A stretch of 62,379 nucleotides of DNA from an uncultured Candidatus Saccharibacteria bacterium (GTDB lineage Bacteria; Patescibacteriota; Minisyncoccia; UBA6257; Colwellbacteraceae). The notes under the pieces are model-generated. The model did no database searches. It was not told where the DNA came from and saw nothing but the letters and a program-made list of their open reading frames with translations. The position numbers were made by a program, and so were the translations under genes. Where the stretch lies: positions 1 to 62,379 of the forward strand of contig CAZRNY010000002.1 in NCBI GenBank assembly GCA_964601595.1, given 5' to 3'. The first letter of the stretch is position 1. The number at the start of each line of letters is the position of its first letter. Positions 1-62,379 of this stretch are shown piece after piece.

Positions 1-2
1 TT

Positions 3-869
3 ATGGTATTTAGGAAAAAAGATCCTATACCTCAAGTACCGAGTCATATGAAACCAAGACAGGCTAGAATATTCGATTTTCCGCAAGGAGGAGAAAATAG
101 AGTGGACACTAGGAAGAGGATTCTTATCGTCTTCCTGATTATAGTCGCTCTCATTGTGCTCGCTTCCGCTGCGTGGATCATGAGGAGCTACGTTGTTAGC
201 CCTACTGATCCGGTAATCGATAACCCTGTTGTCGTCGAACCGAACAACAACTCTAATCCGGCCGTCGTTCCTACAACCGAACCACAACCGACAACAGAGC
301 CAACAGTTCAACCGACTACGGAACCTACAACTCAGCCGACGACTCAACCGACAACCAAGCCAGCAGAAGAAACTGTCCAACCTATTCCAATCGCAAGCAA
401 CTTTATTTTTACAGAGAAGGATTGGGAGAAAGTTTCAGTAAACTTCAAGGTAAGCGGAGAAAGATCTCCTGGATTTGCAGTAAGTCTTTTGAAAGGAGAT
501 ACGGTTTATGCTCCTTTTGATGGGTATATTCAAAAGATTATCTCTGGGGAAGGAGAGGCAAGAGTAATAGTAATTAAGATTACTACAGATCCTGATTGGA
601 CATTGGATAAGAATAGCGGAGCCGATGTTTCTGGACACTACTCTTTTTCTTTCGCAGCAAAATCCATTGATCTCATTGCTAACGGCCAAGTGAAAAAAGG
701 AGATCCTTTGTTTAAGATGGCTTCAGATACCGTTATATGGAGCCAATACTTTAAAGGGGATCATTCCTTATATGTATATCTTGGCGGACCATGGGGAGAG
801 ATAACTAATCCCTCAGAAAATCCAAAAGAATATCTCGGCCAGATTATGGCAATAGTTGAAACGGAGTGA
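3..869 (+). CDS. membrane-anchored surface protein with a Pro/Thr-rich stalk and conserved C-terminal domain (local paralog 1)
   Basis: ORF starts at ATG 3 and might extend upstream of the window. It has one N-terminal TM helix (ILIVFLIIVALIVLASAAWIM) and a TEPTTQP-type linker at nt ~270-365. The C-terminal domain has 'VYAPFDGYI...GQVKKGDPLF', a barrel-sandwich/lipoyl-like hybrid pattern, and is shared with ORF 980-1681. Confidence 0.7.
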   Translation: MVFRKKDPIPQVPSHMKPRQARIFDFPQGGENRVDTRKRILIVFLIIVALIVLASAAWIMRSYVVSPTDPVIDNPVVVEPNNNSNPAVVPTTEPQPTTEPTVQPTTEPTTQPTTQPTTKPAEETVQPIPIASNFIFTEKDWEKVSVNFKVSGERSPGFAVSLLKGDTVYAPFDGYIQKIISGEGEARVIVIKITTDPDWTLDKNSGADVSGHYSFSFAAKSIDLIANGQVKKGDPLFKMASDTVIWSQYFKGDHSLYVYLGGPWGEITNPSENPKEYLGQIMAIVETE

Positions 870-979
870 CGCGGATGATGATTGGTACGACTCGACATGT
901 TCTTTTCGCCCGCCGTTATAACCGGCGGGTGAATTGTTTCCACATCCTTTGATATAGCAAAGATGTTATCATTATTCTT

Positions 980-1681
980 ATGAAGGCGAGGTCAATATTG
1001 ATCATCTCGGGAGCTGTTGTGCTAGCTCTTATTATCGGGCTAGTAATATACCTCGCGGCAAGCAGGCCGGAGGCGCTCCTCACAAATGTTTTTAACGGTT
1101 CCAATTTAAATAATAACGAGCCGATTAGCGGAGAAAACGGAAACAATCAATCCGTTGTCGAAGGGGAGGTAAACGAGCTTGGTATTCCTTCTGTTGTGAA
1201 GGAAGAAGTCGGCTGGTGTTTGTTTCTGAGTGAAAAAAAATGTGGTCTTCTTTCTGTTGCTTATGAAATATCAGGAAAAAGAAGAGCTGGTCTTGTGGGT
1301 AACTTGCCAGAAAAGGTAGTAGTTTATGCTCCTTTTGATGGGTATATTCATAGAATATGGTCTGGTTCTGGCAATGAAAAAGCATCTGTTATAAAAATAA
1401 CCACTGATCCTAAGTGGTCTTTAGAAAAAAATAATGGAGCTGATGCCTCTGGGTATTATTCTTTCTCTTTTGCGGCAGAATCAGTAGATTTACTAATAAA
1501 CGGGCAAGTTAAGAAAGGCGATCCTATATTTAGGATATCTTCTAGTGATACTGTATGGAAACAGTACCTAAAAGGGAATAATAATTTGTATATATATCTT
1601 GGCGGACCATGGGGAGAGATAACTAATCCCTCAGAAAATCCAAAAGAATATCTCGGCCAGATTATGGAAGTTATGAAATAA
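980..1681 (+). CDS. membrane-anchored surface protein, paralog 2 of ORF 3-869 (no PT stalk)
   Basis: N-terminal TM helix. The C-terminal domain aligns with ORF 3-869 ('VYAPFDGYIH', 'ITTDPKW', 'GQVKKGDPIF', 'YLGGPWGEITNPSENPKEYLGQIM'). Its stop lies 1 nt before the next gene's start. Confidence 0.75.
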   Translation: MKARSILIISGAVVLALIIGLVIYLAASRPEALLTNVFNGSNLNNNEPISGENGNNQSVVEGEVNELGIPSVVKEEVGWCLFLSEKKCGLLSVAYEISGKRRAGLVGNLPEKVVVYAPFDGYIHRIWSGSGNEKASVIKITTDPKWSLEKNNGADASGYYSFSFAAESVDLLINGQVKKGDPIFRISSSDTVWKQYLKGNNNLYIYLGGPWGEITNPSENPKEYLGQIMEVMK

Positions 1682-1682
1682 G

Positions 1683-4367
1683 ATGAAAAAAATATTATTT
1701 TTCCTAGTTTCTTTCATCGCTCTCTTTATACTTTTCCCTTCGGTAGCTGATGCTGCTTGTTATAGAGCGACTCAGCAGTGTAATAACGGACCATCAAGGA
1801 CTGATTCGGGTGGTTGCGGAACCGCTTGCGGATCAATGTGTGATGATACAACTTTCACTTATGACGCGGAAGGAGCAGATGACTGTAGGGTAACAGCTGC
1901 AAGTACTGTTGCTTGGAAAAAATACGAAGGAAGGAGATATGCTTGCTCTGGTTATTGCGATTTCGGAAATCCTACAGGAACTTGTTATACCTACTCTTTC
2001 ACTTTCGTTATTCTCGATGAAGTCTGTTCTACTGCAGATAAGCACTATCCGAATAGGTCATCTAATAAATCTAATCTTTATGCTGGATATTGTGATTGCG
2101 GAAGCGTAAGTGATAATCCTTATAAAGCCTGTTGCGTAGTCAATTCGGATGAAACAAGGAGTCCGGTCGATGCCATTACTTTCGATTATATGAACGATGG
2201 ATATGAGCCGCCGGAAGGAAATTGTCCTTCGGGATCACAGGTAGTCGTCGGGTCATTTTGTCCGCAGCCGCCGACTGTGAGCGTAGCTTCGGCCTGTACT
2301 TCTACCGGAGTGCCGGTAGTCAGATGGTCTTCTAATGGAGATAGGTGTACTTCGAATAATCTCTCTACCGGAGATGCTGCTAATAATACGATCGGTGTTC
2401 CCGCGACTGTCGGCAGAACATATACGATTACTTGTTATAACGATTACTATTATTATAGGCCTGATTATTCCGGAGGAAGGAGAACTGATTCCGCTTCCGC
2501 TTCCGCTTCGGTAACGGTTGCGGCTTGCACGAATTGTCCTTCGCCAGCTATCTGCTACTCGAGATATACGCCAAGTCAGACGACCTGTGCCGGGTTCAAT
2601 AAGAGTGGTCTGACACTTACCGATGGAACGCAATATTCTTCGGTCTATCTTTCAAGAGGATCAGGAAGCGATCCATGCGGAGCTGGAAATACTAATATCT
2701 GCTGTTTAGTTACTTATGAATGCGGAAGATGTTCTACTAACCCGGGGCAGGAAACGAACTGGATAGATTGGACCGACGCGAACGCAGACGGAACGATCTG
2801 TAACGACTACAACAATAATCGAAGGACTTCCGCTAACGATTCTCGTTGCACAGCGACTCGCTACTATGCCTGTAACGCCTCTAACTCATGCGCTCAGGTT
2901 TCCGCTTCGGATGCTACAAGATGTGCGGCCGGACAGAATACGGCAGCGGGAAGATCATGCTTCACTACGGCGAACTGCAACAATACCTGCGCTGCTTCTT
3001 CATTCTCCGTTTCCCTTACCGCTTCGCCGAACCCGATCAATTCGGGAGGATCTTCTACTCTTTCGTGGACGAGTGTCGGTGCTGTATCTTGCTCTCTTAA
3101 TCAGGGGATAGGATCGGTTCTTACTTCTTCGTCGAGATCGGTTTCGCCTTCATCGACGACGACCTATACGATTACTTGTACCAACTCTTCTGGATTAACG
3201 ACTGCTTCTTCGGCAACGGTTACCGTCAATGCGACCGCAGGGTGCTACTCGGGACCGAGAGCGGTTTCTGCTGATATATCGGCAACCAGAGATTGTCTTC
3301 CGGAACAGCCGGGACAGATAGTCGATACGAGACTTAATTGGTCCGGATCGGTATCTAATGTCTGCGGATCGGTCATCGGCGGAGGAAGTCCTTCAAACTA
3401 CTCGATATCCTGCTCTAACTCTTCGAGTAACTGGTCCGGTTCAGGATCCGGAAGCTCGTCGGTATCAGGAAACTATAATCTGAACGGCGTATCGCAGACT
3501 CAGGATTATTCGCTTAGCTGTTCGAGAAGCGACTATACTTGTTCGAGCAGTCAGACATTCTCGAGTCATGACAACCAGAATGATGAGAGATGTACTTCGA
3601 GCTGCACAAGCCTAAAGTCTTCATATCCGGCAATAAGCTCATGCAGTTGTTCTCAAGGAAGCTGTGTGGAGCGCTGGAGCGATGAAGCTCATTGTACCCA
3701 ACATGCTTGCGGATCAACTCACGAAGTCTGTGATTCGCGCTGTGTCGGATGGTCTGATCCTGATCCGATTACCGGAGGAAGGACTTGCGAGGGCGGTTAT
3801 GAAGATTACAATTGTCGTGATGTCTGTAATTACGACGGACCTTGTATCGCTTGGTCGTGCCGCTACTATGCGGAAAACCAGTCGGTATCATCTAGCAATG
3901 TTTGCGGATCATCAGATTCTGATTCTCAGCAGGTAAGGTTTATCAAGAAGCCGGGAATACCTAATAACGATCTGACGACCAATCCGTTCAAAGCGCAGAT
4001 CCTTCTCAACCAACTCATCAACCTCGTGTGGAATGTATCAACTCCTAATTCTGGAGTTCCGACCACTCTTCGTTGTACACCGACTGTTCGTTCGGGAGGA
4101 GATGGGGAAGGATGGATCGGAGCACAGGATAGCCTCCAGTCGAACGGAACGAAGAGCGGTGCCTCGCCGAATAATACGACGACATATCGCTTGGATTGTA
4201 GAAACAGGGATAATATAAAGCCTAATACCTGTTACAACGATTCGGATAGGAAGGAATTCGAGGTAAAGGTCTTCGAGCCTACCATTGAGGAGAAATCGCC
4301 TACACTCAGGGAAATCTTCGGAAAGGTGTTCGGAGGACTTATATCTGATAAGTTCAAAAACTTCTAA
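1683..4367 (+). CDS. large secreted cysteine-rich surface protein with Ig-like modules
   Basis: Sec-type signal peptide (MKKILFFLVSFIALFILFPSVADA). Cys density is very high throughout. Three modules show the pattern '..LSW/VRW..C....TYTITC' (SSTLSWTSVGAVSC...TTTYTITC; VVRWSSNGDRC...RTYTITC; LVWNV..LRC...TTTYRLDC). The gene is tightly coupled to the upstream paralog. Confidence 0.8.
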   Translation: MKKILFFLVSFIALFILFPSVADAACYRATQQCNNGPSRTDSGGCGTACGSMCDDTTFTYDAEGADDCRVTAASTVAWKKYEGRRYACSGYCDFGNPTGTCYTYSFTFVILDEVCSTADKHYPNRSSNKSNLYAGYCDCGSVSDNPYKACCVVNSDETRSPVDAITFDYMNDGYEPPEGNCPSGSQVVVGSFCPQPPTVSVASACTSTGVPVVRWSSNGDRCTSNNLSTGDAANNTIGVPATVGRTYTITCYNDYYYYRPDYSGGRRTDSASASASVTVAACTNCPSPAICYSRYTPSQTTCAGFNKSGLTLTDGTQYSSVYLSRGSGSDPCGAGNTNICCLVTYECGRCSTNPGQETNWIDWTDANADGTICNDYNNNRRTSANDSRCTATRYYACNASNSCAQVSASDATRCAAGQNTAAGRSCFTTANCNNTCAASSFSVSLTASPNPINSGGSSTLSWTSVGAVSCSLNQGIGSVLTSSSRSVSPSSTTTYTITCTNSSGLTTASSATVTVNATAGCYSGPRAVSADISATRDCLPEQPGQIVDTRLNWSGSVSNVCGSVIGGGSPSNYSISCSNSSSNWSGSGSGSSSVSGNYNLNGVSQTQDYSLSCSRSDYTCSSSQTFSSHDNQNDERCTSSCTSLKSSYPAISSCSCSQGSCVERWSDEAHCTQHACGSTHEVCDSRCVGWSDPDPITGGRTCEGGYEDYNCRDVCNYDGPCIAWSCRYYAENQSVSSSNVCGSSDSDSQQVRFIKKPGIPNNDLTTNPFKAQILLNQLINLVWNVSTPNSGVPTTLRCTPTVRSGGDGEGWIGAQDSLQSNGTKSGASPNNTTTYRLDCRNRDNIKPNTCYNDSDRKEFEVKVFEPTIEEKSPTLREIFGKVFGGLISDKFKNF

Positions 4368-4379
4368 ACTAGAGAAAAA

Positions 4380-4428
4380 CCCGCTTTCTGTCATCCGCCA
4401 TTTGGCGGAGACGGAGGCGGGTTTTTTT
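4380..4428 (+). terminator. rho-independent terminator after the Cys-rich gene
   Basis: Compound GC stem 'cccgc..tccgcc attt ggcgga..gcggg' followed by T7. Confidence 0.7.
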
Positions 4429-4716
4429 GACAGTGTATGCGCTGAAGTGATCTAATTTACTCGATTCTTGGAGAATGTTTTTTAACAAGAAAATAAGGAT
4501 GAAAGGAGTAATGACATGAATGTAGCTGTTGTTAGTGTAAACTAATCGGTAAATCTCAAGAAAATATCTTCTTCCGTGATCAATCTTGTGAAGAACGCTG
4601 GTAAGAGAAACGACCTAGCTGGCTGACACGATGAACCAAGTCATGAACATTGGGGCGACGATGACTAAACTTGATCTTATTTATTAGGGGGATTTTCCCC
4701 CTAAATTTTTTAGGAG

Positions 4717-5799
4717 GTGATTAGATTGAAAAGAGGTATGAGCTTAATCGTCATGACATGTGCTAATTGCAATCTTGATTGTTCATATTGCTATATGAGA
4801 GCTTCCAGACAAAATGAAGGCGCCCTTAAAGAGGAAGATTTAGAATCAGTAATAAGGAATAGTTCTTTTGGATTCGACAGCGTGAGATTTCATTGGCATG
4901 GTGGAGAACCACTGCTTTCCGGAAAATCTTTTTATGAAGAAGCACTGCGAGTTCAGAAGGAGATTGCAAAAGAGCGATCAATTCTTTTTTCTAACAGGGT
5001 TCAAACAAACGGGACCCTTCTCACTCCTGAATTAGCGGATTTTTTTATAGGAAACGACTTTCATGTGGGGATCAGTCTTGATGGGCCAGAAGATGTATAT
5101 CCTCTTCATAGATTGACTGACATCGATCGAGCACTTCAAGCAATATCTCTATTAAGGGAGAGAAACGCTCCTGTGGGTGTCTTGTCAGTGATTAGTAAGC
5201 TGAATGTTTCCAGGGTTAGGGATATGTTCGATTTCTATAAGAGGATTGGTGTTGGCTCATTCGGGCTGCTTCCGCTAAAAGAAGTTCCGCTTGATAGTCT
5301 TCCATTGGTTCCTGATGAAGATGAGTTATTCGATTTCTTTAAAGAAATGCTTGATCTGTGGATGTATGAAGAAAATTCTTTTCATCATATCGATCCGATA
5401 AGCACTATGGTTGAAGGGATCGTAAGCGGTGTTCCTGCGTCGTGTTCATTTGCTGCTTCTTGTTTGGATCGGATGATGACCATTGATCAGAATGGGTACG
5501 CTGTTCCTTGCGCATCTCTTGTATCTCCGGAATTTATAGTAGGAGACATTAAAAAAGACCATTTGATCGATATTCTTGATAGCAAAAGAGCAAATGAGTT
5601 AAGGGCTGATCGGCTTTATGCTATTAAGAAGCATTGCGGTGATTGTGAATTCATTAGTATATGCAATGGCGGATGCCGAGCTGAGGCTTACTGGAGCACT
5701 GGAGATTATGGCGGAAAAACTCCTTTTTGCGGGGTAAGAAAAAGATTCTTCTCGCATATTCAGGATGTTGTTAAAAATCAGATCATGCCCCAGATCTGA
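4717..5799 (+). CDS. radical SAM/SPASM domain enzyme (anSME-like or peptide-maturase-like)
   Basis: CxxxCxxC cluster 'CNLDCSYC'; 'GGEPLL' and 'QTNGTLL' motifs; C-terminal SPASM Cys cluster 'CGDCEFISICNGGC'. The likely true start is TTG 4726, 8 nt after AGGAGG (4712-4717), or ATG 4738. Confidence 0.85.
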   Translation: MIRLKRGMSLIVMTCANCNLDCSYCYMRASRQNEGALKEEDLESVIRNSSFGFDSVRFHWHGGEPLLSGKSFYEEALRVQKEIAKERSILFSNRVQTNGTLLTPELADFFIGNDFHVGISLDGPEDVYPLHRLTDIDRALQAISLLRERNAPVGVLSVISKLNVSRVRDMFDFYKRIGVGSFGLLPLKEVPLDSLPLVPDEDELFDFFKEMLDLWMYEENSFHHIDPISTMVEGIVSGVPASCSFAASCLDRMMTIDQNGYAVPCASLVSPEFIVGDIKKDHLIDILDSKRANELRADRLYAIKKHCGDCEFISICNGGCRAEAYWSTGDYGGKTPFCGVRKRFFSHIQDVVKNQIMPQI

Positions 5800-5802
5800 A
5801 AA

Positions 5803-5828
5803 AGAGGCTCTTAGGCCTCTTTTTTTAT
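5803..5828. terminator. bidirectional hairpin between convergent genes
   Basis: Stem 'agaggc/gcctct' flanked by an A-run and a T-run. It overlaps the 3' end of the minus-strand gene. Confidence 0.55.
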
Positions 5829-6809
5829 GATTTCCTTTAATATTTTTGCTGTATTTTCGACGAATTTCTTATCAATGCTTTTTTTAGCCCGACCATAATG
5901 GGCAGCCATCGGATATATTTCCCATAGGAGGCGATCTTTGAGATTATCGACAGTTTTTTCGGAATAGGCACGATCGGCATTAAGAGTAAGGCAGTCAGCT
6001 ATTTCGTTCGGGTAATAGTTCTGCATAAGGAATCCTGCCGGGGCAAGGCTTTCGACAATAGATTCGTTAATCCAGACTGATGTCGGTTTTTCTCTTATTA
6101 TCTCTGGCATTCCATTTTTTTTGATTGCCTTTTTTATTTCTTTTGATAGGACTCCATCTTTTTCAAGCATTATATGAATAATCTCGTGAACGAGGACGCC
6201 AATGGAATATAACTTTACCCAGTTTGTACTGATTGTTTTTGGTAACTCTAATGTAACGGTTTTGTATCCTATAATTGCCGTTCCAGCAGCAGTATCTCCT
6301 TTTCGGGAGGGGGATATGATGACAGAAACCTTAATCTCCGAAGTTGTATCTTCGTTACAGATTACAGAGGCCCGATTGATTAGCTTTTTGAATGATTCTT
6401 TTTCTGTTTCGTTTTTTATCTTCTTAAGGGACGATAAAATATGTTTATCATAATGTTTCCATATCTGAGAGAATTTTGGCTCAAAAATATCGAATGTTTG
6501 TTTGAAAATTTCTAACTGTTTTTTATCGAGAAAATCCTTAGCTTTTTTAAAAGCTTCCCCTTCTTCTTTAGAAGTGAAGAAGGGGACTCCCGGAAAAACA
6601 GACTTTCCTTGCTTATCGTATTGGTATCCTTTCTCTTTAAGTGTGGTGGCAAATTTTTTAATAATTTTCTTTTCCTCGTTATTAAGCGGTCCGGTTATCT
6701 TTTCCCATTCTTTCGGATGTTTGGTTCTTGATGCAAAATGCCAGCTGACGAGGTTTTGGAGATAATAAAACTTGTTTGCCGGACGAGAGATAAAAAAATC
6801 TAGTTTCAT
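5811..6809 (-). CDS. HExxH protein, putative Zn-metallopeptidase-like (DUF2268-like by memory)
   Basis: 332-aa ORF with 'LVHEIIHIML' (HExxH) followed by 'NESIVESLAP'. No signal peptide is evident. The family assignment is tentative. Confidence 0.5.
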   Translation of the reverse strand: MKLDFFISRPANKFYYLQNLVSWHFASRTKHPKEWEKITGPLNNEEKKIIKKFATTLKEKGYQYDKQGKSVFPGVPFFTSKEEGEAFKKAKDFLDKKQLEIFKQTFDIFEPKFSQIWKHYDKHILSSLKKIKNETEKESFKKLINRASVICNEDTTSEIKVSVIISPSRKGDTAAGTAIIGYKTVTLELPKTISTNWVKLYSIGVLVHEIIHIMLEKDGVLSKEIKKAIKKNGMPEIIREKPTSVWINESIVESLAPAGFLMQNYYPNEIADCLTLNADRAYSEKTVDNLKDRLLWEIYPMAAHYGRAKKSIDKKFVENTAKILKEIIKKEA

Positions 6810-6925
6810 CGGTTAACATTATAATTTAAACATATATTCTTTATACGAAGAGGTTTGTTTGACAGAAGCCTAAAAACGTTTTATTTTTGAACTATCTTTA
6901 AGAATCAAATAAGGGGGAATATCTG

Positions 6926-7696
6926 ATGAAGATAAAGCAATGGATTCGGTTAGCGATACTGGCTCTCGTCATTTTTATGACAATATTTGTCATATACGAA
7001 AAAGTAAGGGAGAGTAACTTTCCAGAGGAGACTGAGAAGCAGATATTAACGACAGAAAGCGTGACACAACCGACAACAGAACCAACTACAGAACCTGAAC
7101 CAACAACGGAGCCAACAACAGAACCAACTACAGAGCCGGAACCAACTACGGAACCAATAGTTCAACCGACTACGGAACCAACAACAGAGCCTACAGCTCA
7201 ACCGACAGCAGAACCAAAGCCAACAGAAAACAGCGTAATAATCCCTAAGGAGAATATCTATATTGTAGAAAAGACTCTTTGGGAAAAGGCGAGACTGATG
7301 GTTTTAAATGATGGAACTGTTGTTGATGGCATAGTGTTTGATCTACCTGCTAACACAACGATTTACTCACCAGTCGATGATCTTAAGATAAGCGACTTCG
7401 GTAGTTTCGTTGCAGATGGCGGAGGAAGCTCTATGTCCGTTAAGTTAACCAAAGGTGATAAAATCGTTCTTCTTGTAGCAAAGGGGATCAAGTTTGCTCC
7501 AGACGTTAAAGCAGGAAGTGTCTTGGAAAAGGGACAGCCGATGATCGTCATCTTATCGGATGATGTCATAGGTAAAGGAGCTATCTCTGATCCAGGTAAC
7601 TTTGTCTTTGATTTCTCGACTAAGACTCCTTCCAAAGCTTTGGGGGGCGACTCAGCTTTGGAAACTATCACAAAGTTTTTCGATTCTTGGAAGTAA
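6926..7696 (+). CDS. membrane-anchored surface protein with a long TEPTT stalk (third PT-stalk protein)
   Basis: RBS 'aagggggaa'. N-terminal TM helix. Tandem TEPTTEPEPTTEP repeats at nt ~7064-7226 share a 21-mer with ORF 3-869. The C-terminal domain has a hybrid-barrel-like pattern ('IYSPVDD...GSVLEKGQPM'). Confidence 0.7.
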   Translation: MKIKQWIRLAILALVIFMTIFVIYEKVRESNFPEETEKQILTTESVTQPTTEPTTEPEPTTEPTTEPTTEPEPTTEPIVQPTTEPTTEPTAQPTAEPKPTENSVIIPKENIYIVEKTLWEKARLMVLNDGTVVDGIVFDLPANTTIYSPVDDLKISDFGSFVADGGGSSMSVKLTKGDKIVLLVAKGIKFAPDVKAGSVLEKGQPMIVILSDDVIGKGAISDPGNFVFDFSTKTPSKALGGDSALETITKFFDSWK

Positions 7697-7767
7697 AGGG
7701 GAGAGGGTATGGTACTGGTATCTAACAAAAAAAGTTCTTTGCGCACCCGTCTTCTAGGCGGGTGTTT

Positions 7768-8292
7768 TTATACCTTATAAAAATATACCGGAGGATATTT
7801 ATCTGTCTGAGGAAGAGTTATGTATGGATTTTTATTAGGAATGGGAAAAGCACAGGATATAACAACTGTTCCCTTTGTGGCTTTATTCCAGATGTGTTCG
7901 GCGATAGGGCTGATATTTTTCGGCATCATGAAAAAAAAGATGAAGTTTGCCGAAGATATATTTTCCTTAAAAAAATTACGAAGGGAAACTTTATAACTTC
8001 TCCTTTTCAATAATAAGAGACGGATATTCGTTATCGCCCAGGCAAAAGGGGAAAGCTCGAAGCCGACGGCCTTTATTCCATCGATAGCCGTTGCTTCGGA
8101 AAGCATCACTCCTGTTCCGGTTCCTAATTCGAAGAAACTATCACCTGGTTTTAATCCGGCCTTATCTAATATCTCTCTAGCTCTCTTTTTCTGAATCGAA
8201 ACAATGGGTGCTCCTATAATAGAGGCATAAATAGTGGGAATCAGGAGAACAAGGAGAACTGAATAGATGGCTAGTTCGATTATATTTGACAT
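7768..8292 (-). CDS. small class I SAM-dependent methyltransferase-like protein with an N-terminal TM helix
   Basis: Motif I 'FFELGTGTGVM' and an N-terminal hydrophobic helix. Confidence 0.5.
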   Translation of the reverse strand: MSNIIELAIYSVLLVLLIPTIYASIIGAPIVSIQKKRAREILDKAGLKPGDSFFELGTGTGVMLSEATAIDGIKAVGFELSPFAWAITNIRLLLLKRRSYKVSLRNFFKENISSANFIFFFMMPKNISPIAEHIWNKATKGTVVISCAFPIPNKNPYITLPQTDKYPPVYFYKV

Positions 8293-8362
8293 GTTACCAA
8301 TTTCATTTGAATATTAAATCAGTTATTTATATCTCAAATATAGCAGAAAGGAGGTGAATATC

Positions 8363-8434
8363 ATGGGACCGAAGAATTCCAGCAGTGCTTCAGAATATGT
8401 AAAGGGCTACGAAGATGGTAAAGATGATCGATGA
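8363..8434 (+). CDS. 23-aa mini-ORF (MGPKNSSSASEYVKGYEDGKDDR)
   Basis: AAGGAGG (8348-8354) lies 8 nt upstream of the ATG. A separate strong terminator hairpin with T-run follows at 8462-8489. The ORF is too short for the ORF track. Confidence 0.4.
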   Translation: MGPKNSSSASEYVKGYEDGKDDR

Positions 8435-8524
8435 TCAGTCTATCGGAATTTGTTTAAATTAAGGAGCTACGAACGGTAGCTCCTTTTTCTTTGTTTCTTT
8501 TGTCTATCCAGGTAAAATTAATCC

Positions 8525-10906
8525 ATGCGGAATGTGATTTGGTTTAAAGATCTGTCTATAGGGGATGTGCCACAGGTGGGAGGCAAGAATGCCTCTCTTG
8601 GAGAAATGTTCAATGCCCTCGTGCCTAAAGGAGTAAATATCCCGGGAGGATTCGCCATAACCGCCGAAGCCTATCAATATTTTCTCAAAGAGGCTGGCTT
8701 GTTCGATAGGATGACTGAGGTACTTGAGACTCTCGATACGAGTAATATCAAGAATCTTCAGGCGAGAGGCAAGAAGATCCGTGAGATGATAGTCGCGGCC
8801 GAACTGCCTAAGGATCTTAAAGAAGATATAACGAAAGCTTACAAGGAGATGTGCGAGATGTACGGCGCGAAGAATGTTGATGTCGCCGTAAGAAGCTCGG
8901 CTACCGCCGAAGATCTTCCGGGTGCGTCGTTCGCCGGACAGCAGGACACCTATCTCAACATTTACGGAGAGAAGATGCTTCTTGGTGCCGTGAAGCGCTG
9001 TTTCGCTTCGCTCTTTACCGACCGCGCGATGTCCTATCGCGTCGATAAAGGATTCGATCATATGAAGACTTATCTTTCTGTCGGCGTACAGAAGATGGTT
9101 CGTTCGGATAAGGCTTCTTCGGGAGTCATGTTCACTATCGATCCGGAAACCGGATTTGAGAACGCACTTGTCATAAACGGAACCTGGGGTCTTGGAGAAC
9201 TTATTGTCCAAGGAGAAGTCATCCCTGACGAATTTAAGGTATTTAAGCCGACTCTTAAGGAAGGCTATAAAGCGATCATTGCGAAGAACCTCGGTACGAA
9301 GGATATGACTATGATCTACGGCAAGAAAGGAAAGACTGTCGAGATCATAAAGACGACTACTGCTAAAAAGAACACCTATACGCTTTCCGATGATGAAGCC
9401 ATCACAATGGCAAAGTGGGGAGTGATCATCGAGGATCACTATAAGAAGCCCATGGATATAGAGTGGGCGAAGGATGGAATATCGAACGAGCTCTATATAG
9501 TCCAGGCGAGACCGGAGACGGTTCATGCTTCTGGAGACAAGAGCGTTATCCGCGATTATGTAATGAAGAAGCCTTCCGGAAACATGCTTGCAAAGGGAGC
9601 TGCTGTCGGAAGCAAGATAGCTGAAGGAAAAGCGAAGGTCATCAAAGATGTCAAAGGAATCCTGACCTTCAAGAAAGGAGAAGTTCTTGTTACGAGAATG
9701 ACGGATCCTGATTGGGAGCCGATCATGAAGATTGCCTCCGCGATCGTTACTGATGAGGGAGGAAGGACTTCCCATGCCGCTATCGTTTCGAGAGAGCTTG
9801 GAATTCCCTGCATCGTCGGCTGTAAGACTGCATCTAAAGTAATCAAGCCGGGAGCTCAAATAACGGTAGATTGCTCGACTGGAGGAGAGGGAATCGTCTG
9901 GGCAGGAAAGTGCGAGTGGGAAACCAAGGAATATAAGATCGATATCTCAAAGAGGCCGAAGACGAAGATCATGATGAATATCGGATCTCCGGAAGAAGCT
10001 TTCGAATCTTCGTTTTTGCCGAACGACGGAGTCGGTCTGGCTCGCGAAGAGTTCATTATCGCTGCGCATATAAAAGCTCATCCTATGGCTCTTCTTGAAA
10101 TGAAGACCTTGAAGGACAAGAAAGCGAAGGCAGAACTCGAGAAATTGACTGTCGGATACAAGGATAAGGCAGAATACTATACGGAAAAGCTTGCCGAAGG
10201 AATCGGCCAGATTGCCGCAGCTTTCCATCCTAAGCCGGTAATCCTCAGGTTCTCCGACTTCAAGACGAATGAATATGCGACTCTTCTTGGCGGAAAAGAA
10301 TTTGAACCGGTGGAATCGAACCCGATGATCGGCTGGAGAGGTGCTTCCCGTTACTATGACAAACGCTTCGACAGGGCGTTTGGATTAGAGTGTGAAGCTG
10401 TTCGCCGAGTGCGTGAGGATATGGGGCTTACGAACCTTATCGTGATGATTCCGTTTTGTAGAACAGTCGATGAAGGGAGAAAGGTCATCAAGAAGATGGC
10501 GGAATACGGATTGACTCAGGGCGAGAATGGATTAAAGGTCTACGCCATGTGCGAGATACCAGCAAATGTCATCTTGGCTGATGAGTTCCTTGATGTATTT
10601 GATGGATTTAGCATCGGATCGAATGACCTCACTCAGCTTACTGTTGGAATAGACAGAGACAGTGCTGATCTTGGAAAAATCGCGAACGAACAGGATGAAG
10701 CGGTAAAGAAACTTATCGCGACCGCAATCGAAGTCGCGAAGAGAAAAGGAAAGTATATCGGAATCTGTGGCCAGGCCCCTTCTGATTATGAAGACTTTGC
10801 GACTTTCCTTGTAGAGAAGGGAATAGCTAGTATGTCTTTAAATCCTGATACCGTGCTTTCGACGACGAAAGCGATACTTAGGAAGGAAGAAGAGCTGGGA
10901 ATATAA
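8525..10906 (+). CDS. ppsA: phosphoenolpyruvate synthase (pyruvate, water dikinase)
   Basis: N-terminal 'GDVPQVGGKNASLGEM'; phosphohistidine swivel motif 'GGRTSHAAIVSRELGIPCIVG'; C-terminal PEP-utilising TIM barrel ('GSNDLTQL'). Length is 793 aa. Confidence 0.93.
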   Translation: MRNVIWFKDLSIGDVPQVGGKNASLGEMFNALVPKGVNIPGGFAITAEAYQYFLKEAGLFDRMTEVLETLDTSNIKNLQARGKKIREMIVAAELPKDLKEDITKAYKEMCEMYGAKNVDVAVRSSATAEDLPGASFAGQQDTYLNIYGEKMLLGAVKRCFASLFTDRAMSYRVDKGFDHMKTYLSVGVQKMVRSDKASSGVMFTIDPETGFENALVINGTWGLGELIVQGEVIPDEFKVFKPTLKEGYKAIIAKNLGTKDMTMIYGKKGKTVEIIKTTTAKKNTYTLSDDEAITMAKWGVIIEDHYKKPMDIEWAKDGISNELYIVQARPETVHASGDKSVIRDYVMKKPSGNMLAKGAAVGSKIAEGKAKVIKDVKGILTFKKGEVLVTRMTDPDWEPIMKIASAIVTDEGGRTSHAAIVSRELGIPCIVGCKTASKVIKPGAQITVDCSTGGEGIVWAGKCEWETKEYKIDISKRPKTKIMMNIGSPEEAFESSFLPNDGVGLAREEFIIAAHIKAHPMALLEMKTLKDKKAKAELEKLTVGYKDKAEYYTEKLAEGIGQIAAAFHPKPVILRFSDFKTNEYATLLGGKEFEPVESNPMIGWRGASRYYDKRFDRAFGLECEAVRRVREDMGLTNLIVMIPFCRTVDEGRKVIKKMAEYGLTQGENGLKVYAMCEIPANVILADEFLDVFDGFSIGSNDLTQLTVGIDRDSADLGKIANEQDEAVKKLIATAIEVAKRKGKYIGICGQAPSDYEDFATFLVEKGIASMSLNPDTVLSTTKAILRKEEELGI

Positions 10907-10996
10907 GCTGTATAGTTTGATAAGAGCCGCCCCTTATAAGGGGCGGCTCTTTAATACTCGGTCATTATAGGACTTCTATTATATAATTCAGACTAT

Positions 10997-12010
10997 ATGA
11001 AAATAGCTTTCTTCGAGATAGAGCCTTGGGAGGCTGAATATATGAAGGAGAGCCTTCCTGGGCACGAGCTCTTTTTCTATGAAGACAGGCTTGATGCCGA
11101 TCATCTGCCTGAGAGATTCGACTTCGATGTCGTCTCGATCTTCACGAACTGCAAGCTCGACTCACAGACTATGGCGCTTTTTCCTCAATTGAAATTCGTT
11201 GCAACAAGAAGTACTGGATACGATCATATCGATATCATTGAGGCGGAAAAGAAGAGTGTTCCGATCTCCAATGTTCCTTCGTATGGAGAAAATACTGTCG
11301 CTGAATTCGCTTTCGCGCTGCTACTCGCTCTCTCAAGAAAGATATTTAAGTCGTACGACCGCATAAAGGAATCTGGATCGTGGTCGCTCGACGGACTTCA
11401 AGGATTTGATCTTAAAGGAAAGACGATAGGGGTTGTCGGAACAGGAAGGATAGGAAGACATTCAATAAGGATGGCAAAAGGCTTCGATATGAATGTAGTA
11501 GCTTTCGATGCTTTTCCTGATGATAAGCTTGCGGTGGAAGCGGGAATAAAATATCTTCCATTCGAAGAGCTCTTAAAAGTATCGGATATCATCACTATCC
11601 ATGTTCCTGATCTGCCGACGACTAGGCATATGATCAATATGGAGAACATTAGTCTTATAAAGAGAGGGGCGGTCATTATAAATACCGCGAGAGGAAGCGT
11701 CGTCGAAACGGCGGCTCTCGTAAAAGGACTGAGCGAAGGCATTATTGGTGGAGCTGGACTAGATGTACTTGAGGAAGAAGTACCGACGAAGGACGAGAAA
11801 GGATTCCTTCTGGGAGGCAGGACGGATGAACATGATCTGAAGATAATGCTTCAGAACCATCTTCTTATAGATATGGATAATGTCATTATCACTCCGCATA
11901 ATGCTTTCAATACTAAGGAAGCTTTGGAGAGAATATTGCAAACTACAGTCGAGAACATAAATGCCTTTGTAATAGGGGGACCGAAGAATGCAGTCAGAAG
12001 CCATAAGTAA
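10997..12010 (+). CDS. D-isomer-specific 2-hydroxyacid dehydrogenase (D-lactate dehydrogenase-like)
   Basis: Rossmann motif 'GKTIGVVGTGRIGRH'; 'INTARG' and 'LDV...E' catalytic-domain pattern; 337 aa. Confidence 0.8.
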   Translation: MKIAFFEIEPWEAEYMKESLPGHELFFYEDRLDADHLPERFDFDVVSIFTNCKLDSQTMALFPQLKFVATRSTGYDHIDIIEAEKKSVPISNVPSYGENTVAEFAFALLLALSRKIFKSYDRIKESGSWSLDGLQGFDLKGKTIGVVGTGRIGRHSIRMAKGFDMNVVAFDAFPDDKLAVEAGIKYLPFEELLKVSDIITIHVPDLPTTRHMINMENISLIKRGAVIINTARGSVVETAALVKGLSEGIIGGAGLDVLEEEVPTKDEKGFLLGGRTDEHDLKIMLQNHLLIDMDNVIITPHNAFNTKEALERILQTTVENINAFVIGGPKNAVRSHK

Positions 12011-12446
12011 CACGAAGAAGAGAGTAATCTCTTTCATAGCTGCCTTTATTGTAACGGCGTTCATTTCTCTCATCGGAGGGGCGGTATCCTTTCTTCTCTT
12101 TCTTCTTATGATCTCACTCAATCTTCCTTTAGCGGCTCTTGCCGTAGGAGAACTTGGAGTAGGAGCTTCGATATATCTCGCATCTTTCTTCGGAGTGAGG
12201 GCGGGAGGCCGTTCCGGCGACGATAAGGGCTCGAAGGCGGGAGTCTATACTTTCGTTATAATTGAAGCGATCATGGCTCTTGGAAGCGGAGCATTATCTT
12301 CTATTTCCGGGGAAGGAGGGCATGTTTTCGGAATAGTCAGGGCTATAGCTTATATAGTAATCATGGTCATTGCTGTTAAAATTTCTCTCGGATCGAGAAA
12401 AAATAAGGAAGAAAAGGCGCTTGCCGAAACTGAATTAAAAAAATAG
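11988..12446 (+). CDS. hypothetical multi-pass membrane protein
   Basis: About 4 hydrophobic helices. It overlaps the upstream gene by 23 nt, so the start is uncertain. Confidence 0.4.
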   Translation: MQSEAISNTKKRVISFIAAFIVTAFISLIGGAVSFLLFLLMISLNLPLAALAVGELGVGASIYLASFFGVRAGGRSGDDKGSKAGVYTFVIIEAIMALGSGALSSISGEGGHVFGIVRAIAYIVIMVIAVKISLGSRKNKEEKALAETELKK

Positions 12447-12487
12447 ACTTAAATTCGGTTCGAAATTATAAACATAAAAACAAACAA

Positions 12488-12691
12488 ATGGGATTCTTTA
12501 ATCAGATAAAAGCCGCTCAGGACATGATGAAGAACATGACTCCGGAGCAGGTAAAGGAAATGATGGAACAGGCCAAAGAGAGCCAGAAGATGCTCGAAGA
12601 TATGATCACTAAGGCTATAGATAAGGCTGTCCGCGATCGTGATCTTATGTCTAGAGACGAGGTTAAGAAGATGATCGAAAACTCCAAATAA
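12488..12691 (+). CDS. small Met/Lys/Glu-rich helical protein, unknown function
   Basis: 67-aa ORF followed by terminator 'aagcgcgcc aaaa ggcgcgctt' (12699-12724). Confidence 0.45.
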   Translation: MGFFNQIKAAQDMMKNMTPEQVKEMMEQAKESQKMLEDMITKAIDKAVRDRDLMSRDEVKKMIENSK

Positions 12692-12775
12692 GACAATAAA
12701 GCGCGCCAAAAGGCGCGCTTTTGATTACTGAATGGTTGCCTTTCGTTTTTCTTTTCGATAGTCACTGCAGGCACA

Positions 12776-12810
12776 TATAAAAAGACTCCTTATTAGAGGA
12801 GTCTTTTTAT
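12776..12810. terminator. bidirectional hairpin downstream of tRNA-Ala
   Basis: Stem 'agactcct/aggagtct' flanked by an A-run and a T-run. Confidence 0.6.
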
Positions 12811-12813
12811 ATG

Positions 12814-12884
12814 TGGACCCGAGGGGAATCGAACCCCTGACCCGGCAATGCGAATGCCGTGTAATACCACTTTACTACGGGCCC
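12814..12884 (-). tRNA. tRNA-Ala (anticodon CGC)
   Basis: The reverse complement folds as a cloverleaf: acceptor GGGCCCG/CGGGTCC with the G3:U70 Ala identity pair, anticodon loop TTCGCAT, T-loop TTCGATT. CCA is not encoded. Confidence 0.9.
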
Positions 12885-13026
12885 GTAGTAGAAGATAAGA
12901 AAAACGATAAATCATTCCCCTTTGCCGGCTGATTATACGGCATGGCTCTCTTGTTGCACAAGACTCCTTACTGAAGCATAAAGCGCGGGGCTTTAGATAA
13001 GGGTTCAGTATATAATTTCAGCATAT

Positions 13027-13620
13027 GTGACAAAAGTAACCGAGAAGAAAGAATTTAAAGGAGGAGACTTTTCTAAGAAAGATATGTCTTCGGAAGAGTT
13101 TTCCGGATGCGTATTCGAGAAGTGTGACTTTTCCGAAAGCAACCTTTCTGATGCGGTGTTTATTGACTGCAGATTCGTGAAGTGTAGCTTCGCTAATACG
13201 AAGGTTACGAGATGCGTATTTCAGAATGTGTCTTTCAACGGATGCAAGCTTATTGGAGTGATCTTCTCCGAGATAAGTACTTTTCTAGTTTCGTGGAAGT
13301 TTGAGAGATCAGTGATAGATCTTTGCGTGTTCAATCGATTAAAAATGAAAGGATCATTATTCGAAGATTGTCTTATAAGAGAAGCAGATTTTATCGATGC
13401 TGACCTTAGGGGAACAAGCTTTAGGCGATCTGATTTGCCGAGGACGAGATTTTTCGGATCCGATATATCCGGGGCGAATTTCACGGAAGCGAGAGAATAT
13501 GATATCGATCCTAATTCGGTGAAGATAGCAAAAGCTAAGTTTTCTTCTCCGGAAGCCTTGGGGCTTCTTCGTCATTTCAAAGTGATAATCGATGGCAATG
13601 ATATGACAGGAGGGTTGTAA
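13027..13620 (+). CDS. pentapeptide repeat protein
   Basis: Tandem A(D/N)LxX-type repeats ('CDFSESNLSDAVFIDCRFVKCSFANTKVTRCVFQNVSFNGCKL', 'ADFIDADLRGTSFRRSDL'). The start codon is GTG. Confidence 0.8.
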   Translation: MTKVTEKKEFKGGDFSKKDMSSEEFSGCVFEKCDFSESNLSDAVFIDCRFVKCSFANTKVTRCVFQNVSFNGCKLIGVIFSEISTFLVSWKFERSVIDLCVFNRLKMKGSLFEDCLIREADFIDADLRGTSFRRSDLPRTRFFGSDISGANFTEAREYDIDPNSVKIAKAKFSSPEALGLLRHFKVIIDGNDMTGGL

Positions 13621-13955
13621 ACCACAATTTTTATATATTTACATAGTGGAACAGCTTATCTTCATTACTATTTTCCTTGTCGCCGGATTCGGAGGCCATG
13701 CTTTCGGCTATATCTAAGGCGGGCATAAAAAGCTTCCTTACTACTGGATATATGGCCTCATTATGACGCTCGTAACCTTACCTCTCTTCGGTTAGTTTTT
13801 GGCTCCCTATCTCGCTTTTTTGGATGAGGAGTCTTTGTTTCTGATATGAATGATTGAAGTTCTATGGGGTAGACGAAATTGAGGGAAAGCGTTTTTGGGG
13901 GATAGATTAGAGCGAATAAGAAGCGGAGCTTGATGGGCTCAGTTATAATTTATAT

Positions 13956-16601
13956 ATGAATTGGCACTCTCTTCCTGTTACCGAAGTTACGCGGATCGTT
14001 GAGACTGATCTCGCAAACGGCCTTTCCGATCGAGAGGCGCATAGGCGGATAAAAGAGAAAGGGGGGAATGAGCTTCCTCGAGGGAAGTCTATTACGAAAC
14101 TGCAGATACTTCTTTCTCAATTCTATAATCCGCTGATATTAATACTTGTCGGGGCAGGAGGGATAACGATATTTCTGAACGATGTGCCGGACGCGATAAT
14201 CATTGGTGTCACCATAGCGGTCAACACGGCTTTTGGCTATTTTCAGGAATTGAAGACATCGAAGATATTAGAGACGCTGAAGAAGACGGTTAAGACGAAG
14301 GCTTTCGTACGGAGAGACGGAGAAGAAAGAGAGATATTGCAGGAAGGGCTTACGGTAGGAGATATCGTCATATTGAAGGCTGGACTGAAAGTTCCGGCTG
14401 ATGTGAGGATCACGCGCGCAAACGAGCTGAAGATGAACGAATCATCACTCACGGGAGAGTGGATGCCTACCGAGAAAGATACCGATCCTGTCCTTGTGGA
14501 TAATCCGATATCACAGAGAAGTTCTCTCGCTTATATGGGAACGATAGTAGAGAGCGGAGAAGGAGAAGCCGTCATCGTGGCTATAGGAAAGGAAACAGAG
14601 ATAGGAAAGATAGCGGAAGCGACGGAAAGCACGAAGGAAGAGAAAACTCCTTATCAGAAAGAGCTTGATAGGCTGTCAAAACTTATCGGTGTAGCCGTTG
14701 TCGTCATAGTCTCCATAATATTCATCGAGGGGCTTATCGTCGGTACTGATCCAAGAGAGATATTCCTTATTTCCGTAGCGATAGCGGTCGCGGCTATACC
14801 GGAGGGACTGCCGATGGCGATGTCTGTCATCCTGACGGTCGGATCGCAACAGATATTGAAGAAAAAGGGGCTTATCAGAAGACTGGCTTCCGCGGAGACT
14901 CTTGGAAGCACTGATGTGATATTGACCGATAAGACAGGAACCCTAACGGAGGCGAGGATGAAGGTCTCTGGCATATATGCCGGAAAGAATCTTTTGAAAG
15001 GCGAAGCGGAACATCCGGAAGAAGGAAAATTATCTTTCTGCGCTACTGCTACCTTGAAGTCTGCGGTCCTTTCTAATGAAGCTTTCATAGAGAATTTCGA
15101 TATGCCTGTCGAGAAATGGATAATCCGAGGCAGATCGACTGAGAGAGCGATAGTCGAAGCGGGAATAAAAGCCGGACTAATAAAGAGAGAAATAGAGAAA
15201 GAAGAACCGAAGGTGGAAGAGATAGTGTTTAGCTCCGAGTGGCGCTATTCAGCTGTCCTTCATATGAAGAAAACAGGAGAACGAACAATATATTCTATGG
15301 GAGCTCCTGAAGCTATCTTGGAAAAATCGGCATATATCGCGAGAGAGGGAAATATCAGGCCGATGACAGGAGATGAAAAGGCGGAGATAGGAAGGCGTGC
15401 TGATGAGCTTGCTGCTTTGGGAATGAGAGTGGTCGCGACAGCTTACAAGGAAGCGGATCATCAGAAACTCGACAGAGATCTTTCCGATATGGTCTTTTCT
15501 GGACTGATAACCTTTTCTGATCCGATAAGAAGCGATGTCTTTCGGGCTCTTCAGTCCTGTCGTAGCGCTGGAATACTCCCAGTCATAGTGACGGGGGATA
15601 ACGCCCTGACCGCAAAGAATATCGCGAACTCTCTCGGATTTGATGTGAAAGATGAAAACATAATGGATGGAGCGGAGCTGGAGAAGATATCGGATGAGGA
15701 ACTTTTAAGCCGAATCGAGAGCATAAAGATATTTGCGCGCGTTGCTCCGATCCAAAAGCTAAGGATAGTTTCCACCTGGCAGAATAAAGGGAAGGTAGTC
15801 GCTATGACGGGAGATGGAGTAAACGATGCGCCAGCGATAAAGAAAGCAGATATAGGTATCGCGCTCGGATCCGGAACGGATGCTGCGAAGGAAGCGGCTG
15901 ATTTTGTTCTTCTTGATGACAGCTTTGTTGTTATCGAGACCGCGATAGAAGAAGGAAGAAAGATACTCGATAACATACAGAAAGTGGCGACCTATCTCCT
16001 TTCTGATAGCTTTGCGGAGATATTAATCGTCGGAGCGGCGTTATTCATCGGGCTACCTATTCCGGTTACGGCTGCGCAGATATTATGGGTCAATCTCATA
16101 GAAGACGGCTTGCCGAATATCGCCCTTGCCTTAGAACCGAAAGAGAAGGGAATAATGTTGAGAAAGCCAAATGGGAGAAAAGGGTCATTACTAAGTAGAG
16201 AGATGATAGGAATAATCCTTGCCATAGGAATAATCACAGGATTGATCCTTGTCGGAGCCTTCATATTTCTCTCGGGAACCGATATTGAAACAGATGTAGT
16301 GAGAACCATAATCTTCGCCATGCTTGCTGTTAATTCTCTTTTCTATTCCTTCAGCTGTAAGAATTTGAGAAAAAACATTTGGGAGATAAATATTTTTTCG
16401 AACAAGCTTCTTATCTTTGCCATTCTTTTCGGAATAATAGCTCTTTTTGCGGCTATCTATGTTCCTGTCCTAAATGTGATATTGGGGACAGTGCCGATAT
16501 CGGCGTCATTCTGGCCAGCGATAATCGGTGTTGCTGTGATAAATGTAATTCTCATAGAAGCGGCTAAATTCTATTTCGTGAGGAGAAGACGGGTCAGTTG
16601 A
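13956..16601 (+). CDS. cation-transporting P-type ATPase (P2, Ca2+-type)
   Basis: 'DKTGTLT' phosphorylation site, 'TGDN', 'GDGVNDAPAIKKADIGIA', the N-terminal cation-ATPase domain and ~10 TM segments. Ion specificity is inferred only. Confidence 0.88.
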   Translation: MNWHSLPVTEVTRIVETDLANGLSDREAHRRIKEKGGNELPRGKSITKLQILLSQFYNPLILILVGAGGITIFLNDVPDAIIIGVTIAVNTAFGYFQELKTSKILETLKKTVKTKAFVRRDGEEREILQEGLTVGDIVILKAGLKVPADVRITRANELKMNESSLTGEWMPTEKDTDPVLVDNPISQRSSLAYMGTIVESGEGEAVIVAIGKETEIGKIAEATESTKEEKTPYQKELDRLSKLIGVAVVVIVSIIFIEGLIVGTDPREIFLISVAIAVAAIPEGLPMAMSVILTVGSQQILKKKGLIRRLASAETLGSTDVILTDKTGTLTEARMKVSGIYAGKNLLKGEAEHPEEGKLSFCATATLKSAVLSNEAFIENFDMPVEKWIIRGRSTERAIVEAGIKAGLIKREIEKEEPKVEEIVFSSEWRYSAVLHMKKTGERTIYSMGAPEAILEKSAYIAREGNIRPMTGDEKAEIGRRADELAALGMRVVATAYKEADHQKLDRDLSDMVFSGLITFSDPIRSDVFRALQSCRSAGILPVIVTGDNALTAKNIANSLGFDVKDENIMDGAELEKISDEELLSRIESIKIFARVAPIQKLRIVSTWQNKGKVVAMTGDGVNDAPAIKKADIGIALGSGTDAAKEAADFVLLDDSFVVIETAIEEGRKILDNIQKVATYLLSDSFAEILIVGAALFIGLPIPVTAAQILWVNLIEDGLPNIALALEPKEKGIMLRKPNGRKGSLLSREMIGIILAIGIITGLILVGAFIFLSGTDIETDVVRTIIFAMLAVNSLFYSFSCKNLRKNIWEINIFSNKLLIFAILFGIIALFAAIYVPVLNVILGTVPISASFWPAIIGVAVINVILIEAAKFYFVRRRRVS

Positions 16602-16852
16602 CGGACACTCTTTTCACGAAGAGCTTTTTTAGTCTTGATGAGGAGTCGCCCTCAAGCTGGGGAAAATACTATGTATCCGAGTCTAATGACAGGACGAACA
16701 TAGAGCGATATTACGATGTATCTAACAAGAATAAGCCATGGACATTAAATTATATGATCCATGGAATATTAGGCTTCTATGATGATGGTGACAGCTTTTA
16801 TATGGATGCGATCGGTGATAAATACGATGTGCCGATCAAAGCAGTCTCATAG
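16598..16852 (+). CDS. hypothetical 84-aa ORF (possibly a gene remnant)
   Basis: The TTG start overlaps the ATPase stop (TTGA). I recognise no motif with confidence. Confidence 0.25.
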   Translation: MTDTLFTKSFFSLDEESPSSWGKYYVSESNDRTNIERYYDVSNKNKPWTLNYMIHGILGFYDDGDSFYMDAIGDKYDVPIKAVS

Positions 16853-17102
16853 AAGTCTTTTTCCTGTTAGGGTCAGAAAGGGAATAACCAGAGAGGAAGC
16901 TTATGCAGAGGGGAGAAATGGACTTTTCCGATATGGATCAGTCGATTATCGATGTAGGCATTTTTTAAGAAGAGGACTATCCTTGAAAATATAGATAATG
17001 ATAAGGAAGGGAGGAGTATTAAAAAAGAAAGATTATCTGATAAAAAAGACCAGTAAGTCTCCGGACGAACTAGAGGGCTATGAATGACATCTTCCTTACG
17101 CG

Positions 17103-17339
17103 ATGATATTCGGCGTCGAGAATAAGTGGGCTAATACTTTTGAAGGGATAGTCAGAGAAGATTCATTTTGGTACAATTCGACCGTTTCGGCTTCTATTAT
17201 ATCGGTGGAAAGCTATATCGGTTCATTCTCTCCTTGCGGATTCAGCAGTTTGTTCTCGACCTCGTTCTCTTTAGCATTTGCTTCTTCGATAGGATTAAGA
17301 GGTGGAAGTTCTGGCGGAGGAAGTGGCGGTGAAAGTTAG
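17103..17339 (+). CDS. hypothetical 78-aa ORF with a Gly/Ser-rich tail (possibly a gene remnant)
   Basis: It ends 'GGSSGGGSGGES'. No RBS is seen. Confidence 0.2.
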   Translation: MIFGVENKWANTFEGIVREDSFWYNSTVSASIISVESYIGSFSPCGFSSLFSTSFSLAFASSIGLRGGSSGGGSGGES

Positions 17340-17365
17340 ATCATATTCCAAAAGATATAGAACAG

Positions 17366-18499
17366 ATGATAGAAATACGACCAATCAATAAAATAAAAGC
17401 TCCCGAAGAATTACCGGAAATATTTTCCTATAAGGAAGACATAGACCGTTTGTATTCCGAGCTTGTCCCTTATATAGGGAAGAAAGTAATTGTCATAGGA
17501 AACGGCGGTTCGATAACTTCTTTTCAGGCATACAGGGAAGCTTTCGACAAGGAATATGAATCACAGATAGTCTGGTCCATGGACCCGATTCTCATAGAGA
17601 AGACGAGAAGCAGTTTCTCTCCTCAGGAGTCCGTCGTTGTCGCGATATCGAAATCTGGAAATACGATCGGAGTGATCGAAGCCCTTTCCTGTTTTTCTGA
17701 ATACGAAACGATCGTTGTTACAGAAGATAAGACGAGCGCCTTACGCGATCTCGCTTTAGTGAATGGATGGAAGGTAATAGATCATCCGGCTATCGGCGGA
17801 AGATTTTCCGGCGGGACCTCTTCTGCCTTCGTTCCGGCAATAATCTCAGGCATGGATGTTCCAGAAATAGCGGTCGGAATTGCGAAAGGATATCTTATGA
17901 AGGATGAAGCGCTTTCTCTGGCAAAGGAACTCTTCGATTTGGAGGAAAAAGGATATACGGAGCTTTATGTCTCTATATATCCATACCTTCTTTCAGGGAT
18001 GAGAAATCTCATAGTCCAACTTATGCATGAGTCTGTCTGTAAGAAAGGAAAAGGCCAGACTGTATATGCGGCGATGGGGCCTGAATGCCAGCACCATACC
18101 AATCAGAGGCTTTTTGGAGGAAGGAGGAATGTCGCTGCACTATTCATGGTCTCGGATGATATATCTTCCGATCTTTCTGTTTCCTTCATACCTGAGGCAT
18201 TGGATATAGAGGTGGAGGGAACCCCACTCGGAGCGATAAATAATCTGCCGATCCAAGTAGGTCTCGAAGCGGAATATATGGGAACAAGGAAGAATACCAA
18301 AGAAGACGGCATCCCATCTTTTGAGATGAGGGTTTCTGACTGTTCCTATGAGACGGTCGGCGAGCTGGTCGGTTTTTTTCATCTGCTCGCTTTCTATAGC
18401 GCAAGCTTGAGAGGAGTGGATCCATTCGACCAGCCGGCTGTTGAAAGGAGTAAAGATATAACGATCGAGATACTGAGATCCGGGAATAGCGGATTCTAA
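17366..18499 (+). CDS. pgi: glucose-6-phosphate isomerase (short form)
   Basis: SIS-domain signature 'VVAISKSGNTIGVIEA'; the overall PGI layout is present but shortened (377 aa). Confidence 0.7.
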   Translation: MIEIRPINKIKAPEELPEIFSYKEDIDRLYSELVPYIGKKVIVIGNGGSITSFQAYREAFDKEYESQIVWSMDPILIEKTRSSFSPQESVVVAISKSGNTIGVIEALSCFSEYETIVVTEDKTSALRDLALVNGWKVIDHPAIGGRFSGGTSSAFVPAIISGMDVPEIAVGIAKGYLMKDEALSLAKELFDLEEKGYTELYVSIYPYLLSGMRNLIVQLMHESVCKKGKGQTVYAAMGPECQHHTNQRLFGGRRNVAALFMVSDDISSDLSVSFIPEALDIEVEGTPLGAINNLPIQVGLEAEYMGTRKNTKEDGIPSFEMRVSDCSYETVGELVGFFHLLAFYSASLRGVDPFDQPAVERSKDITIEILRSGNSGF

Positions 18500-18504
18500 T
18501 AAAT

Positions 18505-19197
18505 ATGCATCTAGCGATAATTCCTGACGGAAACAGAAGGTGGGCGAAGGAGAGAGGGCTATCTGGTTCAGCCGGCCATTTTGAGGGAGCAAAGAGAATA
18601 GAAGAAATTATCTCGGATGCTTTCGATAATGGCGTTTTTTGCCTTTCCGTTTGGGGCGCTTCTGTGATTAACCTTACGGAGAGAAGCAAAGAGGAAGTTG
18701 GATTCCTCTATGGTATATTCGGCGATCTTTTCAATAAGATACTTTCCTCAAAGGAAATAAGAGAAAAGTCCGTAAGGGTATCTGTGATAGGAAGATGGAA
18801 AGAGTTCTTTCCTGAAGATCTGGCTCTTCTTGCGGAAAAGATCCAATCGGAAACGGCTGGGAATACGGGTCCTCGGTTGAACCTGATGCTTGCTTATAGC
18901 GGTACAGGGGATATGCGCGAGGCATTTGCTAAGGTGGCACTTCTCTCAAGAGAAAATACAAGCCTTATTGTGGATAATGATCTTATAAAGTCATCTCTTT
19001 CAACAAAAGATCTGCCTCCGGTTGATCTTGTGATCAGGATGGGAGGAGAGCCACATTGGTCTGATGGATTTATGATGTGGGATATAGCGAACGCGCAATT
19101 CTATTTTACTGAAACATTCTGGCCTGATTTCGATAAAGAGAAATTAAGAGAGGCAATCAGTGAATTTAATAGCAGAACTAGGCGTTTAGGAAAGTAA
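18505..19197 (+). CDS. uppS: isoprenyl transferase (undecaprenyl diphosphate synthase)
   Basis: 'HLAIIPDGNRRWAKERG' and '..DLVIRMGGE.R.S.F..W' cis-prenyltransferase motifs. Confidence 0.9.
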   Translation: MHLAIIPDGNRRWAKERGLSGSAGHFEGAKRIEEIISDAFDNGVFCLSVWGASVINLTERSKEEVGFLYGIFGDLFNKILSSKEIREKSVRVSVIGRWKEFFPEDLALLAEKIQSETAGNTGPRLNLMLAYSGTGDMREAFAKVALLSRENTSLIVDNDLIKSSLSTKDLPPVDLVIRMGGEPHWSDGFMMWDIANAQFYFTETFWPDFDKEKLREAISEFNSRTRRLGK

Positions 19198-19198
19198 T

Positions 19199-19804
19199 AT
19201 GACGGGAGAAGAGAGAGAAAAAAAGCTTCGTGAGATAAGGGATGAAATAGTGGCTCTTAAAGAATCATCTCTTTATGCGTATCGCATAGAGAGTAATGCG
19301 CATCCTGTAATCGGAGAAGGGAGCTATTCCGCGAAGATAATGCTCATCGGAGAAGCTCCAGGAAAGAATGAGGCGACGACGGGCAGACCTTTCTGTGGCG
19401 CGTCAGGGAAAGTGTTGGACGAACTTTTTAATGAGGCTTCGATAGAGAGATCTTCCGTATATGTGACGAATATAGTGAAAGACAGACCACCTGAGAACAG
19501 GGATCCTTCGTCTTCGGAAATAGAAATGTATGGTCCTTTTCTCGACAGACAGATAGAGATAATCCGTCCGGCGGTTATCGGAACCTTGGGTAGATTCTCT
19601 ATGGAATATATAATGAGAAGGTTAGGACTCGATCACGAGCTTCAGCCGATCAGTAAGATTCATGGCTGTAAGTTTGAAGGGAAAACCGGTTATGGCGCAG
19701 TTGTCGTCGTTCCTTTCTATCATCCGGCTGTCGCCGTCTATGACAGATCGAAAAAAAAGGATCTCATAAGAGATTTTCTGCTACTTAGCGAATTCAACAA
19801 ATGA
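19199..19804 (+). CDS. uracil-DNA glycosylase, family 4
   Basis: 'GEAPGKNEATTGRPFCGASGKVLDELF' family-4 motif and 'HP' near the C-terminus. Confidence 0.8.
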   Translation: MTGEEREKKLREIRDEIVALKESSLYAYRIESNAHPVIGEGSYSAKIMLIGEAPGKNEATTGRPFCGASGKVLDELFNEASIERSSVYVTNIVKDRPPENRDPSSSEIEMYGPFLDRQIEIIRPAVIGTLGRFSMEYIMRRLGLDHELQPISKIHGCKFEGKTGYGAVVVVPFYHPAVAVYDRSKKKDLIRDFLLLSEFNK

Positions 19805-20892
19805 AAATATTAAGGATATTCACCGGAATTATCTTCGCGGCAGCGTCCATATATGGATTGTTGTATATAACCGAGGGGGTGATGAGTAGATCGTCCTCTC
19901 TTACCGGATCGATTTCAGATGTAGAGGAGAAGGATCCTCAGCTGCCTATCGAGAAGAAAGAGAAAGAAGAAGCTTCTATACTCTTCGTGGGAGATATGAT
20001 GCTCGATAGGAATGTTTATCTCTTATCGGAAAGGAATGGCGGGTCGGCTTATCCTTTCTCTGCCATAGAGAATATCTTCGGAGAGGAGAATATAAGAGTC
20101 GGGAACCTCGAGGGACCGATGACTGACAATGAATCTTTGGCGGCAAAGAATATGGGGATGACTTTCACGATCAATCCCTCTTTTGCTTCCGAGCTCGCAA
20201 AGAGGTTCGATGTACTTTCGCTCGCGAATAACCATACCCTCGATTTCGGAGAAGACGGATTATGGCAGACAAGAAAGAATCTCGGCGATCAGGGAATCGC
20301 CTATTTCGGCGATTATCTGAATAGGGGAGATAATATATCGACTATCGTCGAAAAGAACGGAATAAAGATAGGAATAGCCGGATATCACGCTTTATCAGGA
20401 AAGGGATTGGAAACGACGCTCATAGATATAAAGAAGCTTCGGGAAACGACCGATATCGTTGTCATGATGCCTCATTGGGGAGAAGAATATGAGACGGTCC
20501 ATAATAAGGATCAGGAGTTGCTTGCAAAGAAGTTCATCGCAGCCGGAGCTGATGTCATAGTGGGTGGTCATCCTCATGCCGTTCAGGATATAGGAATAAT
20601 AGAGGGCAAGCCGGTGTTTTGGAGCTTGGGTAATTTTATTTTCGATCAGTATTTCTCGAAAGAGACTATGGAAGGACTGGTTCTTAGGATGGATTTTGCG
20701 AAATCGAATGAAGGAAAGATAGAAGTCTCGACCGACCTTATCCCGATAGCGATAGGAAGGGATAGCCGGCCATTTCTTATGGAAGGAAAGAAGGGAAGCG
20801 AGATGATCGATTCTATCTCGAAAAGAAGCAATATTCCTGATGAGATGAAGATGATGATCGATTCGAAAAAATTTACTTTTACCGTCCGTTAA
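19801..20892 (+). CDS. CapA family (PGA_cap metallophosphatase-like) protein
   Basis: N-terminal TM helix, 'FVGDMMLDR', 'LANNHTLDFG', 'HWGEEY' and 'GGHPH' motifs. It overlaps the upstream gene by 4 nt (ATGA). Confidence 0.75.
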   Translation: MKILRIFTGIIFAAASIYGLLYITEGVMSRSSSLTGSISDVEEKDPQLPIEKKEKEEASILFVGDMMLDRNVYLLSERNGGSAYPFSAIENIFGEENIRVGNLEGPMTDNESLAAKNMGMTFTINPSFASELAKRFDVLSLANNHTLDFGEDGLWQTRKNLGDQGIAYFGDYLNRGDNISTIVEKNGIKIGIAGYHALSGKGLETTLIDIKKLRETTDIVVMMPHWGEEYETVHNKDQELLAKKFIAAGADVIVGGHPHAVQDIGIIEGKPVFWSLGNFIFDQYFSKETMEGLVLRMDFAKSNEGKIEVSTDLIPIAIGRDSRPFLMEGKKGSEMIDSISKRSNIPDEMKMMIDSKKFTFTVR

Positions 20893-20970
20893 GGACGGTT
20901 TTCTGTTATAATTTAAGCTATCAATAAAAGGTCGAAAAAAAGCAAAAAAACAATCAATCAATCATTCTAA

Positions 20971-21672
20971 ATGAACATTTTAAGTTGGGGAGACGCTTTG
21001 GTTCTGGCTTTTCAGGAGTTTGTCATAAGAGATGTGCTCGGCATATTGCCTAGCATCCTCGGTGCGTTGCTTCTTTTCGTCGTCGGACTCTTGATCGCGA
21101 GATCTATCGAGTTCGTCATCGAGAAAGCGGTCTCGGCCGTTAAACTCGATGTTGCTCTCAGAAAGGTCGGACTCGATCGTTACTTTGAGCGCGCCGGAAT
21201 GCATCTTAATTCCGGATCTTTCCTTGGAAAGATCACTTATTGGATAGTCTTACTTGTATTTATCGTCGGCATCGCTGATATTTTCGCTCTTACTACCGTT
21301 TCCGGTTTTATAAGAACCGCTCTCGGATGGGCTTTCGGAAATCTTTTTGCCGCGATCATCATACTCATCGTTTCCGCTTTCCTTGGACAATTCTTGAAGA
21401 AAATCGTCGACGCTGCCGTTGCGGGAGCGAAGATACATTCTGCAAAATTCCTCGGAACGGCTACTTGGTGGGTCGTAATGCTCTTTGGTTTTATGGCTGC
21501 TCTCGATAAGCTTGGAGTAAATACGAGCTTTATCCAGGACAATATCACTAACCTTGTACTCATAGCTGCCGGATCTCTCGGTTTGGCCTTCGGTTTGGCC
21601 TTCGGTTTGGGAGGAAAATCGCATGCTGAGAAGCTTATCGGTAGGATTGAAGACAGGATAGAGAATAGGTAG
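20971..21672 (+). CDS. membrane protein with conserved TM-helix repeats
   Basis: Several hydrophobic helices and an internal 12-nt tandem repeat encoding GLAFGLAFGLG (~21579-21612). Function unknown. Confidence 0.5.
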   Translation: MNILSWGDALVLAFQEFVIRDVLGILPSILGALLLFVVGLLIARSIEFVIEKAVSAVKLDVALRKVGLDRYFERAGMHLNSGSFLGKITYWIVLLVFIVGIADIFALTTVSGFIRTALGWAFGNLFAAIIILIVSAFLGQFLKKIVDAAVAGAKIHSAKFLGTATWWVVMLFGFMAALDKLGVNTSFIQDNITNLVLIAAGSLGLAFGLAFGLGGKSHAEKLIGRIEDRIENR

Positions 21673-21705
21673 CATTTATCTGCTTTTTTTGACACGAAGG
21701 ACCTC

Positions 21706-21733
21706 TTGACAGGGGTCTTTCGTCGTATATACT
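21706..21733 (+). promoter_or_regulatory. sigma70-like promoter upstream of the 23S rRNA
   Basis: TTGACA (21706-21711), 16-nt spacer, TATACT (21728-21733). It lies ~245 nt upstream of the mature 23S 5' end. Confidence 0.5.
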
Positions 21734-21979
21734 TACCTCCTGTAACCTACTCAAGAAACGGACACGAGGACAGCGGAAAAACCGAAGCCCCCAAAGGGTT
21801 CGGGACCTGCAAGAATCGGGAGAATCGATAGAAACGGAAGCTCGACAGATTTTTGAAAACGAAAGGTCAAGAGTATTATTTAAAACCTTAAGTCGCGGAC
21901 GAGCAGTCTGCGACGAGTTCTTTCTGAAAGGAAAGATCAAAGGTTTGTGTGTAGGATTTTTATCGGCTTCTAAATGACC

Positions 21980-24979
<3,000 letters not shown>

Positions 24980-25059
24980 GGTCATTCAGGAGCGGATAAT
25001 GATTTTCTGCACAGAATAATACAATTTGATTTTTCGTTAAGCGTTTGATATATTCACTT

Positions 25060-25168
25060 TGCTCGGTGTTAACCATAGATTGTCCCACCCGATCCCATTC
25101 CGAACTCGGAAGTGAAAGATCTATGGAGCGATGATAGTCTTTCGAGGCAAAAGTAGCTTTGCCGGGCA
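25060..25168 (+). rRNA. rrf: 5S ribosomal RNA
   Basis: 'cccacccgatcccattccgaactcggaagtgaaag' core. Helix I closes with tgctcggt/gccgggca. Confidence 0.9.
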
Positions 25169-25178
25169 TTTACCAAAT

Positions 25179-25203
25179 AGCCGTCCCTAAAGGGCGGCTT
25201 TTT
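25179..25203 (+). terminator. rRNA operon terminator
   Basis: Stem 'agccgtccc/agggcggct' plus a T-run. Confidence 0.7.
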
Positions 25204-25210
25204 GATGTAC

Positions 25211-25320
25211 AAATCTCCAAATTTCTACTGCGGCGCGAGATTATTTGCTCGGCGTACCCGCTTCGCTACAAGTACGCCGTCGCTCACAATCTCTCACCTC
25301 GCTACGAAATTTTGAGATTC
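25211..25320. repeat. long-hairpin intergenic repeat, copy A
   Basis: Outer arms 'aaatctccaaatttc'/'gaaattttgagattc'. It shares the blocks CTACTGCG, GCTCGGCGTACCCGCT and CACCTCGCTAC with copies B-D. Confidence 0.6.
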
Positions 25321-25393
25321 GAAGAATTTGTTGCCTTTAAATAAGATTCAGCTATCGAAAAAAGAGGCCAAAGGTTATATAATCGGCATATAA

Positions 25394-26155
25394 ATGAGGA
25401 GGGGATTGAAACAATTCCTGTTCGGGACGATATATCTTCTGATTATCGCCGGCATAGCGACCGGAGCTTATTTGCTCTTATTTAGGGCCAGACCGAGCTG
25501 CGACGACGGGATACTTAACCAGAACGAAGAAGCTATCGATTGTGGCGGAAAGTGTGATGCTTGCGAAGTGAAAGAGCTTGCAGTCGAACTTGTCAGCCAG
25601 CAGGTCATGGGCGTTCAGTCAATTAGAAAGGCGAGCATAATGCTTACTTTCAGGAACCCGAGTATCGATTATTGGGTGAACGATTTCACTTATAGGGCTG
25701 ATCTCTACAATATTCTCGGGGCGAAGGTTTCTTCTTTCGAAGGAAGATCTTCGATACCGCCGAACGGCAGGAGGATAATTCCTATCGCCGGCATAGATAT
25801 CGATCCTAGAGATGTCGGAACTGTCCAGGTTACCATTCTCGATTCACAATGGGTCGTGATAAGCGAATATTCTAATGTGCAGGTTGCTTCTTCGAACATA
25901 AAAGCGGCAGTAACTTCTTCCGAGAGGATAAAGGTTACCGGAACCATGTCTAATAATTCTCCCGATCTTATTTCCAAGTTCAGGGTAGGCGCGGTTGTAT
26001 ACGGAAAGGACGGCACTCCGAAGGCTATCTCACAGACAGTCATAGAAGATTTTCAAGGATTTTCAAAGCGTGATTTCGAGATATTTGCCGCTTTCGATAA
26101 GACAGAACTTATAGACATACAGAGAACTGAGATATTTACCGAAGTCTTGAAATGA
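25394..26155 (+). CDS. membrane-anchored hypothetical protein
   Basis: N-terminal TM helix, a small Cys knot 'CDDGILNQNEEAIDCGGKCDAC', then a beta-rich domain. It overlaps the next gene by 4 nt. Confidence 0.55.
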   Translation: MRRGLKQFLFGTIYLLIIAGIATGAYLLLFRARPSCDDGILNQNEEAIDCGGKCDACEVKELAVELVSQQVMGVQSIRKASIMLTFRNPSIDYWVNDFTYRADLYNILGAKVSSFEGRSSIPPNGRRIIPIAGIDIDPRDVGTVQVTILDSQWVVISEYSNVQVASSNIKAAVTSSERIKVTGTMSNNSPDLISKFRVGAVVYGKDGTPKAISQTVIEDFQGFSKRDFEIFAAFDKTELIDIQRTEIFTEVLK

Positions 26156-27228
26156 CCGCTAAAAATCTCAGACTAGACTTACCCCTACTCGGCGGAGTGG
26201 CTACTATCGCGGCAGCCAGCTTGCTTATGCTCGGCTCTTCTTCGCCTGATCTATTCATAAAGCAGCTCATCTTTCTGGGTCTTGGAACGATAATCGCTTT
26301 GATACTTTTTCTCGTAGATCTCAGGCCTCTTGTCGGCGCTAAGTGGGCGGTCGCGATGATATTTTTCGGTAGCTTATTGTCGCTTGTAGCCGTTCATCTT
26401 TTCGGCACCGAGGTTAACGGAAGCAAGAGTTGGCTTGGCATAGGAACCTTCGGATTGCAACCGTCAGAGCTCTCTAAGTTCGCTTTGATAACTATCCTTG
26501 CCGCCTTCTTCAGTAGGAGACATATAGGAATAAGGAGAATAGCAGTTATACTCGGTTCATTCGCTTATTTTGCGGCACTCGGAATACTTATCATTACGGA
26601 GCCTGATCTTGGATCAGCGTTGATCCTTTTCGGAATATGGTTCGGCTTTCTGCTTGTGGCGGGACTTCCTATCCGATATGTGGCTTTCGCGGCAGTGCTG
26701 TGCCTCGCTTTTGGAGGAGTGGCTTGGAATGTCGCGCTGAAGGACTATCAGAAAGACAGAATAATGGCGGTATTCAACCCTGAAGCTGATCCGCTCGGAG
26801 TAAACTACAATGTCATCCAATCGAAGAGCGCGATCGGATCGGCGGGAACATTCGGAAAAGGATTCGGGCAAGGCGCGCTTGTAAAACTTGGTTATTTGCC
26901 GGCCGCGCAGACAGACTTTGCCTTTTCTTCGTTTACGGAAGAGTGGGGCTTCGCTGGCGCAATGATTGTCCTTGCGGCTTTCGGTATCATAATATGGAGG
27001 ATCGCTGTGATAGGTGTTCGAGCGGAGGGAAATTTCTATAAGCTCTTTTGTCTGGGATCGATGATATTTTTCGGATTACATTTTTTCGTCAATATCGGAT
27101 CAGCACTAGGGCTGTTGCCGGTCATAGGTGTCGTTTTCCCATTCCTCAGTTCAGGGGGATCTAATCTCATAATATCGATGGCAATAATAGGAGTAATACA
27201 AAACATTGCAGTTAGAAATTCTTCTTAA
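26152..27228 (+). CDS. SEDS family peptidoglycan polymerase (FtsW/RodA/SpoVE)
   Basis: About 9-10 TM helices, 'QPSELSKFALI', 'AAQTDFAFSSFTEEWGF', 'PFLSSGGSN'. Confidence 0.88.
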   Translation: MTAKNLRLDLPLLGGVATIAAASLLMLGSSSPDLFIKQLIFLGLGTIIALILFLVDLRPLVGAKWAVAMIFFGSLLSLVAVHLFGTEVNGSKSWLGIGTFGLQPSELSKFALITILAAFFSRRHIGIRRIAVILGSFAYFAALGILIITEPDLGSALILFGIWFGFLLVAGLPIRYVAFAAVLCLAFGGVAWNVALKDYQKDRIMAVFNPEADPLGVNYNVIQSKSAIGSAGTFGKGFGQGALVKLGYLPAAQTDFAFSSFTEEWGFAGAMIVLAAFGIIIWRIAVIGVRAEGNFYKLFCLGSMIFFGLHFFVNIGSALGLLPVIGVVFPFLSSGGSNLIISMAIIGVIQNIAVRNSS

Positions 27229-27994
27229 GAAAACTATATATCTAGCTATATTTATCGTCTGTTCGGCTTTTGCCGTATCTTTCGGGTATAAAAAACTTCA
27301 TAAGGAGCCGCTAGTCTATCCGGTCGTAAAGGTGACGATTCCGGAAGGATGGACACTCGCGCAGATAGATGAAGAGCTTTTTGAAAATAAGGTAACGGCC
27401 GAAAAGGGGATAATAAGCAGCTTCGATCCCGAGAAAATGTCTACGGAACACCCGATGCTTCAGGGGAAAAAAAGCCTTGAAGGGTTCATGTTTCCGGATA
27501 CTTATGAGTTTTTTGAAGGATCTTCCAAAGAGGTCATAATCGACAAGTTCTTGGATAATTTCGATGCGAAAATAGGGCCGATAATAGGGGCAAAAACCAG
27601 TCCTTACGATATCTTGAAAATAGGCTCACTTATAGAAAAAGAGACTCCAGATGCAGGGAAAGACCGATTTTTGGTCTCAGGAATCATATATAAAAGGCTT
27701 AAAGAAGGGATGAGGCTACAACTCGATGCGACTCTTTGTTACGCAAAAACCGGCCGGGAGTGCGATAAGGTTTTTCCACAGGACAAGGAGATAAATTCTC
27801 CTTATAATACTTATAGGAGCTATGGTTTACCGCCGACTCCGATAAGCAATCCGGGGATTTCGGCTATAAAAGCGGCTACAGCACCAGAAGTCTCGGAATA
27901 CTGGTATTACATATCTGACCCTGCCACGAAGCAGGCTATATTCGCTAAGACTCTTGACGAGCACGGTAGAAATATCGTTAAATATCTGAGATAA
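27206..27994 (+). CDS. mltG: endolytic murein transglycosylase MltG (YceG-like)
   Basis: 'LQLDATLCYA' and 'SPYNTYRSYGLPPTPISNPG' motifs with an N-terminal TM anchor. Confidence 0.85.
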   Translation: MQLEILLKKTIYLAIFIVCSAFAVSFGYKKLHKEPLVYPVVKVTIPEGWTLAQIDEELFENKVTAEKGIISSFDPEKMSTEHPMLQGKKSLEGFMFPDTYEFFEGSSKEVIIDKFLDNFDAKIGPIIGAKTSPYDILKIGSLIEKETPDAGKDRFLVSGIIYKRLKEGMRLQLDATLCYAKTGRECDKVFPQDKEINSPYNTYRSYGLPPTPISNPGISAIKAATAPEVSEYWYYISDPATKQAIFAKTLDEHGRNIVKYLR

Positions 27995-28041
27995 ACGAAC
28001 CTTTAACCCAACCCAGCTTTTGGAGGGTTTTTTATTGTCAA

Positions 28042-31000
28042 ATGCCCAAACAAAAAGTCAAAGTGTTTTCGTCCCATCCGGGATCCTTCATCAAGGAGCC
28101 CGATCTCGTAGCAATACAGATTGACTCCTTTAACTGGTTTAAAGAGAAAGGTCTTAAAGAACTCCTCAAGGAAGTCTCTCCTATCTATGACTATTCTGGA
28201 AAGGAATTCGAGCTCAACTTCAAAGAATTCTATTTTGATGAGCCGAAATTCTCGATAGAAGAAGTTAAGGATAAGGCTTTGACTTATGAAGCTCCTCTCC
28301 GCATGACGGTAGAGCTTACTAACTTGGTTACGAAGAAGACGATCGATCAAGAGATCTATTTTGGCGATTTCCCCCTTATGACCAAGAGGGGTACTTTCAT
28401 TATAAACGGAGTCGAGCGTGTCATTATCTCGCAGCTTGTCAGAAGCCCTGGTGTTTACTTTGTATCTGAGTCCGTAAGAGGCGATAGATACTTCGGCGCG
28501 AAGATCATCCCTAATAGGGGAGCTTGGCTTGAGTTCGTTACTGATACTGACGATTCGATTCAGGTAAAAATAGACCGTCATCGTAAGGTGCCGGTGACTT
28601 CGCTTTTTCGTGTATTCGGGATTAACGACGAAGAGGAACTGAAAAAGATCTTCTCTTCCGAAGATGAACTCCATTATATCGAGGCGACCATAAAGAAGGA
28701 GGCTGCAAAGACTCCAGGCGAATCGTATATGGAAATATACCGCCGCTTGAGGCCGGGTGATCTCGCTACTCCTGAAGCAGCTAAGTCTCTTATCGATTCC
28801 ATGTTCAAGAGAGAGGACCGCTATGATCTTTCTGAGGTTGGAAGATATAAGATCAACCAGAGACTTGGCGTTAACGAGGGAGATTCCAGACTTCTTGAAA
28901 AAGAAGATGTCATCCGCATCGTCAAACAGATAATCGCGATGAATGTGGATACCCGTTCCATCGACGACGATATCGATCATTTGGGTAACAGGCGCGTACG
29001 CGCCGTAGGGGAACTTCTTCAGATGAGGATGAGGCTTGGTTTCAGCCGTATGAGAAGGATAGTGCAGGACAGGATGTCGACTCTCGACAAGCTGACTCTC
29101 ACTCCTATGCAGCTCGTAAATGTAAGACCTCTTATCGCTACCGTCCGCGATTTCTTCGCGACGAGCTCAATGTCTCAGTTCATGGACCAAGTGAATCCTT
29201 TAACCGAACTTGAGCACAAGAGAAGAATCTCAGCGCTTGGTCCCGGCGGACTCACTAAGGAAAGAGCTGGAATGGAAGTGCGCGACGTTCATTCGTCCCA
29301 CTACGGAAGACTCTGCCCGATTCAAACTCCTGAAGGACAGAACATCGGACTTATCAACTATCTTTCCATCTATGCGCGAACCAATAAGTTCGGCTTCATT
29401 GAGGCTCCTTATGTAAAGCTTGATAAGGGAAAGATCACTAAGGAAATAGTCTGGCTCGATGCCTTCGAAGAAGAGAAGCATAAGATCGCTCACTCTGGAG
29501 CTAAGATCGATTCGGAAAAGAACGTCCTTTCCGAGAAGATCATCGAAGCAAGATTTATGAGTAAGCCGACCAACATCTCTAGGGAAGAAGTCGACCTTAT
29601 GGATATCGGACCCGCCGAGATACTCTCAGTCGGAGCAGCGCTCATCCCGTTCATTGAGAACGACGACGCGAAGCGCGCGCTCATGGGATCAAACATGCAG
29701 AAGCAGGCCGTTCCTTCCATCAAGCCGGAAATACCGCTCGTCGGAACCGGAATGGAACAGAAGGCTGCTTACGATTCGGGACACGTCATTATCGCTGAAG
29801 AAGACGGCGTCGTTTCCGCAGTCGATGCTTCTCACATAGTCGTCCTCGAAGAGGGCGGAAAGAAGCGTCATTACGGACTCGAGAAGTTCCGCATGACGAA
29901 CCAGTACATAGCTTTCTCTTACAGGCCCACTGTCAAAGTCGGCGATAAGGTTAAAAAAGGCGAACCGATCGGAGATGGTCCTTCCATCAAGGATGCGACC
30001 CTCGCTCTCGGACAGAACCTCCTTTGCGCATTCGTTTCCTGGGAAGGAGCGAACTACGAAGACGCTATCATCATCTCGGAAAGAGTAGTCCAGCAGGATC
30101 GCTATACTTCCGTTCACATAGAAGATTTCACTTGCGACGTACGCGATACGAAGCTCGGTCCGGAGGTAACTACTCCTGATATTCCGAATGTTTCGGAAGA
30201 CAAACTGAAAAACCTCGACGAAGAGGGAATCGTCCGCATAGGAGCTGAAGTCCTTGCCGGAGATATCCTTGTCGGAAAGATCTCCCCTAAAGGAGAAGCA
30301 GAACTTACTTCTGAAGAAAGACTCTTAAGAGCGATTTTCGGAGAAAAGGCCCGCGATGTTAAAGACACCTCGCTTACTGTTCCTCATGGAAAGAGCGGCC
30401 GCGTTGTCGGTGTTAGGATTTTTGACCGTGAGAAGGGCGACAAGCTCGAACCGGGAGTAATCAGAAGGATTCAGGTCCAGGTAGCTTCTCTCCGCAATAT
30501 ACAAGCAGGAGATAAGATGGCCGGACGCCACGGAAACAAAGGTGTCATCTCGATGATCAGGCCTGTCGAAGACATGCCGTTCCTCGAAGACGGAACACCA
30601 GTAGATATTATTCTTAACCCGCTCGGTGTCGCGAGCCGCATGAACCTCGGACAGATTCTTGAGACTCATCTCGGATGGGCGGCATATAAGCAGGATTTCA
30701 TAGTCCACACGCCTGCTCTTTCTGGAGCTTCGGAAGAACAGATCCAGGCAGAACTTAAGAAAGCCGGATTACCGGAAGATGGAAAAGTAACTCTCTACGA
30801 CGGAAGAAGCGGAGAAGCTTTCGATAGTAAGGTGACTGTCGGAAAGATTTACATGATCAAGCTGAACCATATGGTACTCGACAAGGTCCATATGCGTTCG
30901 ATCGGTCCTTACAGCCTTATCACTCAGCAACCGCTTGGAGGAAAAGCTCAATTCGGCGGACAGAGATTCGGAGAAATGGAAGTGTGGGCTCTCGAAGGAT

Positions 31001-31251
31001 ACGGCGCGTCGCATGTCCTTCAGGAAATGCTCACCATCAAATCAGACGATGTCATGGGCAGATCGGCTGCCTATGAATCGATAGTAAGAGGGGAGAAGAT
31101 CAAGCAACCGAACATTCCTGCCACTTTCAATGTTATGACGAGCGAACTTAAGGCTCTAGCTCTGAATGTGGAGTTGTGCGGAGGGGATGAAGATGAATGT
31201 GAAGAGTCAGCTGTTTCGTCGGACAACAAGGAGGAAACCAAAGAAGAATAA
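28042..31251 (+). CDS. rpoB: DNA-directed RNA polymerase subunit beta
   Basis: 'GTFIINGVERVIISQLVRSPGVYF', 'RRISALGPGGL', 'GRHGNKGV', 'GGQRFGEMEVWALE'. Confidence 0.98.
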   Translation: MPKQKVKVFSSHPGSFIKEPDLVAIQIDSFNWFKEKGLKELLKEVSPIYDYSGKEFELNFKEFYFDEPKFSIEEVKDKALTYEAPLRMTVELTNLVTKKTIDQEIYFGDFPLMTKRGTFIINGVERVIISQLVRSPGVYFVSESVRGDRYFGAKIIPNRGAWLEFVTDTDDSIQVKIDRHRKVPVTSLFRVFGINDEEELKKIFSSEDELHYIEATIKKEAAKTPGESYMEIYRRLRPGDLATPEAAKSLIDSMFKREDRYDLSEVGRYKINQRLGVNEGDSRLLEKEDVIRIVKQIIAMNVDTRSIDDDIDHLGNRRVRAVGELLQMRMRLGFSRMRRIVQDRMSTLDKLTLTPMQLVNVRPLIATVRDFFATSSMSQFMDQVNPLTELEHKRRISALGPGGLTKERAGMEVRDVHSSHYGRLCPIQTPEGQNIGLINYLSIYARTNKFGFIEAPYVKLDKGKITKEIVWLDAFEEEKHKIAHSGAKIDSEKNVLSEKIIEARFMSKPTNISREEVDLMDIGPAEILSVGAALIPFIENDDAKRALMGSNMQKQAVPSIKPEIPLVGTGMEQKAAYDSGHVIIAEEDGVVSAVDASHIVVLEEGGKKRHYGLEKFRMTNQYIAFSYRPTVKVGDKVKKGEPIGDGPSIKDATLALGQNLLCAFVSWEGANYEDAIIISERVVQQDRYTSVHIEDFTCDVRDTKLGPEVTTPDIPNVSEDKLKNLDEEGIVRIGAEVLAGDILVGKISPKGEAELTSEERLLRAIFGEKARDVKDTSLTVPHGKSGRVVGVRIFDREKGDKLEPGVIRRIQVQVASLRNIQAGDKMAGRHGNKGVISMIRPVEDMPFLEDGTPVDIILNPLGVASRMNLGQILETHLGWAAYKQDFIVHTPALSGASEEQIQAELKKAGLPEDGKVTLYDGRSGEAFDSKVTVGKIYMIKLNHMVLDKVHMRSIGPYSLITQQPLGGKAQFGGQRFGEMEVWALEGYGASHVLQEMLTIKSDDVMGRSAAYESIVRGEKIKQPNIPATFNVMTSELKALALNVELCGGDEDECEESAVSSDNKEETKEE

Positions 31252-31253
31252 AT

Positions 31254-34200
31254 ATGGAGAACTTCGATTCGATAAGATTGAAGATCGCCTCTCCGGAGGA
31301 GATACTCAAGTGGTCATTCGGCGAGGTAACCAAGCCGGAAACCATCAACTACCGAACTCAGCGTCCAGAAAAAGACGGTCTTTTCTCTGAAAGGATATTC
31401 GGACCTACTAAGGACTACGAATGCTACTGCGGAAAGTATAAGAAGGTTCGTTATAAGGGAGTAAAGTGCGATAAATGCGGTGTCGAAGTCACCCGTGCAT
31501 CAGTGAGACGCGAAAGGATGGGCCACATCAAACTGGCCACTCCTGTCGCTCACATCTGGTTTATGAGAAGCGTTCCTTCTAGGATCGGCTTGGCTTTGAA
31601 TGTTCCTGTCTCGAAACTCGAGAAGGTTATTTACTATGCCGCTTTTATCGTCGTATCGATTGACGAGCCCGCAAGAAAGACCGCGATAGAAGAGATAGAG
31701 AGAGAACTCAAATCTCGCAAGAAGGTTGAGGACGATATGAAGGATGAGCTCGAGACTGCCGCCGAGACTCTTCGTCAGACTATTAAGGATCTCCGTCCTG
31801 GAATGATTCTTACTGAGACCGAGTACTACAATCTTTCTCGTCGTTTCGGCGATGTCTTTAAGGCGATGCCTGGAGCAGAGGGAGTACGCAAAGTGCTTGA
31901 GTCTGTTGATATCACTAAGGAAATAGAAGCGACCGAAAGAGAGCTTACGAAGACTGATGATGCGAACAGAAAACAGCATCTTTCGCGTAGGTTAAAATTC
32001 TTCACGGCGATGAAGAAGAGCGATATCCGTCCCGAGTGGATGGTTATGAATGTTCTTCCTATTCTTCCTCCTGATCTCCGCCCCATGGTGGCTCTTGATG
32101 GAGGCAGATATGCCACTTCCGACCTTAACGATCTTTACAGAAGAGTCATAAACAGGAATAACAGGCTTAAGAAGCTTCTTGAACTAAAGGCTCCCGATAT
32201 CATCGTGGTGAATGAGAAGCGCATGCTCCAGGAAGCTGTAGATGCTCTTATCGACAACACTGCCCGTATGGGTCGTGCTCAGCTTACTTCGCGCAGGAGG
32301 CCTCTCAGGTCTCTCGCGGACATGCTTAAGGGAAAGCAGGGAAGATTCAGACAGAACCTTCTCGGAAAGCGCGTCGACTACTCTGGAAGATCCGTCATCG
32401 TTGTCGGACCTAAGCTTCAGTATGACGAGTGCGGCTTGCCTAAGAAGATGGCGCTCGAACTCTTTAAACCTTTCGTTATCGGCAAGATCCTTGAAAGAGG
32501 ATTGGCTCATAACATTAAGAATGCCAACAGGCTGATAGAATCCGGACCGGCTGAGGTCTGGGAGATACTCGAAGAGGTTATCGCTAACCGCTATGTACTT
32601 TTAAACAGAGCTCCTACCCTTCACAGGCTCGGTATTCAGGCTTTCAAGCCTAGGCTTATCGAAGACCTTACCATCCAGATTCCACCGCTCGTCTGTTCCG
32701 GCTTCAACGCCGACTTCGACGGTGACCAGATGGCGGTCCATCTTCCTCTTACTGATGAAGCTCAAGCGGAAGCGGGAAGCCTCATGCTTTCGAGCCATAA
32801 TATCTTGAAGCCTGCTTCCGGAAGCCCAGTACCTGGACCGTGGAACGATATCGCTCTTGGATCTTTCTATTTGACTGAAGAAGAAGAAGACGCAAAGGGT
32901 GCGGGAAAGATCTTTTCGAGCGAACAGGAAGCATTGCTTGCTTATGATTTCCACGACACCGATCTTCGTGCTCCTATCTTTATCGGAAAGGACAAGAAGA
33001 CTACTGTCGGAAGAATAATCTATAATAGAGCTTTGCCTTCTGATTTCCCTGAAGTCGATTATGTCGTCAATAAGAAGGCACTTAATCAGCTTTTCGCGAA
33101 GATCATCGAAATGTACGGATTCGAGAGAACGAACGATATCTTGGATAAGATATCTCAGCTCGGATTCCAATACGCCATGAAATCGGGAATCACTTGGAGT
33201 GCCGGAGACCTTAAGGTCCCTACCGACAAGAAGCGTATTCTCGAAGAATCTCATGCAAAGGTTGCCGAGATCGAAGATCAGTATCAGGAAGGACTTCTTA
33301 CTTATGATGAGAGAAAGGCTCGCGTCATCGAGATCTGGAACAAGGCAAAGAGCGAGGTAGAAACTCTCGTATCTTCCACCTTCGACAGAAAGAATCCTGT
33401 CTATAAGATAATCGCCTCCGGAGCTCGCGGAAGCTGGGAACAAATAAACCAGATGATGGGTATGAGAGGGCTCGTTAAGAATCCTCAAGGAGAAACCATC
33501 GATCTCCCGGTTACTTCTTCTTATAAGGAAGGATTCACTCCTCTCCAGTACTTCAATTCCGTTCACGGAAACAGAAAGGGACTCGTCGATACGGCTCTTA
33601 AGACGGCAGAAGCCGGATACCTTACGAGGCGTATGATCGATGTTGCTCAGGATGTCATCGTGAGAGAAGAAGATTGTCATACTAAGGATGGAATCGAGAT
33701 AAAGAGAGAGGATGGCCTTGAATATGGACACAAGTTCGCTGATAGGCTTTTCTCGAGAGTTATTGCGGAAGATGTAAAGGATGGCACTCGCGTTATCGCG
33801 AAGGCCGGAGACTCGATAAACGCCAATCTCGCTAATGAGATCGAAGAAACAAAGTCGGTCGCCTCGGTCAAAATCTATTCGCCTTTTACCTGTAAGACTC
33901 TCTATGGCGTCTGCGCCAAGTGTTACGGACTTGATCTTGGAAATAACGAACCGATCAAGACCGGAGAAGCTGTCGGAATCGTGGCGGCCCAGTCAATCGG
34001 AGAACCAGGAACGCAGCTTACTCTTAGAACCACTCACTCAGGAGGTGCCGCGAGAGCGGACATCACTTCTGGTCTTCCTCGCGTAGAAGAACTTTTCGAA
34101 GTCCGTTCTCCGAAAGGAAAAGCGGTACTTGTCGAGTTTGATGCGGTCGTTGATTCGATTGAAGACAAGCCGAACGGCAAGATCGTAAGATTGAAGGCGC

Positions 34201-34880
34201 TCGGAACGAAATCAAAAAAGGATCGTACTGCCGAATTCCTCTTCCCGAGAAACATTTTCTTGAATGTCGAAACGGGACAGACGGTAAGCAGGGGAGATTC
34301 TCTCTGCGAAGGAAGCTACGACCTTAGAGAACTTTATGCCCTTAGGGGTAAGGAAGCTGTTTACAAATACATCATCAAGGAAGTCCAGAGAATCTATATC
34401 TCTGAAGGAGCCGGAATCTGTAATAAGCACATCGAGACGATCATCAGACAGATGTTCGGAAGAGTGCGCGTAACTAGCGCCGGAGACAGCGAGTTCGTTG
34501 CCGGAGAAGTCATGGATAAGTCCAGATTCTTCGAGACGAACAGAAAACTAAAGAAAGACGGAAAGGAGCCCGCGAGAGCTGAAGAGCTTCTCCTCGGAAT
34601 CACCAAGTCTGCTCTTACTTCAGAAGGATTCCTCTCTGCTGCATCCTTTCAGGAAACGGCAAGAGTGCTTGTTACCGCAGCGAGCGAGGGTAAGGTAGAC
34701 GGACTCCGTGGCCTTAAGGAAAACGTCATCATAGGAAGACTTCTTCCTATCGGAACGACCTTTAGGAACGAGTTTGATAGTGTTTTCCTTGATGAATCGG
34801 AAGATGACGATGTCGCCATCATGACGGAAAGCAAGGAAAAACAGCCGAAAGAACAAAAGTCGAAATTGACAGAAGAATAG
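31254..34880 (+). CDS. rpoC: DNA-directed RNA polymerase subunit beta'
   Basis: Zn finger 'CYCGKYKKVRYKGVKCDKCGVEV', catalytic 'NADFDGDQMAVH', 'LNRAPTLHRLGIQAF'. Confidence 0.98.
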   Translation: MENFDSIRLKIASPEEILKWSFGEVTKPETINYRTQRPEKDGLFSERIFGPTKDYECYCGKYKKVRYKGVKCDKCGVEVTRASVRRERMGHIKLATPVAHIWFMRSVPSRIGLALNVPVSKLEKVIYYAAFIVVSIDEPARKTAIEEIERELKSRKKVEDDMKDELETAAETLRQTIKDLRPGMILTETEYYNLSRRFGDVFKAMPGAEGVRKVLESVDITKEIEATERELTKTDDANRKQHLSRRLKFFTAMKKSDIRPEWMVMNVLPILPPDLRPMVALDGGRYATSDLNDLYRRVINRNNRLKKLLELKAPDIIVVNEKRMLQEAVDALIDNTARMGRAQLTSRRRPLRSLADMLKGKQGRFRQNLLGKRVDYSGRSVIVVGPKLQYDECGLPKKMALELFKPFVIGKILERGLAHNIKNANRLIESGPAEVWEILEEVIANRYVLLNRAPTLHRLGIQAFKPRLIEDLTIQIPPLVCSGFNADFDGDQMAVHLPLTDEAQAEAGSLMLSSHNILKPASGSPVPGPWNDIALGSFYLTEEEEDAKGAGKIFSSEQEALLAYDFHDTDLRAPIFIGKDKKTTVGRIIYNRALPSDFPEVDYVVNKKALNQLFAKIIEMYGFERTNDILDKISQLGFQYAMKSGITWSAGDLKVPTDKKRILEESHAKVAEIEDQYQEGLLTYDERKARVIEIWNKAKSEVETLVSSTFDRKNPVYKIIASGARGSWEQINQMMGMRGLVKNPQGETIDLPVTSSYKEGFTPLQYFNSVHGNRKGLVDTALKTAEAGYLTRRMIDVAQDVIVREEDCHTKDGIEIKREDGLEYGHKFADRLFSRVIAEDVKDGTRVIAKAGDSINANLANEIEETKSVASVKIYSPFTCKTLYGVCAKCYGLDLGNNEPIKTGEAVGIVAAQSIGEPGTQLTLRTTHSGGAARADITSGLPRVEELFEVRSPKGKAVLVEFDAVVDSIEDKPNGKIVRLKALGTKSKKDRTAEFLFPRNIFLNVETGQTVSRGDSLCEGSYDLRELYALRGKEAVYKYIIKEVQRIYISEGAGICNKHIETIIRQMFGRVRVTSAGDSEFVAGEVMDKSRFFETNRKLKKDGKEPARAEELLLGITKSALTSEGFLSAASFQETARVLVTAASEGKVDGLRGLKENVIIGRLLPIGTTFRNEFDSVFLDESEDDDVAIMTESKEKQPKEQKSKLTEE

Positions 34881-34884
34881 CTGT

Positions 34885-35283
34885 TTGATAGTTTCAGTCA
34901 TAATGCTTGAAGAGGGTAAAAAACAATACGAAATAGCTTTTTTGGCAAGAACTGAAGACGGTAAGAATATCGTCTCCAAGGAAATCGCCAAGATCGGCGC
35001 CGAGGTAACCCTCGAGGGACGATTTGCGGAAACGAGATTGCAGTACCCGATCAAGAAACAGACGGTAGCCTATTTCGGCTTCTACGATTTCATCGCAGAG
35101 ACTGGAACGATTGCCGCCCTTGATCAGGTTCTTAAATTCGACGAATCCATATTGCGTTTCCTCATAGTTACCCCTCCGCCCAGAAAGCCAGTGAAGGCGA
35201 GGATCGATGCTAGGGATATATCTTCGGACAATAATCAGGAAATTCCTGTCGAAGAAAAGGCCGAAGCAACTGATAAAGCCTAA
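34885..35283 (+). CDS. rpsF: 30S ribosomal protein S6
   Basis: 'YEIAFL' N-terminus, its size, and its position in an rpsF-ssb-rpsR arrangement. The true start is probably the ATG at 34903. Confidence 0.75.
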   Translation: MIVSVIMLEEGKKQYEIAFLARTEDGKNIVSKEIAKIGAEVTLEGRFAETRLQYPIKKQTVAYFGFYDFIAETGTIAALDQVLKFDESILRFLIVTPPPRKPVKARIDARDISSDNNQEIPVEEKAEATDKA

Positions 35284-35285
35284 AG

Positions 35286-35753
35286 ATGAATCTAAATAAG
35301 GTCTACATAATAGGAAGAGTCACCGCCCAACCGGAAGTGAGAACCACTCCGATGGGCGATAGAGTCACTACTTTTTCCATTGCCACTAACAGGACTTGGA
35401 ATGATAAGTCTGGCAGCAAGAAAGAGTCCACCGAATTCCATAACATAGTCCTTTGGGGAAAACAGGCTGACGTCGCGGGACAGTTTCTTGCGAAGGGGTC
35501 TCTTGTCATGATCGAAGGAAGGCTTCAAACCAGGAAATGGCAAGGAAAGGATGGAGTTACCCGCTACATCACCGAGATAATCGGAGAACGGATACAGCTC
35601 GGTCCTAGAGCTGCCAACAGCGGAGTAAAGAGAGATGAGCTGGCTGCGGATAATTACAATGGTTCCGAAGACGAAGTTCATCCTTCTAACGAAGTTCCAG
35701 TAATAGAACTCGAAGAGGATGGGGAAATAAAACCTGAAGATCTGCCTTTCTAA
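35286..35753 (+). CDS. ssb: single-stranded DNA-binding protein
   Basis: OB-fold N-terminus 'NKVYIIGRVTAQPEVRTTP.G..V.TFSIATNR.W' and an acidic tail ending 'EDLPF'. Confidence 0.93.
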   Translation: MNLNKVYIIGRVTAQPEVRTTPMGDRVTTFSIATNRTWNDKSGSKKESTEFHNIVLWGKQADVAGQFLAKGSLVMIEGRLQTRKWQGKDGVTRYITEIIGERIQLGPRAANSGVKRDELAADNYNGSEDEVHPSNEVPVIELEEDGEIKPEDLPF

Positions 35754-35774
35754 GACCTTATAACGAAGATATAA

Positions 35775-35990
35775 ATGAAGAAGATAATCGAAAAACAGTG
35801 TTTTTTCTGCTCGCAGAATCTCACTGACATAGACTTCAAGGACGTCGAGATGATTCGCCGGTTCGTTTCCGGACAGGCTAAGATCGTCGATCCTAAACAC
35901 ACCGGCACTTGCGCCAGGCATCAGAGAAAGCTTGCGGAAGCCGTAAAGCGTGCGAGATTCCTCGCTTTATTGCCGTACGTCAGAAGATAA
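35775..35990 (+). CDS. rpsR: 30S ribosomal protein S18
   Basis: 'IDFKDVEMIRRFVSGQAKI....TGTCARHQRKLAEAVKRARFLALLPY'. Confidence 0.92.
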   Translation: MKKIIEKQCFFCSQNLTDIDFKDVEMIRRFVSGQAKIVDPKHTGTCARHQRKLAEAVKRARFLALLPYVRR

Positions 35991-35997
35991 TAGATAT

Positions 35998-36516
35998 ATG
36001 CTCTCTATAGAGAGGAATTTAACGGAGGCTATCGTAGCCTTCGGGCAGCAGGCGGTCATACTAAGGCCGCTTTTTGCGTTATTCGGAGATATTGCAGGCT
36101 ATATCATGATCGTTATTTTCATTGTCGCTGTCGCAAAGATAACGAGCTTCAAGGCGAAGAGCTATTATTTCATGCTTGCGGTTCTTTCCGCGATCATCTC
36201 GAGAGGGATAATCACGGAAACCATAAACTTCCTTATGCCGGTCGAAAGGCCGTTCAAGGTTTTCGGTATTGAATCTATGCATCTTGCCGATTCGGGATTT
36301 CCTTCCGGACATATGGCTCTCTTCGTGCCTATCGCCCTGACTATCTTTTCTTTCGATAAAAAGCTTGGTCAGTTCATGATAGGAGGAGTAGTGCTTATGG
36401 GGATATCGAGGATACTACTTGGGTATCATTTCCCAAGCGATATTTTGGGAGGAATAGTAGTTGGCCTCATAGGTTTCTTTGCGGCGAAGGCGATATTGCC
36501 GAAGAAATTGTCTTAA
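35998..36516 (+). CDS. PAP2 family phosphatase (undecaprenyl-diphosphatase-like)
   Basis: 'PSGH' and 'SRILLGYHFPSDILGG' PAP2 motifs in a multi-TM protein. The start is taken at ATG 35998 within ORF 35950-36516. Confidence 0.75.
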   Translation: MLSIERNLTEAIVAFGQQAVILRPLFALFGDIAGYIMIVIFIVAVAKITSFKAKSYYFMLAVLSAIISRGIITETINFLMPVERPFKVFGIESMHLADSGFPSGHMALFVPIALTIFSFDKKLGQFMIGGVVLMGISRILLGYHFPSDILGGIVVGLIGFFAAKAILPKKLS

Positions 36517-36537
36517 TAAGGAAATATTTTTGTGGAA

Positions 36538-36566
36538 AGAGCGGCGTTTTCAGCGCCGCTCTTTTA
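36538..36566 (+). terminator. rho-independent terminator
   Basis: Stem 'agagcggcg/cgccgctct' plus a T-run. Confidence 0.7.
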
Positions 36567-36582
36567 AGGTAAAATTAATGTC

Positions 36583-37293
36583 ATGAGTCAAAGTGATAAA
36601 TTGGATAAGTATTCAGTACCGATAGCGATATTGATAGCTGGAGTTCTCATAGCCGGCGCAGTTATTTTCACCGGATATAAGGATTCTTCTAAAGGAAATA
36701 ATCAGGGAATTATTCCGACAGGAGAAGAACAGCCGATAAGCGACGCCTATAAGAACATAAAGGCGGTCTCGAACGAAGATCATATCTCAGGAGATAAGAA
36801 CGCAAAGATAAAGATCGTGACTTTCTCCGATATGGAGTGTCCTTATTGCATAAATTTCGAAGGAACCATGAAGCAGGTTCTTTCTGAATATGAAGGAAAG
36901 GTATCTTGGGTATACAGACACAATCCACTCGACTTCCATCAGAACGCCATGCCCGCCGCTCTCGCGTCGGAATGCGTAGCTGAGAAGGGAGGTGAAGCCA
37001 AGTTCTGGGAATTTATGACTAAGGTTACTTCTTCTCTTGATGGAAAGACTGAAGTTAATCTTTCTGTTTCTGATATCGCTGCCGAGATCGGTGTCGATAA
37101 GACTTTCGTGGAGGAGTGCGTCAATGATAAGAAATATGCTTCTCTTATTTCCGATCATATGGAAGATGCATTTGCTTCCGGATTGGAAGGAACTCCTTAT
37201 AGCGTGATAATAGTTGACGGCACTCCCGTCAGCTCGATAAACGGAGCTTATCCTTTTAGCGAGGTTAAGCGCATGATAGACGATAATCTCTAA
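36583..37293 (+). CDS. DsbA-family thiol:disulfide oxidoreductase, membrane-anchored
   Basis: N-terminal TM helix, thioredoxin-fold 'CPYC' active site and a 'GTPY' cis-Pro region. Confidence 0.8.
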   Translation: MSQSDKLDKYSVPIAILIAGVLIAGAVIFTGYKDSSKGNNQGIIPTGEEQPISDAYKNIKAVSNEDHISGDKNAKIKIVTFSDMECPYCINFEGTMKQVLSEYEGKVSWVYRHNPLDFHQNAMPAALASECVAEKGGEAKFWEFMTKVTSSLDGKTEVNLSVSDIAAEIGVDKTFVEECVNDKKYASLISDHMEDAFASGLEGTPYSVIIVDGTPVSSINGAYPFSEVKRMIDDNL

Positions 37294-37320
37294 TCGTTTC
37301 TCATAACAGATGAGTCAAAT

Positions 37321-37346
37321 AAACCGCACCGAAGGGTGCGGTTTTT
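37321..37346 (+). terminator. rho-independent terminator
   Basis: Stem 'ccgcacc gaag ggtgcgg' plus T5. Confidence 0.75.
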
Positions 37347-37673
37347 GATGGGGGAGAGACTTAAAAGGATAAACATTACCAACTTGTCCGGCCGGACACA
37401 TTGGTAACGTTTGATATGAAAATTATTCAACGTTCGATCTGGCCGGCACATAAAAAGAGCTATCCGATGGATAGCTCGGCCAGACGCTTCGCTATCGAAC
37501 TAGTTATGTTATATCAGAGACCAAAGGTCTCTAACTAATTATTGTAGCCCCACAGCCTCTGCCTTTACGGACTACGTTAAAACGCAGTCTTCGGCAGAGT
37601 CTTAGGGACTCAGGTTTTGTCGTTTAAAAAGAGGAACACCGAAGTGTCCCTTTTTTTAAAACAAAAGCCATCG

Positions 37674-37755
37674 TGCCGCCGGCCAGAATCGAACTGGCAC
37701 AGGTTTCCCTACACGATTTTGAGTCGTGCGCGTCTACCAATTCCGCCACGGCGGC
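37674..37755 (-). tRNA. tRNA-Leu (anticodon CAA)
   Basis: Reverse complement: acceptor GCCGCCG/CGGCGGC, anticodon loop CTCAAAA, long variable arm TAGGGAAACCTGT, T-loop TTCGATT. A terminator hairpin lies at 37627-37660 on the minus strand. Confidence 0.9.
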
Positions 37756-37857
37756 ATATCAATAAAACAAGGATATTTTATATGCTTTCGACAGCCTAAT
37801 CAATCCCGTTTGAATGAGGGTAACACTATGTAATATCATTACCTGTATAAACCTGAC

Positions 37858-38658
37858 ATGACCCGAGTAATTGCCGTATGTAACCAGAAAGGAGGAGTCG
37901 GAAAGACGACCACATCAGTCAACCTGGGAGCATATCTCGCCCAATCGGGAAAGAAAGTCCTCCTTATAGACCTTGACCCTCAAGCAAACGCAAGCTCCGC
38001 TATGGGGCATGTTTTAGACCAAAGAGGGGACATTTATCATGGTATGTTCGGTCAGACTCGGCCTTTCGATACGATAAGGGCGTCGCAGGTGTCTGATTAC
38101 CACTATATTCCCTCTGGACCGCATCTTGCCGGAGCAATGGTAGAGCTCGTTAATGCCGAGGGTAGGGAATTCTATCTCCGTACTTTTCTCGATAATGTGA
38201 AGGAGTTCTATGATTATGTGATCATCGATCTTCCGCCGTCTCTCAGTCTTCTTACCATCAATGGATTACTTGCCGCAGACGAGGTGATAATTCCCGTTCA
38301 GGCCGAGTACTATTCTCTCGAAGGACTCAGTCAACTCCTTACGACCATAAATCTCATCAGAGAAAATATGGGTCATGATTTACATGTCGCTGGGGCGGTG
38401 ATAACGATGTTCGACAGATGGGAACAGCTGTCTCAGGAAGTGGCACGAAACCTGAGGACTAATTTTCCATACGGAGTGTATAATACTGAAATACCGAGAT
38501 CGGTTCATCTTGCCGAAGCACCGAGTTTTAATCAGCCGATATGCATATACGCGCCGACTTCCGCCGGAGCGATCGCTTATCAGGCCTTAGCCTTAGAAGT
38601 GATTAGTCAGGAAGTTCAAGCCGATAATGTTAGCGGCACCCAATATCAAGCCATCTGA
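37858..38658 (+). CDS. parA: ParA/Soj family partition ATPase
   Basis: Deviant Walker A 'NQKGGVGKTTTSVNLGAYLA', 'IIDLPP', 'IPRSVHLAEAPSF'. Confidence 0.92.
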   Translation: MTRVIAVCNQKGGVGKTTTSVNLGAYLAQSGKKVLLIDLDPQANASSAMGHVLDQRGDIYHGMFGQTRPFDTIRASQVSDYHYIPSGPHLAGAMVELVNAEGREFYLRTFLDNVKEFYDYVIIDLPPSLSLLTINGLLAADEVIIPVQAEYYSLEGLSQLLTTINLIRENMGHDLHVAGAVITMFDRWEQLSQEVARNLRTNFPYGVYNTEIPRSVHLAEAPSFNQPICIYAPTSAGAIAYQALALEVISQEVQADNVSGTQYQAI

Positions 38659-38670
38659 TAAATAAAACCT

Positions 38671-40077
38671 ATGTTAGGCAAAGGATTGGAATCTCTCATA
38701 CCTAAGAAACCAGAAGAAGGTCAGCCTTCTGCTTATTCCGGTCTTTCCGCGGAGCAGCCGGTCATCCGCCAGAACTATTATGCTGAGAAGCCGGTCGCGC
38801 AGACGGGGTATGGATTCATAAATCCAGTAGCTGAACAGAGCGTTCCGAGCCAGCCTGTTATTCCTGCCTCTTTCGTTCCGGCTTCACAGAATACCGGATA
38901 TGGTTTTATTAACCCCAACGCTCAGCCTGCTGTTGTTCCGACATACGCAGTACCTCAGACTGATCCGGAACCGGTGCAACCGTCTTATGGACATGCGGCA
39001 AAGACATATGACAATGATGATGTAATAGGAGCGGATTTCTCTTATCAAGTGCCGATAGAAAAACCGGTCGAGATGCCGGTTGCTACATCGGACTATTATC
39101 ATCATCCGGCACAGTCTCAGATCACGGAAAATATAAACCCTGCTATCCCTATTATCGTTGCCGCTCCTATTCATACCGAAGAAAAGCCAATTGAGCCATA
39201 TAAAGAGACTCAGCCTATCGCTCATAACGAGTATTTGGCTGAAGAGCTTGATTATTCGAGAAGGCAAGATGCCGTTTTCCAGATAGAGGTAGAAAAGATA
39301 TTCCCGAATCCGCATCAGCCAAGAAAATATTTCGATGATGCGGCTCTAAGCGATCTTGCCAATTCGATAAGAGAGTTCGGAATCATTCAACCTCTTGTCG
39401 TAACGAAAGTATTCAAAGAAACCGATACTGGAACGGAGGTCATCTATCAACTGATCGCGGGAGAAAGAAGACTAATGGCCGCGAAGCGGGTGGGGCTGCT
39501 TACCGTACCGGTTGTAATAAAGCAGGTATCGATGGATCGTGAGCGTCTTGAGCTTGCGATAATCGAGAACATCCAGCGTGAAAACCTTAACCCACTAGAA
39601 GCAGGAAGAAGCTACGCGAGGCTGCAGGACGAGTTCGGACTTACTCAGCGAGAGATAGCAATCAGAATGGGAAAGAGCCGTGAGACTGTGGCAAACACGC
39701 TCCGACTCCTTAATCTTCCGACAGAGATACAACAAGCGCTTGAAGAAGGAAAGATAAACGAGAGCCATGCGAGATTACTTCTCCAGATAGATGACATTCC
39801 GAGACAGAAGGAGATGTTCAACTCCATACTTCACTTCAAACCTTCCGTAAGGGAGTTGAAAGCGAAGATAAGAAGTGAAAAGGCGGGAATGCAGGGTAAT
39901 TATGGTTCTTATGCAAATCCCGCGCTCCAATCGCTGCAATCAAGACTGGAAGAGGTGCTCGGAACAAAAGTCTCGATCAACGACGAAGGGAGCAAGGGAA
40001 AGATAACGATCAATTATTATTCTCCTGAAGAACTTAACGGATTAATCGAAAGGCTTTCAGGAAAGGATCAATATTAG
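38671..40077 (+). CDS. parB: ParB/Spo0J partition protein with a ~200-aa low-complexity N-terminal extension
   Basis: ParB box 'FPNPHQPRKYFD..L..LANSIREFGIIQPLVV' and 'LIAGERRLMAAK', with HTH 'LTQREIAIRMGKSRETVANTLRLL'. The N-terminal 200 aa are P/Q/V-rich with a repeated 'TGYGFINP'. Confidence 0.9.
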   Translation: MLGKGLESLIPKKPEEGQPSAYSGLSAEQPVIRQNYYAEKPVAQTGYGFINPVAEQSVPSQPVIPASFVPASQNTGYGFINPNAQPAVVPTYAVPQTDPEPVQPSYGHAAKTYDNDDVIGADFSYQVPIEKPVEMPVATSDYYHHPAQSQITENINPAIPIIVAAPIHTEEKPIEPYKETQPIAHNEYLAEELDYSRRQDAVFQIEVEKIFPNPHQPRKYFDDAALSDLANSIREFGIIQPLVVTKVFKETDTGTEVIYQLIAGERRLMAAKRVGLLTVPVVIKQVSMDRERLELAIIENIQRENLNPLEAGRSYARLQDEFGLTQREIAIRMGKSRETVANTLRLLNLPTEIQQALEEGKINESHARLLLQIDDIPRQKEMFNSILHFKPSVRELKAKIRSEKAGMQGNYGSYANPALQSLQSRLEEVLGTKVSINDEGSKGKITINYYSPEELNGLIERLSGKDQY

Positions 40078-40081
40078 GATC

Positions 40082-40116
40082 AAAAAAATCGCGGATGGAT
40101 TATTCCGCGGGTTTTT
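40082..40116. terminator. bidirectional terminator between parB and relA/spoT
   Basis: Stem 'cgcgga/tccgcg' flanked by A7 and T5. Confidence 0.65.
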
Positions 40117-40120
40117 AGTA

Positions 40121-41815
40121 TCAGACGAACTTATATTCGATCTCTTTTATCTCTTTTATCTCTTTTATCTTAAGGATCAGCTTATGAGTCTTCGCTTCGT
40201 CAGAGAGATCGCATTCGATTTTTATAACATGGAAGTGTCCGCGGGAATCGAGATTTGTGTTTATACCGATGATTCCGATATGGGATCTCGATACTATACC
40301 TGAGATGTCTTTAATGAGGCCGATCCTGTTGTCGGCAAGGATGCGGAGCTCTATATGTTTCGGCTTTACCGTAAACGCGAGACCGGGGCGGTTGCTGACC
40401 GCTTTCCTGATATGGTCTCTCGCGTGAGAGGTCTTAACGAATTCGAGCCATGAAGCCGAAGGCTTCTTTCCTCTCTGAGAGATTATCTCTACAACATCGC
40501 TTGATTTCAGTTCATGGTCGAGGGGAACGATTTGACCGTTCACTCTCGCGCCGACGCACTGGTTTCCGACAGCGGAGTGAATGTGATAGGCGAAGTCGAC
40601 GGGAGTCGCTCCTACAGGAAGGTCTATGACTTCTCCTTTAGGAGTGACAGCAAAGATGCGATCCTTAAAGAAATCTATCTTCATAGACTCGATCATGTTT
40701 TCCGAAGATTCTCTTTCCGATTGCCAGCTGCGAAGTCTCTTTACCCATTCGATCTCTTTTTCCTTGGCAATAGAAACCTTGCGTTCGGTATAGTCCTTGC
40801 TGCCTTTCTTTTCTTCGTATGCCCAATGAGCGGCGATTCCGTTTTCCGCTTCTTCGTGCATCGCGAGAGTCCTTATCTGAAATTCTACAGGCTTCTGCCC
40901 GATGCCGATAACAACGGTGTGTAAGCTCTTATAGCCGTTCGGCTTAGGAGTAGCAATATAGTCCTTTATCCTTCCCGGGAGGGGAGGCCAGATATTATGG
41001 ATGATGCCAAGCGCGGCATAGCAGTCGGAAACGCTATCGACGATGATACGAAAAGCAACGAGATCATAAACTTTCTCGATATCCATATCGTATCTCAGGA
41101 GCTTCTTATAGAGGCTTGAGTATCTCTTTGCGCGGAAATCTACTTTAAGAGGAGTGATATGTGCGTCGCTTAGCGCTTTGATCACTATCGGTTTCAAGCG
41201 AGTGAGATATTTTTCGCGATCCGTATAGCGGACACGGACATTCTTCATAAGCCATTCGTAAGCTTCGGGATTGATGTAGGGGAAAGCGAGATCTTCAAGC
41301 TCGCCACTAAGACGCTGCATACCGAGGCGATAGGCGATAGGCGCATAGATCTCATAGGTCTCTTCAGCGATACGCTTTTGTTTCTCTTTAGGGAGAAACT
41401 TTAGGGTCTGCATGTTGTGATAGCGATCAGAGAGCTTCACGATCAGGACCCGGATATCTTCGCTCGAGGCGAGGATAAGTTTTTTGATGTTCTCTTTTTG
41501 GCTTTCTATGCCACGGTATTTTATCTTTCCGAGCTTAGTCACGCCGTCGACGATAAATCGGACAGAGGGACCGAACGAGGCTTCGATCGAATCGAAATCG
41601 ATCTCGGTATCTTCGGCGACATCATGAAGGAGTCCGGCGGCTATGGTTTCCGGATCCATCTTCCAATCGAGGAGGTGATTGGCAGTTTTCTTAGAGTGTT
41701 CAAAATACGGCTCTCCGGAAGCGCGGCGCTGGCCCTTGTGGGCATTATCGGCAAAGGCATAAGCCCTACCAATCAGGGAATCAGGCTCTTTCAGAGCTAT
41801 CTCCTTGACATCCAT
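40121..41815 (-). CDS. bifunctional (p)ppGpp synthetase/hydrolase, RelA/SpoT homolog (short, 564 aa)
   Basis: HD domain 'HDVAEDT', synthetase core 'YKSLHTVV', TGS 'VFAVTPKGEVIDLPVGATPVDFAY', C-terminal ACT-like domain. The protein ends with a KEIKEIKEI tandem repeat. Confidence 0.9.
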   Translation of the reverse strand: MDVKEIALKEPDSLIGRAYAFADNAHKGQRRASGEPYFEHSKKTANHLLDWKMDPETIAAGLLHDVAEDTEIDFDSIEASFGPSVRFIVDGVTKLGKIKYRGIESQKENIKKLILASSEDIRVLIVKLSDRYHNMQTLKFLPKEKQKRIAEETYEIYAPIAYRLGMQRLSGELEDLAFPYINPEAYEWLMKNVRVRYTDREKYLTRLKPIVIKALSDAHITPLKVDFRAKRYSSLYKKLLRYDMDIEKVYDLVAFRIIVDSVSDCYAALGIIHNIWPPLPGRIKDYIATPKPNGYKSLHTVVIGIGQKPVEFQIRTLAMHEEAENGIAAHWAYEEKKGSKDYTERKVSIAKEKEIEWVKRLRSWQSERESSENMIESMKIDFFKDRIFAVTPKGEVIDLPVGATPVDFAYHIHSAVGNQCVGARVNGQIVPLDHELKSSDVVEIISQRGKKPSASWLEFVKTSHARDHIRKAVSNRPGLAFTVKPKHIELRILADNRIGLIKDISGIVSRSHIGIIGINTNLDSRGHFHVIKIECDLSDEAKTHKLILKIKEIKEIKEIEYKFV

Positions 41816-41923
41816 GGCTTAGTGTACCGCTTTAGGCCTATTCCTTTCAAATTTGACTGAATGTTATTTTCGGGTTTATTTTGCAAGTTGCTTCTTTTAA
41901 TAAATAAATAAGGAGGATTTTTT

Positions 41924-42733
41924 ATGGAACGAATACCGGTTATGGTAAACGGACTTCCTGGGAAAATGGCCACCGCCGCGGCGATAGCTGTCATAAATAA
42001 CGAAAGAACATTTCTGATTCCTTATTCTCTTACAGGAGAAGAATATAAAGGACAAAAAGCTGAGATACAGGATAATAATATATTTCTCATAGCTCCGGAC
42101 GAGATAATCCTTTTTGGAGAAGTCAAAGAGATGTTCCCTGATATGGTTATCACGGATTTCACTACTCCAGATGCGGCCCTCGAGAACGCGATGATGTATC
42201 TTGCGAATGGCATACCGTTCCTCATAGGAACGACAGGGTGGGATACGAAAGAAGTAATAATGAAAGTGGAACTCGGTTCCGTTCCGGCTGTCATCGCGCC
42301 TAACTTGGCTTTCGAGGTGATCGCGATCATGGAAGCTTTCCAATATATCGCGGAGAGATTTCCGGGACTGATGTCTTCTTATTCACTTACGGTGACTGAA
42401 AGCCATCAGAGCAATAAAAGAGATGTTTCCGGAACGGCCAAGAAAGCGATAAAAGAGCTTTCGCCACTCGGACACGAAGAGAAAGGAATAATTTCCATAA
42501 GAGACAGAGACGCGCAGGTAGAGATGGGAATACCCGAAGAACACATTTCGGGGCATGCTTATCACACTTATGCTTTCACAAGCGATAAGACGAATACGGA
42601 TATATCGATAATCCATAATGTGAGAGGCAGATCGATATATGCCGAAGGAGCAGTGAAAGCGGCGATCTTTCTCGAAGGAAAGAGAGGGATCGGCAAGGTA
42701 TTCACCGGCGTCGACGTGATGGAAGAGAGATAA
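41924..42733 (+). CDS. dapB: 4-hydroxy-tetrahydrodipicolinate reductase, plant/cyanobacterial-like type
   Basis: RBS AAGGAGG. 'VMVNGLPGKM', 'GTTGWD', 'ESHQSNKRDVSGTAKK', 'GIPEEHISGHAYHTY' and 'HNVRGRSIYAEGAVKAAIFL' match the plant-type DapB pattern as I recall it. Confidence 0.7.
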   Translation: MERIPVMVNGLPGKMATAAAIAVINNERTFLIPYSLTGEEYKGQKAEIQDNNIFLIAPDEIILFGEVKEMFPDMVITDFTTPDAALENAMMYLANGIPFLIGTTGWDTKEVIMKVELGSVPAVIAPNLAFEVIAIMEAFQYIAERFPGLMSSYSLTVTESHQSNKRDVSGTAKKAIKELSPLGHEEKGIISIRDRDAQVEMGIPEEHISGHAYHTYAFTSDKTNTDISIIHNVRGRSIYAEGAVKAAIFLEGKRGIGKVFTGVDVMEER

Positions 42734-42739
42734 ATCAAA

Positions 42740-42764
42740 ACCGCGCGTTTAAGCGCGGTTTTTT
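42740..42764. terminator. bidirectional terminator between dapB and topA
   Basis: Stem 'accgcgc/gcgcggt' with an A-run upstream and T-run downstream. Confidence 0.7.
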
Positions 42765-42765
42765 C

Positions 42766-44799
42766 TTATTCTGAAACCTCTTTTTTTTCTTCTGGCTTTT
42801 CTTCCGTTCCCGGTTTCGTCCAGCTTGCAAAATCACAGGTAGGGTATCTTTCACAACCGAAAAATCCTTTCCCTCTTCTTGTCCTCTTTAAGATTATCTT
42901 TCCCTCATTACATTTCGGACAGATCATGTCTTCTCCTTTTTCGTCCTTGATATAGATCCTCTCAATGGCGATCTTCTTCGTGTTTTTACATTCTGGATAT
43001 CCGGAGCAGGCGATGAAGCGGCCGAAGCGGCTTCTCTTTATGACCATCGACTTTCCACATTTATCGCAGATCTCGTCGGTCGGTTCTTCGTTTTTCTCTT
43101 TCACGACCGATTCGTATTTCTCGGCCAGCTTTTTGGCGAACGGATTATAAAAATCTCCGATGACTTTACGCCAATCCATTTCTCCTTCCGCTACATCGTC
43201 GAGATCTTTTTCCATCTTGGCGGTGAAGGCGATATCGACTATCTCGGGGAAGTGCTCGACGAGGATCTTATCTACTGATTCGCCGATTTCGGTCGGAATG
43301 AATCTTCTCGCGTCGTCTTTCTTAACATATCCTCTTGCTTGGATCACAGAGATTATCGGCGCGTATGTTGAAGGACGACCGACACCGTTCTCCTCAAGCG
43401 TCTTGATAAGGCTTGCTTCGTTGTATCTCGGAGGCGGTTCGGTCTTATGATCATCTCTTGCGATAGAGATAAGGGAAAGTAATTCGCCACCCATGATATC
43501 AGGTGCTTCTTTTTCTTCGAACTTAGCCGGCCATATTTTCAGATAGCCGTCGAACTTAAGGCGGCTTCCGCCTGAAGATAGCTCATATGACCTATTCCCT
43601 TTCCCCAAAATGACCGCTCTTGAGGCTCCAAAGACAGCAGAGGGAAGTTGGGAAGCTATAAAACGTTTCCAGACTATATCGTAGAGTTTTTTATGGCGCT
43701 CTTCTAAGGGGATTGATTCGGCGAGAACTGAAGGATTTGTTGGGCGGATAGCTTCATGAGCTTCCTGTGCCGACTTCGATTTAGTCTTAAAAAAGCGCGG
43801 GCAATCGACGGCATATTCTTTTCCGAGATTCTCGTTTATCCAAATACCGGCTGCGGCAACCGATTCTTTCGAAAGGTTTACCGAATCAGTCCTCATGTAG
43901 GTTATGAATCCTTTCTCATAAAGCTCCTGCGCGACCATCATGGTCTGCTTGGCAGAGAAGCGGAATCTCTTAGAACACTCCTGTTGAAGGGTGCTTGTCG
44001 TGAACGGGGGATTCGGTGCGCGTCTTACCTCTCTTTCTTCGATCGAAGAAACGGAGAAGGAAGCAGACTTCAAATCGGTGATCGCGAGATCAGCCTCGTC
44101 CGCGGACATTATTCCCGGCTTGCCGATATTTTTACCTTCGATCTTTGTAAGGGAAGCTGAAAAAGGTTTTTTCTTTTTTCCTTCAAGGTCGGCAGAGATT
44201 GTAAAATAGTCTTCGGAGATGAAACTTCTTATTTCTTCTTCTCTCGAAACGATAAGACGAACGGCAGCGGATTGAACCCTTCCGGCAGAAAGCCCGCTCA
44301 TTACCTTCTTCCAAAGGAAAGGAGAGAGTTTATAGCCGACGAGTCTGTCGAGAATCCTTCTCGCAGTCTGAGCATCGACGAGTCTCATATCTATGGTACG
44401 CGGATTCTTCAATGCCTCTTTGATGGCTGACTCGGTGATTTCGTGGAAGACGATCCTTTCGGCCGTCTTTTCATCAACAGAAAGAGCCTTAGCAAGGTGC
44501 CAGGCGATAGCTTCTCCTTCGCGGTCCTCGTCAGTTGCGAGAATAACGCTCTCAGCAGAAGCGGCAGCTTTCTTTAATTCGGTAACCCTTTTCTTGCTTT
44601 TTAACGGGATTATATATTGAGGCTCGAAGTCATGCTCGAGATCGATGCCGAGCTTCGATTTAGGAAGATCGCGTATATGACCGAAAGAGGACTCCACTTG
44701 GAATCCTTTGCCTATGAACTTTGATATTGTTTTCGCCTTGGTAGGAGACTCGACGATCACGAGTACTCCTTTGCCTGCGGCTTTCTTTTTAGCCGTCAT
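42766..44799 (-). CDS. topA: DNA topoisomerase I
   Basis: Toprim 'LVIVESPTKAKTISKF', 'ATDEDREGEAI', active-site region 'ITYMRTDS', C-terminal CxxC zinc ribbons. Confidence 0.95.
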   Translation of the reverse strand: MTAKKKAAGKGVLVIVESPTKAKTISKFIGKGFQVESSFGHIRDLPKSKLGIDLEHDFEPQYIIPLKSKKRVTELKKAAASAESVILATDEDREGEAIAWHLAKALSVDEKTAERIVFHEITESAIKEALKNPRTIDMRLVDAQTARRILDRLVGYKLSPFLWKKVMSGLSAGRVQSAAVRLIVSREEEIRSFISEDYFTISADLEGKKKKPFSASLTKIEGKNIGKPGIMSADEADLAITDLKSASFSVSSIEEREVRRAPNPPFTTSTLQQECSKRFRFSAKQTMMVAQELYEKGFITYMRTDSVNLSKESVAAAGIWINENLGKEYAVDCPRFFKTKSKSAQEAHEAIRPTNPSVLAESIPLEERHKKLYDIVWKRFIASQLPSAVFGASRAVILGKGNRSYELSSGGSRLKFDGYLKIWPAKFEEKEAPDIMGGELLSLISIARDDHKTEPPPRYNEASLIKTLEENGVGRPSTYAPIISVIQARGYVKKDDARRFIPTEIGESVDKILVEHFPEIVDIAFTAKMEKDLDDVAEGEMDWRKVIGDFYNPFAKKLAEKYESVVKEKNEEPTDEICDKCGKSMVIKRSRFGRFIACSGYPECKNTKKIAIERIYIKDEKGEDMICPKCNEGKIILKRTRRGKGFFGCERYPTCDFASWTKPGTEEKPEEKKEVSE

Positions 44800-44800
44800 G

Positions 44801-45637
44801 TTAGTGTCTTAATAAAAGATAACCCTCAGGAGTGTCTTCCGCCAAGCCGAGCAAAGAAAGCTCGGACAAGATTCTCATCGTTTCTCGGGGTTCGAGGTCG
44901 GTCAACTCTGATATCTTATCGATAAAGAGAGGGTTGCTGGATGATAGTAATGCCTTTATCACTAATTCGGAATCTTTATCAAGGGGAAGGCTATTTTCTT
45001 TTCGTTCTGCCTTCTTTAGTCCCAAGTCTTCGATTATGTCACCGATCGAGGACACTAACCTTGCCCCGTCTCTAATCAGCAGATGGGAACCTCTGAAATT
45101 AGGATTATCGAAAGATCCGGATAAGACAAGAACATCTCTGCCAAATTCGGCGGCACAGCCAGCGGTGCGGATTGAGCCGGACTTCTCGGGTGCTTCGATC
45201 ACGATGGTCGCAAAGGAGAGTCCGGCAACGATTCTGTTCCTTTCGAGGAAGCGATGTTTCATAGGGCGTTCGCCTTTTTCGTATTCGGAGATGATCGATC
45301 CGCCTTTTTCGATGATCTTTTCCGCCAAATTTCTATTCGATGAGGGATATATGATATCGGTACCACAGGCGAGAACTGCGACTGCCTTTCCGTTTGCTGA
45401 AAGACATCCTTCATGAGCGGCGGCATCTATACCGAGAGCCAGACCGCTTATGATGGGGATGCCGATAAGAGCGAGCTCTCTTCCTAGATCGCGCGCGAAC
45501 AAAAGGCTTTTAGATGAAGGGTTTCTCGTGCCGACGATAGCTACTCCGGAAAAGTTTTTGTCGAGCATTGCGCCTCTTATGGAAAAATTCTTAAGAGGCG
45601 GAGAAATTTCCTTAAGGAGGTCCGGAAAGGAATCCAT
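44801..45637 (-). CDS. dprA: DNA-processing protein DprA (Smf)
   Basis: 'VAIVGTRNPS', 'ISGLALGIDAAAHEG', 'VIEAPEKSGS'. Its start lies 1 nt after the topA stop. Confidence 0.88.
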   Translation of the reverse strand: MDSFPDLLKEISPPLKNFSIRGAMLDKNFSGVAIVGTRNPSSKSLLFARDLGRELALIGIPIISGLALGIDAAAHEGCLSANGKAVAVLACGTDIIYPSSNRNLAEKIIEKGGSIISEYEKGERPMKHRFLERNRIVAGLSFATIVIEAPEKSGSIRTAGCAAEFGRDVLVLSGSFDNPNFRGSHLLIRDGARLVSSIGDIIEDLGLKKAERKENSLPLDKDSELVIKALLSSSNPLFIDKISELTDLEPRETMRILSELSLLGLAEDTPEGYLLLRH

Positions 45638-45667
45638 TATGTTATTATAGAATTAAATAAAAGCGAG

Positions 45668-46201
45668 ATGGATCAGTTTCAGAAAAAACTGCTTAGAGAA
45701 TTCGGAATAACCGCTTTATTTCTTGGAATATTGGCGGTAACCCTCGCTCTGATAGCGGGGGATATTTCGAAACTCGAAAAGCAGATCACTACGATAAAAG
45801 GAGATTATTCCGCGAGGACCCAAGCCCTCACTAATCTGAACGGACTGAAATTGGATGCTAAGAAAGCTTTGGGAGGATTAAGTTTCCTTCAGAACACGCT
45901 TCCTTATAAGGAAGGTTTGTTTATCTTTTCGGAAGATATGTCGAGGATAGCGAGAGAAAAGAGCCTCGCGCCTTCATTTATATTCGGCACGGAGACTCCG
46001 GGAAGCGATTCCATTCCGGGAAGAATCATGTTCACAATGACCGTTTCTGGAGATCAGGGGAAAATATTGGAATTTATAAGAGCTATGGAATCGAGCAGAT
46101 ACTTTACTAGGATCCAAGGAGTAGAGCTTGTTTCTCAGGGAGTAAATACCGTTGACTATCAAGGGATAATAACCGGAGAAGTATTTTTTAGATCAAAATG
46201 A
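45668..46201 (+). CDS. hypothetical membrane-anchored protein (architecture reminiscent of PilO-type pilus assembly proteins)
   Basis: An N-terminal TM helix, a coiled segment and an alpha/beta C-terminus. The similarity is architectural only. Confidence 0.4.
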   Translation: MDQFQKKLLREFGITALFLGILAVTLALIAGDISKLEKQITTIKGDYSARTQALTNLNGLKLDAKKALGGLSFLQNTLPYKEGLFIFSEDMSRIAREKSLAPSFIFGTETPGSDSIPGRIMFTMTVSGDQGKILEFIRAMESSRYFTRIQGVELVSQGVNTVDYQGIITGEVFFRSK

Positions 46202-46413
46202 AGATAAAAAAAGGAAAGGTTAAGACGGAGACTATTCTCCTCGTAGCGAGCGTCTTCTTAGCACTCTCGCTCATAGTCGTATCAGCTCTCCTGATGAGCT
46301 TCTTGGGAAAGAAACTCCAGGGCGCTTCCGAAACAGAAGAGGTCGCGGAAGATGCGTCCGTTAAGTTTGATATAAAAGGATACGAAGCGCTTGGTATAGG
46401 AGAAGGGATATAG
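46198..46413 (+). CDS. small membrane protein, unknown function
   Basis: 4-nt ATGA overlap with the upstream ORF; one TM helix. Confidence 0.4.
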   Translation: MKIKKGKVKTETILLVASVFLALSLIVVSALLMSFLGKKLQGASETEEVAEDASVKFDIKGYEALGIGEGI

Positions 46414-46470
46414 AGCGTTTTTGGTGTTGCCTTTTTTTAGACGAAAGTTTAATATAACCCCGTTATTCAA

Positions 46471-46544
46471 GGGCGATTAGCTCAGATGGTTAGAGCGTTA
46501 CATTGACATTGTAAAGGTCACTGGTTCGAGTCCAGTATCGCCCA
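46471..46544 (+). tRNA. tRNA-Val (anticodon GAC)
   Basis: Acceptor GGGCGAT/ATCGCCC, D-arm GCTC..GAGC, anticodon loop TTGACAT, T-loop TTCGAGT. Confidence 0.92.
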
Positions 46545-46549
46545 CAATT

Positions 46550-46662
46550 AAAACCTTTGAATCGCTACTGCGACAGGTGAATATTCACTCGGAGTATCAC
46601 TCCGCTTGATATACACCTTCGCTCATATTCACCTCGTCTCGCTACGCGATTCAGAGGTTTTT
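46550..46662. repeat. long-hairpin intergenic repeat, copy B (best-preserved)
   Basis: Outer arms 'aaacctttgaatcgc'/'gcgattcagaggttt', inner arms 'aggtgaatat'/'atattcacct', central hairpin 'cggagtatcactccg'. It begins 6 nt after tRNA-Val. Confidence 0.7.
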
Positions 46663-46728
46663 AAAAAACTGGAATCGAACATTAAAGGGGGTCTAATAAA
46701 AAATGTCTCTTGCGAGACATTTTCTTAC

Positions 46729-46760
46729 TGTGGGCGTATCTAGGGACCTCTGTCTTATAG
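46729..46760 (-). pseudogene. degenerate copy of the tRNA-Ile 3' portion
   Basis: 'ctgtgggcgta..tagggacctctgtcttat' matches the genuine gene (46791-46831) apart from a ~12-nt deletion of the T-loop region. Confidence 0.6.
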
Positions 46761-46792
46761 TTGGCAGCGAGGGAGATGTGCGAATAATTCTG

Positions 46793-46864
46793 TGGGCGTA
46801 CCAGGGATCGAACCTGGGACCTCTGTCTTATCAGGACAGCGTTCTACCACTGAACTATGCGCCC
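46793..46864 (-). tRNA. tRNA-Ile (anticodon GAT)
   Basis: Reverse complement: GGGCGCA..TACGCCC acceptor (one C6:A67 mismatch), anticodon loop CTGATAA, T-loop TTCGATC. A minus-strand terminator lies at ~46700-46727. Confidence 0.85.
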
Positions 46865-46918
46865 GTCTGATATTCACATATCGCCCGAGCGAACCAACTA
46901 TATTTATCTAATAAATAG

Positions 46919-46951
46919 CAGGACAGCGTTCTACCACTGAACTATGCGCCC
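46919..46951 (-). pseudogene. exact 33-nt duplicate of the tRNA-Ile 5' half
   Basis: 'caggacagcgttctaccactgaactatgcgccc' is identical to 46832-46864. The copy ends inside the anticodon loop. Confidence 0.8.
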
Positions 46952-47019
46952 CTTCACGATACGGAGAAAATAATATATTCTTTCGCTTTCTTTTTCAACA
47001 GTCTGGAAATAGATATAGA

Positions 47020-47733
47020 ATGACCCTGATGGAAGAACCAAAGATAATATATGAAGGCTCGGATTTCGTTGTAGTAGCCAAACCGGCCGGAATGACGGTT
47101 CATCCCACCAAGGTGGCAAAGAGGCATGACAGAGGCGAGGTCTATCTGACGGATTGGCTCATTTCTAAATATCCAGAGATAGCTTCTGTGGGGGATGATC
47201 CGGAAGAAAGACCGGGGATAGTTCATCGACTCGATAAGGACACCTCGGGTGTGATTATAGTGGCGAGGAATCAGCTCTATTTCGAGTATCTTAAGGCTCT
47301 ATTCAAGGAAAAGACGATAGAGAAAAAATATATAGCGCTTGTTTATGGAGATGTGAAAGAGGATGAAGGAACGATAGATAAGCCGATAGGCATTAAGCCG
47401 GGAACGATCAAAAGGACGGTAAACGGAGGGAAGATGCCTAAGGAAGCGATTACCGATTACAAGGTGCTTAAGAGATACGACGAATATACCCTCATCGAGG
47501 CAGTGCCGCGGACGGGTCGAACTCACCAGATAAGAGTCCATCTGGCCTCGATCGGCAACCCGATAGTGGGAGACTCGGTATATGGCGGAAAAAGGCAGAA
47601 AAAGTCCAAATTTAAGCTTGAAAGGCAGTTCTTGCATGCCAGATCCATATCTTTCGAAACTAAGCCCGGACATGCTGTAGAATTCGAGGCGCCGATGCCC
47701 GAAGATTTGACAAAGGCCCTTAAATCAATGTAA
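47020..47733 (+). CDS. RluA-family pseudouridine synthase
   Basis: 'GIVHRLDKDTSGVIIVA' catalytic Asp motif and 'PRTGRTHQIRVHLASIGNPIVGDSVYG'. Confidence 0.88.
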   Translation: MTLMEEPKIIYEGSDFVVVAKPAGMTVHPTKVAKRHDRGEVYLTDWLISKYPEIASVGDDPEERPGIVHRLDKDTSGVIIVARNQLYFEYLKALFKEKTIEKKYIALVYGDVKEDEGTIDKPIGIKPGTIKRTVNGGKMPKEAITDYKVLKRYDEYTLIEAVPRTGRTHQIRVHLASIGNPIVGDSVYGGKRQKKSKFKLERQFLHARSISFETKPGHAVEFEAPMPEDLTKALKSM

Positions 47734-47742
47734 ATTTCCTGC

Positions 47743-48060
47743 GTGATAGACCAGGAGATAATAAAGAATATCAGGTCCGGATCTCGCGTTAAGGTCTATG
47801 AAAGGATCAAGGAAGGCGAGAAAGAGCGTATCAGCGCTTTTGAGGGTATTGTCATCGCGCGCAAGCACGGATCGGAGAAGGGAGCTACCTTTATCGTTCG
47901 CGGAAAGCTCGGCGAATACGGTTTAGAAAAGACTTATCCCATACATTCTCCGCTTATCCATAAGATCGAAATACTCGGTTCTAAGGATAAAGTATCCCGC
48001 TCGAAGCTCTACTATATAAGAGAGCTGCCAGCGAAGAGAATCAAAGAAAAACTCGGATAG
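47743..48060 (+). CDS. rplS: 50S ribosomal protein L19
   Basis: 'GSRVKVYERIKEGEKERISAFEGIVIARKHG...TFIVR' and 'HSPLIHKIEI'. GTG start. A terminator lies at 48067-48092. Confidence 0.9.
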   Translation: MIDQEIIKNIRSGSRVKVYERIKEGEKERISAFEGIVIARKHGSEKGATFIVRGKLGEYGLEKTYPIHSPLIHKIEILGSKDKVSRSKLYYIRELPAKRIKEKLG

Positions 48061-48104
48061 ATATTTTAAAAGAACCCTGTTGGGTTCTTTTAAAATATAT
48101 AGGG

Positions 48105-48215
48105 TCTTTAAATCTTTATTGTGGCAAATGATTGCTCGTTCGGCGTACCCGCTCCGATGCAATATACCTTCGTTCGCTTTCGCCTCGTCTCGCTACGGGA
48201 TTAGAAGGCTTGAGA
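48105..48215. repeat. long-hairpin intergenic repeat, copy C (degenerate)
   Basis: It shares 'gctcgttcggcgtacccgctccg', 'accttcgttcgc' and 'cgcctcgtctcgctacgggat' with copies A, B and D. Confidence 0.5.
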
Positions 48216-48319
48216 GTAACCACTTGCCTTGCCATAAGATTCAGAGCCTAAAGAGGGGAACCTTATCTTAGTCAGGCTACTCTTGAAGAAAAGCGGGGGA
48301 TAGGATATATTTTTTTTGC

Positions 48320-48403
48320 GCGCGGGTGGCGAAATTGGTAGACGCACTACCTTGAGGTGGTAGCGCCCGCAAGGGCTTGGAGGTTCGAGTCCTCTCTCGC
48401 GCA
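48320..48403 (+). tRNA. tRNA-Leu (anticodon GAG)
   Basis: Acceptor GCGCGGG/CTCGCGC, anticodon loop TTGAGGT, long variable arm, T-arm GGAGG TTCGAGT CCTCT. Confidence 0.9.
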
Positions 48404-48405
48404 CT

Positions 48406-48447
48406 AGGTATAAAAAAGGAGTCCAAAGGACTCCTTTTTTATACCTA
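48406..48447. terminator. long palindromic terminator after tRNA-Leu(GAG)
   Basis: 'aggtataaaaaaggagtcc aaa ggactccttttttataccta'. Confidence 0.7.
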
Positions 48448-48456
48448 ATATGTTGG

Positions 48457-48572
48457 AAGAGGACTCGAACACCGGACTGATGATTTTCCAGCAGGAAAAT
48501 CGAGGGAGGGGAGCCTGAGGCCGAAGCGAGGCGACGGCCGAGCTGAGAGTCGAAGGAGAGTCCTCTCTCGCG
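48457..48572. repeat. tRNA-Leu-end-derived inverted-repeat element X1
   Basis: The left end 'aagaggactcgaac' is the reverse complement of the tRNA-Leu T-arm. The right end 'gagtcctctctcgcg' is identical over 15 nt to the tRNA 3' end. An internal 8-bp hairpin is 'gattttcc agca ggaaaatc'. Confidence 0.55.
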
Positions 48573-48597
48573 TCCCAAAAGGGGCGGTATTTTTGTT

Positions 48598-48729
48598 GCG
48601 AGAGGGACTCGAACGTTGAAGGGGGTCGGGGGAAGATTCTAAATCTTCCTCCGTGTAGGAAGAGATTAGGAACCGAGGGTTCTTAAAGCGCAACCCGAAG
48701 GGCGAGTAGTAAGATTCCTCTCTCGCGCA
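48598..48729. repeat. tRNA-Leu-end-derived inverted-repeat element X2
   Basis: Left end 'gcgagagggactcgaac'; right end 'tcctctctcgcgcac' (15 nt identical to the tRNA 3' end). An internal hairpin is 'ggaagatt cta aatcttcc'. It is followed by a terminator palindrome (48733-48773) resembling the one after the real tRNA. Confidence 0.55.
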
Positions 48730-48784
48730 CCAGATATAAAAAGAGAGCTTGTTGCAAGCTCTCTTTTTATATCAAAGTTACTGA

Positions 48785-48880
48785 TCTCTACTGCGAACAG
48801 GTAAATATTCGCTCGGAGTATCGCTCCGCTTCAATACACCTTCGTTTGTTTTTTTGTCTTGTCTCGCTACTGCGATATTC
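48785..48880. repeat. long-hairpin intergenic repeat, copy D
   Basis: 'ctactgcgaacaggtaaatattcgctcggagtatcgctccgcttcaatacaccttcg...cttgtctcgctactgcgat' is closest to copy B. Confidence 0.65.
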
Positions 48881-49041
48881 CAAGCGCCTTGTATGATGAG
48901 AGCGAAAATAGAATCTATTTTCCTAATGGTGAAATCACCGGAAAGGGAGATGAGAAGTGTTATTATTTCGAAAGTGCGAGAGAAAGCTGTGAGGCTATTT
49001 GGAGGGATAGCCGATCATAAAGAAGATATGTATATACACCG

Positions 49042-49077
49042 AGCCCCGCCTTTTTAAAGGGCGGGGCTTGTTTTTTA
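49042..49077 (+). terminator. strong plus-strand terminator with no obvious gene upstream
   Basis: Stem 'agccccgcc/ggcggggct' followed by 'tgtttttta'. Confidence 0.6.
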
Positions 49078-49110
49078 TTATAAGATTTAGCGAGATAACA
49101 GTATTTCGCT

Positions 49111-49563
49111 TTAGAGGACTTCGATACGCAATTCTTTTACTCCGAACTTGAGAGCTTCTTCTCTTGATTGGAACCAGATATCCATTTTCTGGTCGTTTTT
49201 CGGATGCATCCTGTCATCAACAGTGAAGACCTGATTTCCGTAAACTTCCGGAATGCGGACCTTAGCTCCTAGCGGCAGCCAATTCGCAGCGACTATCCCA
49301 GACCTGACAGTATTACCTGAGGCCGTTATGAAGGGAGTATCGTCAGTCTGACCTTCCTCCGAAGAGTAACCGGTCACGACTACTGCCACAGACCTTTTAG
49401 AAGAGAACTCGTTCTTAGCAAGAAGCGAATCGTCCCCAGGAACAACATAAGGATAGTTATGTACTATCGGTGCGGTGGCTAACTCCTGGCCATCGGTGAG
49501 GTGGCTCGAGAAGAAAAGTCCAGAAACCGCCATAGCTGCTCCCAACACGAGCGACTTACTCAT
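49111..49563 (-). CDS. 3D-domain (MltA-like double-psi barrel) cell-wall protein
   Basis: Signal/TM N-terminus and 'GYSSEEGQTDDTPFITASGNTV..GIVAAN.LPLGAKVRIP......FTVDDRM......DIWF', typical of 3D-domain proteins. Confidence 0.75.
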   Translation of the reverse strand: MSKSLVLGAAMAVSGLFFSSHLTDGQELATAPIVHNYPYVVPGDDSLLAKNEFSSKRSVAVVVTGYSSEEGQTDDTPFITASGNTVRSGIVAANWLPLGAKVRIPEVYGNQVFTVDDRMHPKNDQKMDIWFQSREEALKFGVKELRIEVL

Positions 49564-49798
49564 TTGGTGTAATAAAAAACTCCCTCTCGGGAATTACTTA
49601 TTACGAGGTAAATTATAAACTTGGTAAGCTCAAAAAGTCAAGGTATTTTGGCCAAAAACCGCATAAAACCTAGGGTTTTTGAGGGTCTGCTGGCTGCTTA
49701 TTTAGCCAGCCGAGCCCTATCTATGGGCCTACTAACGTTTCCATTTTGGACGGCCGTCAAGAATGGAAACAGCTATCAAGTAGGCTATAATCACTCTC

Positions 49799-50335
49799 GT
49801 GATCGAACATTCGACCTGGGCAATCGTCCTAAAAAGAGAGTCAACTAAGGAAAAGGACGACGACTATACCCTCTTTACCTGGCATCTTGGAAAAGTGAAG
49901 GCAAGGACGGCTTCGACCAGGAAAATAACTTCGAAACTAGCGGGGCATCTGGAACCGGGAACGATAGGTCAGGTCCGTATAGTTCAGAGAAACCCAGAAA
50001 GCCCGATGAGACTTATCGAGGCGTTAGCTGAAACAAGGACAAAGGATCCGCAAGCGATAAAGGTTCTGGAATTTGCCGAAAAGATAACGCCGTTTCATGA
50101 AGAGGATCATGCCCTCTTTATTACTCTTAAAAGAGCGGTGATAGATGGAGTCGATGAGAGATCCGGGTTCAGAAAGATATTGGCTCTTTCCGGATTTGAT
50201 CCGAAAGGCGCTTCGTGTGATTGGTGTGGCTCCAAAAAAATTGCCTATTTCCTGCCTGAAGATATAATTTTTCTATGCAAACAGTGCCTCGAAAAGAGGA
50301 AGGACATGGTTTCAAATGGGGGCGCATCGCAATAA
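49799..50335 (+). CDS. recO: DNA repair protein RecO (short form)
   Basis: N-terminal OB-fold pattern 'AIVLKRESTKEKDDDYTLFTWHLGKVKARTASTRKITSKLAGHLEP' and a C-terminal zinc motif 'CDWCGSKK....FLCKQC'. Confidence 0.6.
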   Translation: MIEHSTWAIVLKRESTKEKDDDYTLFTWHLGKVKARTASTRKITSKLAGHLEPGTIGQVRIVQRNPESPMRLIEALAETRTKDPQAIKVLEFAEKITPFHEEDHALFITLKRAVIDGVDERSGFRKILALSGFDPKGASCDWCGSKKIAYFLPEDIIFLCKQCLEKRKDMVSNGGASQ

Positions 50336-51969
50336 CCGGAGGAATAGTCCTTCTCGCCGTCGTTATTGGAGTATTTATGTTCCTTTCGAGGGGAAGGGAT
50401 GTCCAGATATCCATAGATATAAATGGACCGGTCAGGCTTGGAGAACCCTTTGATATCGAGGTTATCGCGGAGAATGGAAGCACGGAGACTCTTCGCGATG
50501 TCTCTCTTTCGCTTACTCTTCCTGAAGGAGTTTCCTTTTCGGATGGCGCAAGCGCGAGGAGAGTGAAAAAAATCGGCGTAATGGAACCAGGGGGATCGAA
50601 TAAGGAGATATTCAGGGTTATTGTCTCTGAAGATAAGGATGGAGAAGAAGTGCTCAGGGCGGAGGCTAGCTATATACCGAAGTCTCTTGGCAGGGAGATG
50701 AAAGTATTTTCTGAATCTTTTCTCGAAATAGAGAAGTGGCTGACTCTTTCTATAGAAGCGCCGGAGAAGGCGATTTCTGGAGAAGATTTCCAGTGGGTCG
50801 CTTCCTATAAAAATAACTCTGATAAGGAGTGGAAGATAAAGCTTTTGGCAGATTTACCTGAGGGATTAGAGACCGACTTCAAGGAAAGCGAGATAGCGAT
50901 CGCTCCGAATGAGGAAGGAAAGAAGAGTTTCTCGGGAAGCATAATCATGGAAGAGGGTTCTTCTTTTGAGATAAGGACTTATGCTAAGGGTAAGATTGGA
51001 GATAAGGAACAAGAGATCGATTCCGTAAGGATTCAGGTTCTTATCGCTCCTTCTCCTCTTTCGATAAAGATATCGACTGAAGACGATAAGGATCAGATAT
51101 CGGTAGGAGAAAAAATCGAGTATGCCGTTTCGGTAAGAAACTCAACCGATGTTCCTATGCAGAATGTGACCGTGAGAGCTGTTTTGAAAGGCGGGATGAT
51201 AGATATCGAGGGATTAGAATCCTCGGGTACGATAGATAAAGCGAATAAGCTTATAGTCTGGAATATCGACAATGCATCCGAGCTTAAGGAGATAGCTCCT
51301 AGGTCTTCGGTTTCTTTTCCGGTGGTTGTTCCGATAAAAGAAGATTTTTCCATAAAGAAGCTTTCGGATAGGAATTTTATCGTGAGGATGGATGTGCGTG
51401 CAGAATCGCCGACGGTTCCATATCTTACTAAAAGTCTGAAAACGGTAAATATCGCTTCCAAAGAAATAAAGATAGCGGGGAAGCTCATGGTAGATGCAAC
51501 TGCTTTTTTCCGTGACGCGAAGTCGGGAATAATGAATGAGGGGGATCTGCCATTCCAGTCGGGCGTTCCGATAAACTTGACTATCCATTGGAAGGTTGCC
51601 GATTACGGGAATGATATGGAGAATATAAGTATATCGGCAGAGCTTCCGAGTGGCGTGGAGCCAACAGATAGCAAAATGGCCGATGCGGGAGACCTATCGT
51701 ATGTAGCTGGAGAGAGGAAAATGGTTTGGAAGATACCGAAGGTTCTTGCAACCCAAGGAATACTCTCAAAAGAGCTGGAAGCAATCTTTCAACTGAAAGT
51801 AATTCCTTCGTCATCTTCTGTCGGCGGTTTTGCCCCTATTCTTAAAGAAACTTCAGTTGAGGCGACAGACTTGTTTACGGGATCGAAATATCAAGGTTAT
51901 GATGCGGCAATAGACTCATCCCTTGAGGATGACCCAACGATCGGCTCGATGGACGGAATAGTCAGATAA
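50275..51969 (+). CDS. membrane-anchored protein with repeated beta-sandwich (CARDB/DUF11-like) modules
   Basis: N-terminal TM helix followed by ~4-5 repeats of ~100 aa with alternating beta patterns. The first ATG overlaps recO by ~60 nt. Confidence 0.55.
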   Translation: MQTVPRKEEGHGFKWGRIAITGGIVLLAVVIGVFMFLSRGRDVQISIDINGPVRLGEPFDIEVIAENGSTETLRDVSLSLTLPEGVSFSDGASARRVKKIGVMEPGGSNKEIFRVIVSEDKDGEEVLRAEASYIPKSLGREMKVFSESFLEIEKWLTLSIEAPEKAISGEDFQWVASYKNNSDKEWKIKLLADLPEGLETDFKESEIAIAPNEEGKKSFSGSIIMEEGSSFEIRTYAKGKIGDKEQEIDSVRIQVLIAPSPLSIKISTEDDKDQISVGEKIEYAVSVRNSTDVPMQNVTVRAVLKGGMIDIEGLESSGTIDKANKLIVWNIDNASELKEIAPRSSVSFPVVVPIKEDFSIKKLSDRNFIVRMDVRAESPTVPYLTKSLKTVNIASKEIKIAGKLMVDATAFFRDAKSGIMNEGDLPFQSGVPINLTIHWKVADYGNDMENISISAELPSGVEPTDSKMADAGDLSYVAGERKMVWKIPKVLATQGILSKELEAIFQLKVIPSSSSVGGFAPILKETSVEATDLFTGSKYQGYDAAIDSSLEDDPTIGSMDGIVR

Positions 51970-51982
51970 AACGAAAAACAAA

Positions 51983-53329
51983 ATGGCAAACACGGAGAAT
52001 AATTCCCAGAAGATGGATAAGATAATCTCTCTCGCGAAACAGAGAGGTTTTGTCTATCCCGGAAGCGAAATATATGGCGGACTTCAGAATGCCTGGGACT
52101 TTGGGCCTCTGGGAGTCGAGCTTAAGAAGAATATCAAGGATGAGTGGTGGAACTGGTTCGTGAGAAGAAGGGGAGATATGACTGGTGTAGAGACGGCTCT
52201 CATCATGAACACGAAAGTCTGGGAAGCGTCGGGACATATCTCTAATTTCACCGATCCTCTTTCTGAGTGCGAAAAATGCCATAAGAGATTCCGTACCGAT
52301 TATCTGGAAGATAAAGATAAGTGTCCGGAATGCGAAGGACATCTTCTCGAAGCGAAGCAATTTAATCTCATGCTTACGACTCATCTCGGTGCTTCTGAAG
52401 ATAAGGCTTCCGAAGCCTATTTCCGTCCCGAGACGGCGCAGGGAATGTTTGTCGATTTCAAGAATGTACTAGATTCTTCAAGAAGGAGACTTCCTTTCGG
52501 TATCGCTCAGATTGGAAAAGCATTCCGTAACGAGATCACTCCCGGAAATTACATTTTCCGAACGAGAGAGTTCGAGCAGATGGAGATAGAGTATTTCATC
52601 AACATTCCGAAAGAGGATTCCGAGTGGGAGATTGCTTTCGAACAGTGGAGACTCGATATGAGAGAGTGGATGAATCATATCGGCCTAAGAGAAGAAGATA
52701 TCTACGAGCTGGATGTTCCAAAAGAGGATCTTGCTCACTATTCGAAGAAGACTATCGATTTCGAATACAAGTTCCCGTTCGGGCAGAAAGAGCTTTACGG
52801 CTTGGCTTACCGAACTAATTTCGATCTCAGTAATCATGGAGAGAGGAGCGGACAGAACATAAAATACCGCGATCCGATTTCTAACGAAGAATTCTACCCT
52901 CATGTCATAGAGCCGACTTTCGGCGTGGAGAGAACCGTCCTCGCCGCCATGTGTTCCGCTTATAATGAGGAAGAAGTAGGAGGAGAAGAAGGAGAGAAGG
53001 AGACGCGCGTCGTGATGAAATTCCCGAAGTGGCTCGCACCCGTCAAAGCGGCGATACTTCCTCTATCAAAGAAAGAAGAGCTTACTGTTCCCGCCAAGGC
53101 TCTTGCTGACGATTTAAGAAAAGAGTTTGTCGTGGAATACGACGAAACCCAGAGCATCGGAAAGAGATATAGGAGGCAGGATGAGATAGGAACTCCTTAT
53201 TGCATCACTTTCGATTTCGATTCGCTGGAAGATAAGAAAGTTACTGTAAGAGATAGAGATACGATGATTCAGGAGAGAATAGAGATAGCCGGTCTTGCTA
53301 ATTATCTCCATGAGAAGCTCTTCAAATAG
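51983..53329 (+). CDS. glyQS: glycine--tRNA ligase (dimeric class II type)
   Basis: 'GFVYPGSEIYGGLQNAWDFGPLGVELKKNIKDEWW', 'FRNEITPGNYIFRTREFEQMEIEYF', C-terminal anticodon-binding domain. Confidence 0.93.
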   Translation: MANTENNSQKMDKIISLAKQRGFVYPGSEIYGGLQNAWDFGPLGVELKKNIKDEWWNWFVRRRGDMTGVETALIMNTKVWEASGHISNFTDPLSECEKCHKRFRTDYLEDKDKCPECEGHLLEAKQFNLMLTTHLGASEDKASEAYFRPETAQGMFVDFKNVLDSSRRRLPFGIAQIGKAFRNEITPGNYIFRTREFEQMEIEYFINIPKEDSEWEIAFEQWRLDMREWMNHIGLREEDIYELDVPKEDLAHYSKKTIDFEYKFPFGQKELYGLAYRTNFDLSNHGERSGQNIKYRDPISNEEFYPHVIEPTFGVERTVLAAMCSAYNEEEVGGEEGEKETRVVMKFPKWLAPVKAAILPLSKKEELTVPAKALADDLRKEFVVEYDETQSIGKRYRRQDEIGTPYCITFDFDSLEDKKVTVRDRDTMIQERIEIAGLANYLHEKLFK

Positions 53330-53345
53330 TCAAATAGAAACTGAT

Positions 53346-53375
53346 TTGACTGCTTGATAGCATGAAGTCTATATT
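53346..53375 (+). promoter_or_regulatory. putative promoter for a leaderless M16 peptidase mRNA
   Basis: TTGACT (53346-53351), 18-nt spacer, TATATT (53370-53375). The ATG follows 6 nt later and there is no SD. Confidence 0.4.
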
Positions 53376-53381
53376 TCGCAA

Positions 53382-54665
53382 ATGAACAGCCTTCCATATA
53401 TCAAGAAGGTTATGCCGAACGGCCTGCGATACATATTCGTACCGCAACCTCAGAGCATGGCTACGACTGCGTTAATCCTCGTCTCGACGGGGTCAGAATA
53501 CGAGACAAAAGAGATAAACGGCATTTCTCATTTCCTTGAGCATCTCTGTTTCAAGGGAACCGCAAATCGCCCGAAGGCGGACATGATCGCGTCTGAACTT
53601 GATAGTCTTGGTGCTGAATACAATGCTTTTACCGGTAATGAACTGACCGGTTATTACGCGAAGGCGGCAAACAAGAACTTTGAAAAGATACTTGATGTCG
53701 TTACTGACCTCTACCTTAATCCGATAATAGATGCCGCGGAGATGGATAAGGAGCGGGGAGTGATAATCGAGGAAATCAACATGTACGAAGATCTTCCCAT
53801 GGAAAAGGTTCGCGAAAATTTCAGCGCTCTTCTCTATGGCGATCAGCCGGCGGGATGGAGCGTCGCAGGAAGAAAAGAAGTCATCCGTTCTCTTACGAGA
53901 GAAGATATCATCTCTTATCGCGCGAAGCACTATGTCGCTCCGAAAACGACTGTCGTTATTGTGGGCGGGATAGAAAATGATCCTAAGGAACTCGTGATGA
54001 AACATTTCGCGAATATCCCTTCTGGAGAAGCTATTAAGAAACCGAAGACGATAGAATCGCAGAGCGGTCCGCAGATCGACTTATTCGATAAAAAGACTGA
54101 TCAGATTCATCTCATTTTAGGCGTGCGTGCTTTCGATCTTTTCGATAAGAGGAGATATCCACTCGCTGTTCTTTCGGATATACTCGGCGGATCAATGTCT
54201 TCTAGGCTTTTCAGAAAAGTGCGTGAGCAGATGGGCGCCGCCTATTATGTCCGCAGCTCGGCTGATCTTGGATCCGATGCTGGGGCGCTCGTCATCTCTA
54301 CCGGAATAGACAGGTCCCGCATCCATGAGATAACAGAAGCGATCGTCGGAGAGATGAAGTCTTTGAGGGACACGCTCGTTTCCGACGAAGAACTTAATAA
54401 GTCCAAGGATCATCTTTCAGGAAGACTGGTCCTTCAGCTCGAGACTTCCGATGAAGTGGCTGCCTTCTACGGCACCGACGAGGCGACTGCTGGAATGGTC
54501 CGGACTCCTGAGGAAATACTTGAAGGGATTAAGAAGGTAACCGCTGAAGATGTTATGTCTGTCGCGAGAGATATCATGAAGGACGACCTTCTGAATCTTT
54601 CTGCCGTCGGTCCTTTCGGGGATGGGGATAAAGAGTCTCTTGCGGCCATTCTCAAGCTTGACTGA
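53382..54665 (+). CDS. M16 family (pitrilysin-like) zinc peptidase
   Basis: Inverted zinc motif 'HFLEHLCFKGT' (HxxEH) and a downstream 'E' region; 427 aa. Confidence 0.85.
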   Translation: MNSLPYIKKVMPNGLRYIFVPQPQSMATTALILVSTGSEYETKEINGISHFLEHLCFKGTANRPKADMIASELDSLGAEYNAFTGNELTGYYAKAANKNFEKILDVVTDLYLNPIIDAAEMDKERGVIIEEINMYEDLPMEKVRENFSALLYGDQPAGWSVAGRKEVIRSLTREDIISYRAKHYVAPKTTVVIVGGIENDPKELVMKHFANIPSGEAIKKPKTIESQSGPQIDLFDKKTDQIHLILGVRAFDLFDKRRYPLAVLSDILGGSMSSRLFRKVREQMGAAYYVRSSADLGSDAGALVISTGIDRSRIHEITEAIVGEMKSLRDTLVSDEELNKSKDHLSGRLVLQLETSDEVAAFYGTDEATAGMVRTPEEILEGIKKVTAEDVMSVARDIMKDDLLNLSAVGPFGDGDKESLAAILKLD

Positions 54666-54688
54666 TTGCGGTATTATTCGAGTAATAT

Positions 54689-55720
54689 ATGCCGCAGATC
54701 GAAATAAGCTGGAATTCTCTTTGGAAGGTATTCGCCTTAGTCATCTTCAGCGCGGCTTTTTTTCTTGCAAAGGACGCTATCCTTGCGCTTGCGCTTGCGA
54801 TAGTGATATCTGCAGCTCTTGATGAGCCTGTCAGTTTCTTGGCTGAGAAGTTTAGACTGCCAAGGTTCGTAGGAGCGGTGTTTATATACCTTTTTGGACT
54901 AGCGCTCGTAGCGGCAGCTTTTTCGATCGTATTACCTGTTGTTCTACTCGAAATAACCTCTCTTGCAACGGAGCTTTCTGGTACGACTGCCGGTTCGGCA
55001 ATACTTGATATCAAGGGGCTCATTAAGGCGGCAGGAAGTGGATTTTCTATCACGACCATAAGCCAGCTTTCGGAGATACTTCTCAAAGGAGCGTCTCCTT
55101 TCGCATCCACGGTGGGAAACATATTAGGCGGAATAACATTTGTCCTCTCCGTCCTTGTCATATCTTTCTATCTCACTCTCACTAGAGATGGGGTTGGAGA
55201 ATTTTTGCGAGTTATTCTTCCAGGAAAAATTGAAGAATCCGTTCTCGCTTCCTATTACAGATCAAAGAAGAAGATTGGCCGTTGGTTACAGGCACAGATA
55301 ATGCTTTCTCTTGTGATCGGAACTGTCGTTTCAGGAACGCTTCTTCTCATGAATGTAAAGAACGCTCTTGTTATAGGACTTATTGCCGGATTATTCGAGA
55401 TCATGCCGATCGTTGGACCGATATTCTCTGGCGCTATTGGCGTTCTTATAGCTATGTCTCAATCGTTTTCTCTGGGACTATTCGTGCTTATCGTTTTCGT
55501 CGCGGTACAACAGCTTGAGAATCATATTCTCGTTCCCGTCTTTATGAAGAAAGTAGTGGATATCCACCCGGTTGCAGCTCTCTTTTCGCTGCTTGTTGGA
55601 TATCAAATATTGGGAATAGTAGGCATGATAATCTCCATTCCTATAACGGTGATCGTACAGGACATACTCGAGGTGCGCCTTGAGAAGAAGCGTAAGGACG
55701 CGCTATTATCAGCAGAATAA
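54689..55720 (+). CDS. AI-2E family transporter (PerM-like)
   Basis: About 8 TM helices and a conserved C-terminal region 'IPIVGP..G.....L......L.....V.Q.LE...L.P'. Confidence 0.7.
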   Translation: MPQIEISWNSLWKVFALVIFSAAFFLAKDAILALALAIVISAALDEPVSFLAEKFRLPRFVGAVFIYLFGLALVAAAFSIVLPVVLLEITSLATELSGTTAGSAILDIKGLIKAAGSGFSITTISQLSEILLKGASPFASTVGNILGGITFVLSVLVISFYLTLTRDGVGEFLRVILPGKIEESVLASYYRSKKKIGRWLQAQIMLSLVIGTVVSGTLLLMNVKNALVIGLIAGLFEIMPIVGPIFSGAIGVLIAMSQSFSLGLFVLIVFVAVQQLENHILVPVFMKKVVDIHPVAALFSLLVGYQILGIVGMIISIPITVIVQDILEVRLEKKRKDALLSAE

Positions 55721-55723
55721 CTG

Positions 55724-57229
55724 ATGCCTAAGAAAGGGATTAAAAAGAAGGCTTTAAAGAAGTCTTCGAAGAAGACTTCCGCCAAAAGGCGGAAATTTTA
55801 TATAACTACCTCGATTGCTTATGCAAACGCAGCGCCACATATAGGACATGCTTTAGAGGTGGTGCAAGCGGATGCGATCGCGAGATACAGAAGATCCATC
55901 GGAGACGAGGTCTTTTTCCTTACCGGTACGGATGAGCATGGAGATAAGATAAATAGGGTAGCGCAGGCTTCCGGAAAAGCGGCAAAAGAGTTCGTCGATG
56001 AGATATCGGCGAAATTCAAGGGATTGAAGAAAACCCTTTCTTTATCGTGGGACGGATTCGTAAGAACGAGCGATAAGAAAAAGCATTGGCCCGGAGTGTA
56101 TAAGATTTTCGAAAGACTGGAAAAATCCGGAGATATATATAAGAAGGAATACGAAGGGCTTTATTGTGTTGGCTGCGAGAAATTCCTAACGGAAAAGGAT
56201 TTGGAAAACGGCGAGTGCCCTCTTCATAGGAAAGCGCCCGAAAAAGTAACCGAAGAGAACTATTTCTTCAGGCTTTCGAGATATGCAAAGAAGATAGAGG
56301 AGGCTATAGGAAAGGGAAAACTGAAAATAGTTCCAGAGACCAGAAAGAACGAGATAATGTCTTTCCTTTCCGAAGGATTGGAAGATATAAGCTTCTCGAG
56401 ATCAGCCGCTTCGGTTCCTTGGGGTATTCCCATAAAAGGGAGTGATCAGACTATATATGTTTGGTGTGATGCATTATCTAATTATATTTCCGCGATAGGT
56501 TATGGCAGGAATGAGGAATCTTTTGCCTTATGGTGGCCTGCGGATGTCCAGCTCATAGGAAAGGATATATATCGCTTCCATGCAATCTTCTGGCCGGCGA
56601 TGCTAATGTCGGCAAAACTTCCTTTGCCTAAGAGACTATATATCCACGGCTTCGTATCGATAGACGGACAGAAGATGTCTAAGTCGATCGGCAATGTAGT
56701 CGATCCGGAAGAGATAGCGGAGAAATACGGAATAGATGCTGTCAGATATTATTTCCTTAAAGAGATACCTTCGGACGGCGATGGAGATTATAGCGAGGTG
56801 AAACTTATCCAGCGCTATAACGATGATCTTGCAAAAGGGATAGGGAATTTCGCTTCGAGAATAACTAATCTCGCTGACGGACTAAGCATATCTTCGAGGT
56901 TTACCGTTTCTCCAAAGATAAAGAAAGAAATCATCCGTGCGGAAAAGAGGATAGCGAAACATATGGATGAATTTAGGATCCATGATGCGATGGCCGCTCT
57001 CATGGACCTTATGAAGTTCGGAGACGGATATATCAACGAGAAACAGCCTTGGAAAAATAAGGATCAGAAAGTCCTGAAGGATCTCGCAGTGATGCTTTCC
57101 GAATTCAACCGGCTGCTTGAGCCATTCCTTCCTGATGCGGCAAAAAAAATTGCGAAAGGAATCCCCGTAAAGAACGGATCGATCAAGGTTAAGAAACTTA
57201 AACCTATATTTCCTAGGATCGATAAATAA
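55724..57229 (+). CDS. metG: methionine--tRNA ligase with a Lys-rich N-terminal tail
   Basis: 'YITTSIAYANAAPHIGHALE' (HIGH) and 'KMSKSIGN' (KMSKS). They are preceded by 'MPKKGIKKKALKKSSKKTSAKRRK'. Confidence 0.93.
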   Translation: MPKKGIKKKALKKSSKKTSAKRRKFYITTSIAYANAAPHIGHALEVVQADAIARYRRSIGDEVFFLTGTDEHGDKINRVAQASGKAAKEFVDEISAKFKGLKKTLSLSWDGFVRTSDKKKHWPGVYKIFERLEKSGDIYKKEYEGLYCVGCEKFLTEKDLENGECPLHRKAPEKVTEENYFFRLSRYAKKIEEAIGKGKLKIVPETRKNEIMSFLSEGLEDISFSRSAASVPWGIPIKGSDQTIYVWCDALSNYISAIGYGRNEESFALWWPADVQLIGKDIYRFHAIFWPAMLMSAKLPLPKRLYIHGFVSIDGQKMSKSIGNVVDPEEIAEKYGIDAVRYYFLKEIPSDGDGDYSEVKLIQRYNDDLAKGIGNFASRITNLADGLSISSRFTVSPKIKKEIIRAEKRIAKHMDEFRIHDAMAALMDLMKFGDGYINEKQPWKNKDQKVLKDLAVMLSEFNRLLEPFLPDAAKKIAKGIPVKNGSIKVKKLKPIFPRIDK

Positions 57230-57307
57230 AGTCATGGTCTGTAACAGAGTGCTTAAGGCTATGGAAGTGACATCGCTTTATAAGGCTCTCAGATAACATT
57301 TATCAAG

Positions 57308-57335
57308 AAGCGCGCCATTGTGGCGCGTTTTTTAG
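57308..57335 (+). terminator. rho-independent terminator after metG
   Basis: Stem 'agcgcgcc attg tggcgcg' plus T6. Confidence 0.7.
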
Positions 57336-57350
57336 TTATAATGAATCAAT

Positions 57351-58580
57351 ATGGATTTTCGGAATAAACAGCTGGGCTTTACTCTGACGGAGCTTATGAT
57401 ATCTATCGCGATCATCGCGATACTTTCGGCTACAGTCATCATCATCTTGGATCCGGGTGAATATCTAGCTTCTCCGAGAGATACTCAGAGAATAGGAGAT
57501 ATAAATTCTTTGAATAATGCCATCTCTCTCTATGCGAATGATGTAAGAGGATCGAAAGGAGATCTGAATAGGGTTTATATTTCCCTTCCGGATGCGAATG
57601 TTAATTGCACGACATACGCCGCATCGTTGCCGGTACTTCCTGCTGGATGGGAATACAGATGTGCGACAGTAGCGAACTACAAGAAGACTGATGGAACAGG
57701 ATGGCTACCAGTCAATCTGAACGCCATCAGCGGAGGATCGACTCTTACGGCGCTTCCGATCGATCCGGTAAATGCTGTTTCCGGATATCTATATTATTCC
57801 TATGCTAATTCCGCGACAGGGTGGGAAATAACCGCGACGACCGAGTCGAATAAGATGGGAGAAAAGTTTTCTAATGATGGAGGAACCAATGCTCTCTTTT
57901 ATGAGCTCGGTAAGAATATTACCGCCTTGCCTGATTTCTCGCTTGGCCAAAGCTGTAAGATCATCAAAGATAACTTTGCCCGGTCGACGGATGGAGTCTA
58001 TTGGATAGATCCCGATGGCGCTGGCGCGGAACCTGCCGTGCAGGCTTATTGTGATATGACGACCGATGGTGGCGGGTGGACGCTTGTTCAATCGACAGTG
58101 AAGGGACAGCCGGTAAATGCACAGTGGGCGGCGGCCTTTCCGACTCAGCTGACTCAGACTATCGGAACACCATCTCTTACTTCTCCGTACAGGATGGCGA
58201 TGAAATACTGGTACATGATACCTAATACGAGCTGGGCTAAGATGGCATTAACGACGGCGGAACAGAAGAAGACTTTTAATAAGTCTCCGATTTTTTCTCT
58301 GACAGGAGTAAATGCCGGTCCGACCGGATTTACATATACCGGAAGCGATCCGGCGATCGCACTTAACAGTCTAAGTAGTTATAACTGGAATACTTGTACG
58401 AATGGTATTGCTTACTTCAATTCTTCCTGTTGTAGTACATGCATACTTTATAACAACCCCGTTACCTACAATACGACCAATCAGCCGATGATGAGCACGA
58501 TAACGGCAGTCGATGGAAGTGCTATCCAGAAGTGGAATGGGCATGCCCCGCTTGATAGATTAAATATTTTTTCTAAATGA
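57351..58580 (+). CDS. type IV pilin-like protein with a C-terminal fibrinogen-like (YCDxxxxGGGW) domain
   Basis: Prepilin leader and cleavage/methylation motif 'MDFRNKQLG|FTLTELMISIAIIAILSA'. The mid/C-terminal 'CKIIKDNFARSTDGVYWIDPDG..AEPAVQAYCDMTTDGGGWTLVQ' matches the fibrinogen C-terminal domain signature. Confidence 0.8.
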   Translation: MDFRNKQLGFTLTELMISIAIIAILSATVIIILDPGEYLASPRDTQRIGDINSLNNAISLYANDVRGSKGDLNRVYISLPDANVNCTTYAASLPVLPAGWEYRCATVANYKKTDGTGWLPVNLNAISGGSTLTALPIDPVNAVSGYLYYSYANSATGWEITATTESNKMGEKFSNDGGTNALFYELGKNITALPDFSLGQSCKIIKDNFARSTDGVYWIDPDGAGAEPAVQAYCDMTTDGGGWTLVQSTVKGQPVNAQWAAAFPTQLTQTIGTPSLTSPYRMAMKYWYMIPNTSWAKMALTTAEQKKTFNKSPIFSLTGVNAGPTGFTYTGSDPAIALNSLSSYNWNTCTNGIAYFNSSCCSTCILYNNPVTYNTTNQPMMSTITAVDGSAIQKWNGHAPLDRLNIFSK

Positions 58581-59413
58581 ACCCGACCTATTTCGATACT
58601 CATGCCCATACTCAATTTTCCGCTTACGACGAGGACAGGGATGAGGTTATAAAAAGAGCTTTTGATGCCGGCGTTTGGATCATAAACATCGGATCGAATA
58701 CTGAGACTTCAAAGAAGGCGATAGCGCTTGCGGAAAAATATGAAGAAGGTATCTATGCCGTTATCGGCATACATCCGTCTCACGCCGATATGACCGATAA
58801 TAGACAGCTTCATGAGGACGGAGGGTTCGATCCGTTTGATGAGGAGTCTTTTGTTGCTATGGCGAAATCGGACAAGGTAGTCGCGGTAGGGGAATGCGGA
58901 CTCGAATATTCCGAAGAAGGAACAGAAGATAAGGAAAAACAGAGAGAATTGTTCCTTAATCATATAGAGTTTTGTCATAAAATCAGAAAGCCGATAGTGA
59001 TACATTGCCGCAATGCCTACAGGCATACATATGAGATATTGAAGGCAGAAAGAAACAGCCTGCCGGATATTCCCGGAGTGATGCATTTTTTTGCGGGATC
59101 AAAAGAAGATGCTTATAGGTTTCTCGACCTCGGCTTCGGATTTTCTTTTGGAGGAGTCGCTACTTTTGCGAAGAAAGGGATCGGTCCTTATGACGAAGTG
59201 ATCAAAGCGATACCGGATTCCTCGATAATGCTTGAGACAGACGCGCCTTTCGTATCACCGGAACCGCTCAGAGGGAAACGAAATGAGCCGGTTAATGTCA
59301 TTCATGTCGCAAAATATATCTCTGTTTTGAAAGGAGTTCCCCTGGAAGTCCTAGCTAAGAAGACGACGGAAAACGCTTTCAGGTTCTTTGCAATACCGCG
59401 GCCCACGAATTAG
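58577..59413 (+). CDS. tatD: TatD family metal-dependent hydrolase
   Basis: 'FDTHAH', 'GECGLEY', 'VIHCRNA', 'ETDAPF'. It overlaps the pilin gene by 4 nt. Confidence 0.88.
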   Translation: MNPTYFDTHAHTQFSAYDEDRDEVIKRAFDAGVWIINIGSNTETSKKAIALAEKYEEGIYAVIGIHPSHADMTDNRQLHEDGGFDPFDEESFVAMAKSDKVVAVGECGLEYSEEGTEDKEKQRELFLNHIEFCHKIRKPIVIHCRNAYRHTYEILKAERNSLPDIPGVMHFFAGSKEDAYRFLDLGFGFSFGGVATFAKKGIGPYDEVIKAIPDSSIMLETDAPFVSPEPLRGKRNEPVNVIHVAKYISVLKGVPLEVLAKKTTENAFRFFAIPRPTN

Positions 59414-59444
59414 AATTGCCTAAAGAAAGCGTAAATCCTCTCGC

Positions 59445-62006
59445 ATGCCAACAAAAAAGAAAACCGCTCCGAAAAAACCGGAGAAGAAAGCAAAGAAGGC
59501 CGTAAAAACGGCGACTACAAAAAAGAAGCCTGTTTCTAAGGTTGTTCCTAAGAAGTCTCAGCTTAAGGCGAAGAAAGCGACAGTAAAGAAGGTCGTGATG
59601 AAGACGAAGAAGGCTTTGCCTCGTGCGACGGAATATCCTTTCGAGAAGATAGAAAAGAAGTGGACCCCTTTCTGGTACGAGAAGAAGATCTACCAGCCGG
59701 ATATCTCTAAGGCAAAAAATCCTTTCTATAACTTGATGATGTTCCCTTATCCTTCAGCCGAAGGATTGCATGTGGGAAACATGTACGCATTTACCGGAAC
59801 CGATATCTACGGCCGATTTATGAGGCTTCAGGGCTACGATGTTTTTGAACCGATCGGTCTCGATGGATTCGGCATACATTCGGAAAATTACGCGATGAAG
59901 AAGGGAGTCCATCCCGCATCTCAGGCAAAGATTGCCGAGAAGAATTTTTATCGCCAACTGCAGATGGTTGGAAACGGATTCGCATGGGAGTCGCGTCTCG
60001 AGACTTATGATCCGGAATACTATAAGTGGACTCAGTGGATATTCACCGAGCTTTTCAATAGAGGATTAGCTTATAGGAAGAAGGCTCATGTTAACTGGTG
60101 CCCTTCGTGTAAGACGGTTCTTGCTGATGAACAGGTTATTGCCGGAAAGTGTGAGAGGTGCGATAGCGAGGTAGCTAAGAAGGAACTTGAACAATGGTTC
60201 TTCAAGATAACAAAATATGCGCCGAAGCTTCTGAAAAATCTTGAGAAGATAGATTGGTCCGAGAAGGTAAAGATCGCGCAGAAGAACTGGATCGGAAAAT
60301 CGGAAGGAGCTTCTATCGATTTCGAGATAATCGGAGGAGCGGTGAAAGGGGGAATTAAGGCGGAAATATTCACGACTCGTCCTGATACGATCATGGGTGT
60401 GACCTTTCTCGTCCTTGCTCCAGAGAGCGAACTCACCGATATGCTCATCGGATCCGCTTCCAATAAAAAGGAAGTGCAGGAATATATCTGGGTTTCCAGG
60501 AATAAACCTGAAGCGGAAAGGATGTCTGATGAGAGAGAAAAGACAGGTATCAAGTTCGAGGGCATGATGGCCATCAATCCTGTAAACGGAATCGAAATTC
60601 CTATTTTTGTTGCGGACTATGTCCTTTCGGGATATGGAACCGGAGCTGTCATGGGTGTTCCGGCTTATGATGAGAGAGATCTGGCTTTTGCTGAAAAATT
60701 CGGATTACCTGTCGTGCAGGCTCCTCTTATTCCTAAAGAGCAAGCTGTAAAGCAGGCTAAGGGAAGCTTTACCACCAAGTTTAGATTAAGAGACTGGCTT
60801 ATTTCCAGACAGAGATATTGGGGTCCTCCGATCCCGATGATCCACTGCGAGAAGTGCGCTGAAAAGGTGAGAAATGCGAAGGGATCGGAAAGGAAAAAAT
60901 ATAACACTGGAGAACTGGAAAATCCGGGATGGTTCGCAGTTTCCGAAAAGAAGCTGCCGGTACTTCTTCCTTTCATCAAAGACTTCCGACCGGAAGGAAC
61001 AGGGGAATCTCCTCTTGCTTCTTCAAAGTCTTTTTGTAACACGAAGTGTCCGAGGTGTGGCGGTTCGGCGAAGAGAGAGACGGATGTTTCTGATACCTTC
61101 CTTGATTCGGCATGGTATTACCTCAGATATCCTTCAGTAAATTATAAGAAGGCTGCTTTTGATCCTAAGATGACTAAGAAGTGGCTTCCGGTAAACATGT
61201 ATCTCGGGGGAGCGGAGCATTCCGTACTTCATCTTCTTTATTCGAGATTTATAGCAATGGTACTGAAGGATATGGGACATATATCTTTCGATGAGCCGTT
61301 CACTAAATTCAGGGCTCACGGACTCATCATCAGAGATGGAAAGAAGATGTCGAAGTCGAAAGGGAATGTCGTCAATCCGGATGAGTATATAAAGAAGTTC
61401 GGAGCAGATGCTCTGAGACTGAATCTTATGTTCATCGGTCCTCTAGAAGAGGGTGGCGATTTCCGTGATGCGGGAATGGTCGGCGTGACTAGATTCCTTA
61501 ATAGGGTATGGAAATTTGCCGGAGAAACGAAGTTCAAGAAAGGAGAGATGTCTCCTTGGCTTAATAAGACGATAAAGGAAATATCGGAAGATATCCCGAA
61601 TTTCAAATACAACACGGCGATTTCCGAGCTGATGATCGCGCTTAATACCTTTACCGAATCACCTCATGAAGTAACGAAGAAAGATATGGAGATATTCCTT
61701 ATTCTCTTATCTCCTCTTGCGCCCTTCATAACCGAAGAGATCTGGAACGAACTTGGGAATAAGCCCTCGATACACAAACAATCTTGGCCGAAGTACGATA
61801 AAAAAGCTCTTAAAGAAGAGACTTTCGAATTAGTGATCCAAGTTAACGGAAGAGTCCGTCATACGCTTGATGCGAAGAAGGGTATTACCGAGAGTCAGGC
61901 AAAAGAGCTTGCGATGAAGGAGGAGAGAATTAAGTCCATAATCGGAGGATCAGAAATAAGAAAAATTTTCTTCGTGGAAGACAGACTTATTAATTTCGTC
62001 CTATAA
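59445..62006 (+). CDS. leuS: leucine--tRNA ligase with a ~60-aa Lys-rich N-terminal extension
   Basis: 'PYPSAEGLHVGN' (HIGH-type) and 'KMSKSKGN', plus a CP1 editing domain and a Zn module (CPSC..CERC). The N-terminus is 'MPTKKKTAPKKPEKKAKKAVKTATTKKKP...'. An alternative internal start exists at ATG 59598. Confidence 0.93.
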   Translation: MPTKKKTAPKKPEKKAKKAVKTATTKKKPVSKVVPKKSQLKAKKATVKKVVMKTKKALPRATEYPFEKIEKKWTPFWYEKKIYQPDISKAKNPFYNLMMFPYPSAEGLHVGNMYAFTGTDIYGRFMRLQGYDVFEPIGLDGFGIHSENYAMKKGVHPASQAKIAEKNFYRQLQMVGNGFAWESRLETYDPEYYKWTQWIFTELFNRGLAYRKKAHVNWCPSCKTVLADEQVIAGKCERCDSEVAKKELEQWFFKITKYAPKLLKNLEKIDWSEKVKIAQKNWIGKSEGASIDFEIIGGAVKGGIKAEIFTTRPDTIMGVTFLVLAPESELTDMLIGSASNKKEVQEYIWVSRNKPEAERMSDEREKTGIKFEGMMAINPVNGIEIPIFVADYVLSGYGTGAVMGVPAYDERDLAFAEKFGLPVVQAPLIPKEQAVKQAKGSFTTKFRLRDWLISRQRYWGPPIPMIHCEKCAEKVRNAKGSERKKYNTGELENPGWFAVSEKKLPVLLPFIKDFRPEGTGESPLASSKSFCNTKCPRCGGSAKRETDVSDTFLDSAWYYLRYPSVNYKKAAFDPKMTKKWLPVNMYLGGAEHSVLHLLYSRFIAMVLKDMGHISFDEPFTKFRAHGLIIRDGKKMSKSKGNVVNPDEYIKKFGADALRLNLMFIGPLEEGGDFRDAGMVGVTRFLNRVWKFAGETKFKKGEMSPWLNKTIKEISEDIPNFKYNTAISELMIALNTFTESPHEVTKKDMEIFLILLSPLAPFITEEIWNELGNKPSIHKQSWPKYDKKALKEETFELVIQVNGRVRHTLDAKKGITESQAKELAMKEERIKSIIGGSEIRKIFFVEDRLINFVL

Positions 62007-62076
62007 GACGCTTACTCGTTAACCCATTCCTTTTCGAGGCACGAAGTCCTTTCCGTTCTTAAGCGGAAAGGCTTCT

Positions 62077-62168
62077 CAAATCTCATCCCTCGACCATACT
62101 CGGGACTCCGATAGTCCTCTCTAAAGGAATGGGCTCGCTCGTCACTTTTACTGCTAAAGGTATATAAA
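62077..62168. repeat. ~90-nt direct repeat, copy E1
   Basis: 'caaatctcatccctcgaccatactcgggactccgatagtcctc...aaaggtatataaaa' aligns with 62266-62357. Confidence 0.5.
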
Positions 62169-62265
62169 ATTCCGCCAAAGGCGGATTTTTATTGAGGGTA
62201 TATACTTCGCATAAACCTTCCTCTCTGAGGTATACAGTCTGTTTCGTCTGAACAAAACAGCTGCT

Positions 62266-62357
62266 CAATTCTCGTCCTCCGACCATGCGGAGGACTCCGA
62301 AAGCCCTCAGAGAGGAAGATATATGCTCATCATCCTTATTTCTTAAGGTATATAAAC
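62266..62357. repeat. ~90-nt direct repeat, copy E2
   Basis: 'caattctcgtcctccgaccatgcggaggactccgaaagccctc...ttaaggtatataaac'. It contains the hairpin tcctccg/cggagga. Confidence 0.5.
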
Positions 62358-62379
62358 AAGCCGTCATTACTGACAGCTT

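Follow-up and report, generated by a model that had tools for sequence, protein, structure and literature searches.

Integron attC sites are imperfect palindromes of ~60–140 nt (size range 57–141 nt) that work as a folded single strand, with structure counting over sequence, fixed unpaired bases, a uniform polarity and the core sites R''/R' (RYYYAAC ... GTTRRRY) at the hairpin base; each closes the 3' end of a cassette in an array beside intI/attI. The ends of IS200/IS605 elements and PATEs are also recognized as single-strand hairpins, without target duplication and with a replication-strand polarity; IS200/IS605 has two small sub-terminal hairpins and inserts 3' of a fixed 4–5-nt target. REPIN–RAYT systems comprise a single-copy RAYT (Y1 transposase) gene flanked by repeats of the same genome. 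A REP sequence is a 20–40-bp imperfect palindrome with a stem of 6–13 bp, a short loop and an unpaired GTAG or CGTC tag (PMC3733652), and ERIC, Correia, RUP, SPRITE, CIR and RPE are palindromic or MITE-like intergenic repeats of 100–170 nt (PMC3184786). Few repeats or non-coding RNAs of any kind are recognized in candidate-phyla bacteria, whose genomes are tiny and tightly packed.

Here we characterize a small family of hairpins from such a genome, real as a family and conserved in structure. In size and shape it groups with ERIC, Correia, RUP, SPRITE, CIR and RPE, known bacterial palindromic repeats of ~100–130 nt (PMC3184786), while the features that define REP/REPIN, TIR-type MITEs and attC are lacking. 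Nor does any Rfam family match: only tRNA, 5S and 23S reach the gathering threshold, and the E-value mode yields weak generic-hairpin and miRNA noise far below it. A search of the literature on tRNA-associated palindromic repeats of CPR/Parcubacteria returned nothing relevant, and the element is not described there. Most likely it is a DNA hairpin of REP/MITE-like kind; it is not a proven RNA gene.

The stretch analysed (62,379 nt; the window) comes from a Parcubacteria/Paceibacteria-type genome and holds a 23S gene (21980–24981), a 5S gene (25062–25167) and five tRNA genes, with a non-coding share of only 9.6%. Its proteins are of housekeeping type (RodA, YceG, RpoB/C, S6, SSB, ParA/B, RelA/SpoT, TopA, DprA, an RluA-family protein, L19 and RecO), their closest homologues being labelled Parcubacteria, Paceibacterota or Colwellbacteria MAGs. 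A look-up with the rplS product returned a sole match, a 1.45-kb Logan contig that is 99.9% identical.

Four copies lie in the window, all on the + strand. Copy A (25212–25319; 109–117 bits by covariance model, CM) is a long hairpin that starts ~8 nt past the T-run of the 5S rRNA intrinsic terminator (25179–25204, +), the stem-loop directly upstream. Copy B (46550–46661) is the best-formed hairpin of the window; it begins 4–6 nt past tRNA-Val-GAC (46471–46545, +), whose 3' end abuts it with no separate terminator between, and is followed by TTTTT; it is the sole terminator-like structure after that gene. Copy C (48102–48211), a decayed hairpin, sits between the rplS terminator (48066–48094, +; A-run, stem and T-run directly upstream) and the promoter of tRNA-Leu-GAG (48320–48404, +): it ends ~105 nt upstream of the gene, and the interval contains a promoter-like site, TTGAAG-17-TATATT, at 48283–48311. 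The same arrangement of rplS terminator and hairpin recurs in locus L008 of the closest relative. The 5' arm of copy C is complementary to the 23S 3' end (24930–24966) at 70% over 37 nt, a match that we take as chance because random inverted pairs in the window reach, at best, the same level. Copy D (48780–48879; 66 bits) is degenerate, having lost its 3' outer arm; it lies downstream of tRNA-Leu-GAG, beyond tRNA-Leu-derived elements (T-elements) and directly after the terminator of the second of these, an A/T-flanked hairpin (48734–48773, +), over which the Rfam E-value mode gave generic hairpin matches only. This hairpin and the rplS terminator were read from the sequence. GC skew is positive over the whole window, so that the + strand has leading-strand polarity and with it all four copies, which fits elements based on single-stranded DNA.

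A preliminary description made by eye had placed four homologous repeats of this size next to the 5S terminator, tRNA-Val, tRNA-Leu-GAG and the tRNA-Leu-derived elements, had listed ordered blocks common to them and had seen the motif in none of the window's intergenic regions between protein genes. Each of these points stands. The aligned copies have a mean column identity of 74% and contain the shared blocks in order; a single-sequence nhmmer search recovers the other copies at E = 1e-5 to 1e-10, and leave-one-out profiles find the fourth copy at E = 1e-11 to 5e-22, the next window match having E > 0.2. With filters off, cmsearch scores the four copies at 98–134 bits (match extents 25207–25329, 46547–46669, 48098–48220 and 48770–48889) and everything elsewhere in the window at 17 bits or less, and neither method finds a fifth copy in the 62 kb. 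A scrambled fragment in inverse orientation, proposed at 46866–46905, is not significant: its best single-sequence E-value is 5.9 and the 12-copy profile misses it. In the closest relative the same stretch is preserved ahead of tRNA-Ile, and it is thus more likely tRNA-Ile upstream or promoter sequence.

Extension of the search to related loci, as the preliminary description had advised, enlarged the family to 12 full copies (the four of the window and eight from relatives) plus two significant 3'-half fragments, in at least five genomes. Syntenic loci were recovered by protein-anchored look-ups. The closest relative (RluA 89% and RodA 85% identical) has an orthologue of B (B', L008:7539–7662), an orthologue of C (C', L008:11071–11192) and a copy after 5S (L023:8862–8977), with the two 3'-half fragments also in L023 (E = 3e-6 and 4e-6). 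JGI metagenomes were scanned with a three-block pattern blind to RNA genes; four of the ten matches are true by CM (92–111 bits), and all four lie beside a stable-RNA gene on the gene's strand: L017, 40 nt past 5S; L019, 35 nt past tRNA-Gly; L020, ~200 nt past tRNA-Arg; and L021 (L021:2133–2257, – strand), ~200 nt past tRNA-Leu-GAG and co-oriented with it. L017 is syntenic with the window despite a 23S identity of only 87%, and L021 is syntenic with the window's rplS/tRNA-Leu region, its copy being the positional counterpart of D. A second model (R2) added L028 (L028:9835–9959), 34 nt past 5S. L023, L017 and L028 are positional counterparts of copy A. Elsewhere the searches came back empty: a strict two-block pattern found six matches in GTDB genomes, all in unrelated taxa and none convincing by CM (best E = 0.07), and hence due to chance; patterns for the whole element, its 5' half, its 3' half and the T-element gave 0 matches in viral contigs; and blastn of T-element plus hairpin against phages and plasmids gave none.

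Copy B, all of whose parts are given here on the + strand, serves as the coordinate map of the element, a single ~110-nt hairpin of about 41 pairs. From 5' to 3' it comprises a variable outer stem of ~15 bp (arms 46550–46565 and 46646–46661), the box CTACTGCGACAG (46565–46576), a variable middle stem of ~10 bp (46575–46584 and 46625–46634) and a conserved ~40-nt apex, YCRCTCGGAGTACCCGCTTCGCT-N5-GTACACCTTCGYTCR (46585–46624), and then returns through the 3' strand of the middle stem, the box CGTCTCGCTAC (46635–46645) and the 3' strand of the outer stem. Facing each other, the boxes form an imperfect helix that contains a bulged C and the invariant oppositions C.C, T.G and C.T; within this helix CTAC (GTAG on the – strand) occurs in both boxes, in direct orientation. 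The apex is the most conserved part of the element and the arms are the variable part. A division into A/C and B/D sub-types, drawn from the window, stands there and blurs in the wider family, in which CGGAGTACCCGCTTCG is the common form. Reading the sequences on either strand revealed no conserved start codon or open reading frame. We also considered that the outer arms might be a pre-existing terminator into which a CTAC-to-CTAC core had been inserted, and rejected this as the outer arms of the copies are mutually homologous (...CTTYNAAATYNC).

This anatomy both recalls and departs from the known systems. As with REP and REPIN sequences, these are extragenic palindromic hairpins, mostly downstream of genes, with complementary stem changes and long vertical persistence at conserved positions; the GTAG tag at the foot of a REP (PMC3733652) has a counterpart in the GTAG that both boxes show on the – strand. 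A REP, however, spans 20–40 bp, whereas the unit here is one ~110-nt hairpin bearing two CTAC/GTAG boxes in direct orientation, and a REPIN is two inverted REPs around a variable spacer, whereas here the 'spacer' (the apex) is most conserved and the arms vary. Copy number is apparently low, no RAYT was seen in the loci examined (~60 kb of the source genome), and restriction to stable-RNA flanks is not a REP property. With ERIC, Correia, RUP, SPRITE, CIR and RPE the element shares its size, a long imperfect hairpin, an intergenic and often 3'-of-gene location and possible RNA-level effects, including the terminator-like forms of SPRITE (PMC3184786). It has no sequence similarity to them, variable outer arms without duplication in place of the conserved TIRs and TA duplications of ERIC-type repeats, and a tie to tRNA and rRNA genes that none of them has. 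TIR-type MITEs likewise carry conserved terminal inverted repeats and target-site duplications, while here the arms vary with compensation and duplications are absent, although presence/absence polymorphism at conserved sites is common to both. An absence of target duplication and a strand polarity are shared with IS200/IS605 and PATEs, from which the single long hairpin and the lack of a conserved flank set the element apart.

That every copy folds into one long hairpin, as had been proposed, holds in the window as a strong fold only for A and B (z = –4 to –10), with RNA folds of z = –4.1 on the + strand and –6.7 on the – strand for copy A, and –48.3 kcal/mol (z = –9.7) for copy B, which is Watson–Crick in 38 of 41 pairs. 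Copies C (z = +0.5) and D (z = –2.0) show no strong long hairpin. In C, 22 of the 41 pairs are Watson–Crick, with 12 G.T and 3 A.C oppositions, and the outer stem is kept only via G.U; C and D are decayed hairpins. The companion proposal, that outer arms differ between copies yet stay self-complementary, is amply borne out. In a MAFFT alignment of ten copies, some of them related by descent, the 41-pair hairpin has 91.8% of its cells paired, against 33–45% with the partners slid, and 24 of the 41 pairs show two-sided changes, a count reached by 0 of 500 shuffles. Covariation backing a conserved secondary structure, a criterion of structured cis-acting RNA, is present.

The covariation bears also on a double-stranded site. 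Binding of gyrase by REP/BIME is established, and a dyad-symmetric, BIME-like protein-binding site of ~115 bp, at which gyrase or a nucleoid protein relieves supercoiling past the most transcribed genes, would suit a position directly downstream of 5S, tRNA and rplS genes. Arms that differ among copies and remain complementary within each (the 24 two-sided pairs) point to selection for intra-strand pairing and not for half-site sequence; polarity is fixed, though a symmetric duplex site needs none, and the distribution is patchy. We consider such a site very unlikely.

The quality of the pairs indicates the level at which pairing may be selected. Over the 12 copies we count 402 Watson–Crick pairs, 38 G.T pairs (12 of them the invariant T.G pair and 26 variable) and 23 A.C oppositions. 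Split by preservation, the counts disagree on the strand: C and D together favour + (G.T over A.C 17:4, invariant T.G pair excluded), and the ten better-preserved copies favour – (variable G.T against A.C 9:19). Positional orthologues differ by two-sided changes and show no wobble intermediates (8 versus 0 for B/B'; 12 versus 0 for A/L017), and as single-stranded DNA both strands fold equally well (z = –6 to –8). The stems are thus almost pure Watson–Crick, with no consistent wobble excess for either strand. From the two-sided changes without wobble and the equal folding we read the palindrome as one that is kept up in the DNA itself, or by very stringent selection for pairing, rather than as evolving in the manner of a typical RNA helix.

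The wobble counts and the location of the copies together bear on a cis-acting RNA module, the second interpretation in the preliminary description and one that we retain as a rival, albeit a less probable one. The + strand hairpin would then extend tRNA, 5S and rplS transcripts, either as their 3' trailer or through read-through, with the conserved boxes and apex forming a protein-binding surface. It could be a site at which a double-strand RNase of RNase III type acts in processing or decay, it could protect the 3' end, or it could serve as a reserve terminator or an insulator parting very highly expressed stable-RNA units from downstream genes. Unpaired conserved boxes with covarying stems are the classical signature of structured RNA, the invariant T.G pair and the G.T excess of C and D (17 versus 4) are as expected if pairing mattered in + strand RNA, and an RNA-level effect on mRNA decay has been reported for ERIC (PMC3184786). 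The boxes are kept across 23S identities of 87%, the 5S site is retained in four lineages, and all 12 copies are sense-oriented just downstream of an RNA gene, with B, B' and L020 past a real or duplicated tRNA 3' end without a terminator and with a T4–5 run at the end of B, L020 and L021. On the other hand, A.C oppositions outnumber variable G.T pairs (19 to 9) in the ten better-preserved copies, orthologues lack wobble intermediates, and no Rfam family matches. Seven copies lie behind a good intrinsic terminator with no room for a promoter of their own, so that only read-through would transcribe them; decay and truncation of copies are tolerated; and the hairpin is missing from close relatives of the same gene order and from about half of the stable-RNA loci of genomes that bear it.

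Each of the 12 full copies starts 0–15 nt beyond a stem-loop, either an intrinsic terminator or the 3' end of a tRNA (real or duplicated), and runs in the direction of the upstream gene, which is 5S in four cases, tRNA-Val and tRNA-Leu in two each and tRNA-Arg and tRNA-Gly in one each, the remaining two copies lying in the rplS–tRNA-Leu interval. Behind an intrinsic terminator are A, L017, L023 and L028 (5S), C and C' (rplS) and L019 (tRNA-Gly). At D and L021 the terminator upstream is itself downstream of a T-element; copy B is directly at the tRNA-Val 3' end, and B' and L020 are at a duplicated tRNA 3' end. Only B, L020 and L021 have T4–5 directly after the hairpin. These three copies, which resemble intrinsic terminators in having A-run, stem and T-run at the end of a transcription unit, probably double as terminators. 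As a whole the element differs from a terminator in being about five times longer, in its conserved internal boxes, in usually lying behind an ordinary terminator and in mostly having no T-run. A simple terminator scan called none of the copies, its loop and stem limits shutting out hairpins of this length.

Exclusive association with RNA genes, as first proposed, is no more than suggestive within the window: most large spacers of this compact genome flank RNA genes, and the chance of RNA-gene proximity is ~0.26 for each random same-strand placement in spacers of sufficient length. What makes it convincing is the addition of copies from other genomes, which bring the tally to 12 of 12 copies, downstream and co-oriented, at about six or seven independent sites, all four matches of the blind scan included. 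No copy occurs in more than 100 protein-gene spacers (an approximate count inferred from gene tables) in ~180 kb of hairpin-bearing genomes. Since a large share of the non-coding DNA that such compact genomes can spare lies beside RNA genes, the association may in part reflect survivorship, or where insertions are tolerated.

The hairpins, possibly together with the co-located T-elements, might form a dedicated 3'-boundary marker of stable-RNA transcription units in this Parcubacteria clade, which we regard as unlikely. In one version, a bacterial single-strand DNA element would home actively to 'safe havens' at the ends of tRNA and rRNA genes, much as eukaryotic retrotransposons target Pol III genes; in the other, a host-domesticated structured RNA or DNA module, bound by a clade-specific protein, would process or insulate tRNA and rRNA read-through.

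The family is clade-limited and patchy among relatives, some of which keep the same gene order around a site that is empty. Hairpins occupy the site after 5S in the window, L023, L017 and L028 and are absent from it in L027, L032 and L035/L036; the site after tRNA-Val is filled in the window and L008 and empty in L009, L011 and L037. Between rplS and tRNA-Leu, the window and L008 have a copy and L009, L011, L021 and L037 have none; after tRNA-Leu-GAG, copies are present in the window (D) and L021 and absent in L008, L009, L011 and L037. Of the stable-RNA loci seen in genomes with hairpins, about one in two has a copy; tRNA-Ala and tRNA-Leu-CAA of the window are among those without one. The presence/absence differences that the preliminary description had asked for among strains are thus found among syntenic related genomes, at all four kinds of site.

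Mobility is inferred from this pattern, as no pair of filled and empty sites yielded an exact insertion boundary. Decay is seen in C, D and L028, and copies are stacked after 5S in L023: an apex-deleted copy adjoins the terminator, and beyond it come two 5'-truncated copies, the first of them A-like, and then a short fragment that is similar to the 3' arm of B' type. A single site here shows turnover, with a new copy at the terminator and older, 5'-truncated ones beyond it. The L017 and L021 copies (from sister samples, possibly of one genome), with 85% identity, are more alike than A and L017, which share a site in different genomes and have 61% identity; this counts for a DNA element.

We favour, tentatively, a REPIN/ERIC-like single-strand DNA hairpin with a preference for the 3' flanks of stable-RNA genes. 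The evidence that leans this way to a mobile DNA hairpin comprises the pure Watson–Crick stems, the equal folding of both strands, the seven copies behind a terminator, and the patchiness, decay and stacking of copies. The mobile hairpin first proposed thus gains ground, though not as a classical MITE or REP, given the variable arms, the conserved inner boxes and the absence of target-site duplications. Several observations count against a DNA element. A Pfam scan found no transposase, recombinase or integrase among the 30 window ORFs, and the Pfam lists of related loci (~200 kb in total, at most ~20 kb from any one relative) contain no transposase, recombinase, integrase or RAYT; the flanks of the 12 copies show no target-site duplications, direct repeats or conserved target motif. 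Invariant boxes and apex with variable, covarying stems are moreover the reverse of a TIR-type MITE and akin to a structured RNA. A host-level function could be meant by the conservation of the boxes (near-identical across genomes with 23S only 87% identical), by the 5S site being filled in four lineages, and by B/B' and C/C', which look like orthologues with pairing kept in situ.

On the favoured reading of a single-strand DNA hairpin, the family would be a population of ~110-nt palindromic DNA repeats that persists vertically, REPIN/ERIC-like in kind and neither by family, with a functional form that is probably the single-stranded DNA hairpin. The variable outer (~15 bp) and middle (~10 bp) stems would present the invariant boxes 5'-CTACTGCGACAG and CGTCTCGCTAC-3', and the fixed C.C, T.G and C.T mismatches, the bulged C and the ~40-nt apex could provide a recognition surface for a candidate trans-acting enzyme, for which our guess is a transposase of HUH/Y1 type. 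Copies would be duplicated or re-inserted, and tolerated, just 3' of the stem-loops (terminators and tRNA acceptor ends) that close highly expressed stable-RNA genes, always in the polarity of the gene, which is also that of the leading strand; complementarity of the arms may be upheld by selection for the hairpin, by hairpin-templated correction or by both. A site-selective single-strand DNA element of this kind would amount to bacterial RNA-gene-targeted 'safe-haven' insertion and point to a corresponding enzyme; an RNA module would be a new cis-element for stable-RNA 3' processing or termination. Under either reading the hairpins are a candidate new family of Rfam or Dfam type and a useful clade marker.

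Some features would also suit a recombination site, in which an attC-like folded strand or landing pad lets a site-specific recombinase exchange cargo beside tRNA and rRNA genes. The element falls, at ~110 nt, within the attC range, and it is imperfectly palindromic, with mismatches that are fixed and a bulge close to its base, a variable covarying stem and a uniform polarity; in L008 a two-gene insertion of 1.85 kb starts right at the 3' end of B', and downstream of tRNA-Leu, in the place of the window's D, lies a paralogous cargo gene. That second cargo insertion is not beside a hairpin, however, and the copies are dispersed singly and form no cassette array. They lack R/L boxes (AAC...GTT motifs), their apex is the most conserved part where the attC centre is variable, and none of the loci examined encodes IntI or another integrase, all of which makes a recombination site highly unlikely.

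The T-elements are a second structured family: they duplicate tRNA 3' ends beside the hairpins and resemble scars of integrative elements. With the hairpins, they show the flanks of stable-RNA genes to be a dynamic compartment of these genomes. A T-element lies directly upstream of B', D, L020 and L021, and a T-element 5' fragment lies downstream of B and L019, an arrangement that would be expected if the hairpin were part of a tRNA-end-targeting T-element and no independent entity. We rate this as the most improbable of the alternatives. T-elements occur without a hairpin at tRNA-Val of L011 and at tRNA-Leu-CAA of the window, and hairpins occur without a T-element at all four 5S sites and at C and C'; these independent occurrences largely refute it.

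A second family of structured repeats, the T-elements, is distinct from the hairpin repeats and occurs both with and without them. These elements are ~130–165 nt long and lie 3′ of a tRNA and its terminator, the tRNAs concerned being those for Leu, Val, Ile and Arg. Each begins with an inverted copy of the T-loop, T-stem and acceptor 3′ strand of the upstream tRNA, so that tRNA end, terminator and inverted copy together form a single long palindrome. There follows a conserved core comprising TCGAACG..GGGGTCGGG, a covarying 12-bp hairpin, CGTGTAGGA, a GGAACCGAGGGTTCC hairpin and GAGCAGTGAGAYTCC, and the element closes with the tRNA 3′ end duplicated in direct orientation. Compensatory changes are present in 12 of the 31 predicted pairs. 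T-elements occupy window positions 48452–48577 and 48591–48737, with a fragment at 46661–46693 and a 5′ fragment at 37421–37450 (minus strand); in related loci they lie at L008:7377–7541 and ~9547–9660 (the latter on the minus strand), L011:9775–9906, L020:7152–7319 and L021:2283–2417 (minus strand). Searches of Rfam and of viral contigs returned no match to them.

L008, from the closest relative, carries extra cargo that is absent from the window (L008:7730–9472 and 11467–12954). It comprises a pair of paralogues that encode prepilin-type N_methyl and FGE-sulfatase domains and have promoter-like leaders in common; one of the insertions also holds a small DUF1653-like gene. That insertion starts exactly 3′ of B′, the orthologue of hairpin B, and the other follows a tRNA-Leu T-element fragment, which identifies tRNA flanks as hot spots for insertion.

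Partial tRNA duplicates surround tRNA-Ile-GAT (minus strand). Its 5′ half has a second copy 87 nt upstream of the gene (97% identity; 46829–46864 versus 46916–46951), a duplication also found in L008, and the 3′ part of the gene recurs just downstream in degenerate form, devoid of the T-arm (46731–46760). At ~260 nt downstream from tRNA-Leu-CAA (minus strand) there is a palindrome (37371–37412) whose 24-nt arms are 88% complementary and which adjoins the T-element 5′ fragment; the ~380-nt downstream spacer contains further hairpins. The neighbours of this tRNA are parA and parB (37858–40077). Together with a GC skew that is uniformly positive over the window, they are consistent with its lying within a single replichore, possibly in the neighbourhood of the origin.

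Behind the full hairpin copy that follows 5S in locus L023, 5′-truncated copies are stacked (L023:8980–9160): an A-like 3′ half, another 3′ half and, read by eye only, a short segment similar to a B′-type 3′ arm. The spacer from 23S end to 5S start is ~1.1 kb in L028 (8597–9692) versus ~80 nt in the window, and may represent an insertion into the rRNA operon.

Elsewhere in the window, two adjacent ORFs of unknown function, 3–869 and 980–1681, are paralogues, with segments 71–89% identical at 818-nt spacing. Neither these nor ORF 6926–7696 has a Pfam match; ORFs 3–869 and 6926–7696 contain Pro/Thr/Glu-rich repeats with a 12-nt period (segments 258–362 and 7070–7231).

Follow-up and report, generated by a model that had tools for sequence, protein, structure and literature searches.

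The gene that lies between metG and tatD in the window, by which we mean the whole stretch of 62,379 nucleotides analysed, raises the question of what a pilin-like protein encoded among housekeeping genes, outside any pilus operon, might present at the cell surface. A preliminary description of this DNA proposed that the gene encodes a type IV pilin fused to a fibrinogen-related domain (FReD), and that this domain is a lectin or acetyl-group binder. As described below, the fusion itself is borne out by an in-frame prepilin motif, by profile matches, by a structural model of the head and by Foldseek, while the binding function turned out to be an analogy rather than a finding.

The gene, its expression signals and its pilin stem

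The ORF at 57351..58580 (+) encodes 409 aa as a single ORF in the ORF listing. The peptides quoted in the preliminary description are exact, i.e. KQLGFTLTELMISIAIIAILSA corresponds to residues 6-27, CKIIKDNF...DGGGWTLVQ to residues 202-247 (nt 57954-58091) and the Cys-containing C-terminal peptide NTCTNGIAYFNSSCCSTC to residues 347-364. By contrast, the public gene call for the contig (P0001, 394 aa) begins at Met16 and, therefore, lacks the prepilin leader; as a consequence, automated annotation conceals the pilin nature of P0001 and of at least one ortholog.

An intrinsic terminator hairpin is present at the 3' end of metG (57305..57333, +; RNA fold -18.2 kcal/mol, z = -5.6 relative to shuffles). 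Read directly from the sequence, its G+C stem (57311-57317 / 57321-57327) is followed by a T-run (57328-57333), and the inverted repeat was also picked up by a scan. This terminator sets the pilin gene apart from metG in a transcription unit of its own. Downstream of it, a -10-like hexamer, TATAAT, lies at 57337..57342 (+), 8 nt 5' of the ATG, and inspection by eye detected no GGAGG-like Shine-Dalgarno sequence between the two, both as originally noted. The orthologs L059, L006 and L005 have TATAAT or CATAAT 3-7 nt ahead of their own ATG. The promoter scan did not call the TATAAT of the window because a good -35 element is absent; nevertheless, we infer that it is a promoter -10 element, and its closeness to an ATG without a Shine-Dalgarno sequence points to an mRNA with little or no leader. 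At its 3' end, the gene overlaps tatD by the 4 nt previously reported (ATGA, stop of the pilin gene and start of tatD, 58577..58580, +), suggesting co-transcription or translational coupling with tatD. The gene's own -10 element would probably drive a leaderless mRNA together with tatD, apart from the genes for the pilus machinery.

The gene order pilin-TatD-LeuS is kept in L006, L059, L062 and L064, and the metG-tatD slot is conserved; in one relative, the same slot contains three tandem modular pilins. The window also contains dprA. A motif scan, Pfam scans of 40 ORFs and tblastn with PilB, PilC, FlaI and FlaJ revealed no prepilin peptidase, PilB, PilC or further pilin in the window, where MDFRNKQLG/FTLTE (the slash marking the predicted cut) is the only prepilin motif.

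This N terminus had been called a textbook prepilin, and it deserves the name: the motif is in the frame of the ORF, is conserved in homologs and is present in 13 or more orthologs. The leader MDFRNKQLG (residues 1-9; 57351..57377, +) falls within matches to PF07963 (N_methyl; residues 4-29, 32.7 bits with a curated cutoff of 21.2) and TIGR02532 (residues 7-29, 26.5 bits with a curated cutoff of 16.3). With its continuation, MDFRNKQLG/FTLTELMISIAIIAILSATVIII, it has the features of a class III signal peptide, i.e. a basic leader, Gly(-1), Phe(+1), Glu(+5) and a hydrophobic stretch of ~20 residues. Based on this motif, a prepilin peptidase would cut after Gly9, generating a new N terminus at Phe10, with Glu14 as the +5 Glu, and the protein would be methylated.

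The pilin stem comprises residues 10-190 (57378..57920, +; AlphaFold model 1, pLDDT 70-90 over residues 8-200). In this model, which is a full-length run on 18 homologs with a confident stem and an unusable head (pLDDT below 40, residues 240-409), a hydrophobic alpha-1N lies inside a long alpha-1 helix (predicted 12-64) that is followed by a beta-sheet globular domain. These elements give the 'lollipop' shape of a pilin, with helices at 12-33 and 35-64 and strands at 74-81, 101-106, 149-153, 158-163 and 183-187. Cys86 and Cys104 of the stem show no variation in the ortholog alignment A1. Moreover, stand-alone pilins of ~230 aa share 34-40% identity with the stem; one of these pilins, P0101, adjoins a second pilin in a locus with genes for a PilB-like ATPase and a PilC-like platform protein. 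A Foldseek search with the full-length model, in which the low-confidence head may have degraded the search, gave no match at E <= 0.001 (best solved pilin PilS, 1q5f, E 2.5). The stem is connected to the head by the linker TALPDFSLGQ (residues ~191-200; 57921..57950, +), whose boundaries are approximate and are derived from the domain limits in profiles and models.

The fibrinogen-related head

The head comprises residues 201-409 (57951..58577, +) and, as judged from AlphaFold model 2 and Foldseek, is a FReD of a divergent subtype that we refer to as 'CCSTC'. Its A-subdomain, with the YCDMTTDGGGWT motif (residues 201-246; 57951..58088, +), matches NF040941, PF00147 and PF01410. Both profiles proposed for checking the domain recognized it: NF040941 (GGGWT_bact, the NCBIfam YCDxxxxGGGW model) over all model positions, 1-46 of 46, at residues 201-246 with 75 bits (cutoff 30, E 3.4e-21), and PF00147 (Fibrinogen_C) with 28.0 bits (gathering threshold 22), though over profile positions 12-53 of 221 only. 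The scores for N_methyl, TIGR02532, NF040941 and Fibrinogen_C are all far above chance and over the curated cutoffs.

A fold restricted to the short motif had been named beforehand as an outcome that would speak against the fusion. We modelled the head separately (residues 190-409) from a head-only alignment of 117 sequences. The resulting model has a mean pLDDT of 82.3 and a pTM of 0.83. In a Foldseek search of the PDB with this model, FReDs made up all 50 of the 50 best matches, full-length, over ~236 aligned columns and with probability 1.00; against isolated FReDs of ~220 residues the TM-score was 0.54-0.66, and it was lower if normalised to the longer fibrinogen chains. Thus, the fibrinogen-like fold extends beyond the motif over the whole C-terminal 210 residues, and in the model the head is a complete FReD with the three subdomains A, B and P.

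This fold is common to the animal FReDs (ficolins, tachylectin-5A, FIBCD1, MFAP4, tenascin, angiopoietin), with which the head also shares the A-subdomain motif and disulfide as well as equivalents of the P-subdomain disulfide; Cys202 and Cys234 are invariant and likely form the A-subdomain disulfide. However, identity to the animal domains is only 12-20% over the full-length Foldseek alignments, and while those domains are carried on a collagen-like or coiled-coil stalk, the head in the window is carried on a pilin. At the sequence level, the single sequence and a clade-only profile matched FReDs in the PDB over ~50 residues only, i.e. the A-subdomain; a mixed profile, aided by the more canonical proteins P0026 and P0028, reached further into the FReD. 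The best sequence matches in the PDB are intelectin-1 and XEEL, at residues ~191-250 only. We rejected an identity as intelectin or X-type lectin, as that match is to the A-subdomain only and no intelectin is among the top 50 structural matches.

Relatives of the head in bacteria and archaea

Dataset S1 of a 2021 study (PMC8179133) records 8 proteins that combine a pilin motif with a fibrinogen C-terminal domain (IPR012902-IPR002181). The prepilin-fibrinogen fusion is, therefore, already catalogued and not new as an architecture. The statement that bacterial FReDs are rare no longer holds, as the fibrinogen-like motif is matched by 5,329 cluster representatives at E <= 1e-3 and NCBIfam keeps a dedicated bacterial model. 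Most NF040941 members have only the ~50-residue A-subdomain in common, often repeated in giant proteins. The CCSTC subtype is rare: in a set of 1.84 billion representatives, it accounts for two 50%-identity clusters. Non-pilin relatives in NF040941 align over the whole head at 25-35% identity and have the CCSTC and PM motifs in common with it; they have Cys-rich or MopE-type N termini and come from MAGs labelled mainly Myxococcota/Deltaproteobacteria, some otherwise.

Among orthologs, the head (64-83% identity) is better conserved than its own stem (39-70%), and it is rich in invariant residues over 23 bacterial and archaeal homologs. The same bacterial stem also bears LamG, cadherin-like, FGE-sulfatase-like, YDG-repeat and other FReD heads. 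A related pilin, P0028, has a more canonical FReD that keeps DRDNDQNSGNCA and matches PF00147 over positions 11-208 of 221 (71.6 bits). In L004, L005 and L063, the orthologous FReD-pilins are encoded 6-7 kb from a PilB-like ATPase.

The CCSTC head is also present on type IV pilins of Pacearchaeota-like DPANN archaea (P0015, P0016, P0021, P0022, P0025 and L065). These heads are 58-70% identical to that of the window over the full length and have the same invariant residues; by contrast, their stems, which have archaeal class III signal peptides, fall into two types that are unrelated to each other and show no similarity to the bacterial stem. The gene for P0022 precedes FlaI-like and FlaJ/UpsF-like genes by 3.6-9 kb, and five ORFs lie in the gap. 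An assignment of P0021 and P0022 to one archaeal genome was dropped, the assembly having two different PheS-alpha genes.

In a neighbour-joining tree of heads, the bacterial heads form one clade (95/100 bootstraps) that is sister to or nested in the heads on archaeal stems. We therefore abandoned repeated cross-domain swapping, the tree fitting a single bacterial clade instead; the tree favours a single cross-domain event, in either direction, together with a change of stem within the archaea. Tentatively, and with rather less than even confidence, we consider that the CCSTC head is a mobile adhesin cassette that moved between CPR bacteria and DPANN archaea, both of them radiations of ultrasmall episymbionts, has been joined to no fewer than three pilin stems of separate origin (one bacterial, two archaeal) and is more constrained than those stems because it recognizes a conserved surface ligand through a non-classical site. 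If so, one attachment chemistry would be common to bacterial type IV pili and archaeal pili, and the metG-tatD slot in these Patescibacteria would amount to a small locus for 'head-swapping' at pilus tips.

Literature searches for pilin with fibrinogen-related domain and for Patescibacteria with pilin and fibrinogen returned nothing, and a search on bacterial FReDs and horizontal transfer found nothing relevant. Thus, the rarity of the head subtype, its conservation above that of the stem, its occurrence on archaeal stems and the metG-tatD slot appear to be unreported.

The ligand site and the role of the head on pili

In Ca2+-dependent FReD lectins (ficolins, tachylectin-5A, FIBCD1), the Ca2+ loop has two Asp side chains (DxD) shortly ahead of the NCA cysteine. 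We aligned the window protein by MAFFT with FIBCD1 and tenascin-R, using the reference segments printed by HMMER. The P-subdomain of the head contains the cysteine cluster C349...C360-C361-x-x-C364 (58395..58442, +), in which the positions of C349 and C360 correspond to the Cys pair of the canonical NCA...WWYxxC disulfide in the references; the two would likewise pair in a disulfide. The cysteines of the cluster are invariant or nearly so in the clade, and CCSTC is invariant. At the position of the Ca2+ loop, where FIBCD1 and tenascin-R carry DRDxD, the window protein reads PAIALNSLSSYNWNTC, with zero Asp or Glu in the 15 residues preceding C349; the clade consensus before C349 likewise lacks acidic residues, and the loop is ~6 residues shorter in the window clade than in the two references. 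Moreover, NCH of FIBCD1 and tenascin-R is SSC-C361 in the window protein, so that the His just after the second P-subdomain Cys, which we take to line the acetyl-binding S1 pocket together with Tyr residues, is replaced by a Cys of CCSTC. Invariant W, Y, N, Q and D residues are otherwise abundant in the P-subdomain, which, like the conservation of the head above that of the stem, speaks for functional constraint. The loop at 340-359, which would form the binding site, has the lowest confidence of the head model (pLDDT 53-57).

Thus, the acidic residues of the Ca2+ loop and the His of the S1 pocket are not conserved in the head, and therefore its description as a lectin or acetyl-group binder is an analogy. 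That the head nevertheless functions as a ficolin- or tachylectin-like lectin, binding acetylated sugars or other carbohydrates through a canonical Ca2+-stabilised S1 pocket, would accord with the overall match of its fold to ficolins, FIBCD1 and tachylectin-5A, with the presence of C349 and C360 as equivalents of the P-subdomain disulfide and with the existence of related pilins that have more canonical FReD heads, e.g. P0028. However, the lack of acidic residues in the shortened loop, the replacement of the His by Cys361 and the restriction of the clade-only profile matches to the A-subdomain all speak against it, and we consider it unlikely. Rather, the alignment argues that the head probably does not use the classical ficolin chemistry; the site would instead be remodelled to a disulfide-rich CCSTC loop ringed by invariant Trp, Tyr, Asn and Gln. 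With the canonical Ca2+ and acetyl-site residues missing, the ligand cannot be named; a glycan is plausible and a protein is equally open.

In our preferred reading, in which we have reasonable though not strong confidence, the protein is a bimodular type IV pilin in which a class III signal peptide and a ~180-residue stem are followed by a short linker and a divergent FReD head, and which likely functions as a low-abundance tip adhesin with a non-classical ligand site. After cleavage, the hydrophobic alpha-1N would insert the protein in a type IV pilus made mainly of smaller pilins with homologous stems. Given the bulk of its 210-residue head, the protein would most likely be a low-abundance subunit of this pilus, probably at the tip, and there the head could function as an adhesin for a conserved ligand on the surface of a partner or host cell or on another substrate.

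Other roles on the cell surface would have to account for the same stem and relatives. The class III signal peptide might serve for export and anchoring only, with the protein residing in a short pseudopilus or a 'bindosome'-like display for substrate capture instead of a long pilus. Such a display has an established precedent in archaea, where substrate-binding proteins can carry class III signal peptides. The gene lies among housekeeping genes and outside pilus operons, and the ATPase encoded near the archaeal homolog shows similarity to the bindosome ATPase BasE as well, although its 214 bits fall far short of the cutoff. We regard this role as quite improbable, as the stem has a complete pilin globular domain, with homologs among the pilins encoded beside PilB and PilC, several orthologs are encoded near PilB-like ATPases and, to our knowledge, no FReD has a role in nutrient uptake. 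That the protein belongs to a competence (DNA-uptake) pilus or to a type II secretion pseudopilus, with a head role unrelated to adhesion, is suggested by weak sub-threshold similarity to the N termini of GspG, GspH and ComGE and by the presence of dprA; those matches reflect the shared N-terminal motif only and are far below cutoffs, and we know of no FReD that binds DNA. Moreover, mutants of Nanosynbacter lyticus in T4P-2 pilins stayed competent (PMC11623550), and altogether we find this role very hard to sustain. An equally slight chance attaches to a major pilin with an FReD head on every subunit, giving a filament sheathed in binding domains. The gene is the sole pilin gene of the window and the linker might let the heads splay outward; however, the machinery operons contain smaller stand-alone pilins that have the same stem, relatives with several alternative heads in tandem fit interchangeable minor subunits, and modelling of the comparable Streptococcus sanguinis PilB led to steric clashes within the filament body (PMC8179133).

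A low-abundance tip adhesin agrees with the modular pilins described so far. Modular pilins act as adhesins in S. sanguinis, i.e. PilB with a vWA module and PilC with a concanavalin-like lectin module (PMC8179133; PMC9934059). The window protein has the layout that defines modular pilins (PMC8179133), with a stem at residues 10-190, a linker of about 10-14 residues and an FReD head at 201-409, and it shares with PilB and PilC the class III signal peptide and a small pilin module that is connected through a short linker to a large binding module with a fold of its own, as well as the proposed role as a pilus-presented adhesin. It differs from them in that the head is an FReD instead of vWA or LamG, that the organism is a Patescibacterium, that it is known here from sequence and models, and that its stem (~180 aa) is larger than their pilin modules and gave no structural match in the PDB at E <= 0.001.

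Closer in lineage, PilX1 and PilX2 of the Patescibacterium N. lyticus TM7x are minor pilins that carry lectin-like accessory domains at the C terminus, and PilX2 is needed for efficient host binding, with host wall glycans implicated (PMC11623550). As heads, these two pilins have a beta-jelly roll and a seven-bladed beta-propeller; their genes belong to pilus loci, and canonical PilD-type signal peptides are missing from them. The window protein, by contrast, has an FReD head, a textbook signal peptide and housekeeping surroundings. By analogy with PilX2 of Saccharibacteria, a role in attachment of an episymbiont is plausible.

For partner-cell recognition in the ultrasmall Patescibacteria, the only genetic evidence so far concerns lectin-like minor pilins in one oral lineage. 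The gene described here adds a structurally confident candidate for attachment from an environmental lineage, in which the pilin head has a fold of animal-type innate immunity with a remodelled putative binding site. Because the head at residues 201-409 is compact and probably disulfide-stabilised, and thus fit for recombinant expression, its ligand is directly testable. Finally, the near-identical head on DPANN pilins suggests, from the sequence comparisons, that adhesin modules may have been exchanged across domains between organisms of similar lifestyle, and such an exchange would help to explain the diversification of host range in both radiations.

The pilin-FReD gene and its locus

The open reading frame (ORF) at 57351-58580 of the forward strand encodes a protein of 409 aa consisting of a stem (residues 10-190) and a C-terminal head (residues 201-409). 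All three peptides quoted in the preliminary description, which proposed a type IV pilin fused to a fibrinogen-related domain (FReD), were found where described, and the ORF is real. The N terminus matched PF07963 N_methyl (residues 4-29; 32.7 bits vs. a curated cutoff of 21.2) and TIGR02532 (26.5 bits vs. a curated cutoff of 16.3). Moreover, the prepilin motif, which was the only one detected by a motif scan of the window, is in frame with the ORF and conserved in orthologs, which settles the concern that the frame was mis-called. The public gene call of this protein (P0001; 394 aa) begins at Met16, affecting positions 57351-57395, and the closest ortholog (P0002; 391 aa) was likewise called from an internal Met; therefore, the prepilin leader is missing from the database entries. 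The precomputed annotations of both proteins list only fibrinogen and COLFI domains, and the pilin nature is hidden.

As described previously, a TATAAT hexamer (57337-57342, forward strand) lies 8 nt upstream of the ATG, no Shine-Dalgarno-like sequence was seen between the two, and the gene overlaps tatD in an ATGA sequence (58577-58580, forward strand) shared by the pilin stop and the tatD start. In orthologs, TATAAT or CATAAT is present 3-7 nt upstream of the ATG (loci L059, ~9985-10003; L006, ~9410-9424; L005, ~9355-9370), and a Shine-Dalgarno sequence is also absent from these start regions. A hexamer 3-8 nt from the ATG without a Shine-Dalgarno sequence, in the window and in orthologs, fits and suggests a conserved leaderless mRNA arrangement. 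Upstream, metG ends in a strong hairpin with a T-run behind it (57305-57333, forward strand; -18.2 kcal/mol, z = -5.6), and therefore the pilin gene begins its own transcription unit. The A-rich 5' flank and the 3' T-run of this hairpin pair as well, and termination could occur in both directions.

The gene order aaRS, M16 peptidase, AI-2E transporter, MetG, pilin-FReD, TatD and LeuS is kept in Patescibacteria MAGs, with the L006 housekeeping proteins being 44-71% identical to those of the window; the pilin-TatD-LeuS part is common to L062 and L064. The metG-tatD slot of L059 (8644-12507) contains three tandem modular pilins vs. one in the window (57230-58580), and their heads are a LamG domain, a window-type FReD (P0003, the ortholog) and a variant FReD (P0023). 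This slot appears to be a small variable cassette locus of pilin heads. Identity among orthologs is higher for the head (64-83%) than for the stem (39-70%).

Elsewhere in the window, three successive large ORFs without a Pfam match (288, 233 and 894 aa; 3-4367) and a 564-aa DUF11/transglutaminase-Ig-like protein (50275-51969), which is syntenic with L059, may be further surface proteins. The window also contains genes for 23S rRNA (21980-24981) and 5S rRNA (25062-25167) with no adjacent 16S gene; their upstream neighbour is a mechanosensitive-channel-like ORF.

Fold and candidate binding site of the head

NF040941 ('fibrinogen-like YCDxxxxGGGW') matched residues 201-246 (75 bits vs. a cutoff of 30), and PF00147 (Fibrinogen_C) scored 28 bits (cutoff, 22) with only profile positions 12-53 of 221 covered. 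The window sequence alone and the profile of its own clade matched FReDs in the PDB over only ~50 residues, and over this length the top sequence matches were intelectin and XEEL. Thus, sequence methods alone are not decisive for the fold beyond the motif. In a first AlphaFold run with 18 full-length homologs, the stem was confident and residues 240-409 had a pLDDT < 40.

A head-only homology search yielded a distant tier of homologs (27-35% identity) that aligned over the entire head with the common landmarks WTLVQ, TIGTP, YRLxG, PWFYxxCCSTC, PM and a terminal Y/F-x-R. Among related pilins, PF00147 covered positions 11-191 of 221 in P0026 and 11-208 of 221 in P0028, and these two proteins link 'AYFNSSCCSTC' of the window to the canonical 'PWWYxxC'. 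A second AlphaFold run on the head, with a 117-sequence alignment, gave a confident model (mean pLDDT 82.3, pTM 0.83). We compared this model with the PDB by Foldseek, and all of the top 50 matches were FReDs (M-, L- and H-ficolin, MFAP4, FIBCD1, tenascin-C/-R, angiopoietin-1/-2, FGL1, tachylectin-5A, and fibrinogen beta and gamma), and intelectin was absent from them. The alignments spanned ~236 columns with a probability of 1.00 and a TM of 0.54-0.66 to isolated ~220-residue FReDs; the TM to the longer fibrinogen chains was lower when normalised to those chains. Based on the confident model and these matches, we conclude that the head is a complete FReD, with the fibrinogen-like fold spanning its whole length.

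We aligned the window clade to the P-subdomain segments of FIBCD1 and tenascin-R as printed by HMMER. C349 and C360 aligned with the canonical P-subdomain disulfide pair. The Ca2+ loop is ~6 residues shorter than in both references, the 15 residues preceding C349 (PAIALNSLSSYNWNTC) include no Asp or Glu, and the canonical His after the second Cys is replaced by Cys361, which together with Cys364 forms the invariant CCSTC motif. Consequently, the residues give no support to a lectin in the ficolin sense, with ficolin-type Ca2+- and ligand-binding residues, as initially considered. P0028 keeps DRDNDQNSGNCA, and therefore canonical sites exist on other pilin-FReDs; CCSTC is common to the distant MAG tier (labelled mainly Myxococcota). 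These alignments indicate that the head belongs to a distinct FReD subtype with a remodelled version of the classical Ca2+ and acetyl site. The invariant P-subdomain residues are D333, N339, W346, N347, F356, N357, Y373, N377, Q378 and D388 (domain numbering + 194), and this dense invariance fits a conserved candidate binding surface. Confidence in the head model is lowest in this candidate binding-site loop (residues 340-359; pLDDT 53-57).

Rarity of the head and its occurrence on archaeal pilins

We searched 1.84 billion cluster representatives exhaustively with phmmer and found the ~50-residue A-subdomain motif in 5,329 proteins; the whole head was matched by only two, P0003 with a bacterial stem and P0021 with an archaeal stem. 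Among the A-subdomain carriers are many giant proteins, in which up to 15 copies occur, as in P0234-P0317 (1,000-7,950 aa), and the YCDxxxxGGGW A-subdomain appears to be a free-standing repeat unit without the remaining FReD. GTDB species representatives contained three close-clade loci (two labelled Patescibacteria, one labelled only 'bacterium'), and a metagenome scan added five among 490 relatives.

The proteins P0015-P0022 and P0025 and locus L065 share the head with the window at 58-70% identity, and their N termini are archaeal class III signal peptides (e.g. KRG/LSTIVVTLILVVLSLVAVG and KRA/ISVVIGYVLLIAISIV, slash at the cleavage site); the stems are of two types unrelated to each other. 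The P0021 contig encodes an archaeal-type PheRS (pheT_arch, 489 bits vs. a cutoff of 283; PRK04172, 517 vs. 350), has a sub-threshold match to RNase P component 3 and carries a PheS-alpha that shares 78-83% identity with proteins source-named 'Candidatus Pacearchaeota archaeon' or 'Nanoarchaeota archaeon'. Downstream of P0022 lie a second FReD gene and, at 3.6-9 kb with five ORFs between, FlaI-like and FlaJ/UpsF-like assembly genes. On its two large contigs, the archaeal assembly GCA_040961665.1 (L001/L003) has two different PheS-alpha genes, 100% and 85% identical to the query, and is probably a mix of two related Pacearchaeota-like genomes.

We rooted a neighbour-joining tree of the heads on the distant MAG homologs (labelled mainly Myxococcota/Deltaproteobacteria). 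In this tree, heads with a bacterial stem were monophyletic (95/100), and those with an archaeal stem formed a sister group or a basal grade. The 58-70% identity across domains comes fairly close to that among bacterial orthologs (64-83%) and far exceeds the expectation from vertical descent between domains. The simplest reading is that the head moved by horizontal transfer, in either direction.

Stem, pilus machinery and proposed function

AlphaFold predicted a long alpha-1 helix and a beta-sheet for the stem, in which the Cys86/Cys104 pair is invariant; no significant structural match of the stem to solved pilins was found. The stem is 34-50% identical to many proteins of MAGs labelled Patescibacteria, including stand-alone ~230-aa pilins as well as pilins in which the C-terminal half is a LamG, cadherin-like, FGE-sulfatase-like, YDG-repeat-plus-FReD or other FReD variant. 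P0074, with a LamG head and an N-terminal half 41% identical to the bacterial stem, is labelled 'Candidatus Aenigmatarchaeota archaeon' by NCBI, and is either a binning error or a further cross-domain pilin case.

We searched the window for pilus machinery with Pfam (40 ORFs) and with tblastn (PilB, PilC, FlaI and FlaJ as queries) and found none, only housekeeping genes. The stand-alone stem pilin P0101 adjoins a second pilin in a locus with a T2SSE ATPase resembling PilB and a T2SSF protein resembling PilC, and a PilB-like ATPase is encoded 6-7 kb from the orthologous FReD-pilins in L004, L005 and L063. The sole competence-linked gene seen in the window is dprA (DNA-processing protein A), which adjoins topA on the minus strand (42766-45637).

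Modular pilins, in which a functional module is grafted onto a pilin module, were defined from PilB and PilC of S. sanguinis and are widespread (PMC8179133). The architecture of pilin motif plus fibrinogen domain was already catalogued there, with IPR012902-IPR002181 in eight proteins and IPR012902-IPR013545-IPR002181 in two (Dataset S1). Among the minor pilins of the Patescibacterium N. lyticus are lectin-like ones that have accessory domains at the C terminus; of these, PilX2 is required for efficient host binding, with host glycans implicated (PMC11623550). In the literature, we found no paper on a fibrinogen-like pilin head or on its sharing with archaea. In total, we conclude that the window protein is a well-supported new modular pilin that stands out because its FReD head is of the divergent CCSTC type, is rare and occurs across domains. 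Of the pilus-borne lectin or adhesin first proposed, the residues do not support a ficolin-type lectin and the fusion of a pilin to a FReD stands; the best-supported reading, and a fairly probable one, is that the protein functions as a pilus-borne adhesin.
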